A stretch of 61,460 nt of DNA, counting the filler, from Bdellovibrionota bacterium (lineage in GTDB: Bacteria; Bdellovibrionota; Bdellovibrionia; Bdellovibrionales; JAEYZS01): assembly GCA_963169515.1 (NCBI GenBank). It is 4 parts of 4 records of this genome, joined end to end, with 100 filler letters (N's around TTAATTAATTAA, not from the genome) between each part and the next. Parts side by side here need not be neighbours in the genome. Positions count along the whole stretch, not along the records: positions 36,012 to 55,110 come from CAUJEF010000030.1; 3 more parts are not named here. One strand, 5' to 3'. The notes beneath the pieces are model-generated. The model made no database searches. It had not been told where the DNA came from and saw nothing but the letters and a program-made list of their open reading frames with translations. Each line of letters starts with the position of its first letter. The first letter of the stretch is position 1. Shown piece after piece: positions 1 to 61,460 of this stretch. Position numbers and translations under genes: made by a program.

Positions 1-807
1 AGGCATTGATTTAAGATAAACTGCAATTGCCGTCAAATCTTCATCACTCAAATATTTTAAACTTAAATCAATAACCTCTGCCATTGGGCCTAAGGCGGTT
101 TCGCCTTGTGGGTTTGTTCCTGTCTTAAAAAACGCAACAAAGTCTTCGACCGTCCAATCGCTGACCGCTGCCATCGGATTTGGCGTTATATCAGGCGCTA
201 ACCAGCGGTCGACCATCCCGCCTTCAAAAGCTCTGTCTTGCTTGACACCGCCGAGAATGCTTCTTGGTGTGTGGCAGGCACCGCAATGACCGGAGCCCTC
301 GACTAAATAAGCACCACGATTCCATTGCTCCCCTTTTGTTGCATTTGGTTGAAATTCCCCTTTGTTAAAATACAACTTCCGCCAAACAAAAAGGCCTGGC
401 CGCAAGTTAAACGGAAATCTCAGCTCGTTTACTTTTACTTTATTTCGAAAAGGCTTTAAGGATTTCAGGTATTCAAATAATGCATCCGTATCTTCACGAG
501 TTAATTTTGTAAAAAAATCGTATGGGAACGCGGGATAATAATATTCACCGTCTGGCGATACGCCATCATGAAGAGCCCGGTAAAAATCATCTTTTGTCCA
601 ACGCCCAATCCCCGTTTCATCATCTGGAGTCAGATTCGGCGTATACAATTCCCCGAATGGCGTTTCAATCTTGCGACCGCCAGCGTAGGTCTTTCCACCA
701 GGAATTGTGTGACAGGAAATGCAATCCCCTTGACGAGATATGTATTCCCCACGGGAAACGTCAGCCGGTTGAGTCTGGGCCAATACAAGTGCTATGAGAA
801 AAGTCAC
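1..807 (-). CDS. Multiheme cytochrome c of the gluconate/alcohol dehydrogenase cytochrome-subunit type (3' truncated by window edge)
   Basis: Not in ORF track. Manual translation from GTG 807: MTFLIALVLAQTQPADVSRGEYISRQGDCISCHT...ETPFGELYTPNLTPDDETGIGRW...YPAFPY...GHCGACHTPR...; two CxxCH seen; start overlaps the upstream stop (GTGA). Confidence 0.9.
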   Translation of the reverse strand, partial: MTFLIALVLAQTQPADVSRGEYISRQGDCISCHTIPGGKTYAGGRKIETPFGELYTPNLTPDDETGIGRWTKDDFYRALHDGVSPDGEYYYPAFPYDFFTKLTREDTDALFEYLKSLKPFRNKVKVNELRFPFNLRPGLFVWRKLYFNKGEFQPNATKGEQWNRGAYLVEGSGHCGACHTPRSILGGVKQDRAFEGGMVDRWLAPDITPNPMAAVSDWTVEDFVAFFKTGTNPQGETALGPMAEVIDLSLKYLSDEDLTAIAVYLKSMP

Positions 808-1088
808 TTTTGCTCTCGTTTCGACGAAAAATATTCGGCCAGTTCCGAAATATCTTCGTCCGTAAGGGTCTTCGAGATGGGGGACATCAATGAATCATAC
901 CGTTTGCCCTCCCGGTAGGCTTTCAATGAGTTGATCAAATAACTTTCTTTTTGACCCGCAAGGTTTGGCCACAGAGGGGACGGGCTGATTCCCGTTTGCC
1001 CATGACAAGCAAAACAAACTTCAGCTTTTTTTTCAGCGCTTTGGGCCGCTGCAATGCAGAGATAAAAAATTAGGAATTTCAAAATCAC
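804..1088 (-). CDS. Monoheme cytochrome c553/c4-type
   Basis: Signal peptide, CFACH, PNLAGQ, distal Met (SLMSPI). Confidence 0.92.
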   Translation of the reverse strand: MILKFLIFYLCIAAAQSAEKKAEVCFACHGQTGISPSPLWPNLAGQKESYLINSLKAYREGKRYDSLMSPISKTLTDEDISELAEYFSSKREQK

Positions 1089-1109
1089 CTCCCGTGATTA
1101 TCTACTCTG

Positions 1110-2273
1110 TCAAAATGACGCTCGAATCAATGTCCAAAATGCATCGTCAGCTCCATTTTTTCCCGGCGATTCTGAAGGTGGCGTCGCTTTTGCAATTTCA
1201 AAACGTGAGGACACATAAACATTGGGTCCCCAATAATACCTAAATCCAATTCCGTGACGAACGAAATAGTCCGCTGGGAAATGGCGATCCAAAGTCATCT
1301 GGTCCATTTTATATGTGACAACCCACTTGGAACTGAGATCCCAATCTAGTTGAATAAGGTAACTAAATGCTTTCGAGTCAGCAACGGCTGTCAAATAGGT
1401 TGCGCCAACCATTGACGTAAGATCGCTATTGTTATTGTTTAGGTTTGTAGACTCTGTAAATTCGGCAGAAAGTACCAACGGCACCTTGATCCATCGATTC
1501 AACGCAAAGATAAGATAAGCCGAGTCAGCCCACCCCTGCTTTCCAATCGCACGATTTGCATAGTATACGCTCGTGCCGAATACAATGGGCATTTTGTTCG
1601 TTGGCGACGTCCATCGAAAATTCAAAATACTACCCCACTTACCAGATTTTTCGTTCGCTAACATATCTGGGCTTGGCCCGCTTTCGCCGTTGATAACCAC
1701 AAGATCGTAATGAAGCGGTTCAAATGGATCCCCAGAAAAGCCAAGACCCACAACAAAATCATTCCAAGATGTTTGCGAAATCATGCGCGTGTATGTGCGA
1801 TGTTCATCTGTTCGAAATCCAAACGGTGGTTGCAAACGCCCGACTTGGATAAAATTAACAATATGGTCTTTTAATGGATTGCTTGTCTGAAACTGAAGAT
1901 ACGTATCTCGGCTTGAGGCAAATCCTGTGAAACTGTGGTTAGCCACAAGTTTCAACTCAGAATTTTTTGAAGGGGTACTCAATGGGACCTGCCCACCCAC
2001 CACCGCTTCCATTATTCCAGATCCATCGCGATTTATTTTTGGATGTTGCGCCTTAAAATAAAGAAAGCGCCAGTCGGCATAGAGTTTGTCTGTCTCTGTT
2101 GGAGCTGCACGATCGTATCCCCGTGCCCCGTAATATTTTCCGTTGAGATTGGGTAGCCCACCACCATAAGGACTTATGTGGCAGGCTGTACATTGTGTAA
2201 TCCGATGTTTGGCCGCATACACGGGAAGGGCATGGGACTTTTGAACCAGTAGCGCTATTACTATATAAAGCAT
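1110..2273 (-). CDS. Outer-membrane beta-barrel with N-terminal CxxCH (Cyc2-like cytochrome-porin fusion)
   Basis: Signal peptide, then ALPVYAAKHRITQCTACH...LNGKYYGARGY; alternating beta-strand pattern; porin-like QVGRLQPPFG; C-terminal Phe. Confidence 0.7.
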   Translation of the reverse strand: MLYIVIALLVQKSHALPVYAAKHRITQCTACHISPYGGGLPNLNGKYYGARGYDRAAPTETDKLYADWRFLYFKAQHPKINRDGSGIMEAVVGGQVPLSTPSKNSELKLVANHSFTGFASSRDTYLQFQTSNPLKDHIVNFIQVGRLQPPFGFRTDEHRTYTRMISQTSWNDFVVGLGFSGDPFEPLHYDLVVINGESGPSPDMLANEKSGKWGSILNFRWTSPTNKMPIVFGTSVYYANRAIGKQGWADSAYLIFALNRWIKVPLVLSAEFTESTNLNNNNSDLTSMVGATYLTAVADSKAFSYLIQLDWDLSSKWVVTYKMDQMTLDRHFPADYFVRHGIGFRYYWGPNVYVSSRFEIAKATPPSESPGKNGADDAFWTLIRASF

Positions 2274-2371
2274 ACGAAGGGATCATAAAATGTCCGCCAA
2301 CAGATCTGCTTTACGAAATATTCTAATTTTCGCGAATTCGATATAGTAACAAAGGACATTACTATAAGCGT

Positions 2372-3289
2372 ATGAAACTAAGGTTTTTAATGCTCACAGC
2401 TGTCATACTTGCAGGGTGTGCGCCGGAGGGGCCGCACAAACCAACCCTTGATGGCGGTTTGCCGGCTGAAGGCCCTGGAATGACATATGATATTATCAGA
2501 CCCGTCTTCCAAAAAAACTGTACGCCTTGTCACACGTTTGATTATAGCTACAGTTCCATTGCTCCCCTGGCAAAGGATGGCAAAAATAGCTTGGTTTACA
2601 AATACATCATCGATAAAAAGCCACGAGAAATGCCGCCGCCTGACTCACAACAATCGCGTGAAATGTCAAACAAGGACCGAGAACTGATAGCAAATTGGGT
2701 TTTGGGCGGAGCACGCGGACCTAATTCCAACCCGAGAACGACCGAAGTTATTCCGGTTGTCCAACCATTAATTCCAAAAAACTCTACAGAATGTTTCAAA
2801 TGTCACGGCGGCGGGGGGCGTAGTACCATTAGCATCATCCCAAGCCTCGCAGGTCTGCCGAAAGAATACATCATTCAGCAACTTATGCATTTCCGAGAGG
2901 GAACTAGAACAGACATTACGCTTGATCGGATGAATGAAATTGCCACAGGGTTAACCACCGACGAAATTGAAAAGTATGCAAGCTATTACAGTTCCATTGC
3001 GCGAACAAAAAAAGGAGTCACATTGCAGCCCCTTACTGATGAAAAAACTGCGTATGCGCAAATCATAATGCGAGCTGAAAGTTGCAACAGCTGCCACGAT
3101 CCAAACTCTGGGATATCAGCCCCACAAATTATCAATCAAAACGAAGGCTATCTCAGAACTCAATTGGTTGCATTTCGAACAGGCCATCGGCCTTCACCCA
3201 CGACAATGGAACCTATCGCCAAAGGCCTAACACCGGATGAAATAAATATTTTAGCTATTTGGCTTTCACAAGGCGCTCCAAAGCCGTAA
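2372..3289 (+). CDS. Triheme cytochrome c lipoprotein (N-terminal monoheme domain plus c4-like diheme)
   Basis: Lipobox LAGC; CTPCH, CFKCH, CNSCH; PSLAG and PQIINQ c4-like motifs. Confidence 0.88.
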   Translation: MKLRFLMLTAVILAGCAPEGPHKPTLDGGLPAEGPGMTYDIIRPVFQKNCTPCHTFDYSYSSIAPLAKDGKNSLVYKYIIDKKPREMPPPDSQQSREMSNKDRELIANWVLGGARGPNSNPRTTEVIPVVQPLIPKNSTECFKCHGGGGRSTISIIPSLAGLPKEYIIQQLMHFREGTRTDITLDRMNEIATGLTTDEIEKYASYYSSIARTKKGVTLQPLTDEKTAYAQIIMRAESCNSCHDPNSGISAPQIINQNEGYLRTQLVAFRTGHRPSPTTMEPIAKGLTPDEINILAIWLSQGAPKP

Positions 3290-3292
3290 AAA

Positions 3293-6200
3293 CTAAGCGT
3301 TGGCAACCACACTCTGAGCTTCGTCAAGGCTTACGGAAACCATTTTTGATACGCCCTTTTCCTGCATTGTTACGCCATAAAGCTTATCGTTGATTTCCAT
3401 AGTATGTTTATTATGGGTCACGACGATAATTTGTGAGCGCTTTGCCATTTCTTTAACAAGATCATTAAAGCGAAATACGTTTGCATCATCAAGAGGTGCA
3501 TCGACCTCATCCAGCAAACAGTACGGGGATGGCTTAACGAGGAAGATCGAGAAAATCAATGCAACCGACGTTAGAGCCTTTTCACCACCCGACATTAAGG
3601 AAATATTCTGTAATTTCTTGCCCGGTGGCTTGGCCACGATATCAATTCCCATCTCATCATCGCCCTCATGAATGACACCCACAAGTTCCGCCTGTCCCCC
3701 ACCGAACAACACCGGAAACACTTTTTGAAAACGTTCGTTCACGGCATCGAAAGTTTCTTTGAAGCGTCTATTACAAATACGATTAATACGATCGATCACT
3801 TTGCGTAGTGATTCTTTTGCCTCGATCAAATCGGCTTCCTGTTTTGTCAGGAATTCATAACGCTCATTGATCTCTCCATATTCTTGAATTGCGGCAAGAT
3901 TGACCTCACCCATTTTTTTCAATTTATCACGCAGATCTTCAAGCTCTGCATCCACAGTAGATGCTTCATACTGACGATCTAAATATTTTGGAGCAACTTC
4001 GGCAATCAACAACACATATTTTTCGCGAACGTGATCTTGAATATATTGGACCTTCATTTTCAGCTGTTCCGCCCTCAGATGAAGATCATTCATTGTCATT
4101 TGCTTTTCATTTGCTTCTCGCTGTAGGGATGAAGCGCTTTCGCGACGTTTATATATCTCGTTTGATTCTCGATGATATTGATCCCGCATCTGGGATAATT
4201 CGAGTCGCAATGCTTCGCTGGAGTTAATCAAGCGATTCAACGCGATCATCTCTTGTTCCATACGAATCTGATGTTCATTCATCGTTGAGGTGTTCCGATT
4301 AGAATCTTCCTTCAATCGATTCAATTGAGAGTTAATATCACTCAAAGAGTTTTGAAGCATTTCATATTGGCCCCGAACACCGTCTATAGATTGATTTTTT
4401 GCAGCCCAATCTACTTTCGCTTGTGTTGCCACTTCCCGCATCGGGCCCACATTGGTGTTTGCGTTTGCGTATTCTTCATCAAGAGCTGTGGTTTTTGCTT
4501 CAAGCTCTGTTTTGCGACTTTTAAAGCTCTCAAGTCTCGAGTTTTCGTTTGTCAGACTCTCTTGGACCTTATTGTATTGCGTTTCAACGTCACGAAATTC
4601 GTTGTTCTGTCGTCCCAATGAATCATTCACATTGCGAACCTCGATCTCTGCCCGCTCCAGATCTTTCTTCACTTCGGTCAAACGAATTTCTTTTTCTACT
4701 CGCAATTTATGAGCGTTTTCTAAATCTATTTGAATGCGTTCGAATTGTTCTTCGATTTTCTTTAAAGAGGCCTGAGAGAGGGCCAGCTTCCCCGCCATTT
4801 CATCTTTGCGCTGAGACAATTCTTTAATTTCACGTCGGCGCTTCAATACTCCGCTCTCTAACCCCTCACTCGCCCCACCTGTAAGAACTCCATCAGCTGA
4901 AAGCATATCACCATCAACTGTTACAAAATTCCAACCTGGATATATTGGGCGTAAGCGTAATGCAACACGGATACTATCGACAACGACAATGTCCCCGATC
5001 AACATTGCCACTGTGGATCTAAACCGATCAGGAGAATGAACTACGTTTTTGAGTAACGCGCGAACCCCTTCTTCTGAAGATGGAGCACGTTCAAGCGCAG
5101 GTTGTGACAATACCGCTTGAGATATAAAACCTGATCGGCCAGCCCTATTTTCCTTTAAATAACCAAGAGCATTTAAAGACTCTTCATTGCTCTCACTCAA
5201 TAACAGCTGCAGTTTTGGCCCGAGAGCCGCTTCCATTGCTACTTCGTATTCGCTTGGAACTTCGATTGCTTCTGCGACTGGCATCATCTCCGACACTTGG
5301 CCATCAGGGTGCATTTGCTTTTGGGATTTCTTCCAAAGCATGACACTTTTAACGCCTGCTTCAAACCCTTCAAAATTCATCTGAAGATCTTCTAGTCCAT
5401 ACAGACGACTTGAAACTTGGTTTAATTCATCTTTGAACATTTCAACTTCTTGACGTTTTTGGGTCACCTGTTGTTGCAAGTTTGCCTTGTTGTCTTCAAA
5501 GTTCTTCACATCATTCATGATTCCGAGTTGCATTTGGCGCTCACGCTCTAAATCATTAAATGCATTTTTCAAATTTTTCTCAAATTCATCTTTTTTGAGT
5601 CCCAAATCTGATATTATTTTTTCAATTTCGGACTTCCGCGTGCCCACATCTTGCAATCGAGCTGTAAATGTTACGATGTTCGCCTCTACTTGCGTTTTCG
5701 CTTGGGTGACCGTGATCAACTCGCGTCGAGTGGCTGTAACCTCTTCACCGATTGTTTCCAATCGCTTCAACGTGTCCTGATACTGGGCTTCTTTGATTTG
5801 ATAGGTACGCTCAAGCTCTGCAACGGCCTGGTCTAAGCCGGCAAGGTCCAATCCTACCTTGTCAAATTGCTCCACAAGAACTATTTGTTTTGCACTCAAT
5901 TCTTGACCAAGATTTCCTTGGGCTTGGGCATTTCGTTGAGCCTGTTCTACTTCAAAACCCAGACGTTGAATCTCGGTTTCCTTTTGCTTAACCTGCCCCT
6001 GTAACTCCTCATGGGCCAGTTGTTTTGCTTCAACCTGTTTTTCTTTTTCGAGCAACCTTAATTGAACCGATTCCATTTCGGTCTCAAAACTTGCCAATGT
6101 TGCCTTGGCCGCAGAATATTCGTCAGATAGCTGAATATGTTGCTTTTGCATTCCTTCAAGCTCGGTGTTCATTTTTGTGTATTGATGAGAATTCACCAAA

Positions 6201-6889
6201 AGATCCAGATCTTCCATTTTATCTTTTAATTCTTTGTAGCGTTCTGCTTTTTTTGCCTGTCTTTGTAAGCTATCAATTTGGCGCTTCAGCTCTAAAATAA
6301 TATCTTTTAAACGAAGCAGGTTCTGGTCTGTCGAAACCAGCTTACGCTGGGACTCTTTTTTACGAACTTTGAATTTTGTAATACCTGCAGCTTCTTCGAT
6401 CAAAACGCGACGATCAATTGGCTTTGCCGTGATAATTTTTCCGATTGCGCCTTGCTCGATAATTGAAAAACCTTTTGAACCCGCGCCCGTATCCATAAAC
6501 ACTTCTTGAATGTCTTTTAGACGTGCCTGTTCCTTATTGAGCAAGTACTCGGATTCGCCCGACCGATGTAAACGTCGGGTCACCATGATTTCAGATAAAT
6601 TTGAATATTTGGTTGGAAACAATCCGCCGGTATTTTCTAAAGTCATTGAAACTTCAGCAAAGCCACTTGGTGCGTAGCCCTCTGACCCTCCAAAGATTAC
6701 GTCTTCCATGCTCGAACCGCGCAGGTGCTTTGCAGATTGTTCGCCCATTACCCACAAGATTGCATCCACAATATTGGACTTACCGCACCCATTCGGTCCG
6801 ACGATTCCAGTTACACCGGCGTCAAATAAAATGACGGTTCTGTCTTTAAAGGATTTGAACCCGACAAGTTCAATTTTTTTAATTCTCAA
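3293..6889 (-). CDS. smc: Chromosome segregation protein SMC
   Basis: GFKSF, Walker A GPNGCGKSN, coiled coils with hinge, signature SGGEK, LLDEVDAPLD. Confidence 0.98.
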   Translation of the reverse strand: MRIKKIELVGFKSFKDRTVILFDAGVTGIVGPNGCGKSNIVDAILWVMGEQSAKHLRGSSMEDVIFGGSEGYAPSGFAEVSMTLENTGGLFPTKYSNLSEIMVTRRLHRSGESEYLLNKEQARLKDIQEVFMDTGAGSKGFSIIEQGAIGKIITAKPIDRRVLIEEAAGITKFKVRKKESQRKLVSTDQNLLRLKDIILELKRQIDSLQRQAKKAERYKELKDKMEDLDLLVNSHQYTKMNTELEGMQKQHIQLSDEYSAAKATLASFETEMESVQLRLLEKEKQVEAKQLAHEELQGQVKQKETEIQRLGFEVEQAQRNAQAQGNLGQELSAKQIVLVEQFDKVGLDLAGLDQAVAELERTYQIKEAQYQDTLKRLETIGEEVTATRRELITVTQAKTQVEANIVTFTARLQDVGTRKSEIEKIISDLGLKKDEFEKNLKNAFNDLERERQMQLGIMNDVKNFEDNKANLQQQVTQKRQEVEMFKDELNQVSSRLYGLEDLQMNFEGFEAGVKSVMLWKKSQKQMHPDGQVSEMMPVAEAIEVPSEYEVAMEAALGPKLQLLLSESNEESLNALGYLKENRAGRSGFISQAVLSQPALERAPSSEEGVRALLKNVVHSPDRFRSTVAMLIGDIVVVDSIRVALRLRPIYPGWNFVTVDGDMLSADGVLTGGASEGLESGVLKRRREIKELSQRKDEMAGKLALSQASLKKIEEQFERIQIDLENAHKLRVEKEIRLTEVKKDLERAEIEVRNVNDSLGRQNNEFRDVETQYNKVQESLTNENSRLESFKSRKTELEAKTTALDEEYANANTNVGPMREVATQAKVDWAAKNQSIDGVRGQYEMLQNSLSDINSQLNRLKEDSNRNTSTMNEHQIRMEQEMIALNRLINSSEALRLELSQMRDQYHRESNEIYKRRESASSLQREANEKQMTMNDLHLRAEQLKMKVQYIQDHVREKYVLLIAEVAPKYLDRQYEASTVDAELEDLRDKLKKMGEVNLAAIQEYGEINERYEFLTKQEADLIEAKESLRKVIDRINRICNRRFKETFDAVNERFQKVFPVLFGGGQAELVGVIHEGDDEMGIDIVAKPPGKKLQNISLMSGGEKALTSVALIFSIFLVKPSPYCLLDEVDAPLDDANVFRFNDLVKEMAKRSQIIVVTHNKHTMEINDKLYGVTMQEKGVSKMVSVSLDEAQSVVANA

Positions 6890-9564
6890 TGCCGCACCCC
6901 TTGTTTGCCTTTAATAGCCGCCTGTGCTGCAGCTAAACGAGCAATCGGAACACGGTATGGGGAACAACTGACGTAATCCAATCCTGCCGAATGGAAAAAC
7001 TCAATACTCGCGGGATCCCCCCCGTGCTCTCCACAAATTCCAACTTTTAATTTTTGATTGGTTTTGCGCCCCAATTCAACACCTAATTTAACTAATTTCC
7101 CAACACCGCCTTGATCAATGCTAACGAATGGATCTTTCTCGAAAATTCCGTGATTCACGTAAGCCCCTAAAAACCGTCCGGCATCATCGCGAGAAATGCC
7201 AATTGTGGTCTGAGTAAGATCATTCGTGCCAAAACTAAAAAAATCTGCTTCGTGGGCGATTTCATCCGCGGTCACGGCAGCTCGGGGAAGCTCAATCATG
7301 GTTCCCACCAGATAATCAAACTTCACATTCTTCTCTTTTTGAACTTGACGCACGGTATCTTCGGTTAATTTTCTTAATACCGCCAATTCTTTTTGAGTTG
7401 CTACGAGCGGGATCATAATTTCTGGAACCAAAGTATCGCCTTCGGCCACCAATTGGGCCGCGGCCTCTGCAATTGCACGAGATTGCATTTCGTAAATTTC
7501 AGGAAATGTGATCGCTAAACGGCAACCCCGATGGCCCAGCATAGGGTTTGACTCGGCCAAATTGCGTACACGTGTGCGGACTTTATCCGGCTCCATGTGG
7601 ATACGATCCGCAAGCGCTTGGATTTCTACTTCAGAGTGTGGGACAAATTCATGCAAAGGTGGATCCAACAGTCGAATTGTAACGGGATAACCCTTCATCG
7701 CCTTAAAGATCTCGTAAAAATCTTTTCGCTGCATAGGAAGCAGTTCTTTGAGGGCTGTTTTTCTTTCGGTCGAGCTTTCCGACATGATCATTCTTCGAAC
7801 CACGTCGATGCGGTCCGGATCAAAAAACATATGTTCTGTTCGACACAATCCAATTCCTTCAGCCCCATATTCGCGTGCCTTTTTTGCATCAGCTGGCGTA
7901 TCGGCATTCGTACGAACTCCTAGGTGCCTTCGTTCATCGGCTAATTTCATGATTCGTTTAAAATTTTCATCCAAAGACGCGTCTAATGTTTGCACCGTTC
8001 CTTCAAAAACTTCACCCGTCCCGCCATCCAACGTGACAACGTCGCCCTTTTTAAATACGCGACCGTTAACAGTCATTTGGTCTTTGTTATAATCGACATC
8101 AATATCGCCACAACCTGCGACACAGGATTTACCCATTCCACGCGCCACAACTGCCGCATGCGAGGTCATACCACCTCGCGTGGTTAGGATACCTTCCGCA
8201 GCAACCATTCCGTGAATGTCTTCAGGAGATGTCTCGATTCGAACAAGGATACATTTTGTAGCATTTTTTTTGTATTCTTCTGCTTCTTCGCTTGTAAATA
8301 CGATTGCGCCCGATGCGGCTCCGGGGCTTGCAGGCAGACCTTTGCATAAAAGTTTTTTGTTCGCTTTTGGGTCTAAGGTCGGATGAAGAAGCTGATCCAA
8401 AGTTGCCGGTGGAATCCGCAACAAAGCTTCTTCTACTCCGATTGCTTTTTTATCCAACATTTCGCAGGCGATACGAAGCGCAGCTTTTGCCGTTCGCTTG
8501 CCTGTGCGGGTTTGAAGCATCCATAATCGACCTTTTTCAATTGTGAACTCGATGTCCTGCATATCTTTGTAATGCTCTTCTAGTTTCTTTTGGATTTCCA
8601 TCAGTTGTTTGAAAGAAACCGGCATAACTTTTTCAAGGTTCACAATTTCTTGGGGGGTTCGAATTCCGGCAACTACGTCCTCGCCTTGAGCATTTACTAA
8701 AAATTCGCCGTAAAATTTATTTTCCCCGGTTGATGGATTTCGCGTAAACGCAACGCCTGTTGCAGAATCGTCACCCATATTTCCAAACACCATGGATTGA
8801 ACATTCACAGCTGTTCCCCATGCCTCTGGTATATCGTTCAACTGACGATAGGTTTTTGCACGCGGGGTGTTCCAGCTTAAAAATACGGCGCTGATTGCAC
8901 CCCACAGTTGCTCGAAAGGATCTTCTGGAAATTTTTTTCCGGTAGAATTCAAAACTTGCTTTTTAAATTCTTGCACAAGTTTTTGCAGGTCTTCATCTGT
9001 AAATTCGGTGTCGTTTTTGTAACCCTTTTCATCTTTCAAATCTTCAAGAGCCACTTCAAGTAATGAACCATTCATACCCATAACCACATTGGAATACATC
9101 TGGATAAATCGTCGGTACGAATCCCATGCAAATCGAGGATTTCTGGATACCTTCTCGAGTCCAACAACTGTCTGTTCGTTTAAACCGAGATTTAAAATCG
9201 TATCCATCATGCCTGGCATCGAGGCCCGGGCTCCGGAGCGAACAGAAACCAATAATGGGTTGACCGCGTTGCCAAATTTCTTGTCCATGATTTTTTCAAC
9301 CTCTGCCAAGGCCTTCAAGGTATGTTCCCGAACAGATTCTGGTAATTTTTGATTGTTTTCGTAGAACTCAGAGCAAACCTCTGTAGAAATTGTAAACCCA
9401 GGGGGAACTGGAATTCCCAACGATGACATTTCTGCGAGGTTTGCCCCCTTCCCACCGAGGACGCCCTTCATAGTCGCATTCCCATCAGCCTTTCCATCGC
9501 CAAAAAGATATACGACCTTTTGGCCTTTGGTTTTAGTCTTACTTGGGTTGGTTTGCATATCCAT
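6886..9564 (-). CDS. ppdK: Pyruvate, phosphate dikinase
   Basis: GGKGANLAEM, GGMTSHAAVVARG phospho-His motif, FSFGTNDLTQ, GICGEHGG; ATG 9564 follows a GGAGG RBS. Confidence 0.98.
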   Translation of the reverse strand: MDMQTNPSKTKTKGQKVVYLFGDGKADGNATMKGVLGGKGANLAEMSSLGIPVPPGFTISTEVCSEFYENNQKLPESVREHTLKALAEVEKIMDKKFGNAVNPLLVSVRSGARASMPGMMDTILNLGLNEQTVVGLEKVSRNPRFAWDSYRRFIQMYSNVVMGMNGSLLEVALEDLKDEKGYKNDTEFTDEDLQKLVQEFKKQVLNSTGKKFPEDPFEQLWGAISAVFLSWNTPRAKTYRQLNDIPEAWGTAVNVQSMVFGNMGDDSATGVAFTRNPSTGENKFYGEFLVNAQGEDVVAGIRTPQEIVNLEKVMPVSFKQLMEIQKKLEEHYKDMQDIEFTIEKGRLWMLQTRTGKRTAKAALRIACEMLDKKAIGVEEALLRIPPATLDQLLHPTLDPKANKKLLCKGLPASPGAASGAIVFTSEEAEEYKKNATKCILVRIETSPEDIHGMVAAEGILTTRGGMTSHAAVVARGMGKSCVAGCGDIDVDYNKDQMTVNGRVFKKGDVVTLDGGTGEVFEGTVQTLDASLDENFKRIMKLADERRHLGVRTNADTPADAKKAREYGAEGIGLCRTEHMFFDPDRIDVVRRMIMSESSTERKTALKELLPMQRKDFYEIFKAMKGYPVTIRLLDPPLHEFVPHSEVEIQALADRIHMEPDKVRTRVRNLAESNPMLGHRGCRLAITFPEIYEMQSRAIAEAAAQLVAEGDTLVPEIMIPLVATQKELAVLRKLTEDTVRQVQKEKNVKFDYLVGTMIELPRAAVTADEIAHEADFFSFGTNDLTQTTIGISRDDAGRFLGAYVNHGIFEKDPFVSIDQGGVGKLVKLGVELGRKTNQKLKVGICGEHGGDPASIEFFHSAGLDYVSCSPYRVPIARLAAAQAAIKGKQGVRH

Positions 9565-9604
9565 GCTCTCCTCCAGTTTCGCCAAAGGCGAACCAATAAA
9601 TCAT

Positions 9605-10960
9605 TCAAAAATTATCGAGTTTATCTTGGGTATATTTAGTTAAATGATCGATTCCAATACGGTCTTGTTTCATTGTGTCCCTATGGCGAACCGTGACCTT
9701 TTGATCTGTCAGCGAGTCAAAATCCACAGTCACGCATAATGGCGTTCCAATTTCATCTTGGCGGCGGTAGCGCTTACCGATACTTCCCGATTCATCGTAA
9801 TCCATTTTAATTTTCTTTGCTGCCGCTGTTTTTAAAATCTGATGACAAACTTCTTGAAGTTCTGGCTTTTTCGAAAGCGGCATGACGGCCGCTTTGACTG
9901 GCGCAAGCGCTGGATGGAAGCCCAACACTACACGAGTTTCGATTTTGTCGCCGCCGTCTTCGCTTCTCACTTCTTCTTCACGGTAACTATCACACATAGC
10001 TGCCAGTAACATTCGATCACAACCCGAAGATGTTTCAATCACGTAGGGGACATATTTTTCTTTTGCCGCTTCGTCGAAGTATTCCAGATTTTTCCCCGAA
10101 AACTTTTGATGTTGGGTCAAATCGAAATCAGAACGGTTATGTATACCCTCTAACTCCTGCCAACCAATCGGAAAATTGTATTGAATATCAAATGCTGCTT
10201 TTGCATAGTGTGCAAGCTCACCATCCTTATGCTGATGAAATCGCAAGTTTTCTTTGTTGAATCCGTATTGCGCATAAAAATCGATGCGTTCTTTTTTCCA
10301 ATATTCGAACCAGTCCATATCGGTTCCGGGCTTTACAAAGAACTGCATTTCCATCTGTTCAAATTCGCGCGTTCTAAAGGTAAAATTCGCGGGTGTAATT
10401 TCATTCCGGAATGCTTTGCCAATTTGGGCAATGCCAAATGGAACTTTTTTCCGCGATGTCGTTTGTACATTTGGAAAGTTGACGTAAATACCCTGCGCAG
10501 TTTCCGGCCGCAAATAGACAACAGAGGCCGTGTCTTCGGCCGCCCCCATAAATGTTTTGAACATCAAATTGAACAGGCGTGGTTCGGACATTTTTCCAGA
10601 AACACCGCACGTCGGACATTTGCTGGGATCTTTTAGCTGGTCCGCACGAAATCGCGAGCGGCAGTTTCCGCAATCAACGAGTGGATCAGTAAACCCATCG
10701 ATGTGGCCTGAGGCTTTCCAAACAAGGGGAGCCATGAGAATCGCGGCATCCAAACCCACTATATCGGGCCGCAAAGTCATGGCATCCCACCATATTTTTT
10801 TCACATTTAATTTTAATTCGGTTCCAAGCGGTCCATAGTCATAGCACGCGTTGATCCCGCCGTAAATTTCGCTCGATTGAAAAATGAATCCCCGCCGTTT
10901 ACACAAGGATACTAATGTCTGCAGATCTTTTAGACCCTTCAATTTCAAGCACAACTCCAA
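9605..10960 (-). CDS. glyQS: Glycine--tRNA ligase (homodimeric type)
   Basis: [20 protein letters not shown], anticodon domain [15 protein letters not shown]; true start may be a few codons downstream. Confidence 0.97.
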
Positions 10961-11087
10961 TACTAATTGACGCAGTCAATTAGTCGTAACGTGAGGCTAT
11001 TTTTGAGTCAATAAATCAGTAGTGGAAACAAAGTTTTTCCTTGAGATATCGCGCAGAACCAAAACATAATTGTAGGGTAAAGTAAGA

Positions 11088-11426
11088 ATGGATTGTACTA
11101 TGGCCTACGCGCTGAATTATTTGATTTTTCTCACCCTTGCCACCGCTTGGGGATCTGAGGCCCCTAAACGGGACGAAATTTGGGAATCCACCCGCCAGCA
11201 AATGATCGAATGGTCACAGCAGCTTCAAGTTACCTGTATTCATTGTCATGATGCTAAAAACTACAAGGATGGCTCCATGAAGGCTTTCAAAGTCGCCAAA
11301 GGACATTCTGAAATCGTCCAGCTTCTCAACCGCGACTATAAAAATAAAATCCCAAAGGTGGATTGCTATATGTGCCATCGCGGAAAGGCGATTCCAGATT
11401 ATAAAGAAAAGACTAACCCTTTTTAA
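11088..11426 (+). CDS. Small secreted diheme cytochrome c (reaction-centre cytochrome PufC-like)
   Basis: Signal peptide; M-x6-L-x-V-T-CIHCH and V-D-CYMCHRG-x3-P patterns. Confidence 0.75.
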   Translation: MDCTMAYALNYLIFLTLATAWGSEAPKRDEIWESTRQQMIEWSQQLQVTCIHCHDAKNYKDGSMKAFKVAKGHSEIVQLLNRDYKNKIPKVDCYMCHRGKAIPDYKEKTNPF

Positions 11427-11739
11427 TGGCGTCGAATGCGGCCTTTTGGAACTCATTTTTATCTGTTTTTTTATATGCCTTCTCAACTTCGTCAAGGGGG
11501 CTTCCTGCAGGAACTCCCAGCACCTCATAGGCATCAAAGGTCTCGCCATTAAAGTTAAACAAGACATTTAATTCTTTGCCCTCAGTTTTAAAAAAGCTTG
11601 AGGAATCAAGAGGTTTAGATTTTTTATTGATATCAAATTTACTGTTTGGTTTTTGCTTCCTGTCCTTAAAAAACAAATAAAGAAGCATAATGACAAGCGC
11701 TGAGTTTACCAGTACAAAATAACGCATGAATGTTTCCAT
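11413..11739 (-). CDS. Membrane-anchored protein with truncated DnaJ-like helix
   Basis: N-terminal TM; DAYEVLGV...EVEKAYK; no HPD motif. Confidence 0.65.
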   Translation of the reverse strand: METFMRYFVLVNSALVIMLLYLFFKDRKQKPNSKFDINKKSKPLDSSSFFKTEGKELNVLFNFNGETFDAYEVLGVPAGSPLDEVEKAYKKTDKNEFQKAAFDAIKKG

Positions 11740-11796
11740 TTAAACCGCAAAGCCCCTGTGGGCAATGGATCTTCAGATTATCTGAGAGTCAAAAAT

Positions 11797-12582
11797 ATGT
11801 CTAATCCCTTCGAACAACAAAAAGCCATTCCCGAAGTTAAACACATCATTGCTGTATCCTCGGGCAAGGGTGGGGTTGGAAAGAGCACTGTAACCGCTAA
11901 TCTTTCCATTGCACTTTCTAAACTGGGCGCCAAAGTTGGTCTCTTGGATGCAGATATTTATGGTCCCAGCATTCCAAGGATGTTGGGGGCATTAAACCAA
12001 ATCCCTGAAGTGAATCGAGAAAACAAACTCATCCCAATTAACCGCTTTAACATTGTCTTAATGTCCCTTGGCCTGATGGTCGAAGATAACCAAGCCATTA
12101 TATGGCGAGGTCCAATGTTGTTTAAGGCACTGGAACAGTTCTTAAAAGACGTTCAATGGGGCGCGCTTGATTACCTAGTCATCGACTTACCGCCAGGAAC
12201 CGGCGATGTGCAGTTAACATTGGCCCAAAAAATTCCAATTTCAGGAGCCATTTCAGTTTGTACCCCCCAGAATGTGGCACTGATGGACGTTAAAAGATCT
12301 ATTGATATGTGGAATAAACTAAATGTTCCAGTTTTAGGCTTAGTGGAGAATATGTCTTATTATTTGTCCGAATCAAACGAGAAAATGTCCCTGTTCCCAA
12401 GGGGGGAACTAGACCAGTTCCTTGCGCAAACACAAATCCCGAAGATTGGCGAAATCCCTTTTGTTCCAAAGGTTGCAACAGCTGCAGAAATAGGAATCCC
12501 ATTTGTCGAAAGCGCACCAGACAGTTCCGTCACAAAAGCCTTCTTAGAAATCGCCGAAGCCATTATAAGGAAATGCCCTTAA
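11797..12582 (+). CDS. mrp: Mrp/ApbC/NBP35 family P-loop ATPase
   Basis: SGKGGVGKST, DADIYGPS, WRGPM, DLPPGTGD, ENMS. Confidence 0.93.
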   Translation: MSNPFEQQKAIPEVKHIIAVSSGKGGVGKSTVTANLSIALSKLGAKVGLLDADIYGPSIPRMLGALNQIPEVNRENKLIPINRFNIVLMSLGLMVEDNQAIIWRGPMLFKALEQFLKDVQWGALDYLVIDLPPGTGDVQLTLAQKIPISGAISVCTPQNVALMDVKRSIDMWNKLNVPVLGLVENMSYYLSESNEKMSLFPRGELDQFLAQTQIPKIGEIPFVPKVATAAEIGIPFVESAPDSSVTKAFLEIAEAIIRKCP

Positions 12583-13184
12583 TTGCATACGTCTGCTAGT
12601 TTCGAAGATCCTAATTCGCAGATGGCCGCAAATGAATCGCCGTTATCGAGCTTGAAACGTGTTTGAAATAAATGGGAATGTACCACAGGCAATTGTTCTT
12701 GTAATAAACTGACATCATAAGTTCCAAGTTGTGGCGTCAGACATTCTGGCTGGATGTATTCTTGCCTTGAGCCCATCACAATCTCACTTACAGAAGAATT
12801 GTCGCACACATAAACTTGGGCCTTTTCAATATTGCCAGCCCCATCGACAAATAAATAATGATCATAATCAAAATTCACCGACAAATTTAAAGTGTCATCC
12901 CCACGTAAAATTTTGTGATTCAAATTCAGGTGCGATATTGTACAATACTGACCATAAAAACAATTATCATCTGGGACACGCTCTACGCACACAGTTTCGT
13001 CGTGGATGTACATTACCTCATCTTCTGGCCCCAGATATTGAATTTGGCAGGTAAACGTATCTGTAATATGCACAAATGCATCGGGCTGGCGCTGTTCTTT
13101 AATTCGCGTTCGATTTGAAAACTCACCGCACGAGGTAAAAAGCAAACCCATCACTACAAAGGTCATAAGGATCAGATTTCGCAT
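12579..13184 (-). CDS. Hypothetical Cys-rich lipoprotein
   Basis: 201-aa ORF, lipobox FTSC. Confidence 0.7.
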   Translation of the reverse strand: MRNLILMTFVVMGLLFTSCGEFSNRTRIKEQRQPDAFVHITDTFTCQIQYLGPEDEVMYIHDETVCVERVPDDNCFYGQYCTISHLNLNHKILRGDDTLNLSVNFDYDHYLFVDGAGNIEKAQVYVCDNSSVSEIVMGSRQEYIQPECLTPQLGTYDVSLLQEQLPVVHSHLFQTRFKLDNGDSFAAICELGSSKLADVCN

Positions 13185-13256
13185 GAAGAAATGCTAGCAA
13201 AGATCCGCCGCCCGGACAAATGAAACAATGCTTCACGAAAGGGAACGGCGTACCTT

Positions 13257-14555
13257 TTACAGTTGGACGTAGTTGTCGGAGGTTAGAGAAAGTTGTGCTG
13301 GAACTTCTACGTAGATTGTTTTTTCAACACCTTTTTTAGTGGAAACAATCATTTTATACTTTCCCGGTTCCAGGACTTTGTAAAACTCTCCACCCACAAA
13401 GTTAAAATGACCGCGGCTCGCATTAGATAGGTACTCTACAAGTTCAACAGAGCCCTCTGTAGCCTTATCGTCAAAGCGAAATCCAGTTCCCTGATGTACG
13501 GCTGCAATAAATTCTAACAGTGCTGGACGGTTTGCTGACCAGTAAGTTGGCATTGATGAAAACGAGGCCCATTTTGTGTTCGATAGTTCAATTGTGAATT
13601 GCAGGTCATTGTGCCAATAGTAGCTCCAGTCTTGCATTCCACCGTTTACTTCGTACCAAGAGTACCCGTTAGTGATACCCTGTTGGAATTCATTTGAATT
13701 GTAGATGTACGGAACTAATTTTGAATATCGTAGGCTCAAATCTATAACCATAGATTCAAATGGAAATGCGTCCGGAAGCGTGTCCCACACATAGTTTACA
13801 ACTTCAGCGCCACCGTGAAAATTTACTGACAGCGCAATCTGCCTGCCCGCTTCCCATTTCATGATTGCTTGCGTTTCAGCAGCACGGCCAACGGGAGAGT
13901 TTTGATTATCACTTGTTGAAAAATCGGGAAAATCACGATTCAAATCTACTCCACTGGCGTTCCAGCGCTGACGTGAATTGGACCCATCCGGATTCATACT
14001 TGGCATAATGTAGATTTCAGTATTGTTCACCAGGTCTGTGATTCGCGCGTCTTTCCCGTAGTTGTCGCAGATATCATTTAATAAACGCATCATCAAATCG
14101 CGCCCCGTGATTTCATCGCCATGCATAGAGGAAATATATTTAAATTCTGGCTCGGTCTCATCAATATTCGGGTTATCAGAAACTTTTACGAATAAAAGAT
14201 TACGACCTTTTACGGATTTTCCAATGTTTTCAACCTGCATGATGCTGGAACATTTGGCCACCAGCACCTTAATTTGCGACTCAATCTCTTCTGCTGTTGG
14301 GTGATCTGGGCCCAGATTCGCATCTTTTAGACTTGCTTCGTTTATGTGAGGGATGTTCATTTTCGTTAAATATTCGCCTAAGCCCGCTGGCCCATAAATC
14401 TCATAACCCTCATAATTCACATGATCGATGACCAGCTCTGGCCTCTTAAAGCTTTCGATATATCGTTTATCGGAATCCAAAACACGATAGCCCTCAGCAA
14501 GCTGCGCGTCTGCATTTTGGTTAAATAAAGCCAAAGCTAAAATGAGAAGACTCAT
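13257..14555 (-). CDS. Secreted zinc carboxypeptidase, M14 family (CPD/CPE-like)
   Basis: Signal peptide, HGDE, DLNRDF, FHGG, GGMQDWSY, ELS. Confidence 0.92.
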   Translation of the reverse strand: MSLLILALALFNQNADAQLAEGYRVLDSDKRYIESFKRPELVIDHVNYEGYEIYGPAGLGEYLTKMNIPHINEASLKDANLGPDHPTAEEIESQIKVLVAKCSSIMQVENIGKSVKGRNLLFVKVSDNPNIDETEPEFKYISSMHGDEITGRDLMMRLLNDICDNYGKDARITDLVNNTEIYIMPSMNPDGSNSRQRWNASGVDLNRDFPDFSTSDNQNSPVGRAAETQAIMKWEAGRQIALSVNFHGGAEVVNYVWDTLPDAFPFESMVIDLSLRYSKLVPYIYNSNEFQQGITNGYSWYEVNGGMQDWSYYWHNDLQFTIELSNTKWASFSSMPTYWSANRPALLEFIAAVHQGTGFRFDDKATEGSVELVEYLSNASRGHFNFVGGEFYKVLEPGKYKMIVSTKKGVEKTIYVEVPAQLSLTSDNYVQL

Positions 14556-14624
14556 ATCCCCCCCCCGGGTTTATGAAAATATCATATTGCGATCAGATTC
14601 GAGATGTCAAAAGGTTCCAGATTT

Positions 14625-15479
14625 TTATTCTGGGATTAAGATACGATTACCCACGTTTATTCGCGAGGAATTCCTCAGGTTATTAGCCACCAACAGTTCC
14701 TGTAGTGTTACACGGTATCTTTTGGCAATTCGGGTTAGATTTTCACCGCGTCGAACCACGTGAATTCGACTGTCATGAGCAGCTTTATTCGCAGAAGAAA
14801 TTTTTCGTTCAGCAGAAATTTTTCTTAAGTTTTTCTTAGGCAACCTAACCGTAACTTTAGCGTCTCCATCAACCTCAGAATATTTTTCAAAGCCATGGCC
14901 GAGCGGAACCTTAATATACCTGCCTGCGCGAATCATGGTACTGCGACCCATATTATTTAATTCTTTTAATCGTCCCATTGATGTGCGAAATCGGCGTGCA
15001 ATCGTGGACAGCGTGTCCCCACGGCGCACCCTAACTCGGCCATAGTTATTGGATTGAAGCTTTGCTAAAAAGGCCTGGTTTTCAATGTAGCTCCCCGCCA
15101 GTGCCACCAAGGCCTGTTCCTTTGTTTTTGGCGGAATACGGATCGTTAGAATTTTCTCTGAATATTTGGGCGCATACGCTGTCGTAAATTGTGGGTTCAA
15201 TAATTTAATGTCTTCATAATCCACGCCCATATCTTTCGACAATTTCTTCAAATAAACGGATTTTTCAGCTACAATTTCTTCAAACTGGATCGGATCTTGA
15301 AAACCGAGGTTTTCAAAACCATAGTTTGCAGGGTTTTCAGCAATCAAACGTGCCGCCAAAAATTTAGGAACGTAATTAACAGTCTCACGGTGCAAGGCCC
15401 TTCTGTTTTCAACGAGATCAAAAAAGTTTCGAGTTTGATAGCGCACCACCGATCGGGCAACTCGGTTTTCACCGCCGTT
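14625..15479 (-). CDS. LysM-domain lytic transglycosylase, MltD-like (5' truncated)
   Basis: NGGENRV at the contig edge, ETVNYVPKF, two LysM repeats (VRRGDTL, VRRGENL). Confidence 0.88.
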   Translation of the reverse strand, partial: NGGENRVARSVVRYQTRNFFDLVENRRALHRETVNYVPKFLAARLIAENPANYGFENLGFQDPIQFEEIVAEKSVYLKKLSKDMGVDYEDIKLLNPQFTTAYAPKYSEKILTIRIPPKTKEQALVALAGSYIENQAFLAKLQSNNYGRVRVRRGDTLSTIARRFRTSMGRLKELNNMGRSTMIRAGRYIKVPLGHGFEKYSEVDGDAKVTVRLPKKNLRKISAERKISSANKAAHDSRIHVVRRGENLTRIAKRYRVTLQELLVANNLRNSSRINVGNRILIPE

Positions 15480-15480
15480 A

Positions 15481-15580
15481 NNNNNNNNNNNNNNNNNNNN
15501 NNNNNNNNNNNNNNNNNNNNNNNNTTAATTAATTAANNNNNNNNNNNNNNNNNNNNNNNNNNNNNNNNNNNNNNNNNNNN
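15481..15580. other. Artificial contig linker
   Basis: N-run containing TTAATTAATTAA (stops in all six frames). Confidence 0.99.
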
Positions 15581-15810
15581 CCCGTGACAATTTCACCGTC
15601 TTTGTCTCTCATCGCAACGGCAAAGGAATACATATGTACAGGATCAAGGGGCTGACTGCCCAACACCGCCACGGGTTGGGTTACTCTTTCCACCTTTTCA
15701 ATTTTTCCAGAAACCGTACGGGCGAATAAATAATCATAATATTTGAACACCATGTATCCCATAAGCGCTAAAATCAAAATCATAACCAAAAAGCCGACGG
15801 ATTTTTTCAT
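15581..15810 (-). CDS. Hypothetical membrane-anchored protein (3' truncated)
   Basis: ATG, N-terminal TM helix, runs into the linker. Confidence 0.65.
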
Positions 15811-15953
15811 CTTATATCAACTAATAGCTAACTTAGACTTTGGCGTCACGGTTAAAGTTAGCCGATTTGAAGAAAGCGTAAATGCTGCCTCATGCTCTCA
15901 TAGCATATCTGTCGCATAACAAAGCGTTCTAAGGTTTAAAAAAAGGAAGTCTG

Positions 15954-16421
15954 ATGAAAATGCTTGGTTTTGTATTGGTTTTTGCGCTTCCACAAAGCGT
16001 CCATGGAAAAGCGGCGGTTGATATTCGATGTCTTGTGAGTCTCGCCCAACAGGTCGGACCATCTAGCAACACATTTTCTCTCGATACGTCACCTCTTCCG
16101 GTTATATTTAATTATTCTTCAAACGAAGGGAAAAAGACCGTCCTGCTGGTTGCAGAAAGGTCCGGCATAATCACGCCTGGAATCGAACGATATTCTTTGC
16201 GAAGCGCAAAGGCCGGTGACGACCCCACTGTATCCATTGTTCTAGACTTTAAAGACTACAAAGATATCGAACCACGCATATCTACAGAAATGTCTTCTGA
16301 TGATGCCATCACTTCCTCAGTTGGAATGAGTCTAAGAAACTTTGGATACGCACAGGGTGTAATGGTGAAATTAAAAAAGTTTTGGGGGTTGGTAACCCTA
16401 AGCTGCCTAAGGTTGAACTAG
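15954..16421 (+). CDS. Hypothetical secreted protein
   Basis: AAGGAAG RBS, signal-like N-terminus, 155 aa. Confidence 0.65.
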   Translation: MKMLGFVLVFALPQSVHGKAAVDIRCLVSLAQQVGPSSNTFSLDTSPLPVIFNYSSNEGKKTVLLVAERSGIITPGIERYSLRSAKAGDDPTVSIVLDFKDYKDIEPRISTEMSSDDAITSSVGMSLRNFGYAQGVMVKLKKFWGLVTLSCLRLN

Positions 16422-17353
16422 GGCCTTTTTTTTCTATTCACATACCAAGATAGAAATCCAGACGCCGCAAGAGTTCCCAATATAAAAAGCAGGGACGCCC
16501 CAGTCGGAACATGATACCATTTTACGATCAACATTTTCGTCCCAACAAATGCGAGAATAATGGCAAGGCCCTGTTTCAAATAGCGAAACTGCGCCACGGC
16601 ACCGGCAATTAGAAAATAAAACGCACGAAGCCCTAAAATAGCCATTATGTTTGACGAATAGGCCACAAAAGAGTCCTGAGTCAGGGCAAGAACTGCGGGG
16701 ATGGAGTCTACGGCAAACACCAAATCCGCGGCCTCTACCGTAAGCAATACGATGAACAACGGCGTTGCCTTACGAACATTGTCCTCGTAAACAAAGAACT
16801 TTTCCCCGTGAAGTCTTGCCGTCACTGGAAGATATTTTTGTAAGATCTTTACAAATTTCTTTTCGTGAATGTGGATTTTTTCTTCCTCTTCTTCGAATAA
16901 GAATTTATACGCTGTAAATATTAAGAACGCGCCGAAAAGATACAACACCCATTCGAATTTATGAATCAAGGCCGCACCAAAAATAATCAGAACTCCGCGG
17001 GCAACAATAGCCCCCAATATCCCCCAAAACAAAACCCGATGCTGGTACTGTGTTTGAATTTGAAATGCCTGAAAGGCCATTAAAATTACGAATAAATTAT
17101 CAAAACTTAAACTTAGCTCTACAACATAGCCAGATAAAAACTCCATGCCGAGCTTTGCTCCGTAACGACTCGCAAACCAGGCATTGAAACCAAGGCTGAT
17201 TGCGACAACAATTGCGCTCATGGTAATTGCTGATTTAAATGTCACTTCATGGGCTTTGCGATTCAAAACGAATAAATCAAGGAACAAAAACGCCAATACT
17301 CCACCCGTAAAAGTTGTCCAAAGTTCAGGCTCAACGACTGTTGGTAGATTCAA
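16418..17353 (-). CDS. TerC/Alx family membrane protein
   Basis: LSFDNLFV, QHRVLFWGILGA, DLVFAVDSIPA, ILGLRA; AGGAGG RBS. Confidence 0.95.
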   Translation of the reverse strand: MNLPTVVEPELWTTFTGGVLAFLFLDLFVLNRKAHEVTFKSAITMSAIVVAISLGFNAWFASRYGAKLGMEFLSGYVVELSLSFDNLFVILMAFQAFQIQTQYQHRVLFWGILGAIVARGVLIIFGAALIHKFEWVLYLFGAFLIFTAYKFLFEEEEEKIHIHEKKFVKILQKYLPVTARLHGEKFFVYEDNVRKATPLFIVLLTVEAADLVFAVDSIPAVLALTQDSFVAYSSNIMAILGLRAFYFLIAGAVAQFRYLKQGLAIILAFVGTKMLIVKWYHVPTGASLLFILGTLAASGFLSWYVNRKKRP

Positions 17354-17456
17354 CCAGACCTCCTAAAAAATACTTATATCGTCTCAGTTTAATACAGGTG
17401 AATTTATGTCATGTCCATTTAGAACCGAAAAAGTAAATGAAGCAAGGGGGCATTTA

Positions 17457-17750
17457 ATGTACACAACCGACAGTATTTCAGGCCTTTGTAATTTTTTAAA
17501 AACAACCCCAGAAAACGCACTTAAAAAAATGTTTGTTGCTGGTGACTTTACTGATGGCCATTTGCGCCTTATTTTAAAAGTTTGCAGGGCTGCCCCAGAA
17601 GCTGAGTTTATGACCTACTTCAATGACGAAAAACTTCCTCAAATGTTCAAGCTCAGCCCTGGTGAAAAAAAAGCTCAGGAAAACTTTTGGCCCGTTTGCA
17701 AAAAAAAATTTGAACAACTGGGCCTTATCGTCGTCGGAAAAGCAGCATAA
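17457..17750 (+). CDS. Hypothetical protein
   Basis: ATG 17457 after AAGGGGG RBS; fills the intergenic gap. Confidence 0.65.
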   Translation: MYTTDSISGLCNFLKTTPENALKKMFVAGDFTDGHLRLILKVCRAAPEAEFMTYFNDEKLPQMFKLSPGEKKAQENFWPVCKKKFEQLGLIVVGKAA

Positions 17751-17754
17751 GTTT

Positions 17755-18633
17755 CTAGTGGACTAAAAATTTTGATACGCTTGGTATGTCTGCAACACAG
17801 TGACCTGCCCAGGACGGATGCCAATCAACGCTTCCCCGACGAGATTTAATAATCTTCGAAAGTTTTTCGTTGCCTTCAAAGGTCAGGTATTCATCTTTCA
17901 TCCCTGCCGCTAAATAATACTGTGGCGCCGTTTTTGAGTCCAAATTTTTTGCAAGATTCATTGGATCAGATGCCGCCCAATCCTGTGCTGTTGGAAAAAA
18001 CGCTTGCCCCAACTGAGAAATTCCAGCGAAGGTTTGATAGATTAAATCAGGAGCCGAATCTTTTAAATTTTTCCACGCTGTGGTTGTTTCAACATAGGCC
18101 TTCACCTCTTCTGGCGTTGAAAACGGAGTAATATCGGCGACCGGAGCACAAAGTGCCGCTACACGGTCAAACAAATTTGTCCTCATAGAAAGCACAAGAG
18201 AATTCACCCCGCCCATAGATTCACCCAACAAAAGACGCCTTCCCTTTACTCCGCCAAGCTCTTTTTCAATTCGCGGCAGGAGATAGCCGACAACATATTC
18301 AAACAATCCGCTTCGCGGGCTTTGATTTTTTGGGGCCAGCAACCAAATCGGACCAAAAGAAATACTTACAACCGTCGGGGCGTGCTTTTTTCGTCGCTTC
18401 CAGTCTCTTTGTATTTCGCCTGTGTAATAATGCTCTTGCGACCATCGCAATTCATTGCCATTGCGCCCATGAAAATAATAAAGAATGTCTCGGTTTTTAA
18501 ACCAACCGGAAGAATCCGTTGGTTTGTGTACGCAGTATTTTACCGGAACAGGCTGGGTAAGGGCCGTACACGCTGGTTCGCTTGCAAGTACTGGCGTCAC
18601 CCACAGAATTAAACCTACAAAAAATATTCTCAT
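17755..18633 (-). CDS. Secreted alpha/beta hydrolase (esterase family)
   Basis: Signal peptide, YYFHG, nucleophile elbow GESMGG, C-terminal GH. Confidence 0.85.
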   Translation of the reverse strand: MRIFFVGLILWVTPVLASEPACTALTQPVPVKYCVHKPTDSSGWFKNRDILYYFHGRNGNELRWSQEHYYTGEIQRDWKRRKKHAPTVVSISFGPIWLLAPKNQSPRSGLFEYVVGYLLPRIEKELGGVKGRRLLLGESMGGVNSLVLSMRTNLFDRVAALCAPVADITPFSTPEEVKAYVETTTAWKNLKDSAPDLIYQTFAGISQLGQAFFPTAQDWAASDPMNLAKNLDSKTAPQYYLAAGMKDEYLTFEGNEKLSKIIKSRRGSVDWHPSWAGHCVADIPSVSKFLVH

Positions 18634-18643
18634 ATTAGCTCCC

Positions 18644-20008
18644 TTATTTAAGCCAGCGCCTAGCATAATCTACAAACAATTTTCTTGCTAAAGCAACTTG
18701 AGAATTGCCCCCATCAGAGCCTAAATCATCACAATGGGCCGCGCCCTCTATCACCATGGTTTCCATTTGCGGAAAAAGCTTTTCTGTAATGGACAGATTC
18801 ATCCACGGATCTTCGCTACCGTTTGTGTAAAAAATATTTGAGGATACGGGGTTTAAAAGAGGCTTATAGAAAGTTCTGTTTGTTATGTCTACGTTCCCCA
18901 ACTGAGTAAAGCCAAACAATCTCTTACACGCGTTTGTGTGATAAGCCGCATTGATACGCGCAGACCGAGCGCTTTCTGCCGAATTTGAGTACGCATTTTG
19001 CCAAAAACCGTATTCTGTGCAGCTTTGATATAGCCATTGGCGCATACCGATCCCGCCCGGGTCATAAGAGGTATCCTCTGCCGCTTGGACACTCAAGCCG
19101 ACAAGGTTTCCAAAAAGCTGCGCGACCATGGTCGCCGCTTTGCCGTAACCAATAAGCCCTTCACTTTGAACATAATTGCAAAATTGTTCCCGCATTCCGT
19201 ACTGAACAGCCGCCGCTGCGGTGTCCGCAACAAGGTACAAAAAGTCATCTACCTCGCGAAGGGGTTCTGCGGTAAAAATCTTTTTTGCGTTTTCAAACCC
19301 TTCCGCAGTTGTAACCATATTTTCAACCTCTGCCACGACAGATTTCACCGCCGCCAGACATTCGGGCCCCGCCATTTTGGCAACATGGCGATCGTATTCT
19401 TCAAAGTTATTTTCTGCCATAACTGGGCCAGAGGAAGACAAGGCCCCAACAAATTCATTCGGATATTGCGACCGAATATATGCCGCCAATATCCCCGCAT
19501 AACTACCGCCCACGGCAATCCACTTGCCCGTGAAGCCAAGATTTTCTGAAGCATATTTTTTGAATGTTACTAGGTCTTCGAGCGCCTGCCGTGTGCTGAG
19601 ATACTTTAAATTTTTAGTTTCAAGATTGTCAAACGGCTGGCTTTTTCCATAATATCTATGTTCAAGGGTTGCAAGGCGAGCGCCCAGTTTTTTTGCGTGG
19701 TTTGCGATGGACTGCAAATAGCTTCCGCTACATTCCGCTTCCCCGCAGATGTAGAGTAACACTGGGGCTTCGCTGTTCAAAGCATACGCGTTGTCATACC
19801 AATATCGCTGTGAAAATGTTCGCGGATCACTTGCATTGGCATGATCCAGTTTTTGCTGGATCATTCCCGTAACGGCCGTCGTAGATTCGCTTTTAATGGT
19901 CTGCTGCTGTTTCCATTTCCAATATAGAAATTCTTTTGGATCGGCCTGTGCGGCAAGCGTAAATGAAACTGCGTAAAAAATTGTAAACGAAATTAAAAGT
20001 AACTTCAC
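18644..20008 (-). CDS. Serine carboxypeptidase, S28 family
   Basis: QKLDH, FSQRY, EHRYYGKS, GGSYAG, NGSEDPW, AHCDDL. Confidence 0.92.
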   Translation of the reverse strand: MKLLLISFTIFYAVSFTLAAQADPKEFLYWKWKQQQTIKSESTTAVTGMIQQKLDHANASDPRTFSQRYWYDNAYALNSEAPVLLYICGEAECSGSYLQSIANHAKKLGARLATLEHRYYGKSQPFDNLETKNLKYLSTRQALEDLVTFKKYASENLGFTGKWIAVGGSYAGILAAYIRSQYPNEFVGALSSSGPVMAENNFEEYDRHVAKMAGPECLAAVKSVVAEVENMVTTAEGFENAKKIFTAEPLREVDDFLYLVADTAAAAVQYGMREQFCNYVQSEGLIGYGKAATMVAQLFGNLVGLSVQAAEDTSYDPGGIGMRQWLYQSCTEYGFWQNAYSNSAESARSARINAAYHTNACKRLFGFTQLGNVDITNRTFYKPLLNPVSSNIFYTNGSEDPWMNLSITEKLFPQMETMVIEGAAHCDDLGSDGGNSQVALARKLFVDYARRWLK

Positions 20009-20313
20009 TTTCCCCCCTCGTCAAAACCGTGCTGCTGCAATATAGCAGGAGCAATTTGCCGATCAAGGAATTTTGGGCTCTTATCGGTTGGTGGTGGGAC
20101 GCAGTGTTTCTTCTCCATGAAGAAAGGCCGCGTTAACAATAAAGGAGTCCACAAATGAAATTCTTTAAATATTAAAGCACGAGAAAAAATTAATGACTGT
20201 TGGGGAAAACATACGGGCATCGACGAACACACTTGGAAAAGGCAACGTAGAACCCAATTTGCCCCAATTGGATTTAAATTGCCATGGGGTGGTTTTTGCA
20301 TATAACAAGAAGC

Positions 20314-20883
20314 ATGGCAAAAGTTGCTGTCATAGTTGGAAGCCTTCGCAAAGATTCTTTTAATCGCAAAATGGCAGAGAATCTTATTGGGCTTGCGCCA
20401 AAATCACTCACTCTTACAATCGTGGAAATATCCGGACTCTCACTTTACAATCAGGATCTTGAAGACAATCCGCCTGCGGGATGGGTTGAGTTTCGCAATC
20501 AAATACGCGCTTTTGACGGGGTGCTATTCGTGACCCCAGAATACAATAGGTCGATCCCTGGGGTGCTGAAAAACGCAATTGATATCGGGTCGCGCCCCCC
20601 TGCCCAAAACATTTGGGACGGCAAGCCCGGCGCAATTGTAAGCGTAACCCCTGGTTCTCTCGGCGCGCTGGCCGCCAATCAACATTTACGACTGAGCCTG
20701 TCTGCCGTTAACATCCCCGTTATGCCAAAACCCGAAGCTTACATCGGGGGCGCGGATAAGCTATTTGATAAAGAAGATAATATAATTCCAGAATCAACCC
20801 GTGAGCACATGAAAAAATTCATGCTTGCGTTTGCTGAATGGATTAATCGGAACGCGAAGCCTTCTTCTGGCGTACCTCTTTGA
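20314..20883 (+). CDS. NADPH-dependent FMN reductase (ChrR-like)
   Basis: GSLRKDSFNR, TPEYNRSIPGVLKNAID. Confidence 0.93.
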   Translation: MAKVAVIVGSLRKDSFNRKMAENLIGLAPKSLTLTIVEISGLSLYNQDLEDNPPAGWVEFRNQIRAFDGVLFVTPEYNRSIPGVLKNAIDIGSRPPAQNIWDGKPGAIVSVTPGSLGALAANQHLRLSLSAVNIPVMPKPEAYIGGADKLFDKEDNIIPESTREHMKKFMLAFAEWINRNAKPSSGVPL

Positions 20884-20917
20884 CTTTGTCAGTGTCTTGT
20901 CTTACCAAGGACACATT

Positions 20918-22069
20918 ATGGAATCAGGAAAATTATTTCGACATAACCGCCAAGCAATCCTCTCTGAGGTTGGTCTCGAGGGGCAAAAACGCCTAACCTC
21001 AGCCAAAGTTCTCTGTGTCGGAGCTGGCGGGTTGGGTTGCCCGGCATTGCTTTACTTGGCCGCGGCCGGTGTTGGCAAATTAGGTATCGTTGACTCTGAT
21101 CGTGTAGAGGTGACGAATTTACAGCGACAAATCCTATTTAAGACCATGGACCAAGACCGCGTAAAAGTCGACGCCGCGAAAGATCGCTTGCTGGATTTGG
21201 ATCCGAACCTTGAAATCGAAACCTTCCCCGACCGCCTCACGCTTGCAAACGCCACACAAATTTTCAAAGGCTACGATCTCGTGATAGATGGAACGGATAA
21301 TTTTGGAACAAAATTTCTCATAAACGATGTCGCGGCCCAACTAGACATCCCTGTCGTTTTCGGCTCTGCAACAGGCTTTGAAGCCCAAATTTCCGTGTTT
21401 TGGGCAAAACACGGGCCCTGTTATCGATGTGTTTATCCCGCACCACCAAAGACCCGCATTGCAAATTGCGCTGAATCTGGCGTGATCGGCGCACTTACAG
21501 GAACCGTTGGAAGCCTACAGGCCATGGAGGCGATCAAGCTAATTTTAGGTGGCACGGGGAACAAAGAATTTTCACCCCTGATTGGGCGTCTTCTTGTTAT
21601 GGACTTGCGCAATGCCGCGATTTCTACATTTCAGATCGAAAAAAAATTTGATTGTCCAATCTGTTCAACAAATTCAAAAGCAAAGTTTTTTAAAGATGAT
21701 TACTTGGACGGCTGTTCGTTGTCCATCGAATCCAATATTAATGAAATGACTTCGCAGGAGCTCGAACACGCCCTTGCGACTTTGTCGGATATTCAATTAA
21801 TCGACGTTCGTGAAACCTGCGAGCTTGAGCGCGGATTCATACCAGGATCTTTTAACGCTCCGCTGTCGCTGCTTGAGCGGGAAATTCCAGATTTTATAGA
21901 TTCAGATAGATTGCTTGTAACCTATTGTCAAAAGGGACAAAGAAGTCTTCGGGCGGCTACCCTTTTGATGTCCAAAGGGGTAAAGCGCGTTTTTTCATTA
22001 AAGGGCGGTATCAATGCGTGGCAAGGCGACCTTCTTATCCCCGAAGATCCACCTCGAGCGAGTACCTAA
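20918..22069 (+). CDS. moeB: Molybdopterin-synthase adenylyltransferase with rhodanese domain
   Basis: GAGGLG, NLQRQ, CYRC and CPIC Zn motifs, C-terminal rhodanese CQKGQRS. Confidence 0.92.
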   Translation: MESGKLFRHNRQAILSEVGLEGQKRLTSAKVLCVGAGGLGCPALLYLAAAGVGKLGIVDSDRVEVTNLQRQILFKTMDQDRVKVDAAKDRLLDLDPNLEIETFPDRLTLANATQIFKGYDLVIDGTDNFGTKFLINDVAAQLDIPVVFGSATGFEAQISVFWAKHGPCYRCVYPAPPKTRIANCAESGVIGALTGTVGSLQAMEAIKLILGGTGNKEFSPLIGRLLVMDLRNAAISTFQIEKKFDCPICSTNSKAKFFKDDYLDGCSLSIESNINEMTSQELEHALATLSDIQLIDVRETCELERGFIPGSFNAPLSLLEREIPDFIDSDRLLVTYCQKGQRSLRAATLLMSKGVKRVFSLKGGINAWQGDLLIPEDPPRAST

Positions 22070-22355
22070 TTACCTTTCTCCCCTCAACAGATTCTCCCGC
22101 CAACCCCCGCTTAGATGGAACCATTAGCTTTTCTAACTGAGACTGGCTGACCCCCAAGCGAATCTCATTCGGCCGGGCCATCAGCAACAGCGCCTGCCCG
22201 AGAGCTTCATCACCAGAAACATCCACTCCCAATGTGATTGTGCTCCCTTGTGGAAGCGCGACTGTTTCGATAATTGATCCGCCATTCAAAAGCTTTTTTA
22301 GCTCTTCCGTGCTAATGCGAAAGCGAATTCCTTCTGCAGATATGCGAACATTCAT
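22035..22355 (-). CDS. Hypothetical protein, last gene of the Moco operon
   Basis: ATGA overlap with mobA stop; 106 aa. Confidence 0.65.
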   Translation of the reverse strand: MNVRISAEGIRFRISTEELKKLLNGGSIIETVALPQGSTITLGVDVSGDEALGQALLLMARPNEIRLGVSQSQLEKLMVPSKRGLAGESVEGRKVIRYSLEVDLRG

Positions 22356-22933
22356 TTTAGATCCTGCTCAAATCGAAGCCACTCCGCAGGGAAATTTATG
22401 TTGTTAAATGCCTCCCGATTTTGCTGGCTAAGAGAGAGAGACGTGGCGTGCATTTTTTCCAACAAAACTCGCATGGAACAAAGAGACGGATTCGCCCCCA
22501 TTATTAATTCTTCGATATTCTTTTTTAACAATTCTGAAACTATATACGCCGAAGGCATTTCATAGCCCTCGATTTGAATTGCGTGCGAGTTGGTATCATA
22601 AAGTTCGATCAAAAGTCGATTAAGCAGAGACGGATTTAAGTTCGGCATATCAACGGGCACAACTAAAATCGCCGTCCCCAGAGATAAACCCGTTGCCAAA
22701 ACCGAATGAAGGCCGCCAACTGGGCCGCGGTTAAAAACCCTATCCTCTATACACGGCAGTCCGGGATAAGATCCACTGACCGCAACCGTTTCAACTCCGG
22801 ACCTCGCCATGATGTCAACCATGTGATCAATTAAGCGACGCCCACGAAACGAAAGGAGCGCTTTATCCCTCCCCATGCGGGTAGACCGCCCGCCCGCAAG
22901 CACAATGCCAACGCTATGCTTTATCAACTGCAT
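22352..22933 (-). CDS. mobA: Molybdenum cofactor guanylyltransferase
   Basis: LAGGRSTRMGRDKA, GPVGG, PVDMP, NIN. Confidence 0.93.
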   Translation of the reverse strand: MQLIKHSVGIVLAGGRSTRMGRDKALLSFRGRRLIDHMVDIMARSGVETVAVSGSYPGLPCIEDRVFNRGPVGGLHSVLATGLSLGTAILVVPVDMPNLNPSLLNRLLIELYDTNSHAIQIEGYEMPSAYIVSELLKKNIEELIMGANPSLCSMRVLLEKMHATSLSLSQQNREAFNNINFPAEWLRFEQDLK

Positions 22934-23375
22934 GATTTTCCTTACAAAGTGCGTGCCCCTTCAGCCAAGCCGTCTCCCCATCTTCGTAATGTTCCTTCTT
23001 CCAAATGGGCGCACGATGTTTGAGCTCCTCTATTACATAGCGGGACGTTTGATAAGCCTCATCGCGATGAACCGATTTCACATGAATAAAAACACTAATT
23101 TCGCCAACTTCAAGCCGCCCAATTCGATGAATAACTGTGATCCCCAAGTCTTTTCCCCATTTTCCTTGGGCTTCTCGACAAATTTCTTCAATAATATTTT
23201 CTGTGAGCGGTTGAAAGGCATCGTAGCTGACGGCAATCACTTTTTTCCCATGATTCCACCTTCTCACGACGCCCAAAAAGGAAACCTCTGCCCCAAATGT
23301 TCCTCGATCAGCACTCAAACAAATCTCGTCGATGCTAATGGGACAATCCATAATTTGAACCTTTATACTGCTCAT
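22914..23375 (-). CDS. moaE: Molybdopterin synthase catalytic subunit
   Basis: FLGVVR, HRIGRL, HRDEAY, LKHRAPIWKKE. Confidence 0.95.
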   Translation of the reverse strand: MSSIKVQIMDCPISIDEICLSADRGTFGAEVSFLGVVRRWNHGKKVIAVSYDAFQPLTENIIEEICREAQGKWGKDLGITVIHRIGRLEVGEISVFIHVKSVHRDEAYQTSRYVIEELKHRAPIWKKEHYEDGETAWLKGHALCKENHAVDKA

Positions 23376-23385
23376 AAATATTCCT

Positions 23386-23655
23386 TCAGCCGCCACAAAC
23401 AGGCGGCAAAATAGCCAGTGTGCAGGATTTTTCGATACAAAAGTCATTCGTTAATATTTTTGTATCATTGGCAATCGCAGAATCGACAACCAAGGTTTCA
23501 GAAAACTTGGGATCGTTCTCCCGAAGATATTGCGACAACAACACTCGCAACTCTTTTAGATTCGTTCCACAACGAACCGAAATTTCAATTTCTGATCCGT
23601 TACCAAATTTTCTGAATGCGCCGAACAAACGAATTGTTATGCCTACTGATTCCAT
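23386..23655 (-). CDS. moaD: Molybdopterin synthase sulfur carrier
   Basis: Beta-grasp size, LFGAFR, C-terminal LPPVCGG. Confidence 0.9.
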   Translation of the reverse strand: MESVGITIRLFGAFRKFGNGSEIEISVRCGTNLKELRVLLSQYLRENDPKFSETLVVDSAIANDTKILTNDFCIEKSCTLAILPPVCGG

Positions 23656-23657
23656 TC

Positions 23658-24938
23658 TTACCCCCTCAACCCTGAAATTAAGGGGTAAACCTCTACAACG
23701 CTCTCTTTCGTGACCTCATCATTTTCTTCTCCAAAAACAACCCAACTGTTTGTATCTAACAGTGGGCTAATTCGATATGACTCTTGCCCGAGCAGGGCTT
23801 CGACTCTCGCCCCCTCTGGTTCTATTCGCTTCTTACCTTTATAAAAACAACGCAGTCCATCTGGTTTTTTTGTGTTGTAATCAAGCCGCGCTAGCACGGG
23901 TGATTCTATTGGCAGGGAAAGCAGGGCCCTAATATAAGGCTCAACAAAAAAACGTACCCCCACCATCGTTGCCGTCGGATTTCCAGGAAGCCCAAAAAGC
24001 ACGGGGCCGGATTGCCCAATTCGAGCAAACAGAATTGGTTTCCCTGGGCGGATTGCCACCTTGTGAAACAAAATCATCCCTTTCATGTTTTTTACCGAAC
24101 TCAGAACGAAATCAAACTTACCCATAGAAACCGCTCCCGTTGTCACGATAATATCGGGGGGGTCATCAAGTATCTGTGTTATTATTTTTTCAAACTCTTT
24201 CGCATCATCCGGAACTGTGCCGTGAAATGATGATTCGATCTGATAAAGGGGTAAAAGACTCTTCAAATACGGGGCCGTCGAATTTCGAATCATACCCGGA
24301 GCTAAATTATTTTCAGCATGACTGACGAGCTCTCGACCCGTCGATATAATTGCTATGCGAATTTTTCGGCGTACCCGCACTTGTGTTACGCCGTTAACAG
24401 CCAAGGCTAATACGTGGTGTGGCTGAATAAGATTATTTTTCTTTAATATCTCTTTTCCAGAACGAAAATCGCTCCCCCGAAGACGAACATTTTCTCCCTT
24501 ATCCACTGGTTGTTTCAAAATAATTTCTACGTTCTTGTCATCGTCAATACGGCAGATATCCACATCCTCCAGCCTAACAACGGCATCAAAGAACTCCGAT
24601 GGCATGGGGGCGCCTGTCATAATTTCCCATGCACAATTAGAAGGCGCGTGTGAAAATGTAGCTGCGCCGCCAAATCTTTCAAAATCGTCACCGGCCGCGA
24701 TCGTGCCCAGCACCCTAAAGCGGACCGGATTTTTCGATGAGGCTTGTTTTGTCGCTAGGGATGAAATTGCAAATCCATCCATGGCCGAATTATCAAACCC
24801 AGGAATGTTCTCCTCGCACCGAAGGTCCTCGCCCGCAACCCTGCCGACGGCGAACTCTATCGCACACATTTCTTCTGAGATTGATTTTTCTAAGGCTTCA
24901 TTTTGAAGCATAGAAATCGCTTCTTTATAACTGATCAA
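23658..24938 (-). CDS. moeA: Molybdopterin molybdotransferase
   Basis: FDNSAMDGFA, IMTGAPMP, TGAVSMG, RPGKP, GLPGNP. Confidence 0.96.
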   Translation of the reverse strand: MISYKEAISMLQNEALEKSISEEMCAIEFAVGRVAGEDLRCEENIPGFDNSAMDGFAISSLATKQASSKNPVRFRVLGTIAAGDDFERFGGAATFSHAPSNCAWEIMTGAPMPSEFFDAVVRLEDVDICRIDDDKNVEIILKQPVDKGENVRLRGSDFRSGKEILKKNNLIQPHHVLALAVNGVTQVRVRRKIRIAIISTGRELVSHAENNLAPGMIRNSTAPYLKSLLPLYQIESSFHGTVPDDAKEFEKIITQILDDPPDIIVTTGAVSMGKFDFVLSSVKNMKGMILFHKVAIRPGKPILFARIGQSGPVLFGLPGNPTATMVGVRFFVEPYIRALLSLPIESPVLARLDYNTKKPDGLRCFYKGKKRIEPEGARVEALLGQESYRISPLLDTNSWVVFGEENDEVTKESVVEVYPLISGLRG

Positions 24939-25951
24939 TGAGCACCTCCCTTAAGGATATGAAGCGCGTGTGGCAGAATTTTTTTAATCGCTGCATAACC
25001 CTCCGTCGCTCCGCTGACGCTGCCGGGGAAAAGTACAACAAGGCTCATTCCAATCATTCCAGCTTCCGCACGACTGAGGCGCGACTTCGGGTGATTGCTG
25101 CTCTCACGTATAAGTTCGCCAATGCCAGAAATTTTCTTTGTCCAAAGGTCTTCGAGAGCCTCCGGCGTTATATCTCTTGGTCCGATTCCTGTTCCCCCTG
25201 TCACTGCGATGAAATCCACTTTATCCTCAAGAGCAAGCCGCTTTACAGAGTTTCTAATATTTTCAGCTTCGTCTGGTACGATTTCTTTTGAAATCACAAG
25301 AGATCCATCTTTAATTAAGAGATCTTTCAACGCGGCTCCAGATTGATCCACGGCTTCGCCTCTGGCACATCGATCACTAACAACAACCACGGCCGCTCGC
25401 ACTTCAAACAGTTCTGGTTTTTTCTCGTTTTTCTCGGGGCTTAGTTTCGCTAACTCTTCCTCAAGAGGATGTTTCCAAGATCCGCTCTTGCCGCCTTCTT
25501 TGAGCTTAAGGCGGATATCGCCAATCTGAAGCGCTGGCTCAATCCCTTTTGTCAGATCGTAGATCGCAAGCAGGGCCGCTTGGACTCCGCACAGAGCCTC
25601 CATTTCCACCCCTGTTTTTGAAAACGCACAGGCCTCGCAAAAAACAATGATCGTTTCTGCGTTCAAATCGAGGTCATACCACACGCGAACCGAATCGAGA
25701 GACAAGGGATGACACAGTGGCAATATTTCAGATGTCTTCTTTGCGGCCTGAATCCCGGCAACCTCCGCCATAGCCAACACATTCCCTTTTGGCATCGTAC
25801 CCGTATGAATTTTATAAAGCGTCGCTTTTGGAATGTGGATTTTTCCTTGTGCGACGGCTCGACGATGCGTTGCTGTTTTTGCGCCAACGTCGATCATTTT
25901 AAATTGAGTGTTTTCAGCCCCCGACGGATGCCAAATTTCTTGTGTTCCCAT
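24935..25951 (-). CDS. moaCB: MoaC-MoaB/MogA fusion
   Basis: MIDVGAK, LPLCHPL, TGVEMEAL, KEGGKSG, then TGGTGIGPRDITPEA. Confidence 0.93.
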   Translation of the reverse strand: MGTQEIWHPSGAENTQFKMIDVGAKTATHRRAVAQGKIHIPKATLYKIHTGTMPKGNVLAMAEVAGIQAAKKTSEILPLCHPLSLDSVRVWYDLDLNAETIIVFCEACAFSKTGVEMEALCGVQAALLAIYDLTKGIEPALQIGDIRLKLKEGGKSGSWKHPLEEELAKLSPEKNEKKPELFEVRAAVVVVSDRCARGEAVDQSGAALKDLLIKDGSLVISKEIVPDEAENIRNSVKRLALEDKVDFIAVTGGTGIGPRDITPEALEDLWTKKISGIGELIRESSNHPKSRLSRAEAGMIGMSLVVLFPGSVSGATEGYAAIKKILPHALHILKGGAH

Positions 25952-26990
25952 AGCGTCCCTCTTGAAGAAAGTGTGATGGTGGTTTTAATTTCAACAACTC
26001 TACAATTTTTAACATTAGTTTTTCGGCCTGGTCGGGAGACTGAAGGAGCGATCTTAGCGAATAGTCTGAATCGCCGAATAAACACAGTCGCAAAGCACCC
26101 TGATTCGTAACCCGTAATCGATTGCATCCTGCACAAAAATCTTTTGCATACGGCGCAATTAGGCCAATGCGTCCGGCATAGTCATTGTGTCCAAACTCAA
26201 CCGCGGGACCCCCACCATCAGAGCGTGGTGCTTTTTCCCATCCGCGCCTGTACAAATCAGATTCGAGTTCCTTCGCCGACAAGTGCCATTTATTAAAAAC
26301 GTCCCCATTTTCTCCGGTCCGCATGAGTTCAATAAATCTCACCGAAATTGGCCTGTGGCGTACGAATTCCAAAAACCGATCAAATTCAATTTCATTCAAC
26401 CCGCGCAGCAACACGGCGTTGATTTTTACTTCGGTCAAAATATTAAGTGCCGCTTCAATTCCCAATAAAATCTCACCCAGCGAATCACGCCCTGTGATTT
26501 TTTTAAATCGGAGGGGGTCAAGGCTATCCACACTGACGTTTACTCCACTCAGGCCCGCGTTCTTAAGCGGCTCGATCAATTGCTTTAAGCGATAGCCATT
26601 GGTTGTCAATGTTACCCTTCTAATCCCAGGGGTCCCGTTAATTCGCTCCACAATTTCGACCAAGTCACGCCTAAGGGTTGGCTCGCCGCCTGTAAGTCGA
26701 ATTTTCCATATCCCTAGCCGAGCAAAAACATTCGTTAAATTTGTTATTTCATCGATATTTAAAGGATCAGGCTGGCCATTGCATTTTTGATATCCATTCG
26801 GCAGGCAATAAATACAACGAAAGTTACAAGCATCGGTTAACGATAATCGCAAATATTCAAACGAGCGATTGTATGTGTCGTGCAATGAATTTGCTTCTAT
26901 CATCCGGATCTCCTTTCCAACCTGGGAGGCTGTCCCGTTTCCGACGACAACCCTGGCAAGCATCTTTCTCGCTTGCGGCTCAACGCTCAT
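25914..26990 (-). CDS. moaA: GTP 3',8-cyclase
   Basis: Radical SAM CNFRCIYC, TGGEP, FCAGCNRLR, C-terminal GG; true start may be downstream of 26990. Confidence 0.96.
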   Translation of the reverse strand: MSVEPQARKMLARVVVGNGTASQVGKEIRMIEANSLHDTYNRSFEYLRLSLTDACNFRCIYCLPNGYQKCNGQPDPLNIDEITNLTNVFARLGIWKIRLTGGEPTLRRDLVEIVERINGTPGIRRVTLTTNGYRLKQLIEPLKNAGLSGVNVSVDSLDPLRFKKITGRDSLGEILLGIEAALNILTEVKINAVLLRGLNEIEFDRFLEFVRHRPISVRFIELMRTGENGDVFNKWHLSAKELESDLYRRGWEKAPRSDGGGPAVEFGHNDYAGRIGLIAPYAKDFCAGCNRLRVTNQGALRLCLFGDSDYSLRSLLQSPDQAEKLMLKIVELLKLKPPSHFLQEGRYGNTRNLASVGG

Positions 26991-27047
26991 TTTTTTTGTG
27001 GGATTCTAGAGCGTCGAACTTCGGAGTCAAATTTAAAACTGTCCTCA

Positions 27048-28112
27048 CTATGCCACTGTATCGGCAGTGTCCGCCATAAACATCTTTATGATGTGGCGCA
27101 ACATTCCGGCAAATACTAAAATCCATGCCGTCATTGCTGCGTAACCAAAAACCATTGAATACTTAGACAGAAATGGCACCCCGATTACTTCGACCAATCT
27201 GAGCGTAGCTAACGTATACATTCCCATTGGGAAGACCATACCCCAGTACTGCGGATGATATTTAAGAGGGAGCTGCCCGCCAAAATGCCTCCACATTCCT
27301 AATATTACAATCAACGGAATCCACCACGTTCCTACCGCCCAGAAAAGAAGGGTCATGGTTTTAAGAACGGGCGTGATTTCTGCCAAAAGCGTCCAATGGT
27401 CTTTCCTTAAAACAAGATCGCTGCTTGCCAGCGTCGAAATCGCAAGAGCCCCCATATTAATCCAATATGGCGGTGCAAACTGCTCTGCCTCCATTCGAAA
27501 AAATGTAAGCCTATAAAAAATTAGCGTGATAATCATAATATAGAGCATCCCTCCGGCACAAAATAAACTTAGCGCGAGGAAAAGCACAAATTGCTTCCCC
27601 TCCCCACAACTGGCAGAAACCAGTGCGCTCAATATCGACACGGATTGAGTCGCCACGACGGATGTTAACCAGATTCCGCTAATCCCGTTTTCAAGGGTCG
27701 GTTTTTTACGCCGAATTGTGATCCCGGCAAAAAAAGCATAAATAATAACCAGCCATAGCACTATCGCAATCCCAAGTAAAATTTTTGCAAGCCCAACATT
27801 GTTATTCAAAACAACAAACTGACTGCCAAGTACACAGGTTCCGGCAATGGCCGTAAAAAACCCTGCCCCGTGGATATGATCAACGAAATCAGACAAAAAC
27901 TGTTTCCGATAAAATATAAACCTTAGAATAAAAAGCGCCACTAAAATGACGTAAAACATACAGTTAAGAGAGAAAAGAATCGTTGCAATCGAGGTCATAC
28001 CGAACAGATGGGATACTATAGAAATCACACCTGTCGCCATTACTAATGCAAAGTATGCCGGCGACAAATCTCGAATGCCCAAGCCCAGAGTTGCTTTGAC
28101 CCCACTCAGCAT
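27048..28112 (-). CDS. TDT family (tellurite resistance/dicarboxylate, SLAC1-like) transporter
   Basis: PAYFALVMATG, PPYWINMGA, YWGMVFPMGMY; about 10 TM segments. Confidence 0.9.
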   Translation of the reverse strand: MLSGVKATLGLGIRDLSPAYFALVMATGVISIVSHLFGMTSIATILFSLNCMFYVILVALFILRFIFYRKQFLSDFVDHIHGAGFFTAIAGTCVLGSQFVVLNNNVGLAKILLGIAIVLWLVIIYAFFAGITIRRKKPTLENGISGIWLTSVVATQSVSILSALVSASCGEGKQFVLFLALSLFCAGGMLYIMIITLIFYRLTFFRMEAEQFAPPYWINMGALAISTLASSDLVLRKDHWTLLAEITPVLKTMTLLFWAVGTWWIPLIVILGMWRHFGGQLPLKYHPQYWGMVFPMGMYTLATLRLVEVIGVPFLSKYSMVFGYAAMTAWILVFAGMLRHIIKMFMADTADTVA

Positions 28113-28759
28113 GTTTTATTTGCCATCGCACTTAATTCAGATGCAGAAATTAGTCGATGCGCTGACGAAAACACAATATTATCTTCTCTAAAAATATGGA
28201 GCCGGAGCAACTCAACAAGGTTTTTCCCTTGTTCAAGAGCCGCATCAAGAACGATCAGCCGGGACGCTCCATCCGGTAGGCGAAATGCGAGTCCCAAAAA
28301 ATTGAATATGACGGCTGCCATTTGAATAGCTTTTATGTGATCGTCTTCCATAAGATCGACGGCAGTTTTTGGGGAATCCCCTTTGGTGTGTTCCCCTTTT
28401 TCTTTGAGCCGCCGGCTTAAAAGAGGAAAAAAAGTCGCTTCCTCTCGTCGACTGTGAATCACAAAATCATTATCGAAAAAATGAAAAAAGTGGCTCAGCT
28501 TTTTTTGTAACTCTTTAGTAAATCCACTTGCCTGAACCTCCAAAATTGCGTCTTCGAAAATTTTTATTTCATTCATAAATTCATCGTGCTCTTGCATAAA
28601 TTGTTGCAAAAATGGATGCATTTCTTCGCGAGGAACTCTATCTGCTGCCGGTGGCGCAAAAGCCTCCGGGGGCCCCATTGGAGAAAGGCTCTCCCCAACA
28701 ACCCCTTGATCGGGTTGCCGTTTTAAAGGATCAATTTGATTCAATTCGTTTTTTTGCAT
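28106..28759 (-). CDS. Hemerythrin-like (HHE) domain protein
   Basis: EH, HSRREE, DDH, HIFRED motifs. Confidence 0.85.
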   Translation of the reverse strand: MQKNELNQIDPLKRQPDQGVVGESLSPMGPPEAFAPPAADRVPREEMHPFLQQFMQEHDEFMNEIKIFEDAILEVQASGFTKELQKKLSHFFHFFDNDFVIHSRREEATFFPLLSRRLKEKGEHTKGDSPKTAVDLMEDDHIKAIQMAAVIFNFLGLAFRLPDGASRLIVLDAALEQGKNLVELLRLHIFREDNIVFSSAHRLISASELSAMANKTC

Positions 28760-28780
28760 AGCTTCTTCCTTACTTACCCT

Positions 28781-29509
28781 TTAGTTGTTGCGTGGGCGAT
28801 GCGTGCTCCACGCTGTGCGCTCATTCCTAACCTGCTTTCGATCCCAGTACCAAATGACTTGCTGATATGGGCGCCAGATATAATGAAAAGGAGCAACCAA
28901 AAAATGTACAAGCCGTGTGAAGGGAATAAGCCCGATAATAATGAACGCCCCCACGATATGCGCTTTGATTACTGTCGGCATAGCGACCACAGCATTGATC
29001 TGCGGATCGAGTTTAAATATAGACCAAAGATATGGGGTAAGGTCAGACGCAAACCAAGATGAGCCCCAACGATATCCGAGTGCAATCCAACACCCCAACA
29101 CCACCTGAAGTGCTATAAGAATTTCAATCACAATATCCATCTGATTGCTCACGGTTCGGATTCGTGCGGTGCCTACACGCCTTAGAAACAGACCTGTCAT
29201 TCCCACAAGTACGCTAAGTCCAAAAGTAAATGCCAATCCCTCAAGCACAATCAAACGAACGGGGTGACTATTCCAAACTAATGTTGCCGTTGGAAACAAG
29301 AAGGTCAGAAGATGCCCCGCGAATACAATCAATATTCCAACGTGGAACGCCATTGTGCCAAAGTAAAGCTTCCTCCCCTCTAGGAACTGCGAGGAAAGAG
29401 ACGAATACTTAAATCCTGTTTTTCGGTAACGATAAATAGAGCCGATTAAAAAAACAACCATTGAAATATATGGCAATGCTATAAACAAAAAATTATTTAA
29501 AAAAGCCAC
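28781..29509 (-). CDS. narI: Respiratory nitrate reductase gamma subunit
   Basis: SSQFLE, FHVGI...GH, PFTRLVH; GTG start approximate. Confidence 0.95.
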   Translation of the reverse strand: MAFLNNFLFIALPYISMVVFLIGSIYRYRKTGFKYSSLSSQFLEGRKLYFGTMAFHVGILIVFAGHLLTFLFPTATLVWNSHPVRLIVLEGLAFTFGLSVLVGMTGLFLRRVGTARIRTVSNQMDIVIEILIALQVVLGCWIALGYRWGSSWFASDLTPYLWSIFKLDPQINAVVAMPTVIKAHIVGAFIIIGLIPFTRLVHFLVAPFHYIWRPYQQVIWYWDRKQVRNERTAWSTHRPRNN

Positions 29510-29528
29510 AGGCACCCCTTCTCGTTGA

Positions 29529-30233
29529 TCAAGAATCACATCCGCTGTTCCCAGGATTTGCATTCTTTTCTATTTCTATTTCTTTTTCAACCCGTCCAAG
29601 AAAATCTGCTGCCTTTGCAGACCAGCCCTCAAGTCGCTCCATGACTTCATCGATTTGGAAATCTTGTTTCAAAATTAAAATAAGAGCCGACAGAGCTCGT
29701 CTATAGACCGTCGCCTCGCCCCCCGGAGCCGTTTCAATAACCGTTTTATAGTGCTTCTCGTAATTTTTATTTTTCTTTTCAATCCGGTCTTCGCCAAATT
29801 CACGAATCATCAGCATCAGTCCAGGAACAAGAATTTCACTGACCAATTCTTTCAAAAGCTCCTCATCAAACTTTGGAATCAGCCGTAAAATATTTGGTAA
29901 ATGATCCGCCAACTCGCCCTTTAAATCTGTCCCCGCCCGAGTTTGTTCCCGTGTCAAATTTGACAAAAGTTCGGCGCGCTTATAATCATCACCGAAAAGG
30001 ACATAGCCGACATCAAGGGTTGTGATGGCCTGGACATCAAAGGTTCGTGTATAGATCTCCTGACGGTCCAAAAGCTTTTTTGGAAACCCGTCGAGAAACT
30101 CCATCAGGTTCGTCGCCGCCTCAGGATATTTTTCACGAACCAGCATCAGCGCCCGTTGTGATTTTGCCTCATATTCAGGCCCCGGGAAATCAAACAAATC
30201 TGCCAAGTACGGATAGTGCGCGTATCTCTCCAT
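29529..30233 (-). CDS. narJ: Nitrate reductase chaperone
   Basis: YTRTFD, ELADHLP; lies between narH and narI. Confidence 0.85.
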   Translation of the reverse strand: MERYAHYPYLADLFDFPGPEYEAKSQRALMLVREKYPEAATNLMEFLDGFPKKLLDRQEIYTRTFDVQAITTLDVGYVLFGDDYKRAELLSNLTREQTRAGTDLKGELADHLPNILRLIPKFDEELLKELVSEILVPGLMLMIREFGEDRIEKKNKNYEKHYKTVIETAPGGEATVYRRALSALILILKQDFQIDEVMERLEGWSAKAADFLGRVEKEIEIEKNANPGNSGCDS

Positions 30234-30235
30234 CT

Positions 30236-31789
30236 TTATAATCCCCTGCCCATTGTGTCTTCTTTAAAGCCAAACCCCGCGCTGCCCTTTTTGTCACCGG
30301 TAAATTCCAACATTTCAATCGCATGTTCTCGATGTGCTGCCGGAACCACAAAACGATCGTCAAATTTAGCAAGCGACGTAAGATAATACACATCCTCTGC
30401 CATTTCAGGTGTGTATCCGACGTCTTTTAAAGCATCCATCGCTTTTTGTTCGGAGATATCGCCTACTGTTTTAAATCGACGGTAAATACGGACAGCCATC
30501 ATTTTTTTTAGCCTATCTTTGACTTTTTCTTCATCGCCAGCGCTAAACATACTGGCTAAATACTTCAGAGGAAACCGCGCCTGATCGACAGTCCCCCAAA
30601 TTTCAGCCGTTGCCGTATTATATAGCCAGTCATCATCCCAAACCTTTGAGATTGGCGAAAGCTTTTCTGCTTGTTTTTTGTTATGTGCCTCTTTAACAGA
30701 AGCCATTACTGGAAGCAATGGCGGAACATAAAACAGCATAGGAAGAGTTCTAAATTCAGCGTGAAGCGGAAGCGCCAATCCCCATTGCTTTATAAACTTA
30801 TATGTAGGTGAGTTTTGCGCAGCGTGAATCGTTGAGTCTGCGATGCCGTTTGCCTTTGCAGAAGCAATAACTTCTGGGTCAAATGGATCCATTAAAATGT
30901 CCATCTGCCGATCGATCAAATCCTTTTCGTCAGCGGACGCCACCTTATGTATAAGATCAGCATCGTATAGTATCACGCCTAAATAACGAATTCGTCCTAC
31001 ACAAGAATGCATACATGCCGGCGCGTAACCCGCCTCGATGCGGGGATAACAAAGAATACATTTCTCGGATTTTCCTGTGTGCCAATTATAGTAAGACTTT
31101 TTATACGGGCACGCAGTTACGCACATTCTCCACGCACGACAAACATTTTGGTTAATTAAAACGACACCATCTTCTCCCCGCTTATAAATTGCCCCAGAGG
31201 GACAAGATGCCACACACGCAGGATTCAGACAGTGGTTACAAATTCGAGGAAGATAAAAGAAGGCCATGCGTTCAAGCTGAAACATGGCTTCTTGCTCTGC
31301 TGGCGACAAGTTCTTAAAGTTTGGGTCATTGCGCGCAAAATCTGGAGTTCCGCTAAGATCATCATCCCAATTCGGTCCCATTTTGATATCGATTGGCTTT
31401 CCTGTGATTAATGAAACAGGACGAGCCGTCGGTTGATCGTCTCCGGCCGGCGATTCTATTAAATCAAGATACTTATAGGTGAACGGCTCATAATAATCAT
31501 CGATTAATGGAAGGTTTGGGTTGTGGAAAATATTTAAAAGACCTTTTTGCTTGCCGGCACCCTTTAACTCAATGCCGTCCCCATTTTTTACCCAGCCCCC
31601 CTGGTAAATATTTTGGTTTTCCCATTTTGTAGGGTATCCCGTACCGGGCTTGGTTTCGACATTGTTCCACCACATATATTCAGCACCCTTGCGATCGGTC
31701 CAAATATTTTTACAAGCGACTGAACATGTGTGGCAGCCAATACATTTATCGAGATGAAAAACCATTGAAATTTGTGAACGAATATCCAT
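30236..31789 (-). CDS. narH: Respiratory nitrate reductase beta subunit
   Basis: LDKCIGCHTC, CNHCLNPAC, CRAWRMC, CILCYPR. Confidence 0.97.
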   Translation of the reverse strand: MDIRSQISMVFHLDKCIGCHTCSVACKNIWTDRKGAEYMWWNNVETKPGTGYPTKWENQNIYQGGWVKNGDGIELKGAGKQKGLLNIFHNPNLPLIDDYYEPFTYKYLDLIESPAGDDQPTARPVSLITGKPIDIKMGPNWDDDLSGTPDFARNDPNFKNLSPAEQEAMFQLERMAFFYLPRICNHCLNPACVASCPSGAIYKRGEDGVVLINQNVCRAWRMCVTACPYKKSYYNWHTGKSEKCILCYPRIEAGYAPACMHSCVGRIRYLGVILYDADLIHKVASADEKDLIDRQMDILMDPFDPEVIASAKANGIADSTIHAAQNSPTYKFIKQWGLALPLHAEFRTLPMLFYVPPLLPVMASVKEAHNKKQAEKLSPISKVWDDDWLYNTATAEIWGTVDQARFPLKYLASMFSAGDEEKVKDRLKKMMAVRIYRRFKTVGDISEQKAMDALKDVGYTPEMAEDVYYLTSLAKFDDRFVVPAAHREHAIEMLEFTGDKKGSAGFGFKEDTMGRGL

Positions 31790-31803
31790 TTTTTTTCCTT
31801 ACC

Positions 31804-34800
31804 TCAAAAAACGACCTTGTCCATACGTTTAACCGTAACGTGAGTATCCCGTTGGGGAGCTATTGGCCCCCAATAATTGAAATGATATGAAAACTGACCG
31901 TATCCTCCACAAAGAAAATTCGGTTTGAGGTGAATCCTTGTAAAGCTATTGTGTCCACCCGCTCGCTTATTGCCTCGAACTTGCGATTTTGGGATCCCAA
32001 CCGTCCGCTCTGGAACGTGATATACAATGCAGACACCCTTCGGTATCCGCGAGCTAACGCAAGCCCTGGTACAATAAACTCCGTGGTCGTTATAAACCTC
32101 CACCCAATCATTATCTTTGATGCCAAGATCGGCTGCGTCTTTTTCGCTCAACCAGCAGGGCTCGCAACCCCGCGATAGGGTCAACATTCGATGGTTATCC
32201 ATATATGTTGAATGGATATGCCATTTTCCATGTGGGGTTAAGCAGTTGAGCACTTTGGCGCTTCCACCTTTCAAGGTTTCTTTTAAGTCCCCGTATGCCT
32301 CTGGTCGGGGTGACGGCTTATACGTCGGCAAATGCTCCCCATAAGCCAAATACATGTCGTGATCGAGATAAAAATGTTGCCGCCCCGTTAGGGTTCGCCA
32401 TGGAACTAGACGATCCACATTATATGTGTATGCGGCGTAAGCTCGCCCATTATTCATAAGCCCAGACCAAATCGGAGACGTGTTGTAACGCCGTGGTTGA
32501 GCTTGCAAATCGGCGTAACGAATTCGGATGTCGCCGCTGCCTTCGGCCAAATCCTTGAGCTCCAGGCCCGTACGCTTCTCCACGTTTTCGTAGGCTCGTG
32601 TTGCCAGGGCTCCATTCGTTAAGGTTGATAGATGCAAAATAACATTAAGAGCAGAAACATCTTCTTTTAAGGAAGGAAGCGATTTTCCGTCAATCTTTTC
32701 GACTGGAAAATGATTCGAAGTGATCAACTCATCATATTCTTCCGCACACATATAATTGGTTCCATGCGCGCCACAGCCCTTGGTTTTGACATTTTCTCCA
32801 AGAGTTATGAATTTTTCATAAATCTTAGTGTAATCTCGTCGAACCACGGCAAGCTTATGCATGGTTTTGCCAAGCACGGGATCACATTCGCCTTTGTACC
32901 AATCTTTCACGCTTGGTTGTGTGATCTCATCTGGTGAATCATGGGACAGGGCTCCTGCAACGATATCAATTTGTGGTTCTGCCAGATGCTTTTTCGCAAG
33001 CTCGCTCGTAACCCGGGCGACCTCTTTAAAGATATCCCAATCTGTTTTCGCTTCCCATACCGGCGCGATCGCCGCTGACAACGGATGAATGAACGAGTGT
33101 AAATCCGTGCTGTTCATATCGGCTTTTTCATACCATGAAGCCGCTGGTAAAACGATGTCAGAATAAAGCGCGGAAGAATCCATCCGGAAATTAAGATCAA
33201 CAACAAGATCCATTTTTCCTTTTGGTGCAATGTCATACCACTTTAGATCTTTTGTGTGCTCTTCAGAATCTTTGCCAATAAGATTTGAGTGTGTTCCAAG
33301 ATAATGTTCGAACGCGTACTCATGACCCTTCATGCTACCTGTGATTGCATTTCCTCGCCAAATGTACCAAACCCTCGGATGATTTTCTTCAGCCTCAGGC
33401 TCCGCAACGGAATATTCTAGTTTTTTTGATTTCAATTTTTCAAAAACATATTTGGTGATGCTTTCGTCGTCCTTTGCCCCGCTTGCGACAGCCTCTTTTC
33501 CAAGTTCCAACGTGCTTTGTTTAAACTGAGGGAAATATGGCATCCATCCATTCCGGACGGAAGACACAATTGTGTCCGCAGTGTGCTTTGCGGTCATGTC
33601 GTTTTTAGGAACCGTGTTGTAACGTGAGTATTGTCCATCATAACGATATTGGCAGGTGTTAATATAATGCCACAGCGGCGCTTGTTGTAAGCGACTTGCT
33701 GGATGCCAGTCTTTTGCAAAGGCAACCGTTCCCCATGAATCAACAGGCGCTAATTTTTCCTGACCTACATAGTGATTTTAGCCCCCCCCATTTCGCACAA
33801 CGCAACCGGTAAGCATCAACGACATTGCGCCCGCTCGATACATCAAATTAGAGTGGTACCAGTGATTAACCCCCGCGCCGACGATGATCATGCATTTGCC
33901 TTGAGTTTTTTCAGCAGTATTTGCCCATTCTTTGGCAAATTGGATAACCGTTTGCGAGTCAATGCCCGTGATTACCTCTTGCCATGCTGGCGTGTAAGCT
34001 GCGTCTTTATCCGTGTAATCTTTTGGATAATCGCCGGGAAGACCTCGCCCAACTCCGTATTGAGCCATAATCAAATCATAAACTGTCGCAACAACAACTT
34101 CACCTTGGGTGGTGGTGACCTTTTTAACCGGAACACCCCTCAGCGCCCTTTTATCCAATCCAAATTCAGTGAATTCGACAGTCATAACGCCATCGTTTTT
34201 GTTTAACAATGTTAGCTGTGGATCATACGGATTATCATCCGCAGAGTTTTCAAGCTTCATGTTCCATTTGCCAAGCTCTTTACTCCAGCGGTGTCCCATC
34301 GCACCCTTTGGTACTACATATTTATTTGTTTTTTCATCAATGTTGACGAATTTCCAATCGCCATTTTCAATATCTTTAAATTGTGCAAGCTCGTTGGCGC
34401 GCAACAATCTTCCGGGCTTATAATGGTTCCCCTCTTTATTCAAAATTACGAGATATGGACTGTCTGTGTACTGTTTTCCATATTTCAAAAAATACGGAGT
34501 TTGTTTTTCATGATGAAATTCTTTTAAAATGACATGCGAAACAGCCATCCAAAACGCACCGTCGCTGCCTGCGTGCAGCGGCACCCATTGATCGGCGTAT
34601 TTGCAAACCTGACTAAAATCTGGAGAGAAAACCACGGCTTTCGTGCCATTGTGCCGCGATTCTGCAAAGAAGTGACAATCCGGGGTTCGTGTCATATTTA
34701 GGCAGGCACCCATGTCGGCAATCATTTTAGCGTTGTACCAATCTGCGCTTTCGCAAACATCAGTTTGCTCGCCCCAAATTTCAGGGAATGCCGTCGGAAG

Positions 34801-35418
34801 GTCACAGTACCAATCATAGAAGCTCAGGCAAACGCCACCAAAGAGCTGTAGAAAACGGGCCCCCGATGCATAGCTAAGCATGGACATTGCGGGTATCGGC
34901 GAAAATCCAATGACTCGATCCGGACCATATTTTTTCGCAGTATAAATGTTGGCCGCAGCAAGTAGCTCTAACATTTCATCCCAAGTCGCACGCCGAAAGC
35001 CCCCTTTGCCGCGCGCCCGTTGATATTTTTTGCGTTTTTCAGGATCTTTCTGAAGATTTTCCCACGCCGTGACTGGATCTCCTGCCTTTTCTTTTTCTGC
35101 GCGATAGGCATCAATAAGTGCTCCGCGGATCAACGGGTATTTGATACGGAGTGGACTATAAAGATACCAAGAATAAGATATCCCTCGTTGGCACCCGCGT
35201 GGTTCGTAAGGCGGCAACGAACTTTCGAGAAGAGGGTAATCGAGCTGCTGTGTTTCCCAAACGACGATACCGTCCTTAACATGAATTTGCCAGGAGCACC
35301 CGCCTGTACAATTCACTCCGTGCGTACTGCGGACAATCCGGTCATGTTGGAAACGATTGCGATAAAATTCTTCCCACTTGCGTGTCTCTGGAGAAATGAT
35401 GTCTTTAATCCAACCCAT
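31804..35418 (-). pseudogene. narG: Respiratory nitrate reductase alpha subunit interrupted by one in-frame TAA (nonsense mutation or base-call error)
   Basis: [11 protein letters not shown]0 motif, [10 protein letters not shown]; the frame continues [20 protein letters not shown] across TAA 33778-33780 into ORF 31804-33597 (TPHGKWHIHSTY). Confidence 0.9.
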
Positions 35419-35427
35419 ATGCCTCTC

Positions 35428-35910
35428 CTATTCGGATTTCACTTGCCGATCGTAGATTTCTTGATTGACGGAATTTCTTTTTCTTCTTCTGCCTATTAAC
35501 GAATAAAAACCGAGCAATGCGATCACTCCGACCGAACCCGCCCCGAACATTGCCCAACCATATTCCCGCGGCTGATGGAGCGTATTTTCTTTGTCTGTGA
35601 ACTGAAGGAAGGCGACCAGCGCGGAAACTTCTGCCTCCGTTACAGGCTTGTTCTCAAATGCCGCTTTCATTACAGGAAATGGTGGGCTTGAAACTATCGC
35701 CCGCACACCGGCCCCGCCCATGCGAGAAAAAACCGTGGTTAATTCCTTCGCCAAAATTCCGCCGCCGTATACCGATTCATTTTCGACATTGTGGCACGCG
35801 ATGCAGGACGGGCCGCCATTTGAAAATCGAATTTTTCCTTGAAATAGATTTTGTCCCAAAAGAATTTCTTCTGGTGTGCCCTCGGCCACCGTGGCTGTTG
35901 CGGGCGCCTC
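35428..35910 (-). CDS. Membrane-anchored cytochrome c upstream of narG, NarC-like (5' truncated)
   Basis: NGGPSCIACH, PFPVM, C-terminal TM followed by RRRKR. Confidence 0.8.
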   Translation of the reverse strand, partial: EAPATATVAEGTPEEILLGQNLFQGKIRFSNGGPSCIACHNVENESVYGGGILAKELTTVFSRMGGAGVRAIVSSPPFPVMKAAFENKPVTEAEVSALVAFLQFTDKENTLHQPREYGWAMFGAGSVGVIALLGFYSLIGRRRKRNSVNQEIYDRQVKSE

Positions 35911-35911
35911 T

Positions 35912-36011
35912 NNNNNNNNNNNNNNNNNNNNNNNNNNNNNNNNNNNNNNNNNNNNTTAATTAATTAANNNNNNNNNNNNNNNNNNNNNNNNNNNNNNNNN
36001 NNNNNNNNNNN
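35912..36011. other. Artificial contig linker
   Basis: N-run with TTAATTAATTAA. Confidence 0.99.
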
Positions 36012-36012
36012 C

Positions 36013-36954
36013 GTAAGTATTAGAAAGCAAATGGCAATGGATTTGGGGATCGTGGTTCCAAGCGTTCACATTCGCGACAACCTACAATTAGATCCTGGTG
36101 AATATCGAATAATGATAAAAGGCTCTGAAATTGGAAAAGGCAAATTGCGTCCAGACAGTGTGATGGCAATGGACCCTGGAAATGTTTCTACTCCGATGGC
36201 AGGAATTCCGACGAAAGAACCTGCTTTTGGTCTTGATGCAATTTGGATTTCTCCGAACAATAAACAAGAGGCCGAGATCGCAGGCTACACCGTGGTTGAC
36301 CTTGCAACCGTTATTGCAACTCATTTGACTGAAGTTATTCGTACCCATGCACACGAATTATTGGGTCGCCAAGAAGCGGCTCGTTTGATTGAGAACTTTA
36401 AGAAAACGCACCCCAAAGTGGTCGATGAGCTTATTCCAGAACATATGTCGGTCGGAGCTGTGGTTCAGGTTCTCAAAGGTCTTTTGCGCGAGCAAGTTTC
36501 CATTCGTGACTTCCTGACTATTTTAGAATCACTTGCAGATGAAGCTCCAAAAAATAAAGATATAGAAACTCTTGTCGAAAGCGTACGTAAAAAGCTATCT
36601 CGCAGTATTACTCGTAAATACGCAAACGATGAAGGCACTATTTCGGTGATGAGTCTCGATGCTCGGGTTGAAGAGCTGGTGACCAATTCTTTGCTACAAA
36701 CGGAACAGGGTATTCAACTTGTGATGGATCCAAAGTCAGCTCATCAGTTAATTGGCAATATCAGTCGAACAATTGAAACGCACCCAGAAATCGCGGCACA
36801 ACCAATTTTGTTAACATCTCCGACAATCCGACGACATTTATTTAAATTAATATCAAGATTTATTCCTCAGCTTGTCATTCTTTCTCATAATGAATTAACG
36901 GCAGATGCACACGTCGCGTCTGTAGGAACTGTGGAGCTGGCAAATGCAAGTTAA
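36013..36954 (+). CDS. flhA: Flagellar export protein FlhA, C-terminal part (5' truncated)
   Basis: HIRDNLQL, EPAFGL, GYTVVD...VIATHL, VSIRD; followed by flhF. Confidence 0.95.
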   Translation, partial: VSIRKQMAMDLGIVVPSVHIRDNLQLDPGEYRIMIKGSEIGKGKLRPDSVMAMDPGNVSTPMAGIPTKEPAFGLDAIWISPNNKQEAEIAGYTVVDLATVIATHLTEVIRTHAHELLGRQEAARLIENFKKTHPKVVDELIPEHMSVGAVVQVLKGLLREQVSIRDFLTILESLADEAPKNKDIETLVESVRKKLSRSITRKYANDEGTISVMSLDARVEELVTNSLLQTEQGIQLVMDPKSAHQLIGNISRTIETHPEIAAQPILLTSPTIRRHLFKLISRFIPQLVILSHNELTADAHVASVGTVELANAS

Positions 36955-38365
36955 AAAATTTGAAGCGACCAATATGAGCGAAGCGCTTGAAATGGTAAAA
37001 ATCCATCTGGGGCCCGACGCTATCATTCTTTCGGTTAAGGATAACAGCGCCGGGTTCGGTCTGATGGGGAAAAAAAGTATCGAAGTCACTGCTGCGATTT
37101 CACAAAAGCAGCTCGAGAGAAAACAGTGGGCGGAGGGCCGCTTAAGTGGTGACGATCTATTAAAGCTTAGAAAATCCCCCGCACGATCCCAAAAACATTT
37201 CATAGAAAAAAGTGTAAACCGTTATTTGAAACCGCAAGTTGTTGAAAACGTAGTTACACCAGTGCAACGTGGGCGTGAAACTACTCAGACACGATATATA
37301 GATATTGGTGATGATCAGTTGGGCAACCGTGTCGATCAACTATTAAAACGAATGGGCTCGTCTGTATCGCAGACGATTACGGGGGACGGCAGCGCTACCC
37401 GCGTGAAACAAGCGGCGCGAAATGCATTAGATGCATTTGAACGAACCAACAATGTTGCTCGGGTTGCTTACGGAGATCCAGAGGTTGAAAATTTACGTGC
37501 TGAGGTTCAAGAGCTTAAAAAGCATTTATTTGATCTACGGAAACAACAGTCGTCAAATCCCTGGGTAAAGTCCATCGACCTTCCGCCGGAATTCAAAGAG
37601 TGCTTTGATCGTTTGATTCGATCCGGCTTGTCGGAAAGTGTCGTAACTGCGCTTCTTCAACAAGCTCGTGAAGAAGTCCGTCCAGAACAATATAAAACTG
37701 CGCTAATTGAAGCGTGGGTTGTTAAAAAATTATTGTCAGACATTAAGATTTCAGACTCATCCAGGCCCGCACCGATTCAAATTTTTATTGGACCGCGCGG
37801 CCATGGGAAAACGACTCATCTGGTAAAAATGGCAAGTCATTATGTGATACATGAAAATAAAAAAGTAGCTATTTTTACAGCGGACCAGAACAAAGTTGGA
37901 GCGACAGACCAGCTGAGAATTTACGCTCAAATTTTGAATGTCCCATTTGGAGTAATTCGCAGCGCCCAAGACTGGGAAAATGTTCGCCAGAATATGGCTA
38001 ATTTTGACTATGTTTTTGTAGATTACCCCGGTTCTTCTATCAAAAATATCAATGAAATGTCGGAAATTAGAAGATTGTTGCCACCAGTAACAATGGAAAA
38101 AGACATCCATCTGACGCTTTCGGTGACTTGTAAGGATGACGACGCCATTGAATTTGCTGAGCGCTATAAGTTTTGCAACTACAAGGATGTGGTCTTTACG
38201 TTCCTCGATGAATCGGTGAACCACGGATTAGTATACAACTTTAGCAAGATGTTTAGTATTCCCTTACATTCGTTCGGGGTGGGATCGAAAATTCCTGAAG
38301 ATTTTGAATTTGCAACGCGAGAACGAGTAATTGATTTGATTTTTAAGATATCGAAACTTTGGTAA
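36944..38365 (+). CDS. flhF: Flagellar SRP-type GTPase FlhF
   Basis: MQVKKFEA...LGPDAIILS, GxxGxGKTT, QLRIYA, IPEDF; synteny. Confidence 0.9.
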   Translation: MQVKKFEATNMSEALEMVKIHLGPDAIILSVKDNSAGFGLMGKKSIEVTAAISQKQLERKQWAEGRLSGDDLLKLRKSPARSQKHFIEKSVNRYLKPQVVENVVTPVQRGRETTQTRYIDIGDDQLGNRVDQLLKRMGSSVSQTITGDGSATRVKQAARNALDAFERTNNVARVAYGDPEVENLRAEVQELKKHLFDLRKQQSSNPWVKSIDLPPEFKECFDRLIRSGLSESVVTALLQQAREEVRPEQYKTALIEAWVVKKLLSDIKISDSSRPAPIQIFIGPRGHGKTTHLVKMASHYVIHENKKVAIFTADQNKVGATDQLRIYAQILNVPFGVIRSAQDWENVRQNMANFDYVFVDYPGSSIKNINEMSEIRRLLPPVTMEKDIHLTLSVTCKDDDAIEFAERYKFCNYKDVVFTFLDESVNHGLVYNFSKMFSIPLHSFGVGSKIPEDFEFATRERVIDLIFKISKLW

Positions 38366-38402
38366 AAATGTTTGCCAAAAAGATTTGGCAGAGGAGCCTT
38401 TC

Positions 38403-39242
38403 ATGACAATGCCGCAATATGAAGTAGAAAGCGGATTTCAAAGAACAAAGACGCTGACGATCACGTCCGGCAAGGGCGGAGTGGGCAAGACGACCGTCAC
38501 GAGTAATCTTGCAAATCAATTGGCAAAGCAAGGGAAAAAAGTGCTTATTCTAGACGGTGACCTGGGAATGGCGAACGTAGACATCATGTTTGGCAAAAAG
38601 GCGACACGGAATGTTTTAGATGTCGTTAATGGTGAATGTGGTTTGAATGAAATTCTTTTTGAGCTTGCTCCGAATATTCATTTGATCTCAGGGGGAAGCG
38701 GGATCAAAGAACTTCAAAATTTGAGTGAGTTTCAAAGACGTTTATTGATTGATCAGGTGAGCCAAATTCCAAATCAGTTTGATTACTTGATTATAGATAC
38801 GGCACCGGGGATTGACGACAATGTTCTTTATTTGAATGCAGCGGCTTATGACGTCAACATCATAGTTACGCCAGATCCTGCGAGTTTGACGGACTCATAC
38901 GCACTTATAAAAGTACTAAATAAATTTTATAAGCAAAATCGTTTTTCAATTATTTCAAACTTTGTGAAGGACGAGGCAGAGGGATTGTCTTTGTATAAGC
39001 GGATTAGCGACGTTTCTTCGCAGTTTCTAAATGTCAGCTTGGATTACAAGGGAAGTATTCCGATGGACCCGTATGTTCGAAATGCAACAAAGTCGCAACA
39101 ATTGGTGACCACGACCTACCCTTCATCCCCGTCTAGTCTAGCAATTACAAGTTTGGCTAAGAAATTAAGTGGATTCAAGGACATCGAAGAGATTCAGGGG
39201 GGTATGCAGTTCTTCTGGAAGCACGTATTTGGTGTGGCATAG
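38403..39242 (+). CDS. flhG: MinD-like ATPase FlhG
   Basis: TSGKGGVGKT, DGDLGMAN, DTAPG; lies between flhF and fliA. Confidence 0.92.
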   Translation: MTMPQYEVESGFQRTKTLTITSGKGGVGKTTVTSNLANQLAKQGKKVLILDGDLGMANVDIMFGKKATRNVLDVVNGECGLNEILFELAPNIHLISGGSGIKELQNLSEFQRRLLIDQVSQIPNQFDYLIIDTAPGIDDNVLYLNAAAYDVNIIVTPDPASLTDSYALIKVLNKFYKQNRFSIISNFVKDEAEGLSLYKRISDVSSQFLNVSLDYKGSIPMDPYVRNATKSQQLVTTTYPSSPSSLAITSLAKKLSGFKDIEEIQGGMQFFWKHVFGVA

Positions 39243-39300
39243 AAAAAAATGGGTTCTATAGGTTTTCTCAGTTTGATAAAATATTTAGATAGGGTGGAAA

Positions 39301-40086
39301 ATGGGGAATAAAACAACGATCTTAAAGAAATTTAAAGACAAACCTACGCGCTTAACAATAGATCAAAAAAATCAGCTTATTTTAGAATATGCACCTCTAA
39401 TTAAATTTATAGCTCAGAAAATTGCGATACGACTTCCGGCAAATATAGAATTGGATGATTTGATTTCGGCGGGTGTGATTGGCTTAATGGATGCGATCGA
39501 AAAATATGATGAAACTCGTGATAACACATTCAAGACTTATGCAGAGTTTCGTATTCGCGGAGCCATCTTGGATGAATTGCGTGCGCAAGACTGGGTTCCG
39601 CGTTCTGTTCGGGACAAGGCAAAGGTTTTGGACCGTACAATGGTAAAATTAGAGGCCGAGCTAGGCAGAAACGCGACAGAAGAAGAAGTGGCGGGTAAGC
39701 TTGGATTAAATATGGATGAGTTTCATGACTTGGTTAACCAGGTTCGCCCGGTGAGCTTGCTTTCGATCGACGAAGCGGCGACATTTAGCAATGTGGACAA
39801 AAAATCAATTCTGAATTTACTTGAAAGCTGCAAGATTTCAAATCCGTTTAATCAATTGAATCTAAAATCAATCAAAGAGATTGTTACGAGAGCTATTGAA
39901 GAGCTTCCAGAGAAGCAAAGGCTGGTTTTGTCTTTGTATTATTATGAAGATTTAAACTTGAAAGAGATCGGGCAAGTCCTTCGCGTTACTGAAAGTCGCG
40001 TGTCGCAACTTCATGCGCAGGCCGTTTCGCGCCTACGTGGCAAGCTTGCAACCCACTTTGACTTCGACTCCGAAGAAGTTGCCTAA
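39301..40086 (+). CDS. fliA: RNA polymerase sigma-28
   Basis: DDLISAG, RIRGAILDELRAQDWVPRS, TESRVSQLH. Confidence 0.96.
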   Translation: MGNKTTILKKFKDKPTRLTIDQKNQLILEYAPLIKFIAQKIAIRLPANIELDDLISAGVIGLMDAIEKYDETRDNTFKTYAEFRIRGAILDELRAQDWVPRSVRDKAKVLDRTMVKLEAELGRNATEEEVAGKLGLNMDEFHDLVNQVRPVSLLSIDEAATFSNVDKKSILNLLESCKISNPFNQLNLKSIKEIVTRAIEELPEKQRLVLSLYYYEDLNLKEIGQVLRVTESRVSQLHAQAVSRLRGKLATHFDFDSEEVA

Positions 40087-40175
40087 TAATAAAAGGTTCC
40101 AGGTTCCTTTTTTCGCCTAGATGTCCGATTAGCGGACTGACGTAGTCATTCTTCACCGTGCAAATGGAACTCTTG

Positions 40176-41165
40176 CTACTTAAAAAAAGATTCTTTGAGA
40201 TTTTTAATTAATCTTTCTTCTAACTGACGGGCGCGCTCGCGGGTGATGCCGAAGCGATCGCCAATTTCTTGCAAGGTTTTTGGTTCGTCGGACAAAATGC
40301 GCTCTTCTAAAATTGCAAGTTCTTTGTCATTTAAAGAAGGTTTAATTTCCGCTACCTTTGTTTTTAGTAATTCAACCAATTGATTGTTTTCAATTTGCCG
40401 GTCGGGGGATTCAGAACCGTCTGACTGCAAATCGATCAGATGTGTACCTGACTCGTCATCCAAGGGTGCATCCAAGCTGATGTCACGATTCCGCATTCGC
40501 TGGTTCATGATTTGTACGTCCTTTTCAGATACATCCAGGCGACTGCTTAAAAGTGCAAGCGGGGCTTCCTGTCCCAAGGACTCCATTTTTTGCTGTTCTT
40601 TCTGCAAGCGATAAAACAGTTTTTTTTGATTGCGTGTAGTTCCAATTTTTACGACCGAATATTGTTTCAAAAGATAATCGCGGATGTATCCCCGTATCCA
40701 CCAAACGGCATAGGTAATAAGCCGCACACCCTTGTATGGGTTAAATTCTTTCACGGCATGCATAAGGCCGACATTGCCCTCTTGAATGACGTCCATGATT
40801 TTTGCTCCGTACTTTGAATATTCTAGCGCAATTTTTACAACAAACCGTAAGTTCGACGTCACCAGTTTTTCTGCTGCGATAGGGTCTCGGTTTTTATGGT
40901 AACGAAGTGTGAGTTCCTGCTCTTCATCCTTGGTCAGAAGCGGATACTTGCGAATTTCACTAAGGTACAGCAGCAATGGATCGCTGGGAACTAGACTTGC
41001 GTCATTTTTTGAATCATCGGTCCAAAGCTCAGTCTCTATGGGTGTGGCAGGACGAACATTTTTCTTAGTCTTTTTTTTTGAAGAAACAACGCTAGCCTCA
41101 ACGACTATTGCGCTTTTTGCTTTGTCTTTTTTTGGGCCTCGTTTTGGCGAGGATTTACGAGCCAT
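40176..41165 (-). CDS. rpoH: RpoH-like sigma-70 family factor
   Basis: NLRFVVKIA, QEGNVGL, YAVWWIR, RpoH-box-like QKKLFYRL, TRERARQLE. Confidence 0.85.
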   Translation of the reverse strand: MARKSSPKRGPKKDKAKSAIVVEASVVSSKKKTKKNVRPATPIETELWTDDSKNDASLVPSDPLLLYLSEIRKYPLLTKDEEQELTLRYHKNRDPIAAEKLVTSNLRFVVKIALEYSKYGAKIMDVIQEGNVGLMHAVKEFNPYKGVRLITYAVWWIRGYIRDYLLKQYSVVKIGTTRNQKKLFYRLQKEQQKMESLGQEAPLALLSSRLDVSEKDVQIMNQRMRNRDISLDAPLDDESGTHLIDLQSDGSESPDRQIENNQLVELLKTKVAEIKPSLNDKELAILEERILSDEPKTLQEIGDRFGITRERARQLEERLIKNLKESFFK

Positions 41166-41166
41166 G

Positions 41167-41472
41167 TTAGCCTAGAATTTTGCTCAGCTTATTTTGAAGT
41201 GTCGATTCAACTATGCCTTTAAATGGGGTCATCATCAGAGGAATTTCCACCAAAATTTCCACATGGGCGTTTGCGCCTTCGGGTTTAACGGACAATTGGG
41301 CGTTGAACTTGTTGCCTTTAGCGGTACCTGTCATTTTATCATCTTGAAATTGACACTGGTAGCTAGAATCCATTCGCTTCAGATCCGGATCCGACGCCAA
41401 GAAGGTTTTTAGTTTCTGAAAGGCCTCTTGGGGATCAGTAGCTATTGATTTTTGAACTGATATTTTTGGCAT
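41167..41472 (-). CDS. Small conserved protein, resembling the polyhydroxyalkanoate-system protein family
   Basis: 101 aa; pattern ending IPLMMTPFKGIVESTL; family call from recall. Confidence 0.55.
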   Translation of the reverse strand: MPKISVQKSIATDPQEAFQKLKTFLASDPDLKRMDSSYQCQFQDDKMTGTAKGNKFNAQLSVKPEGANAHVEILVEIPLMMTPFKGIVESTLQNKLSKILG

Positions 41473-41597
41473 AGGGAACCTCGTTCGACAAAACTATACT
41501 TTTTTGCATCCCTTGTCTACATTTTTGCCCCACTAAACTTTGACTAAAAACGAGCAATTATGAGAATTTAGGGGATGTCTTAAAGGTCAGGGGTTCA

Positions 41598-42887
41598 ATG
41601 GATATTAAGTCTCTTCGGGGTATGAACGATGTCGTCGCTCCGGAAATTTATTTATGGCACAAGGTCGAAGCTGTCATTCGCAGTGTTTCGGAGCGCTTTG
41701 GCTATTATGAAATGCGTACACCGTTATTAGAAAGTACCCAGCTCTTTAAACGTGGGGTGGGTGAGGGAACGGACATGGTACAAAAAGAAATGTACTCGTT
41801 CAATGATAAGAGCGGTGAAAATATTTCTTTGCGCCCAGAAGGCACGGCAAGTGTTGTGCGCGCAGTTGTAGAACACAACCTATTGCGCGAAAATCCAGTT
41901 TCAAAAATTTATTATCAGGGCCCAATGTTTCGCCACGAGCGCCCACAAAAAGGACGTTTCCGTCAATTCAACCAATACGGAATAGAATTATTTGGTGTCG
42001 CAGAGGCCGCCGCCGACATTGAGGTGATTGCGCTTGGTCAGACCCTTTTGAATGAATTGGGAATTGCAGAAAATATCAAGCTTCACCTAACAAGTATTGG
42101 TTGCAACAATTCCGATTGCCGCCCGGAGTATCAAAAAATATTAGTGGCAGAGCTTTTGAAATATGAAAGCAATTTGCCTGAAGATTTTCGTCCACGAATC
42201 AAAACAAACCCAATGCGGATTTTTGATCAAAAAGATGAAAAATCAAAATCCATTTCTGCCAAATTACCTCGATTTACAAAAGAACATTTGTGCGCAGCCT
42301 GTAAAAACCATATTGGCGAAGTCGAGGATGGATTGAAAAATTTAGGTATAGATTATGCTTACGATGAAGCGATCGTGCGCGGAATTGATTATTACAATCG
42401 TACGGCCTTTGAATTTGTAACTTCAGAATTAGGAACCCAAGGGACTGTGTGTGGCGGGGGACGTTACGATGGCCTTGTGAAATCATTTGGTGGGCCCGAT
42501 GCGCCTGGTATCGGTTTTGGCTTGGGGATGGAGCGCGTGATTATGATGATCACACAAAAATCAAAAATCGAAGAACCGCGTTGCGACTTGTTTTTGGCTT
42601 ATGCCGACGCGGCTGGAAAGGCTTTTTGTTTCCGTATTGCCCATGAATTGCGAGCAGAGGGGCTGACGGTCGGCGTAGAATTGAGTGGCAAATCTGTGAA
42701 AGCACAGTTGAAGTATGCAGACAAATTAAAAGCAAAGTTCTGCGCCGTTATTGGCGAAAGTGAATTAAATAATTTAGAAAAAATAAAAATAAATGATATG
42801 CGCGAAGCCAAATGGCAGGAGCGTACAGATTCAGCAAAGGAAAAATTTCCGTTAGTGAAGTCGTTGTTGCGAGGAGATAAAAAGTGA
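41598..42887 (+). CDS. hisS: Histidine--tRNA ligase
   Basis: LRPEGTA, FRHERPQKGRFRQF, VRGIDYY, GGGRYDGL. Confidence 0.98.
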   Translation: MDIKSLRGMNDVVAPEIYLWHKVEAVIRSVSERFGYYEMRTPLLESTQLFKRGVGEGTDMVQKEMYSFNDKSGENISLRPEGTASVVRAVVEHNLLRENPVSKIYYQGPMFRHERPQKGRFRQFNQYGIELFGVAEAAADIEVIALGQTLLNELGIAENIKLHLTSIGCNNSDCRPEYQKILVAELLKYESNLPEDFRPRIKTNPMRIFDQKDEKSKSISAKLPRFTKEHLCAACKNHIGEVEDGLKNLGIDYAYDEAIVRGIDYYNRTAFEFVTSELGTQGTVCGGGRYDGLVKSFGGPDAPGIGFGLGMERVIMMITQKSKIEEPRCDLFLAYADAAGKAFCFRIAHELRAEGLTVGVELSGKSVKAQLKYADKLKAKFCAVIGESELNNLEKIKINDMREAKWQERTDSAKEKFPLVKSLLRGDKK

Positions 42888-44701
42888 AATTCGTTTCAGA
42901 AGTAAAGCGTACACATTATTGTGGTGATCTGAATGCCAAGCACGAAGGTCAGGAAGTTGTCGTCATGGGTTGGGTCAATGTTCGGCGTGATCACGGCGGC
43001 ATGATTTTTATCGATCTGAGGGATCGTACCGGGCTATTGCAAATTGTATTGAACCCGAAAGAAGCGGCAATGTCTGTTGCAAAAGATTTTCGCAATGAAT
43101 TTGTCATTGCAGCAAAAGGCAAGGTGAAAAAGCGTCCGCAGGGGATGGTCAATTCGAAACTTCCAACTGGTGAAATCGAGGTCGTTTGTGTGGAAAGCGA
43201 TATTTTGTCAAAAGCCAAAACGCCGCCATTTGAAATTTCAGACACGAATGTTTCTGAAAACTTGCGCTTAAAATATAGATATTTAGATTTGCGCTCTGAA
43301 AACTTACAAAAAAACCTGATCGTACGGCATAAATTCTGCCAATTGGTGCGAAATTCGTTGAGCGAACAGGGATTTCTCGAAATAGAGACTCCAATTTTGT
43401 ATAAAAGCACGCCTGAAGGTGCTCGCGATTATTTGGTTCCCTCGCGAGTAAGCCAAGGCAAATTTTATGCGCTTCCCCAGTCTCCACAAACGCTCAAGCA
43501 GTTGTTGATGATTTCCGGAATGGATCGTTATTTTCAAATCGCACGCTGTTTTCGTGATGAAGATTTGCGCGCCGATCGTCAGCCTGAATTTACCCAAGTT
43601 GATATTGAGATGAGCTTTGCCGATGTCGAAGATATTTTACAAGTAAATGAAAAGCTGGCGCGAGATGTTTGGAAAGGCATCAAAGGTGTCGAGATTGGAA
43701 AAATTCCGAGAATGACTTTTAACGAAGCCATGAATCGTTATGGAATTGACAAACCTGACACGCGATTTGGAATGGAGTTAAAAGATCTAAATTCGATCGT
43801 AAAGGGTTCCGGATTTAAAGTGTTTGAAGACGCTGTTCAACGGGGCGATTTTGTCAAAGGCATAGCCGTTCCCAAGGGTGGCGAGTTTCCAAGAAGCCAG
43901 TTTGATAAGTTGACTAAAATAGCGCAGCAGATGGGTGCAAAAGGTCTTGTTTGGATTAAAAACGCAAGTGATGAATGGGCGTCCCCAATAGCAAAATTTG
44001 TAAGCGAAGATAAACTAAAAGAAATATTTTATGGCACTGGCGCAAAGCAGGGTGATGCTGCATTGATTGTGGCGGACAACTTCAATGTCGCGTGCGCGGC
44101 TCTTGCACATATTCGGGTGACACTTGGTCACGAGCTAAAATTGATCGACACGTCAAAGGATGCATTCTTATGGGTGCTCGATTTCCCGCTTCTTGAATAT
44201 GACGCCGAAAACAAAAGATGGGCTGCTCGACACCACCCATTTACGTCCCCACAAAATCAGCACATGGACGCAATGTTAAGGGGCGATGAAAAGGAATATG
44301 GAAATATTTTGGCAAAAGCCTATGACCTTGTTTGCAATGGGTACGAGATTGGCGGTGGCAGTATCCGAATTCATCGCGAAGAATTGCAAAAAGCAATGTT
44401 TCGAGCCCTTGGATTATCTGAAGAAGAAGTTATTAATAAATTCGGATATTTTAACGAAGCTTTACAGTATGGGACACCCCCGCACGGTGGCGTTGCATGG
44501 GGTGTGGATCGCGTCGTCATGATTTTGTGTGGGACGGATGCGATTCGTGACGTGATTGCATTTCCGAAAACGGCAAAAGCATCGGATCTGATGTCGGAAA
44601 CTCCAAGTGAGGTATCGCAGGAACAGCTACTCGAGCTGGGAATTCGACTGGGTCCTTCGGCAGAAAAGGCTTTGCGTGAATCACGTGGTGAAAAAGAATG
44701 A
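42884..44701 (+). CDS. aspS: Aspartate--tRNA ligase
   Basis: RTHYCG, LPQSPQ, CFRDEDLRADRQPEF, PPHGG. Confidence 0.98.
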   Translation: MKFVSEVKRTHYCGDLNAKHEGQEVVVMGWVNVRRDHGGMIFIDLRDRTGLLQIVLNPKEAAMSVAKDFRNEFVIAAKGKVKKRPQGMVNSKLPTGEIEVVCVESDILSKAKTPPFEISDTNVSENLRLKYRYLDLRSENLQKNLIVRHKFCQLVRNSLSEQGFLEIETPILYKSTPEGARDYLVPSRVSQGKFYALPQSPQTLKQLLMISGMDRYFQIARCFRDEDLRADRQPEFTQVDIEMSFADVEDILQVNEKLARDVWKGIKGVEIGKIPRMTFNEAMNRYGIDKPDTRFGMELKDLNSIVKGSGFKVFEDAVQRGDFVKGIAVPKGGEFPRSQFDKLTKIAQQMGAKGLVWIKNASDEWASPIAKFVSEDKLKEIFYGTGAKQGDAALIVADNFNVACAALAHIRVTLGHELKLIDTSKDAFLWVLDFPLLEYDAENKRWAARHHPFTSPQNQHMDAMLRGDEKEYGNILAKAYDLVCNGYEIGGGSIRIHREELQKAMFRALGLSEEEVINKFGYFNEALQYGTPPHGGVAWGVDRVVMILCGTDAIRDVIAFPKTAKASDLMSETPSEVSQEQLLELGIRLGPSAEKALRESRGEKE

Positions 44702-45627
44702 AAATTGCGGCCATCGTTAACCCCAAAAGCGCCGGTGGGAAGACCTTTAAGATTTGGAAAAAAATTAAGGTTCAAGCGCTCAAGCGACTGGGTCCGTTTG
44801 AAGAAATTATTACCCGTTCTCCGCAGGAAGCCACGGGGCTAGCGCGTCAGCTTGTAAAAAATAATTTTGATTTGATCATGATTGTGGGTGGGGATGGCAC
44901 CATCCATGAAGTCATAAACGGCCTATTAGATGCTGATGGAAAGGTTATCAATCCCAACATCAAACTAGGCATTGTTAATAGTGGCAGCGGTTGTGATTAT
45001 ATTAAGAGCCTACATCTACCGACCGATCCGCGGGAAAGTCTTTCCGTGATCGTTGACGGTCATACACGTAAAGTGGACGTGGGTTGTGCAAAAATTAGGG
45101 ATAAGAAGGGTGGCAACACAGTTACCCGATATTTTATAAATTCATTTTCTTACGGTTTGGGGGGCGACGTAGCCCATGATCTTTCGATTAAAAAATCCTT
45201 TCTGCCGACAACGCTAAAATATTTTGTAGCCTCTTCCTTGAAATTTTTTTTGGCAAAACCCTATGGATTTAAAGTTTTCGTAGGTGAAAACAAAAAAGAG
45301 ATTCCGGGGCCATTTGTAAATTTATTCGCCTGCAACGGCCGATTTTCGGGTGGTGGGATGTATTGGGCCCCGCAGGCTCAGGTTGATGACGGAAATCTAG
45401 ATCTGGTTTTGGTTCGTGACATAGCAAAATGGAGGCTCGCACTTATCGGTCACAAGATATATGACGGAACTTTCCAAACGATTCCTGAAGTCACCCACCA
45501 GGCGGCTAATAATATCCATGTAATTTCAGATAAGCCGAGCTGGGTCGAACTGGACGGGGAAATTTATATGGCAGAGGAATTTGAGCTTACAGTTATTCCA
45601 CGGGTTCTCGAATTTATGGTTCCGTAA
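44698..45627 (+). CDS. Diacylglycerol/lipid kinase family protein (YegS-like)
   Basis: NPKSAGG, GGDGTIHEVING, GSGCD, ELDGE. Confidence 0.92.
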   Translation: MKIAAIVNPKSAGGKTFKIWKKIKVQALKRLGPFEEIITRSPQEATGLARQLVKNNFDLIMIVGGDGTIHEVINGLLDADGKVINPNIKLGIVNSGSGCDYIKSLHLPTDPRESLSVIVDGHTRKVDVGCAKIRDKKGGNTVTRYFINSFSYGLGGDVAHDLSIKKSFLPTTLKYFVASSLKFFLAKPYGFKVFVGENKKEIPGPFVNLFACNGRFSGGGMYWAPQAQVDDGNLDLVLVRDIAKWRLALIGHKIYDGTFQTIPEVTHQAANNIHVISDKPSWVELDGEIYMAEEFELTVIPRVLEFMVP

Positions 45628-45734
45628 TATCTAGACCGGCTAAACATACAGACGTAGGTACAGTTTCTGTTTAAATATTAAAGCACGATTTGTCTCATTC
45701 CGAAACATTGTATGAACGCACAGGAGGTGCAACC

Positions 45735-46211
45735 GTGGAAAAAGTTAGCAAGATAGTTCCGAGTAATTCAAGAATTGAATCTGTGGATCTATCAAAAAAC
45801 AAAAGTGGTCGCTTAAAGTTACCAGGTATGGGCCGCGACACGGTTTTACCGTCAGAGCGGTTGCCGGGATCAAATTTATCTGCGATAGATCGATTAAAAC
45901 TTACTGACGAATTTAAAGCTTTAAAGCCGGACGAGGCCCGTCGGGTCCAGATAGCTGAAAAAGCGCAAAATGATTTTTTTGTCACATATAATCAGCGGGG
46001 AGCTTTGCCGCCAAAATTAAATTTAGAAATGGTGTCCAACGATGAAACGCCTACAGTTTCAGCAGAGGCCCAAAATCTCAATCTGAGCAATGCAAATAAA
46101 AACGAGGAGTTCGAAGAAGTGCCTGAATCTGGGGTCGTACCGAGCTCAACTTCTTATGATGAATCGTCGATAGATAGTGGTACAGAAAACAATCTATCTT
46201 TATACGCATAA
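45735..46211 (+). CDS. Hypothetical protein with acidic C-terminus
   Basis: GTG after CAGGAGG RBS; open frame. Confidence 0.6.
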   Translation: MEKVSKIVPSNSRIESVDLSKNKSGRLKLPGMGRDTVLPSERLPGSNLSAIDRLKLTDEFKALKPDEARRVQIAEKAQNDFFVTYNQRGALPPKLNLEMVSNDETPTVSAEAQNLNLSNANKNEEFEEVPESGVVPSSTSYDESSIDSGTENNLSLYA

Positions 46212-46225
46212 CAGGGGGTTAAGCT

Positions 46226-46693
46226 GTGTCAATGTTAGCTCGGTACAAAAAACAAGGCGGATTCGAACAACTTCTAAATCTTATTGAAACAAGCAATCCT
46301 AAGAAGCAAGAGACATTTTTGAAATTAATAGGTGAAGAAAGCAAGCCTACCGTTGATTTGATTCGCGAAAAAATGTTGTCGCCGGATAAAATTTTTAGCT
46401 GGGAACAAAGCTTTTTAATCGAGATCACGACACAAATTCCTGTTAAGGTATTGGCAATTTGCCTGTACGGTCGTTCGCCGGAAATTGTAACAAAAGCCAT
46501 TGCGACATTCACCCATATGCAAAAGCAAGAAATTCAAGCAATGATGAATGATAAAAAACCAACACCTGGAGAGGTTGATGCCGCGAATATGAAGCTGATT
46601 CAAACAGTGCGTGGTTTAAACAAAGCGAAAGTCATTCGTTTGGAAAAAATTGATCCAAAGCTCGATTTTCCAATGGATCTAAAAGTCGCCTAG
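46226..46693 (+). CDS. FliG C-terminal-like domain protein
   Basis: EVDAANMKLIQTVRGLNKAKVI resembles the FliG C-terminal helix; recognition only. Confidence 0.6.
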   Translation: MSMLARYKKQGGFEQLLNLIETSNPKKQETFLKLIGEESKPTVDLIREKMLSPDKIFSWEQSFLIEITTQIPVKVLAICLYGRSPEIVTKAIATFTHMQKQEIQAMMNDKKPTPGEVDAANMKLIQTVRGLNKAKVIRLEKIDPKLDFPMDLKVA

Positions 46694-47782
46694 TGGATCT
46701 AATGTTATTCCAAAACTTTCCATTCCAGAAAGTTTGTATATTCCCTTTAACACTCGCTCTCGGTTTTCATTAAAGCCGAGAACAATTAGGTTTTGAATAC
46801 TGATAAAAATAAGCTTTCGTATCGCCTCAAGACTCCACTGAGGTGCGCCAAGTTGGATTAACATTTCCAGTCGTAAAAGCGCTTCCTGTGGATGGCTTGC
46901 GTGCAGGGTCCCAAGGCTGCCGGCGTGTCCGGTTGAAAGTGCAAGCAAAAGATCTTTTGCCTCCATTCCACGAATTTCGCCGATGACGATTCGATCAGGT
47001 CGCATACGAAGCGCTTGTCTGAGCAAATCTGACAAATCAATTTTAGCCAAAATATTTTGCGAATCTTCCCTGGTAAGGATTTTTGTGCTGCACGTGTTTG
47101 GAACTCTTAATTCGTTTGTATCTTCCAATATCAAAATACGTTCATTTTCTTTGACTTCTGCCATTACAGCATTGAGCAAGGATGTTTTCCCAGTACCCGT
47201 GGGCCCAATGACGAGCATATTTTTTTTCTTTTGAATCAAAGACTTGATTGTCTCAATATTCCTTTCTGATGCCCAGTTTATGCTTGAAAATTCCTTCAGC
47301 GTCCACGCAGATTCTTTATGTTTTCTGATTGATAATAGCGCAGAGCCTTCCGTAACTGCAGATCCTGAAATGTGAATGCGCAGATCGCCAATGGTTTCAC
47401 ATAGAAAGGGTTTATCCAATGTTGTCTGACCATGCATCCATCTGGAGATCCTTTGAATAAAGTTTTGGTAACTGGTATCTGTCAGAAATTGGTCATCGTG
47501 GCGCTGAAAAACACCGTTACGTTCATACCAAATAAAATCCGACCTGTTCACTATAATTTCTGTAACGGACGGATCGTCAATCAAAGATCTTAGGGGCCCG
47601 TATCCGAAAAACTCGGCCTCAATCCGGCTTTTTAGCGGTTCAGGAATGTTAAAAAGCTCTTCGTGAATAATATGCTCTTTGTCTGCTTCGATGTGTGAAT
47701 TTAAAACTGAAACGTCAAAGGTTCTGAAATCTTGCAGTTTTATTTGTATTTTTTCAGCTATTTGAATTGCTTCAGAAGTCAT
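46679..47782 (-). CDS. cpaF: Tad/Flp pilus ATPase (CpaF/TadA)
   Basis: GYGPL...DPSVTEI, GPTGTGKT, LEDTNEL, LRMRPDRIVIGEIRG, TGH...TLHA. Confidence 0.92.
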   Translation of the reverse strand: MTSEAIQIAEKIQIKLQDFRTFDVSVLNSHIEADKEHIIHEELFNIPEPLKSRIEAEFFGYGPLRSLIDDPSVTEIIVNRSDFIWYERNGVFQRHDDQFLTDTSYQNFIQRISRWMHGQTTLDKPFLCETIGDLRIHISGSAVTEGSALLSIRKHKESAWTLKEFSSINWASERNIETIKSLIQKKKNMLVIGPTGTGKTSLLNAVMAEVKENERILILEDTNELRVPNTCSTKILTREDSQNILAKIDLSDLLRQALRMRPDRIVIGEIRGMEAKDLLLALSTGHAGSLGTLHASHPQEALLRLEMLIQLGAPQWSLEAIRKLIFISIQNLIVLGFNENRERVLKGIYKLSGMESFGITLDPLGDF

Positions 47783-49073
47783 TTTTGTCCCATTCTTTTG
47801 GGGTTTGAAATGTAGTGTCAATGGAACTTTCAAGAATCACTCGAGGAGAAAGAAAAATAACCAGATCGGTTCGATCTTCCAAAAAATCTTCGCTTGAAAA
47901 CAGTTGGCCGAGAATCGGAATATTTGATAACCCAGCAATGCCCGATCGAGATTTTCCCCATTGTTGCTTAATCAAACCAGAAAGGGCCACTGTCTTTGCA
48001 GAAGCAAGATCAATGTGGCTTTCAACTCGATTAACAAGTAGCCCAGGCACTCCATCAATTGCTTGGCTTTGATCAATCAATGACACCTCGGTGTTTATAT
48101 ACAGACTCATTCGTCCGCTTACATCGGCAAGGGGCTTTATGTTTAAAACAATTCCATGCTTTTTCCATTCAACAAAGCTTGTTTTAAAATTTTTAACCTT
48201 GACCGGAAATTCTCCGCCGGCAAGGAAATTGGCCTCTTTACCACTGCGACAAATTAGGCGCGGAGATGCCAAGACTTTTGCTAAGCCCCGATGCTCCATG
48301 GCTTTAAGGGTTGCCGAGAACTGGGCCGGATCTATAGTTAGTGTCTTGGCAGTAGAAAATGTCGCAGTTGCTTGAGTGGGCCAGTCGATCCCCAAGCTGC
48401 GATATTCATTTCGCTTGAGCTCGGCAATTTGCACCAGTATCTCGATCATGGGTTCTAGGCTGACCCCCTTAGAATCTTTTTCGACTGAAAACCCATAAGG
48501 GCCGAGAACCTGTTCAAAACGCTTAGTCAGGTCTTCAAAATCTTTGGATAATAATACCTGAGCTTCCGGCTGTAAAACGAGCGTCGGTTGTGGAAGTCGG
48601 CTTTTCAAAATTAGTTTTTGAAAATATTCTCGTGCGATCTTTTCAGTGTCGGGTGACAATTTTGCCTTGAACGACCAGAGTGCTTTGTGTTCTATTGCGA
48701 TTTCTGCCATTCGTATCCAATCTGACATCCGAAGAAGTTCTCCCTGGACAGAGACTCCGTCAGGCGTAACGAAAATCTCTAGGCCCAAAAAACTTTCAAT
48801 TAATGGCTTTATCTTCCCGTACGATGAATAGATCTTTTCTTGTATGACCAGAACGTCCCAAGAGTTTCCATCTATCCGAAGTGTCGCGTTCCCAGCAGCT
48901 TTCCCTGTTAAAATTATTCCATTTCCCATTTCTCGAATTTTGGCGATTCTAGAATTTGACAAATGGATTTGAGAGCTTGGTTTAATTGCAAGCCTATCGC
49001 TCTTTCCAATCGCGAGAATGATTTGATCCGCTTGGGTTTGAAATGATAACAGTAGCGCAAATATTACAGCCAT
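47772..49073 (-). CDS. cpaC: Tad pilus secretin (CpaC/RcpA)
   Basis: Signal peptide, LASPRL..SGKEANFLAGGEFP, LSNIPILGQLF, LVIFLSP. Confidence 0.9.
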   Translation of the reverse strand: MAVIFALLLSFQTQADQIILAIGKSDRLAIKPSSQIHLSNSRIAKIREMGNGIILTGKAAGNATLRIDGNSWDVLVIQEKIYSSYGKIKPLIESFLGLEIFVTPDGVSVQGELLRMSDWIRMAEIAIEHKALWSFKAKLSPDTEKIAREYFQKLILKSRLPQPTLVLQPEAQVLLSKDFEDLTKRFEQVLGPYGFSVEKDSKGVSLEPMIEILVQIAELKRNEYRSLGIDWPTQATATFSTAKTLTIDPAQFSATLKAMEHRGLAKVLASPRLICRSGKEANFLAGGEFPVKVKNFKTSFVEWKKHGIVLNIKPLADVSGRMSLYINTEVSLIDQSQAIDGVPGLLVNRVESHIDLASAKTVALSGLIKQQWGKSRSGIAGLSNIPILGQLFSSEDFLEDRTDLVIFLSPRVILESSIDTTFQTPKEWDKNDF

Positions 49074-49143
49074 GCATACTGGTATTCAAAGCCTCAGGGC
49101 CAGCCAAAATGCATCTTGGTTGAGCTGACGATTAATTTGTCCG

Positions 49144-50226
49144 CTATTCGGCCAGTGGAAAATCAAATGAACATATAATTTTGTTTGCTGAGCTTTTTAT
49201 TTTAAGCTCTGATCCCTGTAGCTTTAACAATGACTGACAGATACTCAAGCCCAGTCCGATACCTTTTGAGTGGTGCATGATGTCTTCATTTGTGGCGAAC
49301 GGTTGCAGTATTTTTTCAATTATTTCTTTTGAAATTTGCCCCGTATTTTGGATTTCAAAATGAAAAGTGTTGTCTATTTTTTTTGTTTCTATTTTTATGG
49401 ATTTAGAATCGGCCCCATGCTGAATTGCATTTTGAATCAATCGTGTCATGACATTTTCAGTTAACTGCGGGTCAGCTTTAAAATTTAAATCCGCCAATTG
49501 AAAATCAAGCGGATGCTGTTCGGCAGTCTTTTCGACAACCTTTTCAACAAGCTTCTTATCGCTGATCTTTTGTAATTTCACTTTGGTTTGCCCTGTTTCG
49601 CTCGATACAAGCTCAAGCACGTCCAGAATAATGCGTTCCAAACGGTCTGTGCTTTTTTTGATTCGGTCGATATATTTTTTCTGATCTTCGTCTAATTTCG
49701 TATCTTTCAGAAGATCTAAAAAACTGATCAATGTTGTAAGGGGTGTTTTCAATTCATGGTTGATTAAAATCATGAAATTGCTTTTGGCTTTGTCCAGGCT
49801 TTGAAGTTCCTGGTTTGCCTTCTCCAGGGCGATATTTTTCACTCTAATTTCCTGGGCCATTTCAAATCGCTCGATCGCTCGATCGACGGCAAGGCTCAGC
49901 TCGCGGGAATCCCATGGCTTTGTAACGTATCGATAAATTTGCGCTGAATTGATCGCATCAACGACAGAATCAATATCAGTGTAACCTGTAAGCAAAATCC
50001 GAACTGCGTTTGGATTGATTTTGATGGATTTTTCTAAAAATTTTACGCCCGTCATTTCTGGCATACGTTGATCGGTGATGATCAATGAAATAGAATTCTC
50101 TTTTAATAATTTTAGGGCCTCTGCGCCAGACTTTGCTTTCAGGACATTATATTTTTTACGAAATAGACGCTCGAGAGAATCTAAAATGTCCGGTTCGTCG
50201 TCTACACATAAAATATTGTGCTTCAT
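49144..50226 (-). CDS. Hybrid receiver-histidine kinase (REC-HisKA-HATPase)
   Basis: VDDE, DQRMP, KPW; NHELKTPL; NAIQH; GIGLGL. Confidence 0.93.
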   Translation of the reverse strand: MKHNILCVDDEPDILDSLERLFRKKYNVLKAKSGAEALKLLKENSISLIITDQRMPEMTGVKFLEKSIKINPNAVRILLTGYTDIDSVVDAINSAQIYRYVTKPWDSRELSLAVDRAIERFEMAQEIRVKNIALEKANQELQSLDKAKSNFMILINHELKTPLTTLISFLDLLKDTKLDEDQKKYIDRIKKSTDRLERIILDVLELVSSETGQTKVKLQKISDKKLVEKVVEKTAEQHPLDFQLADLNFKADPQLTENVMTRLIQNAIQHGADSKSIKIETKKIDNTFHFEIQNTGQISKEIIEKILQPFATNEDIMHHSKGIGLGLSICQSLLKLQGSELKIKSSANKIICSFDFPLAE

Positions 50227-50368
50227 GTTTTCCTAAAAACTCCAAAGGATAAATCGTAATTCTTTAATTTTAGAGGGAAAGTTTGACCTTATAAACTTTA
50301 AAAAGGGTCCTTAAGATGTAAGTGGGGGCGGCAGACTGGACCAAGGGCGGGAAGAGGGTCCGTAATTT

Positions 50369-50395
50369 TAAGGTAAGGTGCAATTCTGTCGATAG
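50369..50395 (+). promoter_or_regulatory. Putative sigma-28 promoter
   Basis: TAAG-N15-GTCGATAG versus consensus TAAA-N15-GCCGATAA, 20 nt upstream of ATG 50416. Confidence 0.55.
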
Positions 50396-50415
50396 TTTAA
50401 CTAAGGAATAATACA

Positions 50416-52269
50416 ATGAAATCTGATGATTTTGTTGGTTCTCAGAGGAGCTCTTTCATGAAGCTTTTTTCGATCACAGTTGCGGCAGTTGGTCTTTTTG
50501 TAAGTCAAGCGGATGCTCAATATATAAACGCAGGTGCCTACGCATCGATGGGAATGTACAATGCCTTTCCGGGTTGCGGCTATCAAACAAACACGATGAA
50601 TGTTTACGGATACAAGCAAGAGGTACTGGAACTTGATAGACAAATCAAAGAAGTAAAAAAAGAAATTAGTAAGCTTGGAACGACGAATGATGATGACGAC
50701 ACAAGCGGTGACTATGTTACTCATTTTAAAGCCAATGTGGAGGAATTCCTTAAAGACACCGCTGCTGATGATTGTAGTGCGTTTATTAAGGTTGTAAATG
50801 AGACTTGTAATGCCCAAGGAATAATTGTCACAGCAACTACGGAAGTTGCGCAAAATCCACCACAACAGCCAACGTGTCCTAACGCAAATTATGGTGACCC
50901 ATCTAGGTTTTGTAAGGGCGGTAAAAAAGTCAATCTTGCAAAAATGTGTACGGACCTTGATTTGTACGATCCATCCCCAGGAAGGAAGGATTGGATTGAA
51001 AACTGTAAGGATTTTGTGGAACAGCTGGCAGAGCTGAACAATGATCTCAAAGAACTAGAGGCTGATCGAAGGGAAGCGCAAAAAGATTACGTTGAAGCAA
51101 AGCGTGAGGAAAATGAGGAAAAGCGTGAACGTAATCGCGCTCGCCGTCGTGGTGAAGTATATGTCGAAGGCGGCTGTGCAACTTGCGGAATGGGTCGTCG
51201 TCGAGAATCAAAAACGGATTGGGGCGCCGTTGGTGTTGGCGCGGTCATGGATATCGGGATGGCTCTTTTGAATAGAAATAACATAAGACGTATTTCTGAT
51301 AATAACGCTGAACTTGGATTTGCTACCAGCCCGTACGCAGCGTTTGGTTACGGTTATCCGTATGCAACAGCGGCTGCATTGTATGGTGGACGTGGCGGAT
51401 ACTACGGCGGCGTTTATGGTGGGCTTGGTGGCGGAGCATTTGGTTGTGCTGGAACGATGGGATATCCATCGCCGTTCGGCCCCATGGGAATGGGCGGAAG
51501 CCCGTACGGGATGATGTATAACCCCTATGGACAAATGGGTGGAATGTTCGGTTATCCGGGCGGACCTGGTTATCCAGGATTTAATCCATATTTAGCAGGC
51601 GGAATGATGACCCCGGGATTATTTCCGGGAGCAGGTGGAATTGGCGTTGGTGCAGGAATTTACGCTGGCCTTGGCGGACCATTCGGCATGGGAATGGGCG
51701 GACCATTTGGTGGAATGATGGGAATGCCTGGTATGGGCGGTTATGGTATGGGCGGTTATGGTATGGGCGGCTACGGCATGGGTGGGCCATTCGATGCTTA
51801 TGGTGGACTCATGGGTGGGGTTGGCATGGGTGGCGGAATTTTTGGACCCGGTGGCATGGGAATGGGTGGAATGGGCGGACCGTTTGGTGGCATGGGCGGT
51901 ATGATGTGTATCACGGCACCATGTCCTGGCGGAATGGGTATGGGCGGAATTTTTGGTCCCGGTGGTTATGGTGGTATGGGTGGTATGGGCGGTATGGGTG
52001 GAATGATGGGTGGCGGACAATATCAAATGCAATTTATGCAGATGTATATGGAAATGCAGCAACGTGAAATGCAAAACCAAATGGGTCGATGGCAATCTTA
52101 TCAGTCTTTACAACAAGAAATGATGATCCTTCAGCAGCGTATGTATCAGGTTTTATACGGCGGTTCACTCGGAATTGGCGGTGGCGGTTTTCTTGGTGGC
52201 GGAAACTTTGGCGGGAATAGCCAAGTTCCTATTGGAAACCCTGGAAACCCTTCTGGCGGTGGCCGATAA
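50416..52269 (+). CDS. Secreted coiled-coil and Gly/Met-rich low-complexity protein
   Basis: 617 aa; signal-like segment ending ADA; Cys-containing region, charged coiled coil, long GMGG/GYG repeats, Q/M-rich helix; alternative start 50458. Confidence 0.85.
   Translation: MKSDDFVGSQRSSFMKLFSITVAAVGLFVSQADAQYINAGAYASMGMYNAFPGCGYQTNTMNVYGYKQEVLELDRQIKEVKKEISKLGTTNDDDDTSGDYVTHFKANVEEFLKDTAADDCSAFIKVVNETCNAQGIIVTATTEVAQNPPQQPTCPNANYGDPSRFCKGGKKVNLAKMCTDLDLYDPSPGRKDWIENCKDFVEQLAELNNDLKELEADRREAQKDYVEAKREENEEKRERNRARRRGEVYVEGGCATCGMGRRRESKTDWGAVGVGAVMDIGMALLNRNNIRRISDNNAELGFATSPYAAFGYGYPYATAAALYGGRGGYYGGVYGGLGGGAFGCAGTMGYPSPFGPMGMGGSPYGMMYNPYGQMGGMFGYPGGPGYPGFNPYLAGGMMTPGLFPGAGGIGVGAGIYAGLGGPFGMGMGGPFGGMMGMPGMGGYGMGGYGMGGYGMGGPFDAYGGLMGGVGMGGGIFGPGGMGMGGMGGPFGGMGGMMCITAPCPGGMGMGGIFGPGGYGGMGGMGGMGGMMGGGQYQMQFMQMYMEMQQREMQNQMGRWQSYQSLQQEMMILQQRMYQVLYGGSLGIGGGGFLGGGNFGGNSQVPIGNPGNPSGGGR
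51730..51786 (+). repeat. 15-nt coding tandem repeat (GMGGY)x3 plus a partial unit
   Basis: GGTATGGGCGGTTAT x2, GGTATGGGCGGCTAC, GGCATGGGTGGG. Confidence 0.9.
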
Positions 52270-52287
52270 TTTTCGGCCTTGTTGTCT
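52261..52287 (+). terminator. Possible intrinsic terminator overlapping the stop codon
   Basis: GGCCGA-TAATTT-TCGGCC stem followed by TTGTTGTCT. Confidence 0.45.
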
Positions 52288-52317
52288 AATCTGAAATCTT
52301 AAGCTAGTAATCCAATC

Positions 52318-53634
52318 ATGATTTTAAAAAATCCTTACGACAGCCACGTTCATTGGCTTTGGACCGGAGAAATGCAATCTGTTTTGTCTCTACATTCGCT
52401 CGAAGCTGTGGAGGATCTAAAAACCTTATCAGTTCATAAAGACCACTATCGCGGCGAATGGCTTTTTGGATTTGGATGGGATCAAAACAAGTTTTCAAAT
52501 AAAAAATTTCCAACGAACGCCGACCTAGATGAAGTATTTCCAGATATTCCAGTTCTATTTACTCGCGCGGATGGTCACGCTATTTGGGTTAACTCTGTGG
52601 GGCTGCAACGTGCGAACATTTTTGCATCGACTGTGTCAGTGCCTGGTGGCGAAATTATTAAAGACCCGAATGGAAATCCGACGGGAATTCTAATCGATCT
52701 TGCTTGTGAGATGGTTCAAAAGTATTTGCCCAAGCCTGGGCCATCGGAAATCGAAAATTATTTGATTAAGGGAATGGAGCTTTTTAATCAATCCGGGATT
52801 ACTCATATTCGGGATTTAAGCTGCGACGAGCGCCAATGGAATGTTGAAGAAAGCCTCGACCGTAATGGCCGTATGACCGTGGCTGTTGAGCAGTTTTTTG
52901 ATGCATTTCAACCTACACAATTTTCAGAAGCCTTGCGTTTAGCAAAGTTTGCGCGCGATCAGAAATCAAAGAATATTCGTGTCAAAGGGATTAAAGTTTT
53001 TTACGACGGTGCAATTGGTTCTGAGGGCGCTTTTCTGAGCCAGCCTTATTTGACTCGACCACATCATTCGGGATTAAAGCTCTTAGATCAAAAAATTTTA
53101 AAAGAAATGATAATAGAGACTTGGAAAAATAAATTCGAAATAGCGATCCACGTTATTGGTGATCAAGCCGCTGAGGATGTGGTCAAGTCTGTCACCGAAT
53201 TAAAAAAACAAGGTCACGTTGGAAAATTAAACTTGGAACATGGGGAGCTGCTAAATACGGAAACGATTCATTTGATGAAGGCCTTGGATGTTTCCTGCCA
53301 TATCCAGCCATCACATTGGTTAACCGACAAGCATTGGTTAAGTCAAAAAATTGGAGATTTGTCTCGGTTGGCATTTCCATGGAGAAAACTTGAAGAAGAA
53401 AATATTCAATTTGATTTCGGTAGTGATAGCCCAATTGAAATGCCCAATTTCCTTAGAACCATTGAGGCTATAAACGATGCGGAAGAAAATAATATCCCTC
53501 GTCCACAAAAAGAGGTGTTGAGTTACCACCAACATCCAGACTGCGATTGGGTTAAAAATTGTTATTGTGTTATCGAAGACGGTATTGTGAAAGAAACTAT
53601 TTTCGGTGGCAAAATAATCAGTAATAAGGGGTAG
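52318..53634 (+). CDS. Amidohydrolase family protein (YtcJ-like)
   Basis: DSHVH, DGHAIWVNS, KVFYDG, HVIGD, EH, GSDSP. Confidence 0.9.
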   Translation: MILKNPYDSHVHWLWTGEMQSVLSLHSLEAVEDLKTLSVHKDHYRGEWLFGFGWDQNKFSNKKFPTNADLDEVFPDIPVLFTRADGHAIWVNSVGLQRANIFASTVSVPGGEIIKDPNGNPTGILIDLACEMVQKYLPKPGPSEIENYLIKGMELFNQSGITHIRDLSCDERQWNVEESLDRNGRMTVAVEQFFDAFQPTQFSEALRLAKFARDQKSKNIRVKGIKVFYDGAIGSEGAFLSQPYLTRPHHSGLKLLDQKILKEMIIETWKNKFEIAIHVIGDQAAEDVVKSVTELKKQGHVGKLNLEHGELLNTETIHLMKALDVSCHIQPSHWLTDKHWLSQKIGDLSRLAFPWRKLEEENIQFDFGSDSPIEMPNFLRTIEAINDAEENNIPRPQKEVLSYHQHPDCDWVKNCYCVIEDGIVKETIFGGKIISNKG

Positions 53635-53638
53635 GCTG

Positions 53639-53744
53639 CCGAGGCCCCGATCAACCCCTTGGGTTTTAACTAAAGAATTTAGAGTTCCAAGCCCGCCCTA
53701 GGACTACCTCAGTATTTCATAAAGAAAATAAACCAACTTCCCAA
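53639..53744 (+). repeat. 106-bp direct repeat, copy 1
   Basis: Identical to 55004-55109. Confidence 0.97.
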
Positions 53745-53844
53745 AGAGAACGAACAAACGTACAACACTCCAAAGGCCGTTAAGTTTATGGAGAATCTTC
53801 CGATCATTAACGTAACAAAGCTTGGGTGCTTTTCTACGTTTCAT
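53704..53844 (-). CDS. 46-aa cationic amphipathic peptide, candidate type I toxin
   Basis: AGGAGG SD 4 nt upstream of ATG; MKRRKAPKLCYVNDRKILHKLNGLWSVVRLFVLFGKLVYFLYEILR; 3' end duplicated. Confidence 0.7.
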   Translation of the reverse strand: MKRRKAPKLCYVNDRKILHKLNGLWSVVRLFVLFGKLVYFLYEILR

Positions 53845-53848
53845 ATCG

Positions 53849-53921
53849 CCTCCTGTCTCCAAGGAGGACCTACCATAGTCCGAAGTCAATCGAGCCCCGG
53901 CACTATGGTAGTTGCAGTGTA
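53849..53921 (-). promoter_or_regulatory. Structured 5' UTR: -10 box, leader hairpin and SD-sequestering hairpin
   Basis: TACACT at 53921-53916; CUACCAUAGU/ACUAUGGUAG stem (53911-53870); CCUCCU/AGGAGG stem (53867-53849). Confidence 0.7.
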
Positions 53922-54209
53922 TAGATGCCATTCAAATGGATTTTAAATTTATCTCGAGAATGCTACGTCCGAAATACGGACATTCAAGCCTATCATGGAG
54001 ACGAAAGGCTGCGTTATAAAGTCAGTGTATTTGGGTTGCTGTTGGGAATAAAAGCCATCCTTTTTTCAGAAATTCAGAGTTGTTAAAAAGTTTGACGTTG
54101 AAGCTTTAGACAACTCTATCATGCTTACAACCAATATTTACAAATAATTTTTGATCGAGTACAACTCAGGAAACAGGAAAGGCCCTGTGGATCTAAAAAG
54201 GAATTTTAT

Positions 54210-54866
54210 ATGAAGCCTTGCTTTTCAAAAATGATATTTGTGATCGCTGCATTGATTATTACTGAGGATTTCGCCCAAGCTAATCAAATAAAAATTACCG
54301 ATAAGACATGTGACCTTTTTGTTTTCGCAGAGGTTAGCGGGCTTGCGTACAGTCAAGTATTGCGGGTGGATACCCAACCTGGTCAGCTGCTTCCGCAAAC
54401 TATTGATTATGGCGACGATCGTCAGACTATTGCAACTGCCCAACAAATTTTGCCGATACTCAGCCAAAAAGGCTATAACGTCTTAGCGAATTCATCTGCC
54501 AGACGAGATAAAGGTTACGACCCCGAGTTCAAAGAAAAGCTTATCGCCAGTGACGATTTTTTATTCTTATATTTCATGGATGCTATTGGCTATCCTCCAT
54601 CATCTGGCGAAAGCTTTCTCGGCTTCGGCGGGGGCACACCGGGCCATGTTGTCGAAATGGGAATTGTGCGCGTTCAGCATAAAGCCGGACAAGGTCCATG
54701 GAACGAATACCCGGGTTACACTTTTGTGGTCGGCGAGGCCAATAAAACATTAGCCAAATTATGCAATCAAAGGGGCGGTAGTTATAAAATGAAAGAGTGC
54801 CGATTCCCTTCCTCTGATCTTGTAGAAATGGCTAAGGCTTTGCCCGCTTGTCGCTTATCCAATTAA
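54210..54866 (+). CDS. Hypothetical secreted protein between the direct repeats
   Basis: AAGGAA RBS, signal peptide ending AQA, 218 aa. Confidence 0.75.
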   Translation: MKPCFSKMIFVIAALIITEDFAQANQIKITDKTCDLFVFAEVSGLAYSQVLRVDTQPGQLLPQTIDYGDDRQTIATAQQILPILSQKGYNVLANSSARRDKGYDPEFKEKLIASDDFLFLYFMDAIGYPPSSGESFLGFGGGTPGHVVEMGIVRVQHKAGQGPWNEYPGYTFVVGEANKTLAKLCNQRGGSYKMKECRFPSSDLVEMAKALPACRLSN

Positions 54867-55003
54867 ACCCCGAGCGTCGATCAACAATAAGGTCAGTAAT
54901 TTTTTGCAAAGATTTACTGGCCTGATCGGGCATGCGGTGGAGTAAAGCCATCATTCCTCTAAAGTCCTAATCATTATTAAGGCAGAAGAATTTTTTAAAA
55001 GCA

Positions 55004-55109
55004 CCGAGGCCCCGATCAACCCCTTGGGTTTTAACTAAAGAATTTAGAGTTCCAAGCCCGCCCTAGGACTACCTCAGTATTTCATAAAGAAAATAAACCA
55101 ACTTCCCAA
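55004..55109 (+). repeat. 106-bp direct repeat, copy 2 (cut by contig end); contains the 3' end of a second peptide ORF
   Basis: Identical to 53639-53744; minus strand encodes ...GKLVYFLYEILR* with the stop at 55069-55071. Confidence 0.97.
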
Positions 55110-55110
55110 G

Positions 55111-55210
55111 NNNNNNNNNNNNNNNNNNNNNNNNNNNNNNNNNNNNNNNNNNNNTTAATTAATTAANNNNNNNNNNNNNNNNNNNNNNNNNNNNNNNNNN
55201 NNNNNNNNNN
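55111..55210. other. Artificial contig linker
   Basis: N-run with TTAATTAATTAA. Confidence 0.99.
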
Positions 55211-55515
55211 GCCCACATTCCGATTTGAGCAGGCCATTTTGAAACCATAAGTATTGCAAGTGCGTAGCGAAAAGCTTGGTGCCAATAGTTATCGCCACTA
55301 ATTCCTTTTGTATATATCCAGACAAAAGACCAGGAAAAGATAAAATTTCCAAACCATGCAACCCACATCCATTTTTGCATTTCATCTTCCGGCTTCCAAA
55401 ACTGCGCTGTAGATTGGTACAGACCACCTAACCACCATCCATGCAGAACCCAGTCTGTGACAAACATCACAAGCCAAACTGCGATGACAGAAAACCAAAA
55501 TTTCTTATTTTGCAT
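55211..55515 (-). CDS. Hypothetical Trp-rich membrane protein (3' truncated)
   Basis: GGAGGA RBS, ATG 55515, several hydrophobic helices. Confidence 0.75.
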
Positions 55516-55696
55516 ATACAAATCCTCCGTTGATTTTATTTTGAGGCCCTTCCTTTGGACCCATACCGAGAAGTGTATTAAAGAATGTGCAAATGGCAAG
55601 CCAATAAATCAGTTCAGTTTAGAAATTGCGAAATCATCGCGACTCTTTTTAATTTTTTCTGGTATAACATGATATGGCAGATGTAGTATACAGGCC

Positions 55697-56293
55697 ATGA
55701 ATACTACCGACTTAAAAAGCAGGTTTATCACATCTTTGAAAGCGACTATTAGCCTGCGTGAAAAAATGATGAGCAATGAAACATTTATCGAGAATGTTTT
55801 AAAAACTGTTGAACATATTCTAACCGCATACAAAAGCGATAAAAAAGTTTTGTTTGCAGGCAACGGTGGAAGCGCCGCCGATGCGCAACACCTGGCGGCC
55901 GAGCTTGTTGGTCGTTTCTATTATGATCGGCCACCCTTATATGCCGAAGCTCTGACGGCAAATACGAGTGATCTAACTTGCGTGGGGAACGACTATGGAT
56001 ATGACCATGTCTTTTCACGCGGAATAGAAGCAAAAGGCCGCACAGGCGACATCTTCTTTGCAATTTCTACCTCTGGAAACTCTGCAAATATTGTAAAGGC
56101 AGCTGAAGCCGCAAAGAAGAAGAAAATGACTGTGATTGCTTTGACCGGAGAAACCGGCGGCCGATTGTCTGAATATGCAGATGTTTTATTAAATATTCCA
56201 TCAAAGGACACGGCCAGAATTCAAGAATGTCACATCACCCTTGGTCACTTGATTTGCGAATTTGTTGAAAGCGAATTGTTCCCTAAGAAATAA
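55697..56293 (+). CDS. gmhA: D-sedoheptulose 7-phosphate isomerase
   Basis: GNGGSAADAQH, NDYGY, STSGNS, RIQECH. Confidence 0.97.
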   Translation: MNTTDLKSRFITSLKATISLREKMMSNETFIENVLKTVEHILTAYKSDKKVLFAGNGGSAADAQHLAAELVGRFYYDRPPLYAEALTANTSDLTCVGNDYGYDHVFSRGIEAKGRTGDIFFAISTSGNSANIVKAAEAAKKKKMTVIALTGETGGRLSEYADVLLNIPSKDTARIQECHITLGHLICEFVESELFPKK

Positions 56294-56297
56294 TTTT

Positions 56298-58220
56298 TCA
56301 ACTAAGACTTTTGCTCTGGAGCTCGGCTGCTATTTGCGGCGATAAAATTATTTGATTTGAAACAAGCTGTCTCAATATATCTAGTGCTGTTGAGTCAGAT
56401 TCTTGCGAGAACTGAATTAAATTATCAATCGTTGTCCAGAATGAAGATACGTCCCGCAAAATATTTTCCAGCGCATGATCACCAAGCGGAAGCGTTAAAA
56501 TGTCTGGATGTTCCGTACGAAGCTCGTCCCCACGTATATAAAGCTCTTCATACAATTTTTCGCCAGGTCTTGGGCCAATAAATGTAATTGAAACTTCTTC
56601 TTCGGTCTTTCCACTAAGGACAATCAAGTTTTTTGCTATATCAACAATCTTCACCGGATCGCCCATTTTAAGCACATTAATATCGCCCGGCTTTGACAAT
56701 GTACACCCAGTCAAAACCAAAGACACGGCTTCTGGAATAAGCATAAAAAATCTGGTCATGTCAGGGTGGGTAACCGTGACGGGCCCCCCTTCGGCGATTT
56801 GCTTTTGCAAGATTGGAATCAGGCTACCGCTGCTTCCCAATACATTGCCGAAACGAACCGAGCAATAATTCTTTCGTGTAGCCAGCGCATAGGCCGTAAC
56901 CATAAGCTCACACACACGTTTTGTGGATCCCATAACGCCGACTGGGTTCACAGCCTTGTCGCTTGAAATCAGAAGAAAATTTGAACCGTCAAACTCACTA
57001 GAGAGCTGCAAGAGATTTCGTGTGCCAAGCACATTGTTAATAATCGCAGAATACGGACTTGCTTCGACCAGGTGGACGTGTTTATAGGCTGCCGCGTGTA
57101 TGACGACTTCGGGTTCGTGTGAATCAAAAACTTGCTTCAATATTTCTTGATCCGTAATGTTCGCCAAAACAGGAACTATTGCGCTCGATGAGCTAAGGGC
57201 TCTCAGTTCTTGATCGATTTGAAACAAGTTGTATTCGCTATGGTCCAAGAGGATTAGTTTTGCTGGATCAAATCCATAAATCTGACGTGCCAGCTCAGAG
57301 CCAATAGACCCGCCCGCACCCGTAACCAATACCCTTTTCCCCTGAAAATGCTTCCGAATTGGCTCTGAGCTTATTTCTTTGTGCGGCCTATTGAGCAAAT
57401 CTGAAAGCTCAACAGAGCGTGCGATTTCTACCGCTCTGCGAGTGGCTTCATCACCCGTTGTGAATTTGGAAACAATTCGCGGTCGAATACTGTGTCTGCC
57501 ACAGATTGTAATGATTTCTCTCATGGCATCGCCGCTTAAATTTGGGATAGCAATCACAAGCTGGCGGATTTTTAAAACTCCGATCGCTTGTTCCAAATCC
57601 TTTCGTGTTCCGAGCACTTTAAGCCCCAATACAAAATTTCCAACTTTGGCATCATCATCATCTATGAACCCCATGATATGACAGTTCAGCGATACATCGA
57701 TTGAAAATCTCTGTGCCAAAACCTTCCCGTTTTGGCCAGCACCATAGATCAGTGTTGGAATCCCTGTTTTGTTAATTGAACGAGTTTGTTTGGATTCGCT
57801 TAGTAGACGCGCAATCAAACGAATTCCAAAAAGCAAAATTAAGCTAACGGCCCAATCAATCAGGTAAACTGATCGTGGAAGACGAATTAAGTCGCCAACA
57901 AGAAACGTCGATGCCAATACTAGGCCTGTCGATAGTGAATTAGCCTTAACAAGAGCTATGGTGTCTCGAGCGGAAAAAAATTTCCAAATTGTTCGGTAAA
58001 TTCTAAAAAAATAGAAAACGCCGATCTTGATTACAAGAAAAACTGGGAGCGCATACGGCAGGCTTGTGCTGAAACGGACAAACTCTTCCCCGCTCACTCG
58101 CAAGGCGAGACTTAGGAAAAGACACACCACAAATATGCAACTATCTACAAAAATCCCACTTACATTGAACACAGGATGACCCACCCTATTTTTAATTCTA
58201 ACCCTTGTTATCCGTAACAA
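56298..58220 (-). CDS. Nucleoside-diphosphate-sugar 4,6-dehydratase (CapD/PglF/WbpM type)
   Basis: N-terminal TMs, YGAG, TGAGGSIGSEL, HAAAYKHV, SDKAV, RFGNVLGSSGS; start uncertain. Confidence 0.93.
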   Translation of the reverse strand: MLRITRVRIKNRVGHPVFNVSGIFVDSCIFVVCLFLSLALRVSGEEFVRFSTSLPYALPVFLVIKIGVFYFFRIYRTIWKFFSARDTIALVKANSLSTGLVLASTFLVGDLIRLPRSVYLIDWAVSLILLFGIRLIARLLSESKQTRSINKTGIPTLIYGAGQNGKVLAQRFSIDVSLNCHIMGFIDDDDAKVGNFVLGLKVLGTRKDLEQAIGVLKIRQLVIAIPNLSGDAMREIITICGRHSIRPRIVSKFTTGDEATRRAVEIARSVELSDLLNRPHKEISSEPIRKHFQGKRVLVTGAGGSIGSELARQIYGFDPAKLILLDHSEYNLFQIDQELRALSSSSAIVPVLANITDQEILKQVFDSHEPEVVIHAAAYKHVHLVEASPYSAIINNVLGTRNLLQLSSEFDGSNFLLISSDKAVNPVGVMGSTKRVCELMVTAYALATRKNYCSVRFGNVLGSSGSLIPILQKQIAEGGPVTVTHPDMTRFFMLIPEAVSLVLTGCTLSKPGDINVLKMGDPVKIVDIAKNLIVLSGKTEEEVSITFIGPRPGEKLYEELYIRGDELRTEHPDILTLPLGDHALENILRDVSSFWTTIDNLIQFSQESDSTALDILRQLVSNQIILSPQIAAELQSKSLS

Positions 58221-58281
58221 TTCGACGACTTAAAATCAAACCAAAAATAGAACCAGCCTACAACATAAAATAATAATAAAG

Positions 58282-59343
58282 CTATAATGTTTTAGCTAAG
58301 ATATCTAAAATGCGCTCTGCCGCCCTACCGTCCCCAAAGGGAGATTCCCATTGGTCATATTCTGCCCTCGCCAACTCCGATTTAATCAAGTTTAAATCGT
58401 TGCCTACTATAACGTTTGCGCCGACCGTAACTGTTTCTGGGCGCTCGGTATTTTCACGAATCGTTATACAGGGTACACCCAAAATACACGCTTCTTCTTG
58501 AACCCCACCGGAATCCGTTAAAACTTTGCTTGCATTTGAAATTAATTGTAGAAAATCTACGTAACCAACAGGTTCTCCCAAAATTACGTTGGATGGCAGT
58601 CTAACATCAAACTTTTCTAGATTAATTTTTGTACGATAATGCACCGGCCAAAAAACTCGATTTTTTACCAGCGCTAAAATCTCGGATATTTTTTTCAGTT
58701 CTTCCCCCGAATCCACATTCTGCGGCCTATGGCAGGTAAATAATACATACTTCTTAGGCTCTAGATTAATTTTGGACAAAATACCACTTTGCGCTTTTGC
58801 CATACTAATATTTTTTTTGACTGCATCTGCGATGGTATTCCCAACTTTGAAGATTTTATTATTTTTTATTCCCTCATTTCTTAAAATCTGAACTTGCACA
58901 TCGGTCACGGCAAATAGGAAATCAGACACATGGTCCGCCACAATACGATTAGTTTCCTCCGGCATATCGCGATCATAGGAACGCAAACCAGCTTCAATAT
59001 GTCCAACCCTGATCCCCATTTTTGTAGCCGCCAAAGCTCCCGCCAATACCGTATTTGTATCACCCTGAACCAAAAGTATATTAGGGCTTTCTTTTTGAAG
59101 AACGGGCTCAAGGCCCGACAAAATAGATGCCGTCTGTATATTATGTGAAGATGAACCCACATTCAAATTGTAGTGTGGCCGGGGAAGATTCAATTCATTA
59201 AAAAAAATTACATCTAGTTTTTCAGAATAATGTTGATTAGAATGAATGAGGATAAAATCGATATTTCGTTTTTTACATTCATCGATTATAGGAGACATTT
59301 TAATAATCTCTGGCCGCGTTCCGACCAAAATCGCAATTTTCAT
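58282..59343 (-). CDS. wecB: UDP-N-acetylglucosamine 2-epimerase (non-hydrolysing)
   Basis: GTRPEIIK, QGDT, HIEAGLRS, PEETNR, TDSGGVQEEA. Confidence 0.95.
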   Translation of the reverse strand: MKIAILVGTRPEIIKMSPIIDECKKRNIDFILIHSNQHYSEKLDVIFFNELNLPRPHYNLNVGSSSHNIQTASILSGLEPVLQKESPNILLVQGDTNTVLAGALAATKMGIRVGHIEAGLRSYDRDMPEETNRIVADHVSDFLFAVTDVQVQILRNEGIKNNKIFKVGNTIADAVKKNISMAKAQSGILSKINLEPKKYVLFTCHRPQNVDSGEELKKISEILALVKNRVFWPVHYRTKINLEKFDVRLPSNVILGEPVGYVDFLQLISNASKVLTDSGGVQEEACILGVPCITIRENTERPETVTVGANVIVGNDLNLIKSELARAEYDQWESPFGDGRAAERILDILAKTL

Positions 59344-59421
59344 ATTATTTCGTAATCTACCCTGCCAAAAGTATTAATGACAGCCATGAAATGATGCAAC
59401 AAACCAGTTGTTGCTGTGAGA

Positions 59422-61224
59422 TCAGGTCTTTTCTGCTTCGATCGCAAAAAAACGGTGAAAACCTTTTACAATTCCAGGAAGAGAGTAGCCTTGTATTTTT
59501 ATATCATTGAAATGGTTGGCCAGAAGTAGCCGTTCCCACTCACCTTGTGAATACCAACGCTCTCGAAAGGGACTGTCACTTGGGTACATCCACCGACCCG
59601 ATCTCTCATAATACCGCTTCAAATACCCAAGGCCTGAGTGAATATTTCGATCAAATATAAAAACTTTCCCATTCGGCTTCAACACTCTTCGAATTTCAAT
59701 TAAAGCTTTGTCCAAATGTTTAACATGCTGAAGCACCTCAACCGTAAAAAGAATATCAATTGAACTACTTTCAATTTTTTTCAAATTATACGCTGACCCC
59801 GCCACCACATCTGCGCTTTCTAAATAAAAATATGGGTCCACGCCAATAAACTTATGCCCTGGATACTGCTGCTTCAATTTTTTAATATACTTTCCACGCC
59901 CACACCCCAGGTCCAAAATTTTTAATTGCTCGTTTTTTGTGGATATATGTTTTTTTAAAACATCTAAATTCATGTTGTCTGTATAATACAGATCGTCCGA
60001 CATTGACGTGCTCAAAAAAGAAAAGCAAGCCGCCGTCCATAACTCCTGCTCTTCTTCAAGGGGGAGCGATATTTTATCGTATTTTAACATTGCATCTATA
60101 AAAAACTTATTCCCCCAATTCACACAGCTGAATTGACTGTAGTAGCCTGATATAGGGATGCTCCCTGGAAATCCGCCACGAAGATTTTGTCCGGTAGTAA
60201 ATTGCTTTGATTTCAAATAATACAAGTTTCTAACTGCTAATTCAAAATAAGATTTGTCATTTGTAATTTCAAATAGATCTAGGCAAACACCCGCCCATTG
60301 TGCAAGACCTGTGATACATTTTTCAGTGTTCGTAACGTCCCAGTTTAAATTATATTGGGAAAACAATATTAAGTCTCGTTTTTGATTTTTAATTTTTAAT
60401 ACTTCGGCAGACTTCAGGGCCGCATTTAAATACGCGTCCTCAGATGTCAAGTGATAGCTTTCAATAAGACCTTCTATAACATAGATGATTGTGTGCAAAA
60501 CTGGATCTACGCCTTCCTGAAACTCACAATATTTAAAGAATCCATTTTCTTGTTGTTGGTTAATCGCCCAATTTAAAAAACGAGCTGCACTATCGTAGTA
60601 TTGTTGTTTTTTAGTGATTTTCCATATTTTTAAAAGCGCGGCGGCAACCCGCGTATAATACGTATGCGGCCTTGATAGATATCCAACCCGCGTCCACGTC
60701 CCATCATTATCTTGGCTAAAACACAGCCAATCTGCAGCTCTTATTGCGGCTTCTAGAAAATTTTTGTCTTTGGTTTCCGTGTAGAGATAGTTTAATCCAA
60801 TCAAACATTGGCCTGTATCAAAAGCGAGTGCCTTGCCAACGTCAATGTCACAAAAGGCGCCATCCTTTTTTTGAACCTCTAGTAACCATTTTCCCGCAGC
60901 AATAACGCTTTCTTTAAACTTTAATTCGCCGGTGGCTTTATAAACTTCATATAAAGTTGGGATGATGTAACCTGTGGTTTCAACATAAGCGGCATCCCAA
61001 CTTTTTTTTAAAACATTGTATGCTCGAGAGTAACCGCCACTTTCTGACATTTGTTGGGACAAGAGTAGCCATTCAGAGGCCAACATTATATGTTCTCTAT
61101 TTGACAAAATTAATTCGCTAGACAAAATTTTTTCACATTCTTGAAACTCAGAGTAGTTACTGATTTTAAAGAAAATATTTTTTATTTTACGCTTCAAGCC
61201 GTTTGACATAGACATCGCCTTCAT
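59422..61224 (-). CDS. Alpha/alpha-toroid repeat domain fused to class I SAM methyltransferase
   Basis: WLxxxQxxDG repeats, YVETTGYIIPTL; C-terminal ILDLGCGRG, VLQHV, RVLKPNG. Confidence 0.8.
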   Translation of the reverse strand: MKAMSMSNGLKRKIKNIFFKISNYSEFQECEKILSSELILSNREHIMLASEWLLLSQQMSESGGYSRAYNVLKKSWDAAYVETTGYIIPTLYEVYKATGELKFKESVIAAGKWLLEVQKKDGAFCDIDVGKALAFDTGQCLIGLNYLYTETKDKNFLEAAIRAADWLCFSQDNDGTWTRVGYLSRPHTYYTRVAAALLKIWKITKKQQYYDSAARFLNWAINQQQENGFFKYCEFQEGVDPVLHTIIYVIEGLIESYHLTSEDAYLNAALKSAEVLKIKNQKRDLILFSQYNLNWDVTNTEKCITGLAQWAGVCLDLFEITNDKSYFELAVRNLYYLKSKQFTTGQNLRGGFPGSIPISGYYSQFSCVNWGNKFFIDAMLKYDKISLPLEEEQELWTAACFSFLSTSMSDDLYYTDNMNLDVLKKHISTKNEQLKILDLGCGRGKYIKKLKQQYPGHKFIGVDPYFYLESADVVAGSAYNLKKIESSSIDILFTVEVLQHVKHLDKALIEIRRVLKPNGKVFIFDRNIHSGLGYLKRYYERSGRWMYPSDSPFRERWYSQGEWERLLLANHFNDIKIQGYSLPGIVKGFHRFFAIEAEKT

Positions 61225-61324
61225 TCAAAAGTAATTTTTCGTTCTATAAAAAATACTCTATGATAATCACAAAATTTAAATAGTATGCCGACTCACAATT
61301 CAATCACGATATTACCATCCGATT

Positions 61325-61459
61325 TTACAAGAAAGACAACATTTCTTCGACTCTTTGCTCCCAAGAGTTTTGCCGTGCAAATTTTTGAATTTCAGTTGAT
61401 CGCCCCTCTCCAAGGGCCTTACCCAGAGCATTTAAAAAACTTTCGTGTCCTTTACAGAT
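61325..61459 (-). CDS. C-terminus of a probable glycosyltransferase (5' truncated)
   Basis: Not in ORF track; ...FLNALGKAL...FARQNSWEQRVEEMLSFL*, a typical GT-B C-terminal helix, within a polysaccharide locus. Confidence 0.6.
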   Translation of the reverse strand: MCKGHESFLNALGKALGEGRSTEIQKFARQNSWEQRVEEMLSFL

Positions 61460-61460
61460 A

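Follow-up and report, generated by a model that had tools for sequence, protein, structure and literature searches.

A candidate type I toxin–antitoxin family of Bdellovibrionota with a predicted FliA-type antitoxin promoter inside the toxin reading frame

Several described toxin–antitoxin (TA) systems of type I resemble the locus analyzed here. The closest are the aapA/IsoA systems, which, in the accessible portions of the papers that describe them (PMC6733600, PMC5416894, PMC8594479, PMC8309996), are multicopy chromosomal loci with an antisense RNA that lies within the span of the toxin mRNA, covers the 5' UTR and the start of the ORF, and has its promoter inside the ORF. Their mRNAs sequester the Shine–Dalgarno (SD) element and pair their 5' and 3' ends over a long distance, cognate partners are recognized through loops, and the peptide is a cationic amphipathic helix; each of these properties has an observed or predicted counterpart in our locus. 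As far as the accessible text of the sources goes, our locus also resembles the ibs/Sib paralogues of E. coli, which discriminate among cognate mRNAs via highly variable domains, one of them in the ORF (PMC2943612), and hok/Sok of plasmid R1 and its relatives, in which 5'–3' fold-back and 3' processing form the route to activation (PMC6733600). A likeness within the phylum is offered by APsRNA3, 6, and 7 of Bdellovibrio bacteriovorus, small RNAs from FliA promoters (PMC3627812, accessible part). In the accessible text of Fozo et al. 2010 (PMC2887945), strain HD100 has no type I locus of a known family and a single candidate, the 54-aa Bd3114, which could possibly belong to the family described here. 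Judging from titles and the beginnings of abstracts in the literature within reach, we found no type I system in Bdellovibrio and none with a sigma28 antitoxin or a sigma54 toxin; Bdellovibrio is unmentioned in the T1TAdb text and two of its three supplements, and a term search of the accessible text of PMC5430801 returned no match.

Anatomy of the candidate locus and of its genomic copies

The locus lies in a Bdellovibrionota bacterium genome (GCA_963169515.1), in what we call the window, that is, the whole stretch of DNA analyzed (61,460 nucleotides, filler included). A first-pass annotation of the sequence had proposed a type I TA locus of an unrecognized family. This remains the best explanation, and a candidate antisense gene can now be placed. 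We put the probability that the locus is a chromosomal multicopy type I TA pair of an unnamed family at roughly 0.8, with its toxicity and both of its RNAs predicted from sequence. The parts of the locus are as follows.

53704..53844, minus strand: 46-aa peptide ORF, stop included; putative membrane toxin, cationic, helical, and hydrophobic (family HMM E 8.6e-12).
53780..53805, plus strand: candidate FliA/sigma28-type promoter for the antisense RNA, within the ORF; TTAAG-N15-CCGATC, assigned by the B. bacteriovorus consensus and the family test.
53814..53920, plus strand: predicted antisense RNA (antitoxin), ~105 nt; start placed by the ~9-nt spacing in mapped Bdellovibrio FliA promoters.
53809..53840, minus strand: ORF-start hairpin with a 6-nt loop (53822-53827), the putative copy-specific recognition loop.
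53849..53867, minus strand: SD (53854-53849) paired with an upstream anti-SD (53867-53862) in the fold prediction.
53870..53920, plus strand: 42-nt hairpin (53870-53911) and short U-tract, the probable intrinsic terminator of the antisense RNA.
53885..53902, minus strand: long-distance helix, 5' arm; 53902 is the start predicted 12 nt past the TGC element.
53637..53655, minus strand: long-distance helix, 3' arm; the window copy stops here, without the ~25-nt tail of other copies.
53914..53930, minus strand: candidate sense promoter region, TGGCA...TGCA, where the family has a sigma54-type GG-N10-GC; spacing 12 here, TACACT included.
53960..53987, minus strand: GTCCG-N5-CGGAC hairpin of the REPIN-core type of this genome, between the halves of an alternative sigma70-like pair, TTGAAT-16-TAGCAT.
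53983..54053, no strand assigned: ~70-bp motif that forms the repeat's left end and has 27 matches genome-wide, mostly without the peptide gene.
54979..55110, minus strand: second element copy, represented by its 3' part including the tail and truncated at the contig end.

All five features that the first-pass annotation described are present in the sequence. The CCUCCU/AGGAGG hairpin is present (53867-53849), with SD bases paired at p 0.87-0.97 in the computed fold, and the ORF (53844-53704) has the claimed 11 K/R and 2 D/E, with polar residues at R15, N22, R29, K36, and E43. The proposed 5'–3' duplex has 18 pairs and one bulge (-27.1 kcal/mol), four of the pairs being G.U by hand count; the adjoining GGACUA/UAGUCC pairing recurs in the predicted fold, where the 3' hairpin that it loops out (53658-53691) is weak (-3.9). 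The leader hairpin and the 5'–3' helix do exclude each other, and the two conformers are nearly isoenergetic. A TACACT box and a 10-bp stem were located as claimed, at 53921-53916 and 53911-53902/53879-53870, but some readings need correction. The exact sequence of the box is not conserved, other copies having TAAACT or TAATTT, and a plain sigma70 -10 box is improbable as the sense promoter; the stem, which the annotation called a leader hairpin, more likely terminates the antisense RNA. The likeness to hok and aapA folding extends to the 5'–3' helix and to SD sequestration as such, but in the predicted folds the SD is held by a local hairpin and not by the 5'–3' helix.

The locus belongs to a ~430-460-bp repeat that is present in this genome in at least eight copies (five full, two internally deleted, termed C78 and C81, and one truncated where its contig ends), which are dispersed and about 87-94% identical. 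Complete ORFs are intact in 7/7 copies and encode 46 aa, but 53 aa in C81. Both deleted copies have lost the leader structure together with the sense promoter region. The 6-nt loop of the hairpin at codons 6-8 differs in all seven copies, with a diversity (pi) of 0.667 versus 0.066 for the rest of the ORF; aligned in register, antisense and sense loops pair at 6/6 positions in cognate combinations and at no more than 4 in all 42 non-cognate pairs. The idea that the variable loop guides insertion to a site was rejected, as the flanking DNA has no match to the loops at any shared position. The first-pass annotation had also raised the possibility that the complementary arms are the terminal inverted repeats of a MITE. 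They are not terminal: they are set in by about 150 nt from the left end of the repeat and by about 25 nt from its right end, their pairing uses G.U on one strand only, and no target-site duplication was seen by eye.

The gene neighborhoods of the copies and of the family loci share no function. In the window, the locus is situated between a convergent amidohydrolase gene and a divergent ORF of no known family, a 218-aa ORF (54210-54866) that is bracketed by the first and second element copies in direct orientation. This ORF has a signal-peptide-like start and no Pfam match and forms a singleton protein cluster. For a protein neighboring the window locus, the nearest Atlas clusters are mostly from Bdellovibrionota. 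Elsewhere in the window, 50416-52269 encodes a 617-aa protein with long Gly/Met/Pro/Tyr-rich repeats, a coiled-coil N-terminal half, and no significant Pfam match. The window joins several contigs, its N spacers occupy 15481-15580, 35912-36011, and 55111-55210, and an ORF spanning 55159-55599, like the second element copy, is cut at the last of these. Around C78, whose internal deletion is supported by one short contig from the sequencing runs, an HTH antitoxin gene and a small upstream ORF (L016:12243-12656) directly precede the deleted copy; by eye, we take these to be a DUF4258-like type II TA pair.

The ~70-bp motif at the left end of the repeat (core TCATGGAGACGAA-N-GCGTCA) is found at 53983-54053 in the window and at 26 other places in the genome, mostly alone and in many cases adjacent to genes of type II TA systems, an HNH gene, recA, lexA, tRNA genes, or ORFs of unknown function; fragments of the HTH antitoxin gene mentioned above adjoin it at C19, C137, C142, C145, and C155, and in places it forms direct or inverted pairs around single genes. 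It was not found as a repeat elsewhere, the 51 single matches in unrelated genomes being taken as chance. Y1_Tnp/RAYT matches number twelve in the genome, which also has at least five REP/REPIN families, several of them flanking their own transposase, and many of these REPs and REPINs share a GTCCG-N5-CGGAC inner hairpin. The GTCCG/CGGAC hairpin occurs at 34 sites with a spacer of 5 versus at most 2 sites with any other spacer; its interpretation as a LexA box was rejected, as it is absent upstream of lexA and is the REPIN core.

Distribution of the family and properties of its peptide

Similarity searches returned no relative of the window element outside this genome. This holds for a DNA search of 60 relatives, for JGI metagenomes, IMG/VR, and GTDB contigs, and for phage and plasmid collections. 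A peptide profile (alignment A1) gave only 8 weak matches (E 0.002-0.01) among 389 genomes of the class, the protein database held only 2 near-identical records, a set of 1.84 billion representative proteins yielded one near-identical and one repetitive 551-aa match, and a covariance model searched against 149 relatives produced one 59-nt match (E 0.004). We therefore searched 390 class genomes for the architecture instead, defined as an SD, an ATG, and then a FliA site as read on the coding strand. Two such searches matched 10/390 and 14/390 genomes, and the reversed control matched 0 and 1. True members were found in nine other genomes, including one with 15 copies (G170), one with 5 (G020), one with 3 in tandem (G288), and one with 2 (G385) that belongs to another order than the window genome. 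Pattern matches in G089, G097, G098, G100, G329, G372, G171, G216, and G380 were rejected as non-members, as were all 56 viral pattern matches. The first four of these genomes (L131-L134), which are related to one another, have a conserved 20-codon ORF with an SD over an antisense FliA-type site; this ORF lies outside the family, and the site is probably the promoter of a divergent gene.

A profile built from 22 peptides matched 88/390 class genomes at E<=1e-3; of 178 genomes from other classes, none matched at E<=1e-4. Members have so far been found in one class of Bdellovibrionota only. By taxonomic family, the matches fall into 72/182 genomes of f10, 6/109 of f6, 0/26 of f2, and 2/6 of the window's own family; the best-sampled genus has matches in 16/44 genomes. 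One member was labeled "Bdellovibrionota bacterium" by its source. Loci were inspected from 36 of the 88 matched genomes, of which three (G099, G191, and G196) had no qualifying ORF and the other 33 contributed 67 ORFs that have an SD and score 18 bits or more, counts that are non-independent where genomes are related. Copy number across the family ranges from 1 to 15 per genome, and in G170 the 14 copies compared have 14 distinct loops.

Family peptides are 33-47 aa long (one is truncated to 26 and one extended to 53), have a net charge of +4 to +11, and share a Leu/Ile-rich amphipathic helix. The window peptide has a best 19-residue Kyte-Doolittle mean of 1.78 and is modeled by structure prediction as a single helix (residues 7-45, pLDDT 80); it thus has what is expected of a type I toxin, being shorter than 70 aa, hydrophobic, helical, and preceded by an SD of its own. 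Neither the family alignments (A1, A4, and A6) nor 16 individual loci used as queries matched Pfam, NCBIfam, PDB sequences, or Rfam, no PHROG match was found, and the database entries that are members have no Pfam domain and are named "hypothetical protein" at most. Matches to YydF, YqhR, and other single-member families were rejected as matches of composition; in the ESM Atlas all scores were under 0.9, and that of TisB (0.77) was at chance level. Selection on the peptide is evident in other lineages, where dN/dS downstream of the promoter codons is 0.08-0.39 (six partly overlapping groups). The copies in the window genome show no detectable purifying selection, with a pN/pS of 0.77-0.80 across the ORF, which counts against the TA reading; over their last 23 codons dN/dS is 1.21, from few changes and a pS of only 0.068.

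Predicted promoters and RNA folds

Sigma70 and sigma54 were considered first for the plus-strand motif in the ORF, which was then recognized by its resemblance to the sigma28 consensus of E. coli. In the window copy this site reads TTAAG-N15-CCGATC (53780-53805), one base off the CCGATA of the other six copies. Exact TTAAG-N15-CCGATA occurs at 6 sites in 4.75 Mb (both strands), all in element copies and antisense to the ORF, and the same motif with other spacers from 10 to 20 occurs at 0-7 sites. The genome encodes FliA and six flagellins, three of which have such a site at 2-3 mismatches. For B. bacteriovorus, the accessible part of PMC3627812 gives an attack-phase consensus of TTAAG-N16-CCGATA, attributes it to FliA, and assigns to FliA two thirds of the mapped attack-phase promoters; in its promoter table (supplement 3, by eye) transcription starts ~9 nt past CCGATA, which leads us to predict an RNA of ~105 nt that starts at about 53814. 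This RNA would comprise the variable hairpin first, then the region of the start codon and SD, and end at the hairpin 53870-53911. In B. bacteriovorus fliA is about tenfold higher in attack than in growth phase, at about 990 versus 104 RPKM (column order inferred), and if this holds in the uncultured organism studied here, the antitoxin would track the swimming stage; expression of rpoN is seen in both phases, at about 169 versus 270 RPKM under the same inferred column order.

The site is a property of the family, being present within 1 mismatch in 53/67 ORFs. Among the 29 loci (23 genomes) that were found by the peptide only, 15 have a FliA site at this same stringency versus 6.4% after synonymous codon resampling. 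CGG encodes the Arg residue of the site in 56/67 cases versus 25/196 for other Arg codons, which argues that the DNA motif is selected and not the residue. An antisense hairpin with a U-tract is found upstream of the SD in 57/67 loci versus 2/67 for a 3' control region, supporting the proposal that the 10-bp leader hairpin probably terminates the antisense RNA. A promoter and a terminator that delimit an RNA complementary to the toxin mRNA, as an antisense RNA gene requires, are thus present as predictions. Against this stand weak points of the window genome: the FliA -10 element of the window copy is one base off, its U-tract is weak (4 U in 9 nt), and five of the seven copies fail the terminator test. 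Four sequencing runs (three RNA-labeled, one DNA) each contributed 1-5 short, low-depth, unstranded contigs.

Upstream of the hairpin, 45/67 loci (25/33 genomes) have GG-N10-GC, the spacing of sigma54 promoters, and the next commonest spacing occurs in 6/67. RpoN and canonical sigma54 sites are present in the window genome. In all five of its full copies, and at one locus of G001 (L221), the GG-GC spacing is 12, which sigma54 should not accept. Spacing 12 occurs in two genera of one taxonomic family, and one G288 copy has 11. We suggest that the sense promoter is of the sigma54 type in most members, with the noncanonical spacing counting against this assignment for the window copy; the TAnnnT box, kept in 5/5 full copies as three variants, and the TTGAAT-16-TAGCAT pair further upstream remain alternatives. 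A start 12 nt after the GC would be 53902, the first base of the 5'–3' helix, and an mRNA starting there would not form the 10-bp leader hairpin.

Folding of the region as a whole is not unusual (z -1.59, 12/200 shuffles as good), a point against the TA reading. The sense strand nevertheless folds 8-45 kcal/mol better than the antisense strand in all 20 constructs of five copies, and the 32 long-range pairs in this genome's copies include 45 G.U versus 4 A.C cells. The consensus fold of five copies recovers the 5'–3' helix, and from the predicted start at 53902 all five full copies fold into it (16.8-20.8 pairs). Among the family genomes, the cognate 5' UTR–3' UTR duplex ranks first of 33 in 15 genomes (expected 1) and in the top three in 19/33 (expected 3), the 14/33 outside the top three being counted against; 5'–3' pairing is kept across unrelated sequences of the class, and here, as with the terminal inverted repeats, the refutation foreseen in the first-pass annotation did not occur. 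Two-sided changes affect 17/90 pairs among the five G020 copies, one of them within the long-range helix, but 0/94 pairs among the five full copies of the window genome, which again counts against.

Computed folds pair the SD with a probability >0.5 in 31/33 genomes, locally in 17, and on this modeling the SD of the primary transcript would be occluded. A distal anti-SD in the 3' tail is found in 2/4 tailed copies, which is not above chance, so that occlusion of the SD by the long-range helix, as in aapA, is unsupported. With one shorter 3' end, opening the ribosome-binding site costs 5.0-5.8 instead of about 8-9 kcal/mol in 4/5 copies, lending modest support to activation by 3' trimming, which we infer by analogy.

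Proposed mechanism, alternatives, and relation to known systems

We propose that a ~270-nt minus-strand mRNA is transcribed, the promoter being of the sigma54 type in most family members, and that a local hairpin would shut its SD during transcription, after which the 5' and 3' ends of the finished mRNA would close into a stabilizing long helix. Trimming of the 3' end or refolding would yield the translatable form, by analogy with aapA and hok. From the promoter written in the Tyr-Arg...Leu-Lys/Asn codons, FliA would transcribe the ~105-nt antisense RNA, the 5' part of which would meet the copy-specific loop, zip over the start codon and SD, and block translation; RNase III would probably cleave the duplex. 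The antisense RNA would be short-lived and the folded mRNA stable, such that a drop in FliA transcription or the loss of a copy would allow the peptide to be made, enter the inner membrane, and slow or kill the cell. Divergence of the loops would make each copy depend on its own antitoxin, and such dependence would explain expansion to 8-15 copies. A difficulty for the model is that, with the antitoxin gone in growth phase, the predator would apparently be poisoned while it grows. We tentatively entertain a further possibility, in which the mRNA comes from sigma54 and the antitoxin from a sigma28 promoter in the toxin codons, and the peptide, released when attack-phase transcription stops, serves as a life-cycle checkpoint or a prey-directed membrane peptide rather than as a selfish addiction module only.

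The same RNA control could instead serve a peptide that is a life-cycle effector and not a self-toxin, silenced by the FliA-driven antisense RNA while the cell swims, made after prey entry, and acting on the membrane of prey or predator. The dominance of FliA among attack-phase promoters of B. bacteriovorus (PMC3627812, accessible part), the fliA and rpoN values given above, and the cationic, amphipathic nature of the peptide agree with such a role, and the type I peptide SprA1 lyses other bacteria externally (PMC8309996, accessible part). We consider it unlikely, given that we noticed no export signal in the peptide, that the patchy presence (16/44 in the best-sampled genus, 0/26 in f2) fits addiction better than core predation, and that a copy number of 1-15 and copy-specific loops likewise fit addiction modules better. 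It is less probable still that the FliA-driven plus-strand RNA is the main product and the ORF secondary, the RNAs then making up an sRNA family that acts in trans in attack phase and carries a variable seed loop. The antisense promoter and terminator are indeed the best-conserved DNA features, and FliA-dependent sRNAs are known in B. bacteriovorus (PMC3627812, accessible part), but 33 genomes retain the SD, the start codon, the length, and the amphipathic pattern, with dN/dS of 0.08-0.39 downstream of the promoter codons, structure is biased to the mRNA strand, and no common position in the flanking DNA matches the loops.

The dispersal of copies at about 87-94% identity, the 12 Y1/RAYT transposase matches and many REPINs in the genome, and the REPIN-core hairpin and 27-copy end motif carried by the element could all be read as signs of a non-autonomous mobile repeat of the MITE or REPIN type, with ends folded for transposition and an incidental ORF. 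This interpretation is largely refuted and very improbable: the arms are internal, rich in G.U on one strand, and without target-site duplication, and relatives keep the peptide, promoters, and pairing despite no DNA similarity being found. REPIN-type machinery may nonetheless explain the spread of copies in this genome. Mutually exclusive alternative hairpins around a short ORF also recall a leader peptide or attenuator for a neighboring gene, yet the adjacent genes are unrelated, and many of them are convergent or divergent, the window being one such case, and we regard this as scarcely credible. We thus return to the type I TA pair as our preferred reading.

If it is correct, this would be, within the reach of our searches, the first type I TA family in Bdellovibrionota and the first type I system with a flagellar-sigma antitoxin and a sigma54 toxin. 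It would connect a membrane-active peptide with the attack/growth switch in bacteria under development as living antibiotics, and culturable Bdellovibrio makes direct testing possible. Up to 15 paralogues per genome with distinct 6-7-nt loops would constitute a natural library for the evolution of antisense specificity. That the family was missed by protein and DNA similarity and seen via its promoter-in-ORF architecture suggests a route to other hidden type I families.

Set against the known systems, the family differs in several respects. Sok is located 5' of the toxin ORF according to the accessible text, whereas the antisense RNA predicted here overlaps the ORF, and the peptide has no Pfam match; the upstream ATG seen in many members falls in all three frames, so that a conserved equivalent of mok is absent. 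Sib covers the whole ORF and Ibs has ~19 aa (accessible text), and we found no sequence similarity to either. The eight small RNA sequences of B. bacteriovorus in Figure S1 of PMC3627812 are, by eye, without the layout of this family. The differences from aapA/IsoA concern sequence, with no match to PDB, Pfam, NCBIfam, or Rfam entries (homology being judged via database entries); peptide length, 33-47 aa versus 30 for AapA; promoters, the antisense promoter being FliA-type here and TATAAT-type there, and the sense promoter sigma54-type in most members here; the variable loop, which is in coding sequence here and in the 5' UTR there; the SD, which predicted folds hold locally in about half of the members here; and host range, Helicobacter and Campylobacter versus Bdellovibrionota. 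Our best reading is that the family is organized like Helicobacter aapA/IsoA but is probably not homologous to it, and that it is a member of neither aapA/IsoA nor ibs/Sib.
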